In this document: piece after piece, positions 1 through 64,000 of the stretch | Layout of the letters: every line of letters starts with the position of its first letter | How positions within the stretch are numbered: the first letter of the stretch is position 1 | Origin: Octopus vulgaris | Taxonomy: Eukaryota | Length of the DNA stretch: 64,000 bases | NCBI GenBank assembly: GCA_951406725.2 | Contig: OX597839.1 | Coordinates: 34,844,001 to 34,908,000 of the forward strand | Direction of reading: 5' to 3' | Made by a program: the position numbers and the translations under genes | The notes under the pieces: generated by a model | What the model saw: the letters and a program-made list of their open reading frames with translations, nothing else | The model's database searches: none | Told to the model about the DNA's origin: nothing

Positions 1-160
1 CTGGTGTGTTTACGTCCCCGTAACTTAGCAATTCGGCAAAAGAGACTAATAGAATAAGTAGTAGGCTCACAAAAATAAGTCCTGGAGTCGATTTGCTCGA
101 CTATGAAGGCAGTGCTCCAGCATGGCCGCAGTCAAATGACTGAAACAAGTAAAAGAGTAA
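1..160 (+). mobile_element. 3' part of abundant tRNA-derived SINE (family S1)
   Basis: Matches the 3' half of the full copies (18470-18888, 58038-58448), ending GACTGAAACAAGTAAAAGAGTAA. Confidence 0.85.
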
Positions 161-175
161 ATATATATATATATA

Positions 176-393
176 TACATACAAAATTTAAAGGACTGAC
201 CACTAAAAGTGGATGGTGAGTATGCTAGATATAGATGTCAAAATCGCTATTTTCCACAAAGAATGGGTTCTCAAATAAAAAAACTCAGCACATTTGAGAA
301 CACATTCTTTGTGGAAAATAGTGATTTTGACGACTATTTCTAGCATGTTGACCATCCACTTTTAGTTCGTCAGTCCTCTAAATTTGGTATGTA
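176..393. mobile_element. Hairpin MITE (near-perfect palindrome)
   Basis: TACATACAAAATTTAAAGGACTGAC...GTCAGTCCTCTAAATTTGGTATGTA; arms about 100 bp around a short loop; TA at both ends. Confidence 0.75.
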
Positions 394-471
394 AAAATAT
401 TTTAATCTTCGGATTTTTTTAATATGCTAAGCCACTGGTTTTAATTGATTAATATCAATTTCTACCCTTAT

Positions 472-533
<62 letters not shown>

Positions 534-1003
534 TTATCCCCCCCACCATCGCTTGACAACCGATGTTGGTGTCTTTATTGGTTGTGTGAAGAATAGTCGA
601 CCGTCTTGTGCTGCTTCGCAGCAGTTTTCTGGTTGTGCTGTCTCTCCGCCTTGAGAAGGGTCAGCAATGTCACCAGTAAGAAACATGTTCTATTGGGACC
701 TTAGTGGGTCCGAATTGTCCTCTTCGGATGAGGAGCTCGTACGAGCAGTTGATAGAATGGACAAGAGCTCAAAGAAGGAAAGTTCTGCGGGAGGGACAGA
801 AGTCACAAAAATGGAAGTGGACATGACAAAATGGAGAAATAGGAGAAAATAACATGTAGGATAGGTGGCGATGTTGTCAGCACCCCAGAAAGTATTGGAA
901 GAGAGGGACAAGAAAACAGGGATCTTTTCACTTTGACAACGCTCTGGAGAGATTGTATTCACCTCAATAGATGTCAACAAATATCTTACAAACTATACAA
1001 TTT

Positions 1004-1796
1004 GGATCTTTTCAGTTTGAACGGCAGATGTCAACACAATTTCCACGTAACTAAACACTTTTAAACTTCGTATACTGGTAGAATGTGTTTATAAAACATC
1101 ATTTTTTTCTTGGCTTTATTGAGAAAATTCTATAGTTTGTAAGATAGCATTTCGGCAATTTTAACCAATCGCTGGAGTCCATTTAGGTAAACAACATTCT
1201 GTGCATAATGAATATGTCCCTCCTTTAAGAAACAGATTGGGTTTATTTACATTTACGAAGAAAAAAAGATACCCTTTCCCCACCCCTAGCCCTAACCCTA
1301 ATCCTAAAATAGATTGAAATTCAATAGATCGATACTAGGGTTATAATTATGGGTGACAATTTCATACGACACCGTTACGGAAAATGGGATTTTTTTCTAG
1401 CGGTGTCAAATGAAAATGTCATCCATAATTATAACCCTAGTATCGATCTATTGCATTTCAATCTGTTTCAGGGTTAGGGTTAGTTAGAGTTAGGGGTGGG
1501 GGAAGGGTATCTCTTTTTTTACTTTGCAAATGTAAATAAACCCAATCTGTTTCTTAAAAGAGGGACATATTCATACGGCACAGAATGTTTTCACCCCAAA
1601 TGGACTCCAGCGATTGGTTAAAATTGCCGAAATGCTCGATTTTAAAGTGGAAATATCTTACAAACTATAGAATTTTCTCAATAAAGCCAAGAAAAAATTA
1701 TATTTTATAAACACATTCTACCAGTATACGAAGTTTAAAAGTGTTTAGTTAACTAGAAATTATGTTAAAAAACTGCCGTTCAAACCGAAAAGATCC
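1004..1796. mobile_element. Foldback element: head-to-head dimer of a GGATC-terminal MITE with CCCTAA/TTAGGG motifs
   Basis: The whole region is an imperfect palindrome with termini GGATCTTTTCAGTTTGAACGGCAG / CTGCCGTTCAAACCGAAAAGATCC and its centre near 1385. Confidence 0.85.
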
Positions 1797-2443
1797 CCTA
1801 TCGCTGATGTCAGCTGATAAAATATATATACTTATATATTATTACAAATGTATAATTACACACACACACGCACACACACGCATACACACACGCACACACA
1901 TGCACACACACACGCACGCACACACAAACACACACACACACACGCACGCACACACACGCATGCACATACACACACACACGTAGCTACACTGAACTATGAA
2001 TTTGCTTTCTTTTATTAATGGTTTGTACTTGAATATACTTTGAATTTTTTGACCTAGTAAGTACCACCTTTACAACAATGGTAATATTCATATAAATAAC
2101 AATGGTAATCTTTCCACCAACTACATTGACCTCCCCCCCGCCTGACCCCATCTTATAATTTCAATTCATGTTTAACGAACATCAGCAGTTTGGGTCTTAA
2201 ATACAAAGAAAGTTTTACTTCCTTACACAACTGCCCCCCTGCCCCTCCCTCTTTCTCTATCCTCACTTTAGCCCTCCCCTTCACTCCGACACTTTCTTCT
2301 CTCACTTTCTCTCTTCCCTCTCACCTCTACTCTTCATTTCTTTCTTTAGATGCGTGCAACTCTCTCACATTTATTACACGGACCCTTGAATTGCAGTCGT
2401 ACTCTGAAGGGATTTTAAGTACCAAGGGATTTCTTCTGCTTTC

Positions 2444-3089
2444 GGATCTTTTCCTTTTGAACGGCACATGTCAACACAATTTCTAGTTAACTAAACACTT
2501 TAAAACTTTGTATACTGGTCGAATGTGTCACAATAAAACATTTTTTTCTCTTGGCTTTCTTGAGAAAATTGTAATTCGTTTGTTTAACGTTGTTTAATTT
2601 TTCGAATTTTAACTAATCAATTGCCTCTAGTGAGCTAAAATCATTTGCTGCGTCTAAAACTGAGACAACATCCTGTCACTAAACTTAACCCTCACCCTAA
2701 CCCTAAATTTTAGCCTTTCGGTTTTTTTTCTTAATTGTTAAATTAATTTAATTGTTACGTGTGTGTCTAAATTAATTTAACAATAAAGAAAAAAAAAACA
2801 AAAGGCTAAAATTTAGGGTTAGGGTGGGGGTGTGAGTTAGGGTTAGGGTTAGTGACAGGATGTTGTCTCAGTTTTAGACGCAGCAAATGATTTTAGCTCA
2901 ATTAGAGGCAATTCATTGGTTAAAATTCGAAAAATTAAACTACGTTAAACAAACGAATTACAATTTTCTCAAGAAAGCCAAGAGAAAAAAATGTTTTATT
3001 TTTGACCCATTCTACCAGTATACGAAGTTTTGAAGTGTTTAGTTAACTAGAAATTGTGTTGACATGTGCCGTTCAAAAGGAAAAGATTC
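2444..3089. mobile_element. Foldback MITE, GGATC termini, 8-bp TSD CTGCTTTC
   Basis: Arms about 300 bp, nearly perfect. Direct repeat CTGCTTTC at 2436-2443 and 3090-3097. Internal CCCTAA/TTAGGG. Confidence 0.85.
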
Positions 3090-3388
3090 CTGCTTTCTCG
3101 TACTCAAGTTTTGGTATTTGTTCTGTCATCCTCTTTAGCCGAGCCGCTTAAATCAGGGATGTAAACAAATCAACATTGTTTATCAACCACATGGTTCCGG
3201 GTTCAGTCCCATTGAATGGAACCTCGGATAAGAGTCTGCTACTATGGCACCAGGACAACCAAAGCCTTGTCAGTGGATTTAGTAGACGGAAACTGAAAGA
3301 AACCCATCCTATCTATCTATCTATCTATCTTATGTGTATATATATATTTATGTTATATATATATATACAATCAAAGCAAGGAACAGGA

Positions 3389-3478
3389 TATGCAGTACAA
3401 CCATTTCAAGTGGGTCCATTTAATTGAACAATGCAATCATTACATCAATTTAAATGCAGGGTTGTCCTCAGCTGCATA
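3389..3478 (-). ncRNA. Type I hammerhead ribozyme motif
   Basis: Minus strand UAUGCAG-CUGAGGA-(long, irregular stem II)-GAAA-U-GGUU-GUA-CUGCAUA; 7-bp stem I. Confidence 0.6.
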
Positions 3479-3784
3479 AATAAATAAATAGAATTTCTTA
3501 ATAAGCCTCTTGTAATGTAATACAATGAACTCTAGACTTTGTATATGTACACTTTGATGTGGATATATGTATGTATGTATGTATATTCTAGTATATAGAT
3601 CTGGTTAACTGTAACCTTATGTGTATGTATATTATTATGTATATACTTATATATATGTATATGTAGGTGCATATACACTTATATGTATATGTATATATAC
3701 TTATTCTTGTATATGAGTACCTTCTCTAATATTCATATTTGCATTTTATATCTTCATTTTATATCTTTATAATTGTACTTTATA

Positions 3785-3916
3785 ATCTCTGACGAGGCCT
3801 TGAGATATATATATATATATAAGTAACTCATTTTTAACTGCATATTACCTCAATACAACTGACTAATATAAGCACAATGAGATACCTTTATCTACAGGCT
3901 GAAACAGCTGTAAGAT
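3785..3916 (+). ncRNA. Type I hammerhead ribozyme motif in a TA-flanked short element (about 3540-4090)
   Basis: AUCU-CUGACGA-GGCCU...AGGCU-GAAA-C-AGCU-GUA-AGAU; palindromic stem III ACAGCUGU; paralogue at 54049-54160. Confidence 0.7.
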
Positions 3917-4084
3917 CCATTTTATATTTATATATATTGTTCTTATGGTATTATCTTACTTATTGATGTGTACTGTTTTATTCTGTTTGATCTGGATGTT
4001 CCTAATTAATTAGTTAATAAATTATATGAATTGGTATTATCAAGTAGTTGATGATTGAAAGGAATCTATTCCTCCATTTTTTTA

Positions 4085-4130
<46 letters not shown>

Positions 4131-4251
4131 TTATGCCATAAAGCTAAACCCTTTAGGGAAGGGAAACCTAAAGGAATCCCATAAACTGGCCGTCCCCAAT
4201 TTTAATATATACTCCTCTACATCTTAGAGTGTGCTTCTTCTTTTGGATTTA

Positions 4252-4549
4252 TAGCTCAGTGGTTAAGGTGTTGCACTCATGATTACCAGATTGTGGGTTC
4301 GATTCCCAGACCGAGCGTTGTGTTGTGTTCTTGAGCAAAGAACTTCATTTCACGTTGTCCTGCGATCATTTCAGCATTAGACATGTGACACCCCTTTGCA
4401 CCTGTACAGGTAATGTCGATTTGATGGAGGGAGGGAGTGAGCTTATGTCTACACAAAGATTCCGATCACTGTAAACGAATCATCTTTGTGGTTGTTCGGT
4501 AAGAAATTGTCGAACGCTCACACGTCATCTGTCGACGAGAGAGTCCATC

Positions 4550-4550
<1 letters not shown>
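4252..4550 (+). mobile_element. tRNA-derived SINE (other family)
   Basis: A-box-like AGCTCAGTGGTTAAG and B-box GGTTCGATTCCC, followed by a CORE-like GTGTTCTTGAGCAAAGAACTTCA. Confidence 0.65.
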
Positions 4551-4912
<362 letters not shown>

Positions 4913-5048
4913 AGATGTACTTGCATAGCGAGTGACTTGATCTGAGGTCGTGTGCTGGTAACGAAAGTAATTGCAGCGTGGAAGGTGTTTGTAAGCCATT
5001 TAAGAAACACACAAAAATCGTTAGATTCACTTCAACATTTAAGTTTAA

Positions 5049-5099
5049 TTTGTCAAAATATTTTCGTCGCTTTGAGACCGCGACCTGTTCACCGACAAA
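5049..5099 (-). ncRNA. Hammerhead-like motif with G3:C8 core swap (element about 4911-5125)
   Basis: UUUGUCG-GUGAACA-G-GUCGC(loop)GCGAC-GAAA-AUAU-UU-UGACAAA; second copy at 20459-20509. Confidence 0.6.
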
Positions 5100-5296
5100 A
5101 CTCCATGCTAAATGTGGCGGACACATAGGGGACGATTCTACTGTTACTTAAGAGAAAATTTGATTTTATTTCTCCCCTCCATCTATCTCTCTGACTCATA
5201 CACTGTTCGCTTCCCAGACATTTGTACATTACTGCAGATGCTTTATATGCACTTTTGACAAGTTTTGGTGCACCTGAGCACTGTATACGATAATTT

Positions 5297-5680
5297 CACT
5301 CTACTGGCACCGAAGTGCCATCAGCCGGGCCTGCCCGAGGTGCTGCCTGGACGACGAAATCGTCCTGGACGCATTCGTCCAGAGCCCGAGCATTGCTGAC
5401 CTCTGGGTTTATGTCGAACAGCTGCTGTCGCGTAGAGGACGGAACCGGCTATCAGCTGAATCCATAGTGAAGATTGCCCCGCCGACCTCCTTTGACAAGG
5501 AGGGCAAGGCAGTTTTTCTTTGTTAGTGGCTGTAGCGAAAGAGGTGATATGGTGGACCCGTTTGAAAGGGCTAAAGTCAGACACTTTCCTCTTTGACCAA
5601 GGCCACATCAACTTTTTCAAGTTCGTTTTAAAAAGGAAGATGAGAGTAGAAAGGCAAGTGTTGTCTCGTAGCAAATTCAT
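5297..5680 (+). mobile_element. L1/Tx1-clade LINE ORF2 C-terminal fragment (second copy 6347-6472)
   Basis: The second copy reads ACPRCCQDNEIVLHAFVQCPSIADLW, the CCHC zinc-knuckle typical of L1/Tx1 ORF2 ends. Confidence 0.65.
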
Positions 5681-5717
5681 GGTCAAGGGGAAGTAACTTC
5701 ATCTTTCAGGGGAGGCA

Positions 5718-6278
5718 AGGCAGTGGCTCTCATGGCTTCTGATCTTAACTGATTGGAAGTGTTATCGTGTACATTGTTTTGTCTTGGTTTAAAAGATGGG
5801 CTACAGCAAATATTCTGCTCAATACCACAGATTTGCTTGTCACTTGCTTGACCTTAAATAGTTGACCATGTCCCTTGGTGGCTGACGATATGTGCATCTC
5901 TGATCACGAGCAGAAGTAGTGGGGGAGCATCATAGCCATGTGTTGAGAGGGATTCTTTGGGGTTTGAATATTTCACCTCTGGAAACATGGGTGTTTCATT
6001 CAACATCCTTAAACAACCCTTATTCAGGGACCTTTTGAGCGGGATGGGCTTCTCGACCAGAAGAAATTTCTAACTAAACCCCACCTGCAAGGTCATGCAC
6101 TGTTTATCTTGATATGAGATCACCATGTCCCGCACATATGGTTGTGATGCATGTGCATGGTGTACCCTTATCAGACGGGTAGTTATGATGGGTATACTGG
6201 ACTTCGTATATTTTACCCCAGTGTCACTTTGATCGCATGCACTGCTCTCTCACTCAATAATAATAATAATAATAATTA
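5718..6278 (+). mobile_element. Non-autonomous retroelement with (AAT)n tail
   Basis: Ends CTCTCTCACTC(AAT)n; its 5' end recurs inverted at about 22128-22215. Confidence 0.55.
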
Positions 6279-6840
6279 ATTCGTTTATTAGTCACAAGGG
6301 CTGACAAAAGCAACAACAATATAAATACTGGTGGTGATGTGTAGCCACTCTACTGGCACGGAAGTGCCGTCAGCCGGGCCTGCCCGAGGTGCTGCCAGGA
6401 CAACGAAATCGTTCTGCACGCATTCGTCCAGTGCCCGAGTATTGCTGACCTCTGGGTTTATGTCGAACAGCTTTGTGATGTGAGTGATGTGTAGGCCGAC
6501 AAAAATTAATTATAACATAAAGGGACAAAACACAGGACGTAAGTTACAAAGGGTTTTTGTCCGTTTGAAAATCCGCGTAAAAACCAGTAAAACCAACGAA
6601 AATATTTAACAATGGAAAACGTCCCAATAGGGTTGGGGGGAGCCTGGTCAAAAAGGAGGGTATGAACGGACCAATTTTGAGGACACACCCGTAAAAAAAA
6701 AAAAAAGGAAATATAAAAGGAGAAAGGGACTCTCTACCCTCCTTTTGACCAGGCTTGCTGATGACCACTCGGTTCAAAGTCTCTCTTGACCAGAAATGGC
6801 CTGAACTCTTTGCATGAACACCCTTTCTGTACATAACTCC

Positions 6841-7263
6841 GGCGATCTTTCGTCTCTAGTAGACCTTTCCGTCGATTTCCGTAAAAAATTTTTTTTTTTT
6901 TTACATATAGGCTTCCGGGAACTTTTGAAGTAATATACATACATATACACATACACCGAGTAAAAATTTCAGTTATCTCTCTCTTTCACACATTACTCTC
7001 TGTCTCTTCACACACACTAACAGAAGCACTTCACTTACACAACATACTGTCTGTCTCCCACACCCCATCAAACACACACACACACACATGTACATCAATG
7101 CTTCACATGCACGGTAACTTCAAAAGAACTGCCCTCGTCATACAATCGCTTTCTCTTAGTCTCTTTCGCTCTCATTACTTCAAAAGTTCCCGCAAGCCCA
7201 TATGTAAAAAAAAATTTTTTTACGGAAATCGACGGAAAGGTCTACTAGAGACGAAAGATTGCC
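6841..7263. mobile_element. MITE with about 90-bp TIRs and 9-bp TSD CATAACTCC (Mutator- or Merlin-type)
   Basis: TIR GGCGATCTTTCGTCTCTAGTAGACC...; exact TSD at 6832-6840 and 7264-7272. Confidence 0.9.
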
Positions 7264-7399
7264 CATAACTCCATGTCCCCCTATATGGCCTTGCTTTTTG
7301 CTTTTTGAGTCAAATTAACTTAACTTAGGCTCCCGTGGCTCTTATGGGTTTCTCCACGAGTAACCTTTTGAAGTGCCCATCAGAGAGAGAGTGACCATC

Positions 7400-9212
7400 G
7401 AGGGGGGAGAGGGAGAGAGTTAGGCACAGAGAGAGAGAAAAGAGAGAGAGGGGAGAGGGAGAGAGTTAGGCACAGAGAGAGAGGGGGGAGAGGGAGAGAG
7501 TTAGGCACAGAGAGAGAGAAAAGAAAGAGAGGGGAGAGGGAGAGAGTTAGGCACAGAGAGAGAGAAAAGAGAGAGAGGGGAGAGGGAGAGAGTTAAGCAC
7601 AGAGAGAGAGAAAAGAGAGAGAGGGGAGAGGGAGAGAGTTAGGCAAAGAGAGAGAGGGGAGAGGGAGAGAGTTAGGCACAGAGAGAGAGAAAAGAAAGAG
7701 AGGGGAGAGGGAGAGAGTTAGGCACAGAGAGTGAGAGAGAGAGAAGGAGGCAGGATATGAGAGAGAGAGAGAGAAGGAGGCAGGATATGTGTGAGAGAGA
7801 GAGAGAGAGAGACAGCGGTATCCAGAGAGAGAAAGGAGGCAGTGTAACAGAGAGGGAGAGGGAACCAGAGAGAGAGAGATTATGGTTTGTGTGCGTCAGC
7901 CATTAAAAAGCAGACGATATTTGGAAGTTTTTTCATTGTCAATTATATTCGTTGGTTTTACTGTTTTTTGTTACACGGATCTTCAAACGGATAAAATCCC
8001 TTTGTAACTTTCGTCCTGTGTTTTGTCCCTTTATGTTATAATTAATTTTTGTCAGCCCTGTGGCTTAAAAACGAATTAATTATCATTAGTAATAATATTA
8101 TTATTATTATTTTATTTTTCGATTGTCAAAATTACCTCCCCTGAAAGATGAAGTTACTTCCCCTTGACCACAACTGTTTAATTGAAAGCATTCTTTTTTT
8201 TAAATTACGCTCGAAGCCCATTGCACACACACATCTGTGTGTCTTTGTGCATTTGTCCCCCACCACCACTTAGAGAGAGAAGGAGGCAGGATAAGAGAGA
8301 GAGAGAGACAAAGAGAGAGGTGTCCAGAGAGAAAGAGAGGAAAACATAGGGAGGGGTAGAAAGGTAGGCAGAGAGAGAAAAAGGAGGCAAGGAAACAGAG
8401 AGAGAGAACCAGAGAAATAAAAAAGAGAGAGGGGAGAGGGAGAGAGTTAGGCAGAGAGAGAGACAGCGGTATCCAGAGAGAGAGAGAAGGGATGTAGGGT
8501 AACAGAGAGAGGGAGTAAGCAGAGAGAAGGAGGCAGGGCAACACAAAAAGATAGAGAGGATGACAAAGAGGAAGAGAGAGCTGGAAATAGAGAACGGAGG
8601 TTGGGTGACAGAGAGACAGAAGAAGATAGAGAGAGAGAGAGAAGTAGGCTGAGAGATGGGGACAGAGAAGAGGGAGAAAGCTAGACAGAGAGAGAGAGAG
8701 AGAAGTAAATGAGGAGCAACAGGTTTGAGATCCGAATGAATGAGCAGAAGAGATTAAAAATATATATTTCTTTTACTCTTTTACTTGTTTCAGTCATTCG
8801 ACTGCGGCGATGCTGGAGCATCGCCTTTAGTCGAACAAATCGACCCCGGGGAAGAGAGAGAGGGAAACAGGGAAGGGGAGAAAGCTAGGCAGAGTATCAG
8901 AGAGAGAGGGGAGAAGGAGAGTGTTAGGCACAGAGAGAGAGAGAGAAGGAGGCAGGATATGTGAGAGAAGAGAGAGACAGCGGTTTCCAGAGAGAGAGAG
9001 TGAAAGGAGGCAGGGTAACAGAGAGAGAGGGGAGAGGGTGAGAGTTAGGCACAGAGAGTGAGAAAGAGAGAAGGAGGCAGGATATGAGAGAGAGAGAGAC
9101 AGCGGTATCCAGAGAGAGAGTGAAAGGAGGCAGTGTAACAGAGAGAGAGAGAGGGAACGAGAGAGAGAGAGATTATGGTTTGCGTGCGTCAGCCATTAAA
9201 AAGCAGACGATA
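7400..9212. repeat. GA-rich degenerate tandem repeat (GAGAGGGAGAGAGTTAGGCACAGAGAG...) in two blocks
   Basis: Blocks 7400-7920 and 8270-9212; both end GATTATGGTTTG(T/C)GTGCGTCAGCCATTAAAAAGCAGACGATA. Confidence 0.85.
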
Positions 9213-9562
9213 GTGACTCATTCTGTTTGTCATATCAAAAGAGTCATCTAATTAAATACTTAATGATCGTGTGTGTGTGTGTGTGTGCTGTTATTTATTT
9301 GATAAATGCTACAAGTGTCATTACTGTTTCCATTTTCTCTCTCACACACACGTGTGGGGGTGCAGTGTGTGTGTGTGTGTGTGTGTGGTTATTGATGAAA
9401 ATGTTTCTAGATTCCATTAAAACTTTTTCAAAAATACATATTTTGTAACTTTTTCATCCACACAATGTATTTGTAGGGAGAGAGAGAGAGAGAGAGAGAG
9501 ATAGACGTTATGAATATATCTTTCTGTCTGTCTGTCTCTCTCTCTCTATATATATATATATA

Positions 9563-9662
9563 CTAGCAGTATCGCCCGGCGTTGCTCGGGTTTGTAAGGG
9601 AAATAACTATAAAGCATTTTTAGAGAGTTATAGCCAAAATACAGCAAAAAATGCATTAAAAA
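9563..9662 (-). mobile_element. Helitron-like 3' end
   Basis: CTAG terminus with hairpin CCCGAGCAACGCCGGG; same as the 3' end of 62487-62995. Confidence 0.75.
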
Positions 9663-10775
9663 TGTTTCAGTCCTTTGACTGCGGCCATACTGGAGCACCG
9701 CTTTTAATCGAGCAACTCGACCCCGGGACATATTCTTTTATAAGCCCAGTACTTATTCTATCGGTCTCTTTTGCCGAATCGCTAAGTAACAGGGACATAA
9801 ACACACCAGCATCGGTTGTCAAGCAATGCCAGGGGGACAAACACACACACGCATATATATATATACACATATATACGACGGGCTTCTTTCAGTTTCCGTC
9901 TTCCAAATCCACTCACAAGGCTTTGGTTGGCCCGAGGCTATAGTAGAAGACACTTGCCCAAGGTGCCACGCAGTGGGACTGAACCCGGAACCATGTGGTT
10001 GGTAAACAAATTACTTACCACACAGCCACTCCTCCATTATATATATATATAATATATACAGCAGGAGTGGCTGTGTGGTAAGTAGCTTGCTTACAAACCA
10101 CATGGTTCCAGGCTCAGTCCCACTGCGTGGCACCTTGGGCAAGTGTCTTCTATAGCTTTGGGCCGACCAAAGACTTCTGAGTGGATTTGCTAGACGGAAA
10201 CTGAAAGAAGCCCATCGTATATACATATGTATATATGTAAGTATGTATGTATTTGTGTGTGTCTGTGTTTGTCTCCCATCCATTGCTTGACAACCAATGC
10301 TGGTGTGTTTACGTCCCTGTAACTTGGCAGTTCAGCAAAAAAGACTGATAGAATAAGCACTAGGCTTAAAAGGAAATAAGTCCTGGGGTCGATTTGTTCG
10401 ACTAAAGGTGGTGCTCCAGCATGGCCGCAGTCAAATGACTGAAACCAGTAAAAGAATAAAAGAAATATACTTATATATAATTACTCTTTTACCCGTTTCA
10501 GTCATTTGACTGTGGCCATGCTGGAGCAGCGCCTTTAGTTGAACAAATTGACCCCAGGACTTATTCTTTGTAAGCCCAGTACTTATTCTATTGATCTCTT
10601 TTGCCAAATTGATATGTTACGGGGACGCAAACACACCAACATCGGTTGTCAAGTGATGGAGAGAGGACAAACACACACACACATATATATATATATATAT
10701 GTATATATATGACAGGCTTCTTTCAGTTTCCGTCTACCAAATCCACTCAGAAGGCTTTGATCAGCCCAAGGCTAT
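9663..10775. mobile_element. Three S1 SINEs in alternating orientation (-,+,-)
   Basis: Copies at 9663-10034 (-), 10059-10463 (+) and 10480-10775 (-). Confidence 0.9.
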
Positions 10776-11494
10776 AATGTCACTCCGAATTTTGATGTAG
10801 ACTTTTTTTCTTCTGGACCAAATCTAAATTTTTTGCCACATTATAGCTAGGGTCCTGTCCTCTTCAAAAATGTGAATGGTTTTCCATTTGGTTAAGAACT
10901 GAATTAGCAACAAAGCTCTGAAAAGATGAAGCGTGGGAGTAAATTGCAGCCTTAAGAATATTATTTAACCACTGCCGTAGTTGAATGATTAAATAAAACA
11001 AATGGTTTATACTCACACTTTTACTCGTTTCAGTCATTTGACTATGGCCATGCTGGAGCAACGCCTTTTGTCGAGTAAATCGGCCCTAGGACTTATTATT
11101 TGTAAGCCTAGTACTTATTCTATCGGTCTCTTTTGCTGAACCGCTAAGTGACAGGGACGTAAACATACCACCATCGGTTGTCAAGCGATGTTGGGGGTGA
11201 CAAACATTTTTTTGACATTTTATACAAAGGGTACTCATTATAAATTCAGTGTATAATATTCTAACACAGAATATATTTAATTAATGATATATATATATAT
11301 ATATTTTCAGCAAAAATTTAGATTCAAATGAATATGGTACTTAATTTAGATGCACCAGAATTCTGTATGGTGTTATCCATAAAATTCCATGGGGTGATTA
11401 TAATCAAAATAAGCAACAAGAATGACAAGAATAAAATGATGTAGTACGAAACGATTGTACCAAATTACCAGAGTCATTCTTGTTGCTTATTTTG

Positions 11495-11529
<35 letters not shown>

Positions 11530-11559
11530 GGCATTGTATGTGTCTGTGTGTGTGTATGT

Positions 11560-12190
11560 CATCATCATCATCATCATCATTTAACGTCCGCTTTCCATGC
11601 TAGCATGGGTTGGACGGTTCAACTGGGGTCTGGGGAGCCCGAAGGCTGCACCAGTCCTGTCAGATCTGGCAGTGTTTCTACAGCTGGATGCCCTTCCTAA
11701 CGCCAACCACTCCGAGAGTGTAGTGGGTGATTTTATGTGCCACCGACACAGGTGCCAGACGAGGCTGGCAAACGGCCACGATCGGATGGTGTTTGTTACG
11801 TGCCCACAGCACGGAGGCCAGTCGATGCGGTACTGGCTACGGCCATGTTCGGATGGTTTTCTTGTGTGCCACGTGCCACCGGCACTGGTACCACAAAGAT
11901 ACAAATTCCATTGATGTTCATCAATTTTGATTTGTTTTGATTTTCACTTGCCTCAACAGGTCTTCACAAGTGTCACAAGAAGGAAGGTAAGCACAGGTGG
12001 ACTGACTACGTCCCAGGTAGGGGCCACGGGTTATGGCCTGACTAGTCTTGCCGGGTCTTAGGATGGTGTTTTTATGTGCCACCGACATAGGTGCCAGATG
12101 AGGCTGGCGAACGGCCACGATCGGATGGTGTTTGTTACGTGCCCACAGCACGGAGGCCAGTCGATGCGGTACTGGCTACGGCCACGTTTG
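11560..12190 (-). mobile_element. Non-autonomous RTE-like element with (TGA)n tail and internal GTGGCAC repeats
   Basis: Tail GCATGGAAAGCGGACGTTAAA(TGA)n and motif GGCGTTAGGAAGGGCATCCAGC; other copies at 12920-13160, 27630-28318, 36057-36430 and 40400-40750. Confidence 0.7.
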
Positions 12191-12199
12191 GATATATAT

Positions 12200-12236
<37 letters not shown>

Positions 12237-12919
12237 TGACTACGATTGACGACACCCCACCCACTAAACCCCCCCCCCCCCCACCGTTCTTTCAGCACCC
12301 CCAATTACCTTCTCTCCTAAGACTATTCACATATATATGGATGTTGGCATATGTGTGTGTGTGTACATATATGTATACGAGTGCATATACGTATTTGTAT
12401 GTGAGTGTGTGTGCAACGGTGTATGTACATGTGTATGTGAAAGCGTGCATACATGTGTATGTGTATAGGTGTACATGTTTTTGTATGTGTATATATATAT
12501 GTGTGTGTATATGTATGTGTATGTATATGTATGTATTTATAGATATATAAGTATGTATGTGTATGTATATGTATGTGTGTATGTGTATATGTGCATATGT
12601 GTGTATATATATGTGTGTGTATGTATTAGTGTATGTGAGTGTGTACACGGATATATATTTATGTGTAGGTATATGCATGTGTATATGTTTATGGATGTGT
12701 ATATGTACACATATATATATGTGTATAAATGTAAATATGAATATACGTATGTATATATGTATGTGTATTTACATATGTATATATCTTTATATATATATAG
12801 ATGTAAATATGGGTTTGGATATGGATATATATTTGTATGTGCTTATTTGCGTGGATCTATGTGTTTGTATGTATGTATGTATAGGTGTATATGTATATAT
12901 ATGTACGCTTGTGTGTTTT

Positions 12920-13155
12920 ATGTAACACCATCCGAGCGTGGCCGTTCGCCAGCCTCGTCTGGCACCTGTGTCGGTGGCACATAAAATCACCCACTACACT
13001 CTCGGAGTGGTTGGCGTTAGGAAGGGCATCCAGCTGTAGAAACACTGCCACATCTGACAGGCCTGGTGCAGCCTTCGGGCTCCCCAGACCCCAGTTGAAC
13101 CGTCCAACCCATGCTAGCATGGAAAGCGGACGTTAAATGATGATGATGATGATGA

Positions 13156-13160
<5 letters not shown>
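12920..13160 (+). mobile_element. Same RTE-like family, inverted relative to the 11560 copy
   Basis: Near-identical reverse complement of 11565-11800. Confidence 0.8.
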
Positions 13161-13219
<59 letters not shown>

Positions 13220-14267
13220 ATGTGTATCTGTATGTATATGTACATGTACGCGTATATGTTTGTGTAAGTATGGGTATTTGCATGTATATGTATTTATTAT
13301 TTGTGTATGCATGTATGTCTGCAACACCTATCTGTGTTCGGTTTGTCCTTACACAGAGGCCATCCGGATTCCCGTTTGCGCCGTGAACAGGAATTAATCT
13401 TCTCTCTTCGCTCTTATACGCCATTTGGTCTCAACTCTCCCCCCTCCTCATCTAACCCCCTCTCCCCCTCCTCACCTATCCTTTCTCCCCCCGACCCCCA
13501 CTTCTTCAGTCCTTCATCCTTTCACCCCTACTCCCCTTCCCTTCTTCCCTCTTTCTCCCTCCCTCTTCCTCTTCCCTCTGCTCCCTCACTCCCTCTCTCC
13601 CCCTCTCCCTCTTTCCTCCTTCATCCCTCTCCTCCCCTTCCTTCTCCCCATCCTCTCCTCTTCACCCTCCCCTCCCCCTCTTCTTCCCCTCCCCTTCTCC
13701 CCCCTCTTCTCCCCTCCCCTCTTCTCCTCACTACACCACATGACTTTACACATCACATCACATATGATGTGCCATACTAATACACACACCAACTAATACA
13801 TACTAATACGTACTAATACATACTAGTACATACTAATACTTACACCAACCCTATACATACACACGTCCAGACCCCGCATACGCACTTATACTCTCTCACA
13901 CACACACACACACACCTATACATACCAATACGTACTAATACATACTAATACATACTAATACATACACCAACCCCATACATACGCACGTCCAGACCAATCC
14001 CACGCACTGATACTCTCTCATACACACACACACACACACACACACCCTTATACATACTAATACATACACCAACCCTATACATACACATCCAGACCCCTCC
14101 CACGCACTTTTAGCTGGTCCCTCAACCCTATTATCTCCCCTTATTTCGCTCTCGCGTCTCATGTTTGATCTTTGACCTCTGGCCGAAATCAGATCGCCAT
14201 GTTGATTCGTTAGCTACTGCACGCATTTTTTTCTCTCCTTCTTTCTGTGTTTTTCTCTCTCTGTGTA

Positions 14268-14305
14268 TCTTTCTGTTGAAGAGCGTAGGCTCGAAACGTT
14301 AAAGA
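14268..14305 (+). ncRNA. Minimal hammerhead-like motif with A6U core variant (element about 14100-14405)
   Basis: UCUUU-CUGUUGA-A-GAGC(GUAG)GCUC-GAAA-C-GUU-AAAGA; relatives at 61086-61120 (+) and 35343-35382 (-). Confidence 0.5.
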
Positions 14306-14425
14306 CTTGTTTTATTTATATTTCCTGAGCGCCATACTAATACAATTGTTCGTTTGTTTTCCACCTGCCTTCGTCTTTTGTTTATTTTCATAAAGCTTCC
14401 CGTTATATATATATATATATGGGTA

Positions 14426-14945
14426 TATCATCATCATCATCATTGTTCGACCGTGGTCGAGACAATGGAATTTACCATGTTGCGCCAGACTTCACGGTCC
14501 ATCATAGCATTACGGAGGTCCTGTTGCTGGATGCCTGTATCCCTGGAGATTACATCAGGGTAGGAGAGTGTGCGCCCTCTGGTATTGCGAGTAGATGGCT
14601 TCCAGAGGAGAAGAGTAGAAATTACTTCTTTTTCAGCTCTACAACAATGTCCAGCAAACTGGACTCTCCTACCTTTCACAAGAGATGACACAGGTGGTAG
14701 TTTCCCATATATTTGCATTTTGGTTGGATGGCGCCTCCACGAGAGATTTTGAGCTCTCATAAGGAGGCGAGTGTAGGTTCCATCCAACCGCCTCTCAAGC
14801 TTCTTTGATAACGTCCAGGTTTCTGAGCCATATAGTAGGATTGGTTCGACTGTGGCTTTGAAGATTTCAATTTTGAAGTCTCTACTTAGATTTGATGACC
14901 AGATCTTATGCATGTCATTACAGGCTGACCAGGCCATATCCTTTC
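14426..14945 (-). mobile_element. RTE-clade LINE 3' fragment (RT C-terminus) with (TGA)n tail
   Basis: ORF 14440-14937 contains VEPILLYGSETWTL...GHC; 5'-truncated; embedded in TA repeats. Confidence 0.9.
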
Positions 14946-15680
14946 TATATACATGGGTATATATATGTATATGTATATGTATATATATATATATGTGTAT
15001 ATGTATATGTATGTGTGTATATGTATGGACTTGTAGATTTTTTTATATATGTATATATATATATGTGTGCGTGTATGTGCGTAGATATGCGTATGTGTAT
15101 TAGTATGTGCATGTGCTTATATATATGTATGTATATATATAGATATATATGGATGTATGTGTATGTAGGTATGTATATGATGGGCGTAAGTATATATGTG
15201 TATGTATATGTAGGTATATACGTATGTGTATGTGTATATATATACATATATATGTATATATATATATATGGACTTGTAGATTTCTGTATGTGTATATATA
15301 TATGTGTATGTGTATGTGTGTAGATATGTATTTGTATGTGCGTATACGTATGTGTATGTACGCGCATGTATGTATATATGTGTGTAGGTACGTATATGTA
15401 GGTATGCTTTTACGTACATGTGTATGCATGCATGTGTGCATATATGTATTTATAAGCGTATGGATGCGTATGTATGTTTATATGCACAAATGTCTGTATA
15501 TAGGCATATGCGTTTATATATGCGGGCAGATGTTTATGTGTGTTTATGTGTACTGAAGTATGTTTATATATGTGGTTTTGTGTGTACATAGTTATGTATA
15601 TGTTTATGTGAAAGTGGGTACATTTATGTATGTATGAATATGTGTATTTGTGTGTGTGTATGTATGTGTATACATATATA

Positions 15681-15731
<51 letters not shown>

Positions 15732-15785
15732 GTGAATTGAAGAAATGGAGTTGAACGAAGATTGAACAGAAATCGTTTTATTGCA

Positions 15786-15865
15786 TTCTACACGTGTTTC
15801 GAAAGGCACAATTTACCAAATTCCGATTGAATAAGGAGACCATATTGTGTCTTTCTCTTCAGGAA
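15786..15865 (-). ncRNA. Type I hammerhead ribozyme motif
   Basis: UUC-CUGAAGA-GAAAGACACAAU...AUUGUGCCUUUC-GAAA-C-ACGU-GUA-GAA; 12-bp stem II with one mismatch; palindromic stem III. Confidence 0.75.
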
Positions 15866-16296
15866 GAAATAGGAAATCCGTTGGAAAAAACAAAAACAGA
15901 ACAGAGGCGGAGCAAAACAAATCGCCTCTGTCCCCCTAGCTTTTCCGTTTACATTACTATGAACGGATGCACTGAAGAAGCACGGACATTTGGATTGCAT
16001 ATGTAATTCTCTTGTTAAGGCTGAAACCGAGGTATGCATTTAATTCTGTTTTTTATATAAATTTTCATCTGTCATGCCCGCCAAAATTGGTTCTGGTGTT
16101 CGCTGTATTTTTCCTCTAGAGAATTTCCTTGTAGTTTGACCGTTGATGGTCTATTTCTAGCATATGGCCGACTCCCTAGCAGTAAGCCCTGCCAATATAC
16201 ACATATATTAGAATTTTCTCTGACTCCTCAGATTTTTGTATGCTGGACTACTGGTTTTAAATTGATATTAAAATTTATATTAATTTATCTCCCTCA

Positions 16297-16362
<66 letters not shown>

Positions 16363-16391
16363 TTACACATATATACATGTATATATATATA

Positions 16392-16703
16392 TCCACCGTG
16401 ACCACCGTGAACGATCAGGCTATCAGATGTTGTTACACATCGCTGGTCACAATGCACTTCGCATTGTTTTTTAGCCTTTAGATGACGCCACCCCACTGGC
16501 TAAGCAAGCAGGCCAACAGTAGAAAGAGTGAGAGAAAGTTGTGGCGAAAGTGTACAGCAGGGATCGCCACCAACCCCTGCCAGAGCCTCGTGAAGCTTTA
16601 GGTGTTTGCGCTCAATAAACACTCACAACGCCCGGTCTGGGAATCGAAACCGCGATCCTACGACCGCGAGACACTGCCCTAACCACTGGGCCATTGTGCC
16701 TCC
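16392..16703 (-). mobile_element. tRNA-Arg-derived SINE, tail type A (OR-like)
   Basis: Head GGAGGC(A/G)CAATGGCCCAGTGGTTAGGGCAG...CTCGCGG...GGTTTCGATTCCC; same tail as 39992-40270. Confidence 0.8.
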
Positions 16704-17279
16704 ACACACACACACATATATATATATTTACATGTTTATGTGTGTGTGTGTGTGTGTGAATGTTTGTTTGTGTGTGTGTGTGTGTGTGTGAGAGCATTTC
16801 ACTGTCTCTACCTGTCTGGCGAGTGATGCGAACTGAGACCCTGGCCCTTGACCCAGTTCCTTTCAGCAACTCGGTGGCATTGTGCCAGCGGGCCATGTCA
16901 TATGAGTGCGTCAAATGTTTAAGACTCTTCACAATAGAATGGCCTAGTAAGGACAAACATAAACAAAATGGGTTTCTGGCGGGCTTTTCCTTTTATCATC
17001 ATTGCCTTCTTAAACGGTTTCTTTGTCTCACCCACGCTATAACTGTTATGTAATCATATAAATTCTTTCATTCTTTTACTTGTTTCAGTCATTTGACTGT
17101 GGCCATGCTGGAGCAGTAACTCGAAGAGTTTTAGTTCACTGGAGCATCTACCTCCATTGCTGGCATGGTGATCTCGATAACGGAAGCTATCAACTATTTT
17201 AGGTGTCCCCCTTGAAGCACAGTGCCAGAAGCATTGTGTCCAGTGGTGGCTCATAGATAAAATTAGTTGGGGTGTTATG

Positions 17280-17910
17280 GTTGTGAGCTGGCAGAAACGT
17301 TAGCATGCCGGGTAAAATACTTTTTGGTATTTCGTCTGCCGCTGCGTTCTGAGTTCAAATTCCGCCAAGGTTGACTTTGTCTTTCATCCTTTCGGGGTCG
17401 ATAAATTAAGTACCAGTTACGCACTGGGGCTGATGTAGCCGACTTAATCCGTTTGTCTGTCCTTGTTTGTCCTCTCTGTGTTTAGCCCCTTGTGGGTAGT
17501 AAAGAAATAGGTAATTCATCTGTCTTTACGTTCTGAGTTCAAATTCTGCCAAGGTCGACTTTACCTTTTATCCTTTCATGGTCAATAAATTAAGTACCAG
17601 TTGTGTACTGGAGTCAGTCTAATCGACTGGCTTTCTCTCCAAAAATTTCAGGCCTTGTGCCTAGAGAAGAAAAGAATATTTTAGTATTAAGAAGATGGTG
17701 AGCTGGCAGAAATGTTAGCACGCCGGGCGAAATGCTTAGTGGTATTTCATCTGTCTTGACATTCTGAGTTCAAACTCTGCTGAGGTCAACTTTGCCTTTC
17801 ATCCTTTCGAGGTCGATAAATTAAGTACCAGTTGCATACTGGGGTCAAGTGAATTAACTGTCTCCTTTCCCAAAAATTTTGAGTCATGTGATTAGAGTAG
17901 AAAAAAAAAG
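17280..17910 (+). mobile_element. Three tandem tRNA-SINE copies with a Nin/Deu-like middle domain
   Basis: Repeated GCCTTTCATCCTTTCGGGGTCGATAAATTAAGTACC; another copy at 58950-59189 (-). Confidence 0.75.
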
Positions 17911-17983
17911 ATAAAATTATTCGGGGTGCTGCTTCAGAAAATGTTTAGCCATTGGTTTAATTTTGTGTAAAAAGAAACAAACA

Positions 17984-18318
17984 TAAGTAAAAAAAACTAT
18001 GTACGTTTCATAGCTACAATTAAATTCGAATTACAATTAAATTTAAATTCAGTTTAAAATTATAGTCAATCTTCAGGTTAACTATAAAAGTTAAATAAAT
18101 AAGCAAATACAGTTAAACAATATTTATTTGAAAATAAATAAAATAATAATTTTTCTTGTAGAAAAAACACCATTAACTAAATTTGAAACTTAAAACATTA
18201 GGTTTAATTCCTACAACACATTTATTATGTTAATATATAATATTTCAATTGTATTTAAATTTAATTGAAACTTGAATTTAATTGTAGCCATGAAACATAC
18301 GTAGTTTTTTTTACTTAT
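17984..18318. mobile_element. AT-rich MITE with about 80-bp TIRs
   Basis: ATAAGTAAAAAAAACTATGTACGTTTCATAGCTACAATTAAATTC...GAATTTAATTGTAGCCATGAAACATACGTAGTTTTTTTACTTAT. Confidence 0.7.
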
Positions 18319-18469
18319 TATATATTGATCATTCATTTTTATACTTTTTGAGATCTAGTTATATGTTTTATAAAAATATATTTTTTTTTATTTATGATTT
18401 GGTTTATGCCTATCATTGTTTGAATTGCATAATAGTGGTTTTTTTCTGTAATTTATATATATATATATA

Positions 18470-18887
18470 TGCGCAGGAGTGGCTGTGTGGTAAGTAGCTT
18501 GCTAACCAACCACATGGTTCCGGGTTCAGTCCCACTGTGTGGCACCTTGGGCAAGTGTCTTCTGCTATAGACCCGGGCCGACCAATGCCTTGTGAGTGGA
18601 TTTGGTAGACGGAAACTGAAAGAAGCCCGTCGTATATATGTATATATATATATGAGTGTGTGTATGTGTTTGTGTTTGTGTGTCTGTGTTTGTCCCCCTA
18701 GCATTGCTTGACAACCGATGCTGGTGTGTTCACGTCCCCCGTCACTTAGCGGTTCGGCAAAAGAGACCGATAGAATAAGTACTGGGCTTACAAAGAATAA
18801 GTCCCGGAGTCGATTTGCTCGACTAAAAAAGGTGGTGCTCCAGCATGGCCGCAGTCAAATGACTGAAACAAGTAAAAGAGTAAAAGA

Positions 18888-18888
<1 letters not shown>
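18470..18888 (+). mobile_element. Full-length S1 SINE
   Basis: Head GCGCAGGAGTGGCTGTGTGGTAAG...GGTTCAGTCCC, CORE-like CCTTGGGCAAGTG, central TA/TG run, tail (TAAAAGAG)n. More than 20 copies or fragments in the window (e.g. 24288-24684, 51470-51873, 53477-53845, 58038-58448). Confidence 0.9.
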
Positions 18889-18943
<55 letters not shown>

Positions 18944-19579
18944 ATATATATGTGTGTATGTATGTATATAATTTCAAGGGCAAGCCTGAATTTGATAATT
19001 CTCTCTTTGTTTAATCTCTGTTCGTTTTGTCTGTCCCGTCCTTTCTCTTGCTGTGAAGTTAGTTCACTTCTCTTCTGGTCAGCCATTGCACTGGTTCACA
19101 TGAAACTTTTATCTCCCTGTTTTTCTCTTTCCTTCATTCTCGTTCTCATGTTATATATTATTGTTTGTCTATTGTGTTGCAGCAATGAGAATATGTACAT
19201 ACACACACACATACATATATATATACTCTTTTACTCTTTTATTTGTTTCAGTCATTTGACTGCGGCCATGCTGGAGCACCGCCTTCAGTCGAGCAAATCG
19301 ACCCCGGGACTTATTCTTTGTAAGCACAGTACTTACTTGACTTTGTTGTCTTATTTTATCTAACACACACACACAGTCACACACATACATTTATTTATAT
19401 ATATATATTTTTTATTTTGACTACACATGCATAAGCACTGGGGAACTGCAGTACTCCCTATTTCTACTCGATATTATTCAATATAATGAGTCCTTCTTTC
19501 TTTATACTTGCACATTATATAACCCTTAAGCTTAATGTCAGTAACCATCCCCTAGTTTATGAAAAAAATACAGTTCCAG

Positions 19580-20400
19580 CGATGCAGTGCTTCACTTTTG
19601 TGCTCATGCTCACATGTCTGAGATAGGAAGCTGCACACTAGGAAGAGAGAGTACTGTTGTTAACGCAGTAGGGTCAGTTGGGCACAGTCTGTGAGAAAAA
19701 CCACACCATAACACAATTCATTCTGCCATAAATTTGAAAGCAACATGCTGTACTACTTTGCATTTGTGCCAGAAGCTCTGATACGAACATTTCGGAGTGC
19801 TTGGGCGTCAATCTGAGGACATGTACCAAGAGTGATAAAAATCAAACATCCAGTCAACATCATGGTGTTTGGAGTGATCACTAGTGATGGTGACGTTATG
19901 CCTCCACTCATCTTCCCACATGGCCTCAGGCTCAACACGGAGGCCTACATCAAGTACCTGGAGGAGGTGGTGCTACTCTGGGTAAAGAGGGTGGCTGCTG
20001 GAAGACCTTAATGTGTGGCAACAGGACTCATGCCACACAAGCAGGAGAACCCAGGAATGGCTTTCAGACAATTTCTGCGACCACATCACCCCTAACATCT
20101 GGCCACCCGACTCCCCAGACTGCAACCCCCTTGATTATTATGTGTGGGGCGCAGTTGAGCGAGAAACCAACAAAACTTGTAACAGCAAAGATGAACTGAA
20201 GGCAAGGATTATGGCAGCATTCGCCAACTTAAATAAGGAGACTGTCCTGAAGAATTGCAGAAGATTCCGAAGTCGTCTGGAGGCCGTGGTTGAAGCCAAC
20301 GGCGATTTTATTGAATAAATTTACTTTTTATTATTTCAAGATATTTTTATGTAATTTTGGTAAATATATCTGTTAAAATGAGATGTCAGTGTTATTTTCA
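19580..20400 (+). pseudogene. Degenerate maT/DD37D-type Tc1-mariner transposase
   Basis: VMVFG-like motif near 19860, then WQQDS..HT...WPPDSPDCNPLDYYVWG (ORF 20013-20318). D-D spacing is 35, or 37 if the usual AP after QQDS was deleted. Confidence 0.8.
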
Positions 20401-20458
20401 TTTTTACATATACATATACATATATATATATATATATATCTTAGATGCAGCACAAAGC

Positions 20459-20509
20459 TTTGTCAGTGAACAGGTTGCGGTCTGAAAGCGCCGAAAATAT
20501 TTTGACAAA
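20459..20509 (+). ncRNA. Hammerhead-like motif with G3:C8 core swap, copy 2
   Basis: UUUGUCA-GUGAACA-G-GUUGC(loop)GCGCC-GAAA-AUAU-UU-UGACAAA; perfect 7-bp stem I. Confidence 0.6.
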
Positions 20510-20567
20510 TTAAATTTAAATGTTGAAGTGAATCTAACGGTTTTTGTGTATTTCTTAAATGGCTTAT

Positions 20568-20617
<50 letters not shown>

Positions 20618-20797
20618 GTAAACCAATTTCAACAGATTTCACCCAAATTTGACGTTGATATTACTTAGTTTGGTTTGAAATAAAGAATTTGATTAGCTTA
20701 ATAATCGTAACTTAATCCCGGGGAAAGCCAGATTATACTGCTAGTATATATATATAATATATGTGTATATGGGTGTGTGTGTATATATATATATGTG

Positions 20798-20832
<35 letters not shown>

Positions 20833-21468
20833 ATATGGGAGCGTGTGTGTATGGGGGTGTATATCCCCTTTTTATATACATGTGTGTAGACATATATAAG
20901 TGTATGTATGAGTATGGGTATGGGCGTGTACGTAGATACATGTATATGGGTACATATGTACATGTGTATATGGGTGTATGTGTACGTATGTGTATGTGTA
21001 TATATGTATACGTCTATGTATGTATATATGTGTGTATATGTATGTATGTATATGTACACATAGGTGTAGGTGTGTGTGTGTATGTGTATATGTACATGTG
21101 TGTGCATATATATATATATATGTATATATATATGTATATGTATATATATATGTATATGTATAAGTGAGAGTCTCCTTATTTACCTAAAACTCTATTTTTC
21201 TATTTATTCTTTTATTCTTTTATTTATTCTTTTATCTATGTATATGTATATGTATATATATATGGATATGTATAAGTGAGAGTCTCCTTATTTACCTAAA
21301 ACTCTATTTTTCTATTTATTCTTTTATTCTTTTATCTATTCTTTTATCTACTTTACCACCGATTCCTTTGACCACTCCCCTAAGAATGATAGTTTGCGCC
21401 ATGCCTACCCCAAAAAGTCCCTTTAAACCTGCCTAAATGTATAAATGCCAAAACTACTCTTGTCACCT

Positions 21469-21519
21469 AGCTTCCTGACGATTTCTTTTGAATGAAACAG
21501 TTCTAGTCCTGTAGAAGCT
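21469..21519 (+). ncRNA. Type I hammerhead ribozyme motif with full stem III
   Basis: AGCUUC-CUGACGA-UUUC(UUUU)GAAU-GAAA-CAG(UUCUAGUC)CUG-UA-GAAGCU. Confidence 0.75.
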
Positions 21520-21625
21520 CCTTCTATAAAATAAATTAATTTACTCTGCTATGTATTGAGTACCTTATTTACTGTGGTTAACCCCGACTCAACCCGGGAC
21601 CTACATATATATATATATATATATA

Positions 21626-22127
21626 CAGTGGTTGGACAAAATAATGGAAACACCTTAAAATTTCAAGCAAATTTATTTTAATATAGGATAGGATTGCCTT
21701 TGGCAGTAATTACAGCTTATATTCTATGAGGCATGGACCTGTACAAAGTTTGAAATATTTCCAAAGGAATTTTTGTCCATTCTTCAGCTAAAACAGTCTC
21801 CAGTTCTTGTAGTGATGTTGGTGGAGGATATCTTGTTTTTCTAAAATGCACCATAAATGTTCAATAATATTGAGATCTGGGGACTGTGGTGGCCAGATAA
21901 GATGTTCAACTTCACTAGAATGTTCCTCGTGCCATTCAGTAACAACTTTAGCTGTGTGAATTGGTGCATTATCATCCTGAAATATTGTTTCTGGAGGGAA
22001 ACAGTTCCACAACCGTAGGATGAATTTGATCAGATAAAATGCATAAATAGTCTTGACTATTAATTCTGCCACAAAGGGAAACCATTTGGCCGGCAGATTT
22101 CCAAGATATAGCCTGCCAGATTATGAC
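21626..22127 (-). mobile_element. Tc1 (DD34E) right end, inverted paralogue of 31390-31895
   Basis: TA plus TIR CAGTGGTTGGACAAAATAATGGAAACACC; ORF 21788-22072 FQDDNAPIH...WPPQSPDLNIIEHLW. Confidence 0.9.
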
Positions 22128-22236
22128 AAAACAATGTCCATGATAACACTTCCAATCAGTTAAGATCAGAAGCCATGAGGGCCACTGCCTGGTACTACAT
22201 CAGGGCATTTATTATAATCATCATCATCATCATTAT

Positions 22237-22380
22237 TCGTGTCACTGCCTGGAATTGAAATCAGAATCTTAGGGTTAGTAGCCCGTGCTCTTAACCACTA
22301 TGCCATATGCCCATGGGCATAGTGGTTAAGAGCGCAGGCTACTAACCCCAAGATTCAGAGTTCGATTTCAGGCAGTGACA

Positions 22381-22437
<57 letters not shown>

Positions 22438-22585
22438 GCAACATTGAAAAATACCTTAGGATTGAGGACCCAGATTCTAAATTTCTCCAAGACACCTGAT
22501 GAAGTCTGGAGAAAATATCAGCTCAAACACGTTAACAACAAACGAGATGAGGACAAATATCCATCAAATGTAAATAATGTACATA
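22237..22585. mobile_element. Head-to-head pair of tRNA-derived SINE heads; + copy has (AAT)n and a decayed HHR-like tail
   Basis: 22237-22312 is the reverse complement of 22315-22385 (AGTGGTTAAGAGC...GTTCGATT); ACAC-CTGATGA-A at 22492-22503. Confidence 0.6.
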
Positions 22586-24481
22586 ATTCCTCATCTCTTA
22601 AATATAGGACTATATTCAATTTCAGTGTTTATCCATAACGTTGTTGCTTTTACACCTGTTAATTAAATTTACCTGCCCATAAAAGTCAAATTAACTCAGC
22701 AAGATCAGCTAAAATTACTTAACTATAAACCAGTGGTATATAAAGCACCCACTGACAAAATCTCCAAATAAATCTTACTCTTTACTCTTTTACTTGTTTC
22801 AGTCATTTGACTGTGGTCATGCTGGAGCACCACCTTTAGTCGAGGAAATGGACCCCAGGAATTATTCTTTGTAAGCCTAGTACTTATTCTATCAGTCTCT
22901 TAAGCTGAACTGCTAAGTTACGGGGACGTAAACACACCAGCATTGGTTGTCAAGCGATGTTGGGAAGACAAACACAGACACACAAACATACACACACACA
23001 TACATATATATACATATATACGATGAGCTTCTTTCAGTTTCCGTCTACCAAATCCACTCACAATGATTTGGTTGGCCCGAAGCTATAGTAGAAGACACTT
23101 GCCCAAGGTGCCACGTAGTGGGACTGAACCCTGAACCACGTGGTCGGTAAGCAAGCTCCTTACCACACAGCCACTCCTGCAACTATTGTCTATTTTTTTT
23201 CTTTTCCATAATATTAATCATTTTCAAATTGATTTCATGTTTCGTGACACATTTTAAGCCACTCAGATTGATCCAGAATATAACTTTCCCAAAATATTTA
23301 GTCTTAGTGATTCTTTCAGCTCATCCTTATAACTTAGCAGGCAGTCTACCACACAATCTCTTTGCTTCAGGGCCACTTAATGTATTGGGATAGTTTTCAT
23401 ACAATAATATTGTCCAAGCTTTAAAAACCAAAAACACAGAACTTTTTGTTTTATCAACCTTCGCCACATCCTTCTCCATAATCACAAGAAGTTGAAGTAG
23501 CATGGATTATAAAACCTGGAGTAGTCATTCGCTGAAAATATCAAGTGATCCTGTTTGTCGCTTCTTTATATATTATTCCAGTTTATAAAACAGCTGAACG
23601 GAAGAACGCAGAGAAATTAAACGGAATTTGTCTCTCAGAACTTAATATTCATTTTTCACTGACGTTATTACTGTTATTTCTTTATTTTCTACAGACAAAA
23701 TGTACAAATAAGCTACATGTTTGCCTCATGTTATATATACAATAATAATAAAAGACCTTACCAAAAACATTTTTACAAACCAAAGACATTATATAGACCT
23801 CCTTGACTCAAGTTAGAGAAGGGGTGCGTATTATACACAAAGTTTAGGTTTTTCAGAGGTAAAGCCCCATAAAGATCCCCTGCGTATTATACTCAAGGGC
23901 GGGCTATACTTGAGGGTGTATGGTAATTAAAAAATAAGAGAGACATACATACATTTATACATACACACACACAAATACATCTGTCTATACATACACACAT
24001 ACATGCATGCATAGATACATACATGTATAAATATGCGAGCCTACACACACACACTGGCATGCACACACATGCACACAACAAGGTCTCAGACAGACAATTG
24101 CAGCCTCTTTAGCAGACTAGGACACTGCAAAGTCCCAGGAAAGTTTGCAGATAGCAACAAAACAGCTTTGACAAAAACAACGAAACAATAAAAAAACAAA
24201 TGATTTATTGTTTAACCCCTTAGAGAAGGATTTAGTGGTGACGGTTTGTGCTGTGTCCCCGGTATTAGGCCGTTCAGCAACTCTCTCTCTTTTACTCTTT
24301 TACTTGTTTCAGTCATTTGACTGCACCCATGCTGGAGCACCGCCTTTAGTCGATCAAATCGACCCCGGGACTTATTCTTTGTAAGCCCAGTACTTATTCT
24401 ATCGGTCTCTTTTGCCAAACCGCTAAGTGACGGGGACATAAACACACCAGCATCGGTTGTCAAGCAATGCTAGGGGGACAA

Positions 24482-24512
<31 letters not shown>

Positions 24513-25179
24513 CATATATACGACAGGCGTCTTTCAGTTTCCGTCTACCAAATCCACTCACAAGGCATTGGTCGGCCCGAGGCTATAGCAGAAGACACTT
24601 GCCCAAGATGCCACGCAGTGGGACTGAACCCACAACCATGTGGTTGGTTAGCAAGCTACTTACCACACAGCCACTCCTGTGCCTATATAATTATACATAC
24701 AAGGAACTTGACAGACTCTTCTTAGTGTGGCATATTTGAAAACATGGTGTCGTGCAGAGCGAGACATCACACTGCTCACACACCCAGTGTTTTGATGTGA
24801 TCAGTACTGCTTTCTGTCTGCAAGAGCTTAAACCAAGTTAAACAAATAATTGTTTTGTTAGTTGGATATTTAACCAATTGACTAAAAATAGAGAAAGGCA
24901 ATTGAATCAAGGAGTGTGTTAATAACACTGGCTTTAATGACTCACCCTATTCACCACAAAATGTATGTATGTCATTATCCAGTTTTATTTCAGGATTTCC
25001 GGCCAATAGAGAAACAGCTGGTTTCTAACCGCGATCCAAGAGGGTCAAGAGGGTATCGTTGTAAGTATGTATGTATACTTTCCATAGAATAAACAAAAAT
25101 ATTACTTGCTTTTCATATAATGTGTGGTTAGTTGAACCTTGATTTTAGGTCAGTGACATGTGTTTGTATTGTATTGTAT

Positions 25180-25900
25180 TGGCATCCTTTCTGTCTCGGG
25201 AGACAATGGAGTTGCGCATGAAGTAATCTAGTCCGGCTTTTACATTTCATGTCCTGATACATTTCCTGCTGTGGCTGTGTAGTCCTATCCTGGACAAACA
25301 CTCCCTCTGGCAGGTACCTCAAATGTAGCGAAGACTGTTCCTGGCTGGTTGTAATGCCATAGTTTCTTGTTGACGTCTTTTCTTGTCTTTCCATTTCTCC
25401 TCTCTCTCTCTGTCACACCTTTGTATTCCCTCTTTTACGGTACGTCGCCATTATCCACGGTTGCCGGCAACTGCCTCCCAACCGCTAATATTGATGTTGC
25501 AGGCCTTCATGTCCCTTTTGCAAACATCCTTGTAGCGTAAGATCGGTCTACCCACAGACCTAGTACCCCTAGCAAGCTCTCCGTAGAGTATGTCCTTGGG
25601 GATTCTGCCATCTTTCATACGGCTAACATGCCCAAGCCATCTCATACGTCTTTGTGTGAGGAGTGCAAACATGCTTGGTATTCCTGCTTGCCTGAGGACA
25701 TCTTTGTTGGGGATATGATTCTGCCATTTGATGCGGAGGATTTTTCGGAGGCAGCGCAGGTGAAAGATGTTTAGGCGATGCTCTTGGCGTGTGTATAGCG
25801 TCCAGGTTTCACTTCCATACAGTAGAGTGCTGAGTAGACATGCCTGGTAGATCTTCATTTTCGTGGTCTTGGTCAGCTTATTGCTGTCCCAAGCCCGTTT
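25180..25900 (-). mobile_element. RTE/BovB-like LINE 3' fragment
   Basis: ORF 25451-25858 LLYGSETWT...RWLGHVSRM.DGRIPKDILYGEL; the same 3' end recurs at 34200-34505. Confidence 0.9.
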
Positions 25901-26420
25901 AAGTGCCTACTTTAGCACTCCCTGCAAATTAGAAGCAAAACAATTGAATAGTTCTCTCCAATGTACATTTACTCACTCTCCTATGCTTCTTGCTGTTTCC
26001 CCTACGTATGTCGTTGTCTTGTTACTGCATCGTCCCTCTATACATCTTATACTAGAATTTAATCCCCTGTGTTCTTGTTCGGCGTGTTGGTACAGAATCG
26101 ATGAGTTTTTACCTTCCTTGAGTTCTCTCCAATTTTCATTTACCCGCTCTCCTATGCTTCTTGCCGTTTCCCCTACGTATGATAATCTCATCTCTCTGTT
26201 GGAATTTTGCAAGCATCCACAGCATGTTATGGCATAAATTAAATTCTAGGAATTGCAAGAGAAATTTTCTTTCATTTTGAAAAAGTGTGCATCCCATAAT
26301 TTGGAATTGCAAGCCTTCAGTTGATACAGACAGGTGCTGCAGTTTGGTTTACCATATTTTGTAACCATGAGGTTGGATAATCGTTTGAAAACCTTTACCA
26401 AACTTAGAATATTCTTCCAA
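25900..26420 (-). mobile_element. Penelope-like GIY-YIG endonuclease relic with internal duplication
   Basis: YAITCCGC...YVGETARSIGER (YVGETARSIGE occurs twice) and LYQHAEQEH. Confidence 0.75.
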
Positions 26421-27629
26421 AGTCTGTGGTTGCTTTTAGCTTTTACTGATAAGTTGATTTTCTTGTATTTTATTCATTTTAGGGGGGAGGTGGGAATTAT
26501 CAAACAGAATAGGTATGTTGCATTTTTGTATATATTTAGATATTTCCTTATCTCATGGCTTTCGTAATCATGGGCAATATTCGTGTATGCTCCAGCATGG
26601 CCACAGTCTAACGACTGCAACAAGTAAATGATCAAAAGAAACAATAATTGCATTTTGAGTGGATGTGTTCGGTGCGTGATTAATTAAATCTAAATCATCT
26701 CAATTAAATACTTGGATTGTATTTCAAGAAAGGTCTTCGTAAGATGTCCAGAAAATTGCTTGTCTTGTATGTTTCACATGCAACGGCCTGCAATAATCAA
26801 GCTCAGTTTCAAATCCTCTGCAGGCAGTCTTTCCATGGGCTCAGATTTACAGTTGTTTTTACAAGCAGTACTTATGGCTTTTATTTTTGTGAATCTTGGA
26901 TAGACCATAGAATTTGCTGGTTTTCTATCGGAAATTGCTTATATAGTCAAATAATTTGGGTGTCAAACATTTGGGGTATTTATTCAAGAAAGCTACAAGA
27001 TTCATTTTGATTGGTAATATTTACTCTTTTACTTGTTTCAGTCATTTGACTGTGGTCATGCTGGAGTACCACCTTTAGTCGAGGAAATGGACCCCAGGAA
27101 TTATTCTTTGTAAGCCTAGTACTTATTCTATCGGTCTCTTTTGCCGAACTGCTAAGTTACGGGGACGTAAACACACCAGCATCGGTTGTCAAGCAATGTT
27201 GGGAGGACAAACACAGACACACAAACAACATACATATATATACATATATACGACGGGCTTCTTTCAGTTTCCGTCTACCAAATCCACTCACAAGGATTTG
27301 GTCAGCCCAAAGCTATAGTAGAAGACACTTGCCCAAAGTGCCACCTAGTGGGACTGAACCCTGAACCATGTGGTTGTTTAGCAAGCTCCTTACCACACAG
27401 CCACTCCTGCAACTATTGTCTATTTTTTTTCTTTTTTCATAATATTAATCATTTTCAAATTGATTTCATGTTTCGTGACACATTTTAAGCCACTCAGATT
27501 GATCCAGAATATAACTTTCCCAAAATATTTAGTGTTAGTGATTCTTTCAGCTGATCCTTATAACTTAGCAGGCAGTCTACCACACAATCCCTTTGCTTCA
27601 GGGCCACCTAATATATTGGGATAGTTTTC

Positions 27630-28318
27630 AACGAGATCTCTGGAGATATGCTGTGACTGCAAAGACCCGGGCTGCTTCCTGCATCAGTTCCGCATAGCCC
27701 CTGCCCATTCAAAGTACCCCGGATCCCAGAACGTCCCGCTGTGCTTGAGGAGACCTGTTGAGTCAAGTACATGAACATGAACATAAACGTCGAAATAAAT
27801 ATCAATGGAAATTGTAGTTGTGATGCCTGTGCCGGTGGCACATAAAAAGCACCATCCGAACGTGGCCGATGCCAGCGCCGCCCCGACTGGCTTCTGTGCT
27901 GGTGGCACATAAAAAGCACCATCCGAACGTGGCCGATGCCAGCGCCGCCCCGACTGGCTTCTGTGCTGGTGGCACATAAAAAGCACCATCCGAACGTGGC
28001 CGATGCCAGCGCCGCCCCGACTGGCTCCTGTGCCGGTGGCACATAAAAAGACCATCCGAACGTTGCCAGCGCCGCCTTGGCTGGCTTCCGTGCCGCTGGC
28101 ACGTTAAAAGCTCCAACCGATCGTGACCGATGCCGGTTTCCCCCCTGGCACCTGTGCTGGTGGCACGTAAAAAGCACCCACTACACTCACGGAGTGGTTG
28201 GCGTTAGGATCAGACTGGAGCCTGGAGCAGCCCCTGGCTTCCCAGACCCCAGTCGAACCGTCCAACCCGTGCTAGCGCGGAAAACGGACGTTAAACGATG
28301 ATGATGATGATGATGATG
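27630..28318 (+). mobile_element. RTE-like non-autonomous element with a 67-bp internal tandem array
   Basis: GGTGGCACAT recurs at 27834, 27901, 27968 and 28035; (TGA)n tail; absent from the duplicate segment near 23400. Confidence 0.85.
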
Positions 28319-28656
28319 AATATTGTCCAAGCTTTAAAAACCAAAAACACAGAACTTTTTGTTTTATCAACCTTCGCCACATCCTTCTCCATAATCACAA
28401 GAAGTTGAAGTAGCATGAATTATAAAACCTGAAGTAGTCATTGGCTGAAAATATCAAGTGATCCTGTTTGTCGCTTCTTTATATATTATTCCAGTTTATA
28501 AAACAGCTGAACAGAAGAACGCAGAGAGATTAAACGGAATTTGTCTCTCAGAACATTTGATATAGAAATTCTTATCTGCTTTGCAAGAGATCTGACAAAA
28601 AGACAAGGGGAAAATCACCATTTCTGAAGACTGACCAGTTCCTTCCATCTCCTACC

Positions 28657-28711
28657 ATGATGCTTCTTCTATATTGGAGTATTTTAGTCATAATATTCCC
28701 TCAGTTAATAA
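28657..28711 (+). CDS. Secreted PLAT-like repeat protein, exon 1 (signal peptide MMLLLYWSILVIIFPQLI)
   Basis: Kozak-like CCTACCATG, hydrophobic stretch, GTAAGT donor at 28712 (phase 1), in frame with the next exon. Confidence 0.75.
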
Positions 28712-30814
28712 GTAAGTTCTCTTTATTATTTATTTGTGCAATCATTGTGGTTGGCTGTGGATGATTAAAATCTTTCTTTCCTTCATCTGTGTTTCCCATT
28801 CAGTTGCAACTGCATTAGTATCTTGAACAAGAACCTCAACTCAACTAAATTTTCACACTTTACCATTCAAACTAGCCATCCAATACATATATATATATAT
28901 ACACCAACTGGCCATGTCCAGACTCTCACACCCACCATGCAATGCCATTCTAAATCTAAACAATCACATCTTGAAATCTTGAAGCTACAAGAGAATGAAT
29001 AATTAATTCAAGGCAACGTGAATAAACAAGGATTACATTTGATAGAATAGTCCGAATGCTAAAGAGTTAAAGAGTGGAATTTGGTAGGTGGCGCTTCTGT
29101 GGTCGTTTCATTGTAGAGTCCATTTCTGTCCCTGGTCTTGGGTGGTCAACTTCATCTATCACTTGTTTCAACCTTTTTCACACCAAACTACCTGAGACTG
29201 TCTCTGGTTGTTTGATATAAACTTCTTTGTTTGATATAAACTTCTTTGTTTGATATAAACTTCTAAATCAAAACCTTCTGTCAAAATTTCATATTAATTT
29301 CATTTCCAAACACTAGTTTAATAATGATAAAAGTTATTTTACTAAATTCTTCCTTATTTCCAAACATTTATTGAAGCAAAGATAATCTGTTTCAACAGAT
29401 ATATTCCAACAAAAATGTTAAGATGAGCTGAATTAAGGCATCATCATCATCGTCATCATTTTTCATCTGTTTTCCATACGAGCATGGGGAGGATGGTTTG
29501 ACAGGATTCGGTGAGCCACAGGGCCACATCCATCCCTCATGGCAGATTTGGCATGGTTTCTATGACTGGATGCTCTTCCATCAAAATTTCCTGGTAAATC
29601 ATATATTCCAATCTCCAGTATTGATAATGACTATATTCTTCATTATTTTCAAAACTAATTGACAATCGCAATGTTTTCCAGCAGAAATATTCTAAGAAAT
29701 GGTTCAATGCTATCACCTGACTCTTGAAGAATTTTTGCACAATTCCCTCTGCTGCAATCAATCCTTTCAACTTTGTCTTCCTGTCTGAAGACAACTCATT
29801 TGCATCATTCTTGGGGACTTGGAATATTTTTGGCCAAAACTAAAAATCTTACTCTCAATCCCAATTACCTTGATAAACTCCCTTTTAAATTTATTGATCT
29901 GAAATCAATTTAATTTTATAAAAACAAATCAATAATATATTATTTCTTGATTATTATCTCTCCAGTGTTAAGGCACATGACCTAGTTGCCAGGAAACTGG
30001 GTTCACAATCATAAGTTCATGGGTTCAATTCTTGGGGGTTGGGGGGGAGACATTGTGTCCTTGAGCAAGGTGCTTCATTTCATGTCACTCCAATCTACTT
30101 GGCTGAAAACAAGTACCAACCTAATGCTAGTACTTTAATTTTATCAGCTGAGTACACTGGGGTTTAGTGTTGGTACAGCCCTTTTTCCTTCCAGCAAGGC
30201 TGTGTTGTGTGTGTGTGTAAGAAATAAAACCACCTAAAATCATTTTTGGTGTTCATATTAATCTGTCAAATGTAATGCTTAATTTGCTCACCTTATTCAG
30301 GTTCCAGAGGAGTGTCCACAATATTTGCTTGCAACTTTGTGTGTCTGTGTTTGGTCCCCTAACATCGCTTGACAACCGATGCTGGTGTGTTTACGTCCCC
30401 GTAACTTAGCAGTTCAGCTTAAGAGACTGATAGAATAAGTACTAGGCTTACAAAGAATAACTCCTGGGGCCGATTTGCTCGACTAAAGGTGGTGCTCCAG
30501 CATGACCACAGTCAAATGACTGAAACAAGTAAAAGAGTAAAGAGTAAGATTTATTTGGAAATTTTGTCAGTGGGTGCTTTATATACCACTGGTTTATAGT
30601 TAAGTAATTTTAGCTGAACTTGCTGAGTTAATTTGACTTTTATGGGCAGGTAAATTTAATTAACAGGTGTAAAAGCAACAACGTTATTTTTCCTGCGCTC
30701 TTCTTGCTTATTTTTATATTTTTCTATTTATTATCAGTATTGCTTAATATGTTTTGTTAAAATTGCTGTTTCTTTTCAGATATCATCAGAAAAAGGTAAT
30801 TAAAAGTCATTAAA

Positions 30815-31895
30815 ATGACAGATCTATCAGACTTTCAAGGAGGTCAAATTGTTGGTACTCGTATGGCAGGCACCAACGTAGCGAAAACAGCCAAAATGTT
30901 TGGTGTATCAAGAATTACTGTCTCAAAAGTAATGACTGCCTTTGAGAAAGTGGAAAAAAGCTTTCTTGTCAAAACAAAGTCTGGAAGAAAACCAAAACTT
31001 TCAGATAGGGACCACCAGAATCTTATACGAATTGTTAGAAAGGATCACAAAAGTACAGCTCCTAAAATTACTAAAGAGCTTAATGACCACCTCCAGAACC
31101 CAGTTTCCACAAAAACTGTTCGCTGGGAGCTGCACAAAGCTGGATTTCATGGGAGGGCTGCAAGCAGAAAACAACTTCTTTCAAAAACAAAAGTTGCAAA
31201 GCAATTAGAATGAAGTAAAAACCTACAGAATTGGTCCCTAGAGCAGTAGAAGAATGTTATTTTCTTAGATGAACTATCCTTTACCTTATTTCTGACCACC
31301 AGCTGAGTATACGTGTGGAGACAGCCTCAAGAATCATTTGACCCAGACTGCCTTCTTCCAACTGATAAGCATGGAGGAGGATCTGTGACGATCTGGGGAG
31401 CTATATCTTGGAAATCTGCCGGCCAAATGGTTTCCCTTTGTGGCAGAATTAATAGTCAAGACTATTTATGCATTTTATCTGATCAAATTCATCCTATGGT
31501 TGTGGAACTGTTTCCCTCCAGAAACAATATTTCAGGATGATAATGCACCAATTCACACAGCTAAAGTTGTTACTGAATGGCACGAGGAACATTCTAGTGA
31601 AGTTGAACATCTTATCTGGCCACCACAGTCCCCAGATCTCAATATTACTGAACATTTATGGTGCATTTTAGAAAAACATGTACAGAGTCGATATCTTCCA
31701 TCATCATTATTACAAGAACTGGAGACTGTTTTAGCTGAAGAATGGACAAAAATTCCTTTGGAAATAATTCAAACTTTGTACAGGTCCATACCTCAAAGAA
31801 ATTTATGCTGTAATTACTGCCAAAGGCAGTCCTATCCTATATTAAAATAAATTTGCCTGAAATTTTAAGGTATTTCCATTATTTTGTCCAACCTC
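30815..31895 (+). pseudogene. Tc1 (DD34E) transposase pseudogene in intron 1
   Basis: HTH region with SGRKPKLS, KHGGGSV.IWG, FQDDNAPIH and SPDLNITE across three broken ORFs; right TIR at about 31862-31893. Confidence 0.92.
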
Positions 31896-31911
31896 TACAC
31901 ACACATATATA

Positions 31912-31964
<53 letters not shown>

Positions 31965-32176
31965 AGGAATATTATTCCAAACTTACAGGGAAAAATTCAA
32001 TTTAGAAATACTAGATCAAATTTCACATATATATATATATATATGTATGTATGTGGGTATGTATATTTATATATATGTATATATGTATATATATATATAT
32101 ATATATATACATACATATATATGTATACATACATATATACATTCATACATACATACACACATACATATACATATAT

Positions 32177-32230
<54 letters not shown>

Positions 32231-32310
32231 ATGTATATGTGACCGCATGTGTACCATTGACGATTTTTTTTCCTCCGTCTTCCCTTCTCTGGATCTTTCC
32301 TTTTCCTATG

Positions 32311-32343
32311 TTTCTGACAAAGAGCTCCGCTCGAAACGTAAAG
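32311..32343 (+). ncRNA. Decayed minimal hammerhead motif
   Basis: UUU-CUGACAA-A-GAGC(UCC)GCUC-GAAA-C-GUA-AAG; G8A is consistent with CpG decay. Confidence 0.45.
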
Positions 32344-32441
32344 CCCTCCTTCTTCTCTTCCTTCCTGAGCGTCCACTAATACTATATTTGTTCCATGTCC
32401 TCGCATTGTTGTGTTTTCTCTTTGTGTTTTCATGTTTGGAT

Positions 32442-32497
<56 letters not shown>

Positions 32498-32692
32498 TGG
32501 AAAATTAGTGTAAGGTGCATATATATGCACCTTGCTCTAATTTTTCTTGCATAACTGGGGTGGGTCATGCCCACAGCTTCTGGTTGAAATGAATAATAGA
32601 ATACTGATATAACTATTCACATCGTAAAAGAATTTTCATGCTAAAAAAATTGATAAATCTTTTTTTCCCCCCTTTTTAAAACCATTTTCTAG

Positions 32693-32886
32693 TTACCAAG
32701 GCCACAATGTGGAGTGTAATGCTTCACTTTGATAGGAAATACAAATTTGTACACATTTCTTTGGATAAGGTTAAATATGTGAACATGACAAGTGAGAAGG
32801 AGCAACAAATTTTCAAAACTGAATTTGAATTAGACAATGCAACAAAGCCAAGTTTTGTAGAATCTGATACGGGTAGAATCTATTGG
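32693..32886 (+). CDS. Exon 2 (ITKATMWSVMLHF...GRIYW)
   Basis: Polypyrimidine tract plus AG at 32691-2; open frame; GTAAGT donor; phase 1 to 0. Confidence 0.8.
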
Positions 32887-32934
32887 GTAAGTAAATTGAA
32901 ATATATATGCACACACGCACATCATTTATTACAG

Positions 32935-33108
32935 AAAAAATTTAAAAACACCTACTAATTGTTTCATGCCATAGAGGTGAAATTCATTTGGCAGATTTAT
33001 ATAACATGTTTCAAGGATTACATGGAGACATGTGGCATGTTATATAAAACTGCCAAATTATTGTATCTCTACAGCATGAAACTATTAGAAGCACTTTTTA
33101 AAATTTTG
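32935..33108. mobile_element. Hairpin MITE just downstream of exon 2
   Basis: GTTTCATGC...TTTGGCAGATTTATATAACATG / CATGTTATATAAAACTGCCAAA...GCATGAAAC. Confidence 0.6.
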
Positions 33109-34702
33109 TGAATATTAAATGACATTTATCTGTCACTAAAATAGTTTTTCTATTGATCCTACCTAAAACAAAACAGTAAACTATATGTATATAGCAAAAA
33201 CTAACCATGCTTCTCTCTCTAGACTCATTCTTAAGCTAAAACATTACTCAGTTTTATGCATTATAAAAGAGTGAATTGTTACTCATGCCAAACCATGTAG
33301 CAGTTCTAACAACAAATGCCATCTCTGCATTGCAGAACTCTTTTCCATTATATTGTAGCAATATTGCTATCTTCACTGTTTGAGATTACAAACGTCTTTG
33401 GTTAGTTTAACCTTGTTGTGTCCACTGATCTGATTGGTTAGCATCTAAGCGCGGTCTGTCTCTCTACTTATTTCGCGCACAGCTTTTGGATAGGACTTTT
33501 CATTTGAGCCATTTTAACTCCATAAATAGGCTGATTATTTGATGATTCGCCGTCTTTCGGCTTAAGACCTTTTAAGGTCTTGGTCGGAGACCACACAGAG
33601 CTTACTCAACCATGTTCCAGTTCGAAAGGCAGACGACAGCCAAGCCAACCATACTATGAAGACGCTATTGTAAACCAGCGATAGACATAACGTCATCACC
33701 AGCATCTTCTCCATCTACGAAGACTTCAACTTGTACACAACAAGATAAATACAGATTCAACTCATGCTGTTGGTGTGAAAATCTCACCACGGAAAAACAG
33801 TTGCAGTATATATATCTGAAAGAATATCTATATCAAGAGAAAGATATGCACAACAAGTGATTCAACTAATCTGCACTCCGAGACTCAAATCTTGTTATAG
33901 AACTCATTATCGTGTTCTACATGAACTGGTAAAATAGCTCTAAAGTAACTCCATTTTAACTCAAATTGTTGAGAATTCTCTTATGCTCTGTTGTATTCGC
34001 ATGCACCATATTCTGTACTTCTGTCGCACACACGAACACACAGACACAAATATTATAAGCATGCATTCATGACACAACACTACGCTAATAATCACAAATC
34101 ACTTTGTACTCTGTGAATAAAATCTATCTTCTCTTTATAAAAGTAGAACGGTTTTTGGCGTCCTTTATTCATTTACTTTGGCACGGTATACAAACGAGTC
34201 TTATGGCATTGTTGTTATCATTTTTGTCTCGGGAGACGATGGAGTTGAGCATAAAACAGTCTAGTCCGGCTTTTACATTTCATGTCCTGATACATTTCCT
34301 GCTGTGGCTGTGTAGTCCTATCCTGGACAAACACTCCCTCTGGCAGGTGCTTGGCTGGTTGTAATGTCATAGTTTCTTGTTGACATCTTTTCTTGTCTTT
34401 CCATTTCTCCTCTCTCTCTCTCTCTCTCTGTTACTCCTTTGTATTCCCTTTTTTACGATACGTCGCCAATCTCCACGGTTGCCGGCAGCTGCTTCCCAAC
34501 CAATACCGGATATCTCTCTATTCTCTCCCCTCCTCTTTCTTATCTCCTTTCTTCTCTTTTTCTATCTCCCTCCCTCTCTATTATGGCATATATATAATGT
34601 TATATTATGTTGGGATGCGGCCGTGCGCTGTACAAGAGGAGAAATATGTCACCAAACTCATCACGTACGGTCGTATTCTAACAATATAATGCAGCAACAG
34701 CA

Positions 34703-35072
34703 TTAACCCCTTCGTTACCGTATTTATTTTGAGGTGCTCTGTGTTTCTTTCAATTATTTTAAATATAACAAAGAATTTAGTAAAATAACTTAGCTATCAT
34801 TCAGCTAGTGTTAGGAACATAAATTGTGACTAAGGTTTAGTGGAAGATTTTAATTAAAATCTTTTGTAAACTAGAGAGCCAGAGCTGGTTTCAGCCAGGT
34901 TGGTAACAAAAGGGTTAAGAATTGTTTCTCTATTATATATTTTAACCCTTTTGTTACCCTATTTCTGTTGAGATGCTCTGTGTTTCTTTCAATTGATTTT
35001 AAATATAACAAAGAATTTAGTAAAACAACTTAGTTATCATTAAGCTAGTGTTTGGAATATAAATTGCGACTA
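34703..35072 (-). mobile_element. Two tandem TTAA/CCC (piggyBac-type) MITEs
   Basis: TTAACCC...GGGTTAA; other copies at 45317-45538, 49578-50393, 50652-51133 and 57905-58555. Confidence 0.8.
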
Positions 35073-36839
35073 GTTGCTCACCATGAGCTGTATAGAAATA
35101 AATTATTATTCTTAATGACCACACACTGTCCACATTTTGTTTTCTCTACATGCCACAGACTGCTTGAAGCTTACTAACTTCCTACACTTGGATCTATGAG
35201 CCATGCACTTATATGTCAATATATATATATATCTCAGGTGATTAAGAATATGTGTCTGGGTGAAATCTATAGAAAAACAAGACGAAGACAGGTGTATGAA
35301 CAACAAGCGAGTGTAATAGTTTGACGCTTGGGAAAATGAAAAAGTCTTTTATGTTTCAAGCTTATGCTCTGCAACGGAAAGGAATAAGAGAAAAAGAAAC
35401 AGAGAGAGAATAAAAAAAACTTGTAGATTTCAGTGTTAGGTAGATAAATAGATAGACAGATATATAGATAGATAGACAGACAGATAGATAGATAGATATA
35501 CAGACAGATACGCAGGTAGGCAAGTAGACAGACAGATAGATAGATAGATAGATGGATAGACAGACATACATGCAGACAGACAGACAGCCAGATAGATAGA
35601 TAGACAGGCAGACAGACAGATAGATAGACAAACAGACAGACATATAGATAGACAGATAGATAGATTTCTTTATTTAGCCACACAGGGCTTAACACAGAGG
35701 GAACAATACAATGTAGAATTTCTCTTTTTGGGGACGTGTCACAAATAGATAACAAGGTGACATTTTTTTAACAATTTGAATTCCCAAAAGAGGAAGAACA
35801 TATAACACTGACTAGAGTTATCCATAGAAAGAAAAACCTACGATAAATAACCATGGTAACCTCTGCAAAAGGAAAAAAATTATGAGAGCATTATGTGATG
35901 CATTAGAGTAAGTGGTGCCTTTTTATAGTCTCTGTTGAGTTAAAATCATTTTTGGGTGGGTGGTGTTGAGTGGGGTGGTAATTAGGTTTTTAGGGTCTGT
36001 TGTTATGGAAAGATGTTTTGGAATAATTTTTTATTGATTAAATTTGGGGTTATATTCATCATCATCATCATCATCATCATCGTTTAATGTCCGTTCTCCA
36101 TGCTAGCATGGGTTGGACAGTTTGACCGGGGATCTGGGAAGCCAGAAGGCTGCACCAGGCTCCAGTCTTATCTGGCAATGTTTCTACAGCTGGATGCCCT
36201 TCCTAATGCCAACCACTCCGTGAGTGTAGTGGGTGCTTTTTACGTGCCACCTGCACAGGTGCCAGACGAGGCTGGCAACGGCCACGGTCAGATTGGTGCA
36301 TTTTACGTGCCACCGGCACGGAAGCCAGTCGAGGTGGCACTGGCATCGGCCACGATTCGGATGGTGCTTTTTACGTGCCACCGGCACGGAAGCCAATCGA
36401 GGCGGCGCTGGCATCGGCCACGATTCGGATAGAGAGGCCACGTTTCGGATAGGGCCACGATTCTTCATGCATGAAGAACTTTGGAAACAAGCCTGTAGGT
36501 GTTTCTCTTTTGTTGGGGAGGCACAAGGTGTGAGAGTATTCTTGTTGCTTTTGCTATTATTGGATTTAACCCTTTTGCTTTGGCAATATATAGGTCAAAG
36601 GTACAAAAGTCCAGTATTTAAATCCTTATGAATTGTGTGTGTGTATGTGTGTGTTTGTGTACACTACTGATCTTAAACTGAGAAACAAAGTACTACTTGT
36701 ACACTATAAATGTTTTACCATCATCATAACCACCAACACCATCATCATCATCATCATCCTCATCACCATTATCATCATCATTATTAACCTATTTTAAATA
36801 ATCTGCTGCTCTTAATTTTGTTGATTTATTTTATTTTAG

Positions 36840-36930
36840 GCAACTGTTCAAAATCTTGATCTTCAAGAAAAGTATCATGGCAGTTGCCCTCACACATATT
36901 GTAATAAGACAATGATCACATTGCAGAAAA
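36840..36930 (+). CDS. Exon 3 (ATVQNLDLQEKYHGSCPHTYCNKTMITLQK)
   Basis: TTATTTTAG acceptor, GTAAGC donor, phase 0 to 1, no stops. Confidence 0.8.
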
Positions 36931-38199
36931 GTAAGCTGTTTGCCTTAAGGCTGTTTTTTTATGTTTGTTGTTTTGGCTTGCTTTTTCCTTTGCAACTCAT
37001 TAAGGAATTCTTTTGTTTCACACACACAGACATTGAAGAATAAGGATTATAAGATTAATGTGCTCAACTACAAACATCAGTTTTAGGAGTTCAAACCTTA
37101 TTGCTGCCATTCAATCCCCAGGAAAGACACATTATTCTATTGCTTAGTGGTTCAATTCACAGTTGTGTAGTCAGTAATGAGAAAGACAAACAAGTGCAAC
37201 ATCAATATCTCCAATCAATCACAAATCATGATTTGAAAGTTTCAAGAACTTTTCCAATTAATGTCAACATATGAAAATGGATATAAAAGTAGTATTTTCT
37301 AAAATGGCAAAAGCACTAAAGTTTACTCTGAGTTTAAGACTTTGTATAAATAATTTAAGGGTTCATTTATGAAAAATATTTATTGGAATTTCATTTTTAG
37401 ATGAAGAAAGGAAAAATCTAGAGGAAATTGTTGGAGACTCTTAAGGAGAAGGGGAGATAATTTTAAGACATTGGAATTAATTTAAATGATTATCAAGAAT
37501 CGAAGTCTGGTCATAATTTACAGGCAATAGGAGGGAGCAAAAGATGCATTTTTACAATTTTTTCAGTCTTTGTCTCATATTTAAATTGTAATTTTTTAAA
37601 TACTTTTCAATGAGAAATTATCATAAACTGCTTGTTATCGAAAGTTATAATGCTGACAATAACAACAACAATATCAACAACAGAAATAAACTTTGAAATG
37701 GCAATAAGTAAACAAACAATACAAAATGCCCACTAACCTATGGCATGTAAATTACAAACCGTAAACTTAAGTTCGATTTAAAAGACATTGTCAATGTTTC
37801 GAAATATTTCCATACATGCAATAAAGACAGCTTCTGCACCTGCAGTGTTATGTAATGTCCTGACTTTGAGCATTAAAAAGATTTCATGTAATGTGTTCAA
37901 CTGCTTCTTAACCACAATCACAACAAGAGTAACAACAAATACAACAACACAAGAATAGAAATAATAATGGACAGTGAAATATGAATCTCTTGGTCTCTTT
38001 TGCCAAGCTGCCGAATGATGAGGACGCAAACACACCAGCATTGGTGGTCAAGCGTCTCTATATGGCTCTACACCCACACCACCACAAGTATGAGCTGCCT
38101 CTACCAGAAGGCTCACATAGCTTCCACTACCACACCACAACCACCACAACAGCAATCTCATCCCCATTACTGCATGCACCGAAAGGGAGATGTATTATT

Positions 38200-39100
38200 T
38201 AGTAAATTAACAAACCATCAACTCCTTTCTCTCTACATGGTGGTTTCGGAAGCAATGTTTCGAAGATGCACTGGCCGATCTAATATGTTTACAAACTTGG
38301 GATATGGCTATATTCACACTCCTGGTATATCTCTGATAGGCTCTGGGCCTGAGGATGCTGTTTTTAGCACCATTGCTGATGCAGTCAATATAGCACAAAA
38401 ATCTGGTGGTGTTATCACTATGGTTATCACTTCTGGTTGCCAATGTAGCTGACGGCATTAGGGTGGGTGTGGCCTGTGGTAACATATGGTGTGGGGCTGG
38501 TCATCCCATCAGTGTCGATGATAACTGTTTGGTCATTATCTGTGGTAGTGGTACTCGGAACGCCCGATACCTCGTCTGTGTCACTGGTCCTGGATTGGCC
38601 ATCATCTCTCAGTGTGGTGATTATACTGGTGGTCACTCTGTGTTTATGACAATGGTTTGTCCATCATCTGTGGCGATGGTACTGGGGCCGTGTGTAACGC
38701 CCTCTGTGATGCTGGTCTCGAGCTGGTCATCATCTCTGGGGGCAATTTTACTGGAATGAGATCTGGTTAATCTGCTAATATTGCTGTTGGATGGTAATGC
38801 AGATAGCAGGTCTGGGTATCACTGTAGCTGCATAAATGACTCCTTCAGCCTCACATTGGCCTCCCACTGGACAGTTATTACATAACCTGCAAGAACTACC
38901 TGCCTCCTCCTTTGTATTGTGGGTACTTGTTGAAATGTTTTTTATGTTAGGTGCATCACTAAAGGAGACTTTTAGGTTGCGCCTGTTAAATAATTGCCTG
39001 TATCTATGTGTGTGTGTGAAATGTTTGTCTGTTAATCTAAGGAAAATCCTTCACACATGCTTGCCTAAAACCATTTGGCTGGGAAGCAAACTTCCCCCTA
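38200..39100 (-). mobile_element. Penelope-like relic, inverted paralogue of 46448-47290
   Basis: 38810-39097 is the reverse complement of 46448-46740; encodes IFLRLTDKHF..HRYRQLFNRRNLKVSF. Confidence 0.65.
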
Positions 39101-39286
39101 TACAGTCCCACCTAAATGTAAAAACTGTAATAAACTATGGTGGAATAGCAGAGACCATATTTTCCAGTCATGTTCTTGTAATTTCCTTTTAAACCTTCCT
39201 CCTTATAAAAGTAATTACCATTTTAAGTTAATTAATTTTGAAACTTTGCTGTCACTGATGTCCAATTTTCTCTCTCTCATTTCTAG

Positions 39287-39492
39287 TGGCACGCTGGACT
39301 GTCGAAGCTACACGTAGTGACATACATAATAATAATGATTCTTTTTATATTTCGGAAAATGGTATGAATTTAAATATTAAATTTAAAAGAAATTCCAGAA
39401 CATCAAATGCATCATTCTTTCTTCCAATGGAATTCAATAAAATGCCAGAAATAAGTATTTTCATGCGAAGAAGATTTTTGTTTGATAAAAAG
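39287..39492 (+). CDS. Exon 4 (MARWTVEATRS...FLFDKK)
   Basis: TTTTCTCTCTCTCATTTCTAG acceptor, AAG|GTGAAC donor, phase 1 to 0. Confidence 0.75.
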
Positions 39493-39825
39493 GTGAACCA
39501 AACATTTATTTTGTTTTCATTTGGAAAGAAATTTCCCTTCTTCTCTCAACTTCAACATTTTACATGGTTCCAGGGCTTCTACAGTTATCTTTTCTTTTTC
39601 ACTTGTTTCAGTCATTAGACTGCGACCATGCTAGAGCACCGTCTTGAAGGATTTTAGTTGAACAAATTGACCTCATTGTTTTATTTCAAAGCCTGGTACT
39701 TAGTCTGTCAGTCACTTTTGGTGAACCACTAAGTTCCAGGGAAATAAAAACACCTACACAGGTTGTCAAGTGGTGGTAGAGGGGGGGGGAATCAGACACA
39801 AAGTCAATGACACACACACACATAA

Positions 39826-39880
<55 letters not shown>

Positions 39881-39904
39881 TACATATACATATATACATA
39901 TACA

Positions 39905-39991
<87 letters not shown>

Positions 39992-39993
<2 letters not shown>

Positions 39994-40270
39994 AGGCGCA
40001 ATGGCCCAGTGGTTAGGGCAGCGGACTCGCGGTCGTAGGATCGCGGTTTCGATTCTCAGACCGGGCGTTGTGAGTATTTATTGAGCGAAAACACCTAAAA
40101 GCTCCACAAGGCTCCAGCAGGGGGTGGTGATCCCTGCTGTACTCTGTCACGATTCTTTCTCTCACTCTTTCTTCTGTTGGCCTGCTCGCTTAGCCAGTGG
40201 GGTGGCGTCATTTGAAGGCTAAAAAACAATGCGAACGCATTGTGACCAGTGATGTGTAACTACATCTCCA
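39992..40270 (+). mobile_element. tRNA-Arg-derived SINE, tail type A
   Basis: Head with a TCG anticodon-like loop (GCGGACTCGCGGTCGT). Confidence 0.8.
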
Positions 40271-41110
40271 GCTCTCTCTCTCTCTCTCTGGCCAGGTAAC
40301 CATGTACCTCCTCTTCAACAAGAGACCTGTTTTTGTCTCTCTGTCTCTCTGTCAAACTCTAACCTTTCATAATCTGAGAAAAGATCTCCACCTCCTCCAA
40401 TTCCCCCTCCCCTCTCAAAGGATCTTTGTCTTGCTAGTTACATGGTGACCCTTACAGAGCTGGTGCCATGTGAAAAGCATCCAGTTCACACTGAAAAGTG
40501 GTTGGCATTTGGAAGGGCATCCAGCTGTAACAAACATGCCAAACCTCACCTCGCCTTTCCTGGAGCCATGTAAAAAGCACTCAGTACACTCTGCAGGGTT
40601 GTTCATGTAAGGAAGGGCATCCAGCCATATAAACCCTGTCAAAACAGACACTGATCCTGGTTCAGTCTTCTGCCAAAACAGTTCTTGTCAACCTGTCCAA
40701 CCCATGCCGGCATGGACAGCGAACGTCAAATGATGGTGATGAAGATGATATTTACATATTCAAATCCGAAATAGAAGCAGTGCTAGCGTAATAAACATTA
40801 TCAACCCCATAAAAGTAATGAACATGTCTGGTGTATTTGCCTTAGGCTGAGATTTTACATGGTGGAGAAAACTCTCTCAAAGCACTTGCCCATGACTTTT
40901 AAATGTTTTGAGCCCTGGTGCTTTGCAAGAGTATTCGCAAACATGCTAATAGCAACCTAGTGGCAAATATGTTAAGCACATGTGTTTCTCATTTTGGACA
41001 AGTGTGTTTTGTTAAAGCCCCAGGAGAAGCGAAGCCTTGTGAGTGGATTCGGTAGATGGAAACTGAAAGAAGCTCATCACATACACATATATATATATAT
41101 GTAGAGGTAC

Positions 41111-41166
<56 letters not shown>

Positions 41167-41759
41167 ATGAATAAATAGATACATAGATAGAAAAAGAGAG
41201 AGATAGACAGATAGATAGATGTATATATTTGTATGTCTTTGTGTTTGTATTCACCCCTGGTGTTGGTTTGTTTACATTCACATAACTTAGCAGTTTGGCA
41301 AAGGAGAACAATAGCATAAGCATGGGAGTTAAACAGAAAATATGCACAGGAGTTGATTTGTTTGACTAAAACAGTTCAAGTCAGTGCCCCAGCATGGCCA
41401 CAGCACAATGACTGAAACAAGTAAAAGATTCCAGGTTCAAACTTCAAAGAAGGGTGTCTTCTACAGATATCTAAATAACATTAAATTTTTGTTAATTAAT
41501 ACATTAGTTTATTAATATAAGTTTAATTAATAAGGAATCTTGTTCTCCTCATTTAATTTCTCAGTTAATGAGTATAAAAGCAATTTTTAAATTTACTTTA
41601 CATTTAACATCTTCATGTTTATTGTCTCTTAGTATTCACTGATTATTTTAGGGGTGGGTTATGTGTCCCTTAGGGGCCACACTAATCCAGCGGTGCAGAG
41701 GACACTAAAATGATGATGTCAGTGGTGGTGGTGGTGGTGGTGGTGATGATGATGACAGT

Positions 41760-42440
41760 ACTTGAGCCATTGGTGATCCATGAGGAAAGCTGGATCTACT
41801 GTTATGATCCAGAGATCAAAAGATAGAGTGCTCAGTGGAAGCATCCTATCTTCCCCAGACCCAAGAAGGCCAGCCAAAGAATGTCCAATGGAAAGCTCAT
41901 GTTGAAACCCTTTTTCCAACAACAAAGGCATCATCTACATCCAAGCAGTTCCCTTTGGCCAAACTGTCAACAAAGTGTACTTTGTTGACCTTTTCAGGGA
42001 GTTCCAGAAGAGATTTCATTGCAAAAGTTCAAGGCTCTTCCACTCAGGTCAGTGGCCCCTGCACCAGAGCAATGCCTCTGTCCACAATTCCATTTTGGTA
42101 ACCAACTACTTAACAGAAATGGCCATCAAAGCCGTCCCTCACCCTCCCTAAAGTCCAGACCTGGCTCTCTCTAACATTTGTTGTCTCCCAAGCTGAAGGA
42201 GAACCTCAGGGGCAATGATTTTGAAGACATTGAAAAGATGAAGGAGTCTGTGACAAGGATCCTGGACACCTTCTCTTTAAAGCACTTCCATGGGGCCTTC
42301 ATTAAGCAGTTGGAACACTACAACAAGCACATTGAAGTCCAAGGATCCTGCTTTGAAGGAGATTAGAGTTTTGTATTTCTTTAGAATTAAGAAATGTCTC
42401 TCCTGAAAAAGTCTCAAAACTTCTGCAATGCACCCTATAT
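41760..42440 (+). pseudogene. Decayed mariner transposase with right TIR
   Basis: HPP*SPDLA-like motif near 42140, then PKLKENLRG..FED (ORF 42178-42366); ends TGCAATGCACCCTATA. Confidence 0.7.
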
Positions 42441-42673
42441 TTGAACAGCTGAGCTCCTGTAAACATGGTGTTGCGTGACTATTTATAAAGCTATCAATAT
42501 TTGAAAGAAGATTTCAGTTGAAGGAGAGATAAAATTGCTGAGTGGACAGATAAGTTAGGTATTTCTCATCTGTATAATTACTGGATCCAGAACAAAGTGA
42601 CCCCTGTTTAAAACCCATGTAATTCCTGGAGACATAATCATCTCTTTTCCCCTTTTTTTTCTTTTACTTTTAG

Positions 42674-42758
42674 GTAAAACTGAAGAATATGGAAAATTCC
42701 AAAATATATTCCTGTGTAGTCGTTGAGTATCCTATGCTTAGATGCTTGTTGACAAACG
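42674..42758 (+). CDS. Exon 5 (VKLKNMENSKIYSCVVVEYPMLRCLLTN)
   Basis: Long pyrimidine tract plus TAG, GTAAGT donor, phase 0 to 1. Confidence 0.8.
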
Positions 42759-43008
42759 GTAAGTTCATAAAAGATATTTCTTATCTCATTTCCTTTTAGC
42801 ATGGATCAGAAGAAATTCATTGAAGCAGGTTTTCTATGGCTGGAAGCATTTAATCTCATACACACACACACACAAGCACACGCATACTCATTCATACACA
42901 CAAACACCCCCCACACTCACATTCATACACACACACTCACACACACTAATACACACACACTCACTCATACACACACACGCTCACACATAGACACTCATAT
43001 ATTCATAT

Positions 43009-43070
<62 letters not shown>

Positions 43071-43789
43071 AGCTTGCTTCCTAGCTACATAGTTTCGGGT
43101 TCAGTCCCACTGCGTGGCACTTTGGGTAGGTGTCTTCCGCTATAGCCCCGAGCCGACCGAAGCTTTGTGATTGAATTCGGCAGGCGGAAGTTACTACCGT
43201 GTGTGTATATGTGTGTGTAGGTGCTTGTGCCTCTCCGAAAGAGAGAGAGGGATATATGTGTGTGTGTATGCCTATCACAGGCTGCTTCTAGTTGCAGTCT
43301 ATCAAATCCACTCACAAAGCTTGGCTCAGCCAGGGGCTATACTAAAAGACACTTACCCAAAGTGCCATACAGTTAACCTTCCTGAAATTTGAACCTGGAA
43401 TGTTTCAGTTCAAAACTCACAGCCACTGGTGAATAATAATACTATGTTTGGTAATACTGACCAGAGCTATTTTGGCTTGATTCCTAAACTTTGTTATAAT
43501 GTCTACCGATATTTTCCCAGTTGGTCTCTCACACCAACCCTACAATATCATTTTTAAAATTAACAGCTACCTCATCAAAATCTCATAGCTACAAGATAAT
43601 GCATGATTAGTTCAAAACAATTAGGATAAAAAAGCATTAATTGTGGCAGAATAATGCGAACACTAAAGGGTTAAAACAGTAAGTTGATGCAAGTCAGCTG
43701 ACAAGAATGTAAAATTTGGACAGCCAAAGCATGGTCAGCCCTGATCAACATGGATGTTGGAAATCAGTCCTGACAGACAACCTGAAGAA

Positions 43790-44225
43790 GAATTTTGTTT
43801 CCATACAATGGTAGAGTCAGTTCTTTTATGGATCAACAGCCTGGACACTTACCAAAACACTGGAAACCCAGCAAGATGAAACTTACACCCAAATGTAAAG
43901 AGAAGTCTTAAACATATCTTGGAGGACTCATCTGATCAAGAAACAGCTGAATAGAGATCTGCTGCTTGCTTCCAATATTATAAGGGTAAGACACACTTTG
44001 AAGGACATTGCTGGAGAGCTATAGAAGAGGTGGCAAGTGACCTACTGTTATGGACATGAGAGCATGGCTGTACTCAAGCTGGTCAACCAAACACAACATA
44101 TGTAGACCAACTCATCAGAGACACTGGATGCCCCCCTGAAGACCTCCCTCAACTAATGCCGGACTGAGGGGAATGGCATGTACAGGTTAAAAGTGTCCGA
44201 GCAAACTCGACCAGATTATGAAGAC
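43790..44225 (+). mobile_element. Decayed RTE LINE 3' fragment
   Basis: Similar to the 14440-14937 protein (VES.L.YG..AWTLTK, GHCWR). Confidence 0.6.
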
Positions 44226-45006
44226 GAAGCAGCAAGTTTGTGTCGTAGAACCAGACATGGTTTCAGGTGGGTTTGGTATGGAAAGGGTTGAAGTTACCTT
44301 ACAGAAAACCTTTCATTGAAATTGCATCTTAATTTATATTCCAAATACCAGATTAATAATAGCTAAATTATTTAATAAATTGTTCATTATTTTCAAATTT
44401 AATTGAAACAAATCAGATTTCAACATAAATATGGTAACAAAAAGCAAAGGCTAGGTGCAGGTGTGGCTGTATGATAAGAAGTTTTCTTGTTGCCAACCAC
44501 ATGGTTCTGAGTTCAAACTCTGTGTAGCACCTTCGGCCAGTGTCTTCTACGATAGCCTTGAGCTGACCAAAGATTTGTGAGTGGATTTGCTAGGTGGAAA
44601 CTGAGAGAATCCTGCTATGTGTGGGTGTGTATCTTTATGTTTGTGTTTGTCCTCCACCACTGCTTGCAATCCAGTGTTGGTGTGTTTACATCCTGTAACT
44701 TAGCAGTTCAGCAAAAGACACTTTGAAAAACAAAATAAGTACAGGGGTTGATTCATTCAACTAAAAATTCTTCAAGGTGGTGCCCCAGCATGGCCACAGT
44801 CTAATGATTGAAGCAAAATAAAAGATTAAAGGTTAATGTTAACAAAATCATTTACTGTTGAGGAATAACTCAAATCTCAAAATGTCAAGTAATTCCCCAT
44901 TTTTACTTTTTGATTGCTGGACATATTTTTGTTAATGAATTACAGCCACTACACCACGTTTGCTATTGTTATTTTTCCTTTAATTATTTTCTTCTTTCTT
45001 CTTTAG

Positions 45007-45239
45007 ATTCCACGTGGAAAATAGAATTAACCTATCGACCCATGCAAATATATCGTGAATCCATTATGTCTGTATCTATTGGAGTGATTGGGAGTGAAAA
45101 AAACACTTCACAAACTGTAAAATTCAGAAAGTTAGCTTACGTCCGCAAACTATTCTCTTTTATCAATATTCCATATAAAAGCATCAGTGAGGTGGAAATA
45201 AAATCCATGTCCATTTACCAACCCATTCACATATCCAAG
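45007..45239 (+). CDS. Exon 6 (DSTWKIELTY...VSIGVIGS...IHISK)
   Basis: CTTTCTTCTTTAG acceptor, AAG|GTAAGT donor, phase 1 to 0; the most PLAT-like repeat. Confidence 0.85.
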
Positions 45240-45676
45240 GTAAGTATTTTCACCTTCTTAAATTTGTGTTTGCTTTTCTTTCGTTTCTTCCTTCCTTCCT
45301 TTGTCATAGTTATTGTTAACCATTTCATTACCAACCTGGCTGAAACCGGCTCTGGCTCTGAGTACAAATGTCTTCATTTCATAAGTTCTGAATTAAAATC
45401 TTGCACCAAACCTTAGTCACAATTTATGTTAACTAAGTTAATGATAACTAAGTTGTTTTACTAAATTCTTTGTTATATTTAAAGTAATTGAAAGGAACAC
45501 AGAGCATCTCAGAATAAATACGGTAACGAAAGGGTTAAAGTAAAAAATGTACATTATATATATATACTAACAATATAGGATGAAGTCCTATTTGATGTAC
45601 TTAAATGTAGTTATGTTTTTAGCTCCTGCTTCTTCCATAATCGCATGTGAGTATTTTATTTATATTCCCTCGTAAG

Positions 45677-45736
45677 CTCTACTGACGAAGAATGTATCCT
45701 TTATAGGATTAATTCCGAAATTGATTCAATATAGAG
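45677..45736 (+). ncRNA. Type I hammerhead ribozyme motif, sense in intron 6
   Basis: CUCUA-CUGACGA-AGAAU..AUCCU(UUAU)AGGAU..AUUCC-GAAA-UUG(AUU)CAA-UA-UAGAG. Confidence 0.7.
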
Positions 45737-46079
45737 ATAACGAAATTTAAATTTTCTAAAGGTTAGTTGCCCGTTTTCAGTTAAATTTTCCTGTAACAAG
45801 TGGATTATAAGTGGATAAATCAGTGTATTGGCTTTAGAATAATCTTCTTTAGTCCTTAATTATAAGATATATATATATATTAAAGAGATACCACCATGCT
45901 GAAAATAGCAGTCGCAACTTGACTCTAAGACCACATTAAATGTTCATATAGCACCAGGAGAGAAGACAAAGAGACAAAATAAACTAGCAAAAATTTAGTG
46001 GTTATGATATTGATACTGACTGAATTAGTACTGAGTTTATATATCTGAGTTTATATAGAATGGGTCTAAAAGTTGTTTT

Positions 46080-46234
46080 GTTCGAATGAAGGTTTAAGAA
46101 CCACATCTCCTTAATACCTGGCCCTAGCGCTCAGAAAACGAAGCACCACGCAAATTTCATTTGGTTTACTCCACCCTTCTCACTCAACATCAAGACTTGC
46201 GTAGGAAGGATTTTCCTTAGATTCATAGAGAAAC

Positions 46235-46287
<53 letters not shown>

Positions 46288-47470
46288 AGATGGAGGCAGT
46301 TGTTTAACAGGCACAACCTAAGAGTTTCCTTTGGTTGTGCACCTCACATAAAAACATTTTTTCAAGTAGCAAAAATGCAAGGGAGGAAGCAGGTTGCTTT
46401 CACAGGGTATGTGATAACTGTCTAGGAGGAGACTGCTACGAGGCTGAAAGGGGAAGTTTGCTTCCCAGCCAAATGGTTTTAGGCAAGCATGTGTGAAGGA
46501 TTTTCCTTAGATTAACTGACAAACATTTCACACACACACATAGATACAGGCAATTATTTAACAGGCGCAACCTAAAAGTCTCCTTTAGTGATGCACCTAA
46601 CATAAAAAAACATTTCAACAAGTACCCACAATACAAAGGAGGAGGCAGGTTGTTCTTGCAGGTTATATAATAACTGTCCAGTGGGAGGCCAATGTCAGGC
46701 TGAAGGAGTCATCCATGAAGCTACGGTGATACCTAGACCTAATGTCCATAGCACTAGTAAAGGAGGCGCAATGGCCCAGTGGTTAGGGCAGCGGACTCGC
46801 GGTCGTAGGATTGCGGTTTCGATTCCCAGACCGGGCGTTGTGAGTGTTTATTGAGCGAAAACACCTAAAGCTCCACGAGGCTCTGGCAGGGATGGTGGTG
46901 ATCCCTGCTGTACTCTTTCACCCCAACTTTCTCTCACTCTTACTTCCTGTTTCTGTTGTACCTGTATTTCAAAGGGCCGGCCTTGTCACTCTCTGTGTCA
47001 CGCTGAATATCCCCGAGAACTACGTTAAGGGTACACGTGTCTGTGGAGTGCTCAGCCACTTACACGTTAATTTCACGAGCAGGCTGTTCCGTTGATCGGA
47101 TCAACTGGAACCCTCGTCGTCGTAACCGACGGAGTGCTTCCAATACCAGTAATGTAGCATCAAACATTAATATTATTAGCAGATTAACCAGATCTCATGC
47201 CAATACAGCTGCCATGCCCAGAGATAATAACCAAGCCAGGACAAGCATCAAAGAGAACATCACCAAAACCCCTGGTACCACTGCCACACATTAAGGAGAA
47301 ATAACCCATCCTCATTAACGCTTTTTTTGTATTCCTCAAGTTCTGAGTATTGTCTCATATTTGTGACATAGACATTTTAAAATTTTGTATTCATATAGAG
47401 ACTGACAAGCTGTCCACAAGACTTTGGCTTTGTGGGTGCAAAACCTTGGGTAACTCTATATAAAATTTTG
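46080..47470 (+). mobile_element. Decayed Penelope-like element with SINE insertion and 3' decayed HHR
   Basis: FIWFTPPFSLNIKTCVGRIFLRFIEKHF...LFNRHNLRVSF matches the linker of ORF 48013-48768; HHR relic at 47393-47461. Confidence 0.7.
46762..47142 (+). mobile_element. tRNA-Arg-derived SINE, tail type B
   Basis: Same head as 39992 but a different tail (...GACGGAGTGCTTCCA); second copy at 63160-63547. Confidence 0.85.
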
Positions 47471-47473
47471 TTG

Positions 47474-49113
<1,640 letters not shown>

Positions 49114-49122
49114 TATATTTAC

Positions 49123-49203
<81 letters not shown>

Positions 49204-49742
49204 CACATACATACATACATAAATACATGCATATATATATATACATATATACACATACATGTGGTGAGAGAAAGAGGGGAAGGAGAGAGAGACCCATTTC
49301 TAACCATCTGTGTTACTCTCCCCTCACACACTTACAAAAGACCCCACTCACTCCTTTCCTCCCATAACCCACAGTCTGTATCCCCTGTCCCCTAAGAGTC
49401 TTACCTGGCACTGTATCTCTATCACATTTAGCCCCTCCCAACCACCCCAATATGTGTGGTAGCCATGTTTCCCCGTCTGTAGCAAGAAACCTGTGCTTGT
49501 CCCTCTATCATACTTTAGCCTTGGCATTAAAGCCACCTGACCACCCTCATCGATCAACGTAGATGTTTATATTAATTTAACCCTTTTGTTACCAACCTGG
49601 CTGAAACCCCTCTGCTCTATAGTACAAATGCCTTGTTTTCATAAGTTTTAAATTAAAATCTTCCACCAAACCTTAGTCACAAATTATGTTCCTAACATTA
49701 GCTTAATGATAACTAAGTTATTTTACTAAATTCTTTGTTATA

Positions 49743-50332
49743 TCTTTATATATAAAAGTAAGGTTGTGTGTCTGTCTCCTACGATTTAGATTCCTAACTA
49801 CTCCCACATTTTGCAGTGCAGTTTAACCAAAACTGGGTATCTTATAGTCGTGATTCATATCGAGCCCTTCTGGGTATTAGCGTGCGACTACAATGAGTCT
49901 ACGATTTAAAAAAAAAATTTTTTTCCATTTTAATGCATTTTTTCACTATTATATAAGGGAAGTAACACTCTAAAAATGTCTACGATGAGTCAACGATTTA
50001 AAAAAAATTTACCATTATTTTTTTCCATTTTAATGCATTTTTTCGCTATTATATAAGGGAAGTAACTCTCTAAAAATGTCTACAATGAGTCAACGATTGA
50101 AAAAAAAATTTACCATAATTTTTTTCCATTTTAATGCATTTTTTCGCTATTATATAAGGGAAGTAACTCTCTAAAAATGTCTCCAATGAGTCAACGATTT
50201 TTAAAAAAATTTACCATTATTTTTTTTCCATTTTTAATGCATTTTTTTGCTATTTTTTGGTTATAACTCTCTAAAAATGTTTATATAGTTATTTCCCTTA
50301 CAAACCTGAGCAACGTCGGGCGATACTGCTAG
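49743..50332 (+). mobile_element. Non-autonomous Helitron with about 87-bp internal tandem repeats, inserted A|T into a TTAA MITE
   Basis: 5' TC, 3' hairpin plus CTAG; the host MITE rejoins as TTGTTATA|TTTAAA as in intact copies; truncated copy at 52227-52480. Confidence 0.88.
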
Positions 50333-50446
50333 TTTAAAATAATTGAAAGAAACACAGAGCATCTCAAAATAAATACAGTAGTGAAAGGGTTAAATATGTC
50401 ATAAAACTAATCAACTTGAAAACCATTTTTAAAAATCATTTTTCAG

Positions 50447-50540
50447 ATTGTCCTGACAAAGATTCTTACTGATGAAGAATATGGCTGTATTAACATAAAT
50501 AGGAGCAATGCAGGGGAAACTAATTGTAAAGTACGAAAAG
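50447..50540 (+). CDS. Exon 7 (IVLTKILTDEEYGCININRSNAGETNCKVRK)
   Basis: TTTTTCAG acceptor, AAG|GTAAGA donor, phase 0 to 1. Confidence 0.82.
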
Positions 50541-50651
50541 GTAAGATTTCATTGAACAGCTAAATGAAACACAAGTGGTCCCTCTTGTGGTCAAGGCTAT
50601 TAAAAGGGAGATAATCATTTTGTGGGAATTCAAAGCAGGTTTAATAATATT

Positions 50652-51133
50652 TTAACCCTTTCGTTACCAACCTGGCTGAAACCGGCTCTGGCTCTTTAGT
50701 ATAAATGTCTTGTTTTCATAAGTTTTGAATTCAAATCTTCCATTAAATCTTAGATAAAATTTATGTTACTAACACTAGCTTAATGATAACAAAGTTAATT
50801 TACTGAATTCTTTGTTATATTTAAAGTAATTGAAAGAAACACAGAGCTTCTCAACAGAAATAGGGTAACCAAAGGGTTAAAATATATAATAGAGAAACAA
50901 TTCTTAACCCTTTCGTTACCAACCTGGCTGAAACCACCTCTGGCTCTTTAGTATAAATGTCTTGTTTTCATAAGTTTTGAATTCAAATCTTCCACCAAAT
51001 CTTAGATAAAATTTATGCTACTAACACTAGCTTAATGATAACGAAGTTAATTTACTGAATTCTTTGTTATATTTAAAATTAATTGAAAGAAACACAGAGC
51101 ATCTCAAAATAAATACAGTAATGAAAGGGTTAA
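50652..51133 (+). mobile_element. Two tandem TTAA/CCC MITEs with a 23-bp spacer
   Basis: Copies at 50652-50880 and 50904-51133, each TTAACCC...GGGTTAA. Confidence 0.88.
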
Positions 51134-52909
51134 ATTGAAATTCAAGAAATTTAAGGAATGGGATATGTAGAAGTTATATATTTAAAAAATTTTGTGTTTA
51201 ATTAATATGAAGTTCTTAAAATCCTTTGACTGTTTGATAGGACAGATTGTCACAGTAATAATAACCCTCTTAATAATTTCCATAACTGTATGGCTCTTAT
51301 ATAAAACCTCTATTAATTAATACTTGCAAAACCATTTAATACATTTCTAGTGTTAACACTATTCATTCTTTTTCCCCGGAGGGTGGGGGGGGGCATTCTT
51401 TGGAAGTGAGTCGTAAGGTTCACATGTACTCTTTGAATGAACTCTAGAAACGATCATTGGAATACACTCTTTTTTATTCTTTTTACTTGTTTCAGTCATT
51501 TGACTGCGGCCATGCTGGAGCACCGCCTTTAGTCGAGCAACTCGACCCCGGGACTTATTCTTTGTAAGCCTAGTACTTATTCTATCGGTCTCTTTTGCCG
51601 AATCGCTAAGTGACGTGGACGTAAACACACCAGCATCGGTTGTCAAGCAATGCTAGAGGGACAAACACAGACACACAAACACACACATATATATATATAT
51701 ACATATATACGACAGGCTTCTTTCAGTTTCCGTCTACCAAATCCACTCACAAGGCATTGGTCGGCCCGGGGCTATAGCAGAAGACACTTGCCTAAGATGC
51801 CACGCAGTGGGACTGAACCCAGAAACATGTGGCTAGTTAGCAAGCTACTTACCGCACAGCCACTCCTGCGCCTATACTTCATTTCCTTTTAATATGGTAC
51901 CAATAACTCTTTTTAAACATCTTTTACTCCCTCCATTCCATAATTTCAATGGTTGTGCACTGCACTTATTTGATTGTATTGTCTGTTGAAATGTTTTGTT
52001 GTTTATTAAATTGTAATGGATGCATAATTGAATAAATAACACTCACGCTCATAACACAGACATTTGAATTAATTTTTACAATCCAGCCGTCCTTTCACAC
52101 AGAATTTCGTCTGTTTCTAAACCAAAGACACCGAAGTGATTATATATATAACTGAACTGTGATTAAGTAAATCAGAAAAAATATATATAAGTTGAAACAG
52201 TCTGTTGGCCTTTTATGGTTTTATAATCTTTATATATAAAAGTAAGGTTGTGTTTCTGTCTCCTACGATTTAGATTCCTAACTACTCCCACATTTTGCGG
52301 TGCAGTTTAACCAAAACCAGGTATCTTATAGTCGTGATTCTGGGTATTAGCACACGTCTACGATGAGTCTACGATTTAAAAAAAAATTTACCATCATTTT
52401 TTTCCATTTTAATGTATTTTTTCGCTATTATATAAGGGAAGTAACTCTCTAAAAATGTCTACGATGAGTCTACGATTTGATATTTCTAATATTTATGTGG
52501 TATCCAAATAACATACTAGTGAATTGGAAGTTTAACACACCTCTTTGGAGGATTTCTGTCCCTCAGTTTGTTACTTCATATATATATACTCTTTTACTCT
52601 TATACTTGTTTCAGTCTTTTGACTGTGGCCATGCTGGAGCACCGCCTTTAGTCGAGCAAATCGACCCCGGGACTTATTCTTTGTAAGCCCAGTACTTATT
52701 CTATCGGTCTCTTTTGCTGGTGTGTTTACGTCCCTGTCACTTAGCGGTTCGGCAAAAGAGACGGATAGAATAAGTACTGGGCTTACAAAGAATAAGTCCC
52801 GGGGTCAATTTGCTCGACTAAAGGCGGTGCTCCAGCATGGCCGCAGTCAAATGACTGAAACAAGTAAAAAGAGTAAAAAAAGAGTAAAGAGATGCTTCTA
52901 TCTATATTC

Positions 52910-52960
52910 GCATTCTGAAGAGATTTGCTTAAACCAGTAAATCGAAACGATCGTAAATGC
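52910..52960 (+). ncRNA. Canonical type I hammerhead ribozyme, sense in intron 7
   Basis: GCAUU-CUGAAGA-GAUUUGC(UUAAACCA)GUAAAUC-GAAA-C-GAUC-GUA-AAUGC. Confidence 0.85.
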
Positions 52961-53210
52961 CACCCTCATCTCTGCTTCTTCCTTCTTTGTTACCTATTTA
53001 ATTAAAGACATACCAGCGAAAACCACGAGTTTCCCATTGTTACTATATCCATTTTCTTCTATATAACCTAAACTCCAGCTTACCAACCAAACCACTTGCT
53101 ACCGTACAATCTTACAAAAGACTGTACCTACCCAGGTAACAACCAGGAGTGACTCTGGATTTAATTATCCCTTAGAGGTATTAGACCACTCTAACTTGAT
53201 ACCTACATAT

Positions 53211-53479
<269 letters not shown>

Positions 53480-54048
53480 TGCAGGAGTGGCTGTGTGGTA
53501 AGTAGCTTGCTAACCAACCACACGGTTGCGGGTTCAGTCCCACTGCGTGGCATCTTGGGCAAGTGTCTTCTGCTATAGCCCCGGGCCGACCAATGCCTTG
53601 TGAGTGGATTTGGTAGACGGAAACTGAAAGAAGCCTGTCGTATATATGTATATATATGTATATGTGTGTGTGTTTGTGTGTCTGTGTTTGTCCCCTTAGC
53701 ATTGCTTGACAACCGATGCTGGTGTGTTTAGGTCCCCGTCATTTAGCGGTTCGGCAAAAAGAGACCGATAGAATAAGTACTAAAAGGTGGTGCTCCAGCA
53801 TGGCCGCAGTCAAATGACTGAAACAAGTAAAAGAGTAAAAAGAGTATATATATATAAAAATGTAAATAGAACATATGTATGTATATTGCTGTATATTATT
53901 ATTATTATATATATGTATATATATATATATAGGAGTATGGATATATGCACTCATATGTATGTGTATATTATATATTATGGGTATGTACCCACTATTGTAT
54001 GGGTGTAACTCCTATTATTTTCATATCTAATTTAGTTTGTTCTTCATA

Positions 54049-54160
54049 ATCTCTGAAGAGGCCTTGGAATATTTTTGTAAGTGTCTCATTTATAACTACA
54101 TATTAACCTATCACACATAACGAGGCACCCGTATCTGCAGGGCTGAAACAGCTGTAAGAT
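54049..54160 (+). ncRNA. Type I hammerhead ribozyme motif, sense in intron 7 (paralogue of 3785-3916)
   Basis: AUCU-CUGAAGA-GGCCUU...AGGGCU-GAAA-C-AGCU-GUA-AGAU. Confidence 0.7.
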
Positions 54161-55288
54161 GTAGTTTATATTTATATTTGTATGTATTTATTTATATTCA
54201 CTTATACATACTGTACTTATTGTATCATATTACTCTTTCATGTACATTGTTTTGTTCTATATTATTATGTTTGACCTTAATGTTCATCACATTACAATAG
54301 AGGTGTTATTCAATTGAATACACATAATTGAATACGGGTGCAAAACATCCAACACTATTTTTTGGAAATGGCTGTAAATATTGACTTCACACAAATATGT
54401 TGCTTCCCGATACAGGCACAAGGCCAGCAGAACTATAAATATTGAAAATTGTACCCACACACGCACACATATATACACGCGCGCGCGCCCCAACATACAT
54501 ATAAACACACAGACACACACGCGCGCGCGCGCACACATACATACATGCAGCTCTCCCTGTTCTAAACGAACTTACTTATCTAGCTCAAATTCAGTCAAGC
54601 GGAAAATACACTCCCTAACTACACGCTAAAAAGCTATTTAAAATATCCACATGACGTCTACTGACCAGCCTGAACAATAAGAATTTTCAACAACGCTATT
54701 TTCGAAAACTCTAAACATTCACGTGACCTCTTTATTATGGCCAATAAGAAATTTTAGGCGGGACACTAGCCAAATTTTAACTTCTCTGGAGCCTTTTTTC
54801 TTACCCCAACACCAACTTCCATTCAAACATTCACATGACCCCTTCATAATGACCAATCAAAATTGTATTGACCATTGTCCACAAGAAATTTTAGGCGCGA
54901 AACCAAGAAAATCCAAAACAACTCTGGAGCCTCTTTTTTTCACATATAAGAGACAGCAAACCCAACATAAAGTCAGATAAGAGGAAAAATTCTATCAGAA
55001 AGGAACTCTAATCTCTCTTTTATATTTTGATAAGCATAACAAATGCGCAACCGGTAAAAAGAACTTTCACCTAATTAAATTACTTAAATTACTTCAATTA
55101 TTTTGTCAGCATTTTCTTCATTTCCTTTTTTATATATATATATATACATATAAGTAATGCATGTGTAAAACTTGAATGAAATCAGTTGGGTAGTTCTGGA
55201 GTTTTAGTGATGCACACGTAGACACACAGACATGCACACATGCACACACACACACACACGCACTCACGCACGCACACACACGCACGCA

Positions 55289-55333
<45 letters not shown>

Positions 55334-55391
55334 TCTCAGGTTTGTATATATAGATGAAGTTAAAGTCACATTTTCTACATTTTTATTTCAG

Positions 55392-64000: not shown

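Follow-up and report, generated by a model that had tools for sequence, protein, structure and literature searches.

Two hammerhead motifs in the window

The window, a stretch of 64,000 nt from Octopus vulgaris (contig OX597839.1), holds two short pseudo-LTR fragments of a young Penelope-like retrotransposon, a host element that the original prediction, made from the letters of the window, did not recognise. The features, in window coordinates, are:

4908..5109, (-) strand: copy 1, Penelope pseudo-LTR fragment, 89% identity to positions 54-253 of the reference unit
5049..5099, (-) strand: minimal type I hammerhead of copy 1; G3 at 5092, C8 at 5087, predicted cut between 5056 and 5055
4908..4999, (-) strand: beginning of the RT/GIY-YIG ORF in copy 1, about 30 codons, start codon at 4999
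20439..20573, (+) strand: copy 2, pseudo-LTR fragment, 87% identity to positions 44-177 of the reference unit
20459..20509, (+) strand: minimal type I hammerhead of copy 2; G3 at 20466, C8 at 20471, predicted cut between 20502 and 20503

Copy 1 has the long 3' end, with a 'tail' that is the stretch between the two 3' end sites of the family (about 4968-4908), followed by a (TA)n run. Its ORF is assigned from loci L165, L166 and L187, where the unit continues in frame into the ORF. The first base of copy 2 lies 4 nt 5' of the common 5' end (the A of AGATG is at 20443), its ORF start codon is at 20559, and its 3' side is interrupted by a (CA)n run.

The coordinates given by the original prediction for two hammerhead-like motifs are correct; the core GUGAACA, GAAA and AAUAUU are all present, and the natural double change at positions 3 and 8 of a minimal type I hammerhead is borne out in both copies. 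The stems were described a little too uniformly: stem I is UUUGUCA/UGACAAA in copy 2 but UUUGUCG/UGACAAA, with one G-U, in copy 1, and the 5-bp stem II of copy 1, which also has the AAUAUU stem III and U17, contains one mismatch in copy 2 (GUUGC/GCGCC). Both copies also have an additional G after A9, before G10.1, which was missed. The predicted UUU cleavage triplet is not unusual as had been thought: by our count, 24 of the 56 Penelope hammerheads published in PMC4209133 have U17, and the entry for Crassostrea gigas has UUU.

Across the sampled family copies, G3 is found in 63 of 66 and C8 in 64 of 69, in place of the C3 and G8 of CUGANGA, and searches for CUGANGA do overlook the motif, as predicted. 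Other hallmarks are present: U4, G5, A6, A9, G12, A13, A14, A15.1, U16.1 and the three stems, as well as the extra base after A9, G10.1:C11.1, the palindromic stem III and an N-U-H site. The motif is not a chance occurrence, because a 35-nt core pattern has 2,565 exact matches genome-wide and the reversed-pattern control has 0. A scan of the window that allowed any Watson-Crick 3:8 pair returned both copies and one canonical site at 15972. The two window copies fold no better than shuffled sequences (z -1.66 and -0.32), while a copy from the young subfamily does (z -4.26, 0 of 200 shuffles as good). An Rfam search of the window gave no hammerhead match at E<=1, and a search of four loci gave none at E<=0.001; one of these loci has a canonical core, which means that the failure to match extends beyond G3:C8.

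The host element

The repeat is multi-copy, as originally claimed: one 29-mer alone matches the genome 9,152 times or more. Longer family copies encode RT plus GIY-YIG in one ORF, exemplified by the 1,025-aa open frame at L152, which has a PF01541 match at E 1.8e-5 and a YVDD motif. A Pfam search of the ORF did not match the RT domain, and the RT call is made from motifs and from homologs named reverse-transcriptase-domain proteins. A CCHH motif with two cysteines inside GIY-YIG (as defined in PMC8557442) was seen by eye in protein P0001, and GIY-YIG also lies upstream of the unit in L009 and other loci. The start codon of the ORF is 56 nt downstream of the predicted cut.

At L187 and L188 the arrangement is pLTR-ORF-pLTR in tandem, and the two pseudo-LTRs of one element are 4.3-5.0 kb apart. 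L152 instead has an inverted 1.78-kb partner, with a tail on one end only. Two or more copies are present at 28 of 66 sampled loci. The long copies are closely similar: all 11 others have 97.9-98.4% identity to L153 over 1,540 nt. The ORF, the CCHH motif, the tandem and inverted partners and the optional tail all fit an endonuclease-carrying (EN+) Penelope-like element, and this is what the element is. Its linker (CQSNCAVC in P0001) fits the CX2-5CxxC of the Neptune or Nematis clade, and a TA run, which follows the 3' end in 54 of 94 copies, resembles the (TA)n targets of these clades; the assignment comes from linker and target features, the quick tree having carried no named reference elements. 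The master was located through a longer 5' variant of the unit. Two hand-picked 9-kb loci contained only Helitron-like carriers, and the families from a Pfam GIY-YIG search were other Penelope-type families, distinct from the G3:C8 family.

Variation at the 3:8 pair

Comparison between families is the most informative view of the 3:8 pair. Sister family S, with 57% protein identity and an SH-aLRT of 99 for the sister branch in a quick tree, has C3:G8 at the same place, and each of its three stems shows compensatory changes relative to the G3:C8 family. From these sequences, G3:C8 is the derived state. Each of the four possible Watson-Crick pairs at 3:8 occurs among the Penelope-type families of the genome; A3:U8 belongs to a family with 177 matches, and U3:A8 to a 781-aa family. 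In a covariation check, 18 of 18 aligned rows are paired at 3:8, with four pair types and a score of 0.738 (0.227 when shuffled, at most 0.173 when slid), although the 18 rows are related and 6 of them were chosen by a scan that required 3:8 pairing. A scan without this constraint found pairing in 16 of 16 matches from GIY-YIG flanks of the same genome and in 3 of 4 matches from metagenome relatives. It found no hammerhead in 14 of 30 GIY-YIG flanks, some of which are short and in one of which a match visible by eye was missed, nor in 6 of 10 metagenome relatives. When G3 and C8 were excluded from a search that did not demand pairing, six out-of-family matches came back, all of them paired (5 C:G, 1 U:A).

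The stems and core are also conserved relative to the rest of the unit, as expected by the original prediction. Subfamily-level changes occur at 0 of 42 stem and core sites, against 4 of 8 in loop II (p 3e-4) and 12 of 128 elsewhere (p 0.03). Position 17 is never G in the 18 rows (H17). Some cores tolerate changes that would be expected to slow cleavage: position 9 is C in family S, and a further family carries C13. Inspection by eye revealed no consistent way in which loop II might pair with the flanks of stem I in a tertiary contact.

Within the family, genomic copies decay neutrally. Single C8 changes (477 matches) are at about background level, and 11 of 22 double variants are unpaired at 3:8. 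The base replacing C8 among the first 100 matches listed is T in 58, G in 25 and A in 17, and these counts do not support a G3:G8 intermediate subfamily. Nor is there a C3:G8 subfamily inside the family: among 28 double variants, only L388 is of this kind, the other five C3:G8 sequences belonging to related families. The motif is covered by assembled contigs from 4 of 20 listed runs, which carry 4 organism codes; at positions 3 and 8 these show no other base at a level of 10% or more. None of the listed runs is recorded as RNA.

The inference of selection for catalysis from fixation in a multi-copy family has to be revised. Fixation mirrors the master sequence, so that fixation among copies shows no selection in itself; selection on the 3:8 pair is supported by the cross-family comparison instead. 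The working fold is likely to be still under selection, because related families keep 3:8 paired in all four ways. Selection on the fold does not amount to proof of catalysis.

Copy ends and the insertion template

Of 94 sampled copies, 39 begin at -6 to +3 of AGATG, about 23 nt upstream of G3. Their 3' ends fall into two groups, of 54 and 34 copies, separated by about 60 nt. Most copies run from a site about 30 or 90 nt inside the ORF to the common 5' end. The predicted cut site is crossed by 82 of the 94, and none starts at +58 to +63 around it, with 3 starting at +54 to +57. As copies cross the cut site and none begin there, the inserted RNA was uncut. Most copies are single or in inverted pairs; one clear array was seen among the viewed loci, at L178, with at least 8 head-to-tail units that each carry the G3:C8 motif.

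Function of the G3:C8 hammerhead

The explanation that we favour, with a probability of about 0.68, is that the short repeats are pseudo-LTR copies of a young EN+ Penelope-like element whose minimal hammerhead has exchanged C3:G8 for G3:C8 and probably cleaves slowly, only with a second copy or the element's protein. Reverse transcription would start from the two ORF-internal sites, with uncut RNA copied to a 5' end that may be a capped start or a splice acceptor, and would generate thousands of fragments of 150-210 nt. Cleavage would take place on read-through or tandem transcripts with two pseudo-LTRs, whose AAUAUU palindromes could pair to create stem III. It may be dispensable for each insertion, yet its value to master lineages would suffice to preserve the 3:8 pair. 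Stem III counts against this proposal: the AAUAUU duplex contributes only -0.2 kcal/mol, and in two-copy folding the active dimer was not the minimum-energy state. The lack of copy starts around the cut, the GIY-YIG flanks and metagenome relatives in which no hammerhead was found, and the cores with C9 or C13 weigh on the same side.

The fold, including the 3:8 contact, might instead be kept as a structural or protein-binding RNA element with negligible cleavage, for example one presenting the reverse-transcription start. The uncut template and the weak stem III suit such a role, as do results with PAc, the Poseidon element of Anolis carolinensis (Frangieh 2024, PMC11167929), where catalytic mutants left insertion unaffected and none of the RNA-seq ends lay at the cut; very low activity has also been reported for Penelope hammerheads, with other functions left possible (PMC4209133). 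However, G12, A13, A14, the N-U-H site with its H17 and the 3:8 pairing, a contact of the active conformation according to PMC3884650, are all kept, and a structural role without cleavage seems rather unlikely. It is quite improbable that the ribozyme is a dead relic, with G3 and C8 having drifted separately into the master copy and paired by coincidence. The two transversions require a mismatched intermediate, and the neutral decay and frequent unpaired double variants within the family are as such a relic would have them, yet the out-of-family matches are paired where pairing was not demanded, subfamily-level changes spare the stems and core, and four pair types occur across families. Least credible of all is that the short copies are a non-autonomous retrozyme spreading via self-cleaved circular RNA. 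The L178 array recalls this, and retrozymes have been proposed to stem from Penelope pLTRs (bioRxiv 10.64898/2026.07.22.740005), but the copies end at the 5' start of the element and at two positions within the ORF, not at the cut site, the unit is collinear with an autonomous element, and in place of a non-coding head-to-tail organisation the family has an ORF and is dispersed, mostly as single copies or inverted pairs.

The genome-scale copy ends show uncut RNA to be the insertion template, agreeing with the one in vitro study, and this narrows the role of the hammerhead to transcript processing or regulation. The young sister elements, with their four kinds of 3:8 contact, provide natural evidence for selection on the active fold, and supply ready-made wild-type and revertant pairs. 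Natural U3:A8, engineered G3:C8 and hammerheads in Penelope elements were known before; natural G3:C8 or A3:U8 was not found in published work, the largest survey of Penelope hammerhead variants (Lunse 2017) aside. A tentative and broader possibility is that all four 3:8 pairs form working hammerheads in young Penelope-type families, in which case G3:C8, with thousands of copies, and A3:U8 would be the first natural active examples, and CUGANGA searches would overlook a considerable part of the retrotransposon ribozymes of animals. Ribozyme searches should permit any pair at 3:8.

Relation to known systems

Minimal type I hammerheads are known from Penelope pseudo-LTRs (Cervera and de la Pena 2014, PMC4209133). 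The octopus family shares with these the pLTR location, the extra nucleotide between 9 and 10.1, G10.1:C11.1, the short palindromic stem III, the frequent U17, and the occurrence mostly as dispersed single copies, with nearby copies on opposite strands. The extra nucleotide after A9 is G in the octopus family, in contrast to H in the published consensus. By our count, the 56 representative motifs comprise 53 C3:G8, 2 U3:A8 and 1 U3/G8. G3:C8 is absent from these motifs; the search behind them started from C3:G8. Natural U3:A8 hammerheads (Perreault 2011, PMC3088659; Schistosoma Cercyon elements, PMC4209133) are likewise compensatory at 3:8, but represent two transitions, whereas the octopus G3:C8 and A3:U8 are transversions.

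In the PAc element (PMC11167929), too, the hammerhead lies where pLTR and ORF meet, 3' ends at two internal sites produce a tail, and the insertion template is uncut. The PAc hammerhead requires the protein and is not needed for insertion in vitro, and engineered C3G/G8C partially rescued cleavage. PAc is naturally C3:G8, unlike the octopus family, and its ORF starts inside the ribozyme rather than past the predicted cut; the octopus element differs further in its tail of about 60 nt and the CxxxCxxC linker of its protein. Non-LTR retrozymes (PMC7229834; bioRxiv 10.64898/2026.07.22.740005) have in common with the octopus family a type I hammerhead in short repeats and, in the one array here, a tandem arrangement, but the octopus family is distinguished from them by its autonomous ORF, its dispersal and its copy ends away from the cut site.

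The two motifs and their host element

The minimal hammerhead with G3:C8 is real and derived, has a predicted cleavage site, and belongs to a Penelope-like retrotransposon that is young. The original prediction of two 51-nt motifs in the window was borne out with three small corrections; both motifs lie in fragments of the element's pseudo-LTR (pLTR). The stems are present as described, except for a G-U pair in stem I of copy 1 and one mismatch in stem II of copy 2, and in both copies A9 is separated from G10.1 by an additional G. The hammerheads in the window are:

5049-5099, minus strand: copy 1, G3:C8
20459-20509, plus strand: copy 2, G3:C8
15964-16042, plus strand: third hammerhead, canonical C3:G8, with a long stem II and a GUA site

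Both G3:C8 copies fold no better than shuffled sequences; a young copy of the family does fold better (z -4.26). There are 2,565 exact genome matches to a 35-nt core pattern and 9,152 to the 29-mer downstream of the motif, with none for either reversed-pattern control. Two results speak against catalysis: stem III is all A-U (duplex -0.2 kcal/mol), and when two copies were folded together the active dimer was not the favoured state.

In the best 30 loci the repeat unit is ~210 nt long; its copies share one 5' end, stop at either of two 3' ends and often have an inverted partner. A longer variant (980 genome matches with at most 1 mismatch) is preceded by a microsatellite-rich spacer and, further upstream, by a GIY-YIG coding stretch, which as a query gave 150 scored matches, many tied in score, with open frames of up to 1,025 aa. 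RT motifs and a CxxxCxxC linker are recognisable in the 1,025-aa frame, which also matches PF01541 (E 1.8e-5). The hammerhead unit is continuous into the ORF in several of 23 loci with the ORF 5' part, and the start codon lies 56 nt downstream of the predicted cut. Loci L187 and L188 are arranged pLTR-ORF-pLTR, their hammerheads 5.0 and 4.3 kb apart and their frames broken in both. One subfamily is young, since over 1,540 nt a long copy shares 97.9-98.4% identity with each of eleven others. By the definitions in PMC8557442, the element fits the endonuclease-carrying Penelope-like elements of the Neptune or Nematis type.

An inverted pair of the family has been captured by a larger element and then re-amplified (L037, L048, L049, L051, L052, L053, L062), with 96-98% identity among copies of the larger element. 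We take the end of this element to resemble a Helitron 3' end (hairpin and CTAG). At 20715-20745 (plus strand) of the window, 140 nt past copy 2, a hairpin with CTAG and then a TA run behind it likewise resembles a Helitron 3' end.

The third hammerhead lies inside another young repeat (~15640-16390) with 731 first-look candidates, of which the 40 scored are 95-99% identical and include several inverted pairs; no Penelope ORF was found in 7 loci. In L178:1-1330 (contig C28 near 4.995 Mb) at least 8 short units follow one another head to tail, and every unit has the G3:C8 motif plus a (TA)n spacer; the array resembles a nascent retrozyme, and L176 is similar. Elsewhere in the window, an abundant SINE-like repeat occurs on both strands in at least 12 copies (8769-58450), an almost perfect inverted repeat of 244 nt attracts spurious microRNA matches (2644-2887), and a 28-nt unit forms a tandem array (55726-56840).

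Origin of G3:C8 and covariation at 3:8

Among autonomous relatives, family S is the nearest (57% identity, with open frames of 1,312 aa). Its hammerhead occupies the equivalent position and shows C3:G8, C9, the additional G and U17, and each of stems I, II and III differs from that of the G3:C8 family by compensatory changes; a quick tree makes the two families sisters (SH-aLRT 99). More distant relatives from metagenomes carry C3:G8 (L223, L227) or U3:A8 (L224, L225). Because family S has C3:G8 and these outer relatives C3:G8 or U3:A8, G3:C8 is the derived state. A small point in favour of catalysis is that an engineered G3-C8 core is stated to be more active without C17 (PMC3884650, data not shown there); U17, shared by both families, may have eased the swap. 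A rearranged piece of the family S GIY-YIG region (89-92% identity) lies at 25950-26260 (minus strand) of the window.

A search for not-G3/not-C8 variants with no pairing rule gave 28 matches. Decayed G3:C8-family copies account for 22, half paired (11) and half unpaired (11); the other six, from older related families, are all paired (5 C:G, 1 U:A). More distant Penelope-type families have U3:A8 (a 781-aa family and others), and one, with 177 genome matches, has A3:U8 in 99 of the first 100 listed:

L083:2040-2090, and L097: A3:U8 hammerhead, 2-bp stem II, ACCGGU stem III, 290 nt after the GIY-YIG ORF

With positions 3 and 8 left free, a scan of 30 GIY-YIG flanks found 16 hammerheads, 16/16 paired and from only about four families, and 10 metagenome relatives gave four, three of them paired; 150 shuffles gave 1 match. 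Position 3:8 is paired in all 18 aligned motifs (C:G 7, U:A 7, G:C 3, A:U 1). Covariation at 3:8 is supported by a score of 0.738 against 0.227 shuffled and at most 0.173 slid, in an alignment whose 18 rows are related, with six picked under a pairing rule and two partly misaligned. The core also varies elsewhere among young or related elements: C9 (family S, L362:1130-1178; L224:2490-2541), C13 (L078, L084) and U15.1:A16.1 (L223:4966-5017).

Variation and ends of inserted copies

Fixation of the swap in a multi-copy family had been taken as a sign of selection. This argument fails, because copies within the family decay neutrally: 477 genome matches have G3 without C8, with position 8 being T in 58, G in 25 and A in 17 of the first 100 listed. 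A comparison of master lineages is more informative. Copies were sampled by the downstream 29-mer, so that a ribozyme was not needed for inclusion, and the 94 copies come from 70 loci among the first 100 listed of the 9,152 matches, all within 33 Mb of the start of contig C1. Inverted partners are counted among them, as are a few duplicates that another element carries, and the omission of ~14 listed places, mostly known intact-motif loci, biases the sample against intact copies. Sixteen sites vary at subfamily level (minor state in at least 20% of copies): 0/42 in stems and core, 4/8 in loop II and 12/128 elsewhere (Fisher p 3e-4 and 0.03), where the four loop II sites may represent fewer than four independent events. 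C11.1, a CpG site, is variable in 16% of copies, and A1.3 is changed to G in 9%, retaining a U-G pair.

The 5' ends of 39/94 copies fall at -6 to +3 relative to the A of AGATG. The 5' extension passes the cut (+59) in 82/94 and runs far upstream in three; no copy starts at +58 to +63, around the cut, and three start at +54 to +57. The 3' ends fall at two sites ~60 nt apart (54/94 and 34/94). The base before AGATG is G in 10 of 20 copies beginning there and C or T in long copies, which is compatible with a capped start, whose cap may be copied as an additional G. The sequence here also resembles a splice acceptor, and in Drosophila Penelope helix I marks the end of the intron (PMC4209133). Whether the start is capped or spliced, the RNA template of inserted copies is uncut at the hammerhead.

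Comparison with known hammerheads

Penelope minimal hammerheads, their hallmarks and a natural U3:A8 have been described (PMC4209133), and the G3:C8 family shows the hallmarks listed in the accessible part of that paper. Among its 56 examples, U17 occurs in 24 by our count, a UUU site is given for Crassostrea gigas, and none has G3:C8 or A3:U8. In the accessible parts of the respective papers, U3:A8 is the sole natural covariation named (PMC3088659) and C3G/G8C is an engineered rescue (PMC8495972). We found no published report of octopus Penelope hammerheads or of natural G3:C8 or A3:U8, including in the available parts of PMC6155905, PMC7229834, PMC6765202, PMC8782182, PMC6962438 and PMC1636495, where no matching report was seen, and of a 2026 retrozyme preprint; Lunse 2017 could hold such variants. 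The stronger result is four-way covariation at 3:8 across families of one genome, together with copy ends that show uncut templates.

A parallel to these ends is PAc, the Poseidon element of Anolis carolinensis studied in vitro (accessible part of PMC11167929). Its hammerhead is protein-dependent, catalytic mutants show normal insertion, engineered C3G/G8C partly restores cleavage, and reverse transcription starts at two sites within the ORF. The RNA that PAc inserts is likewise uncut at the hammerhead.
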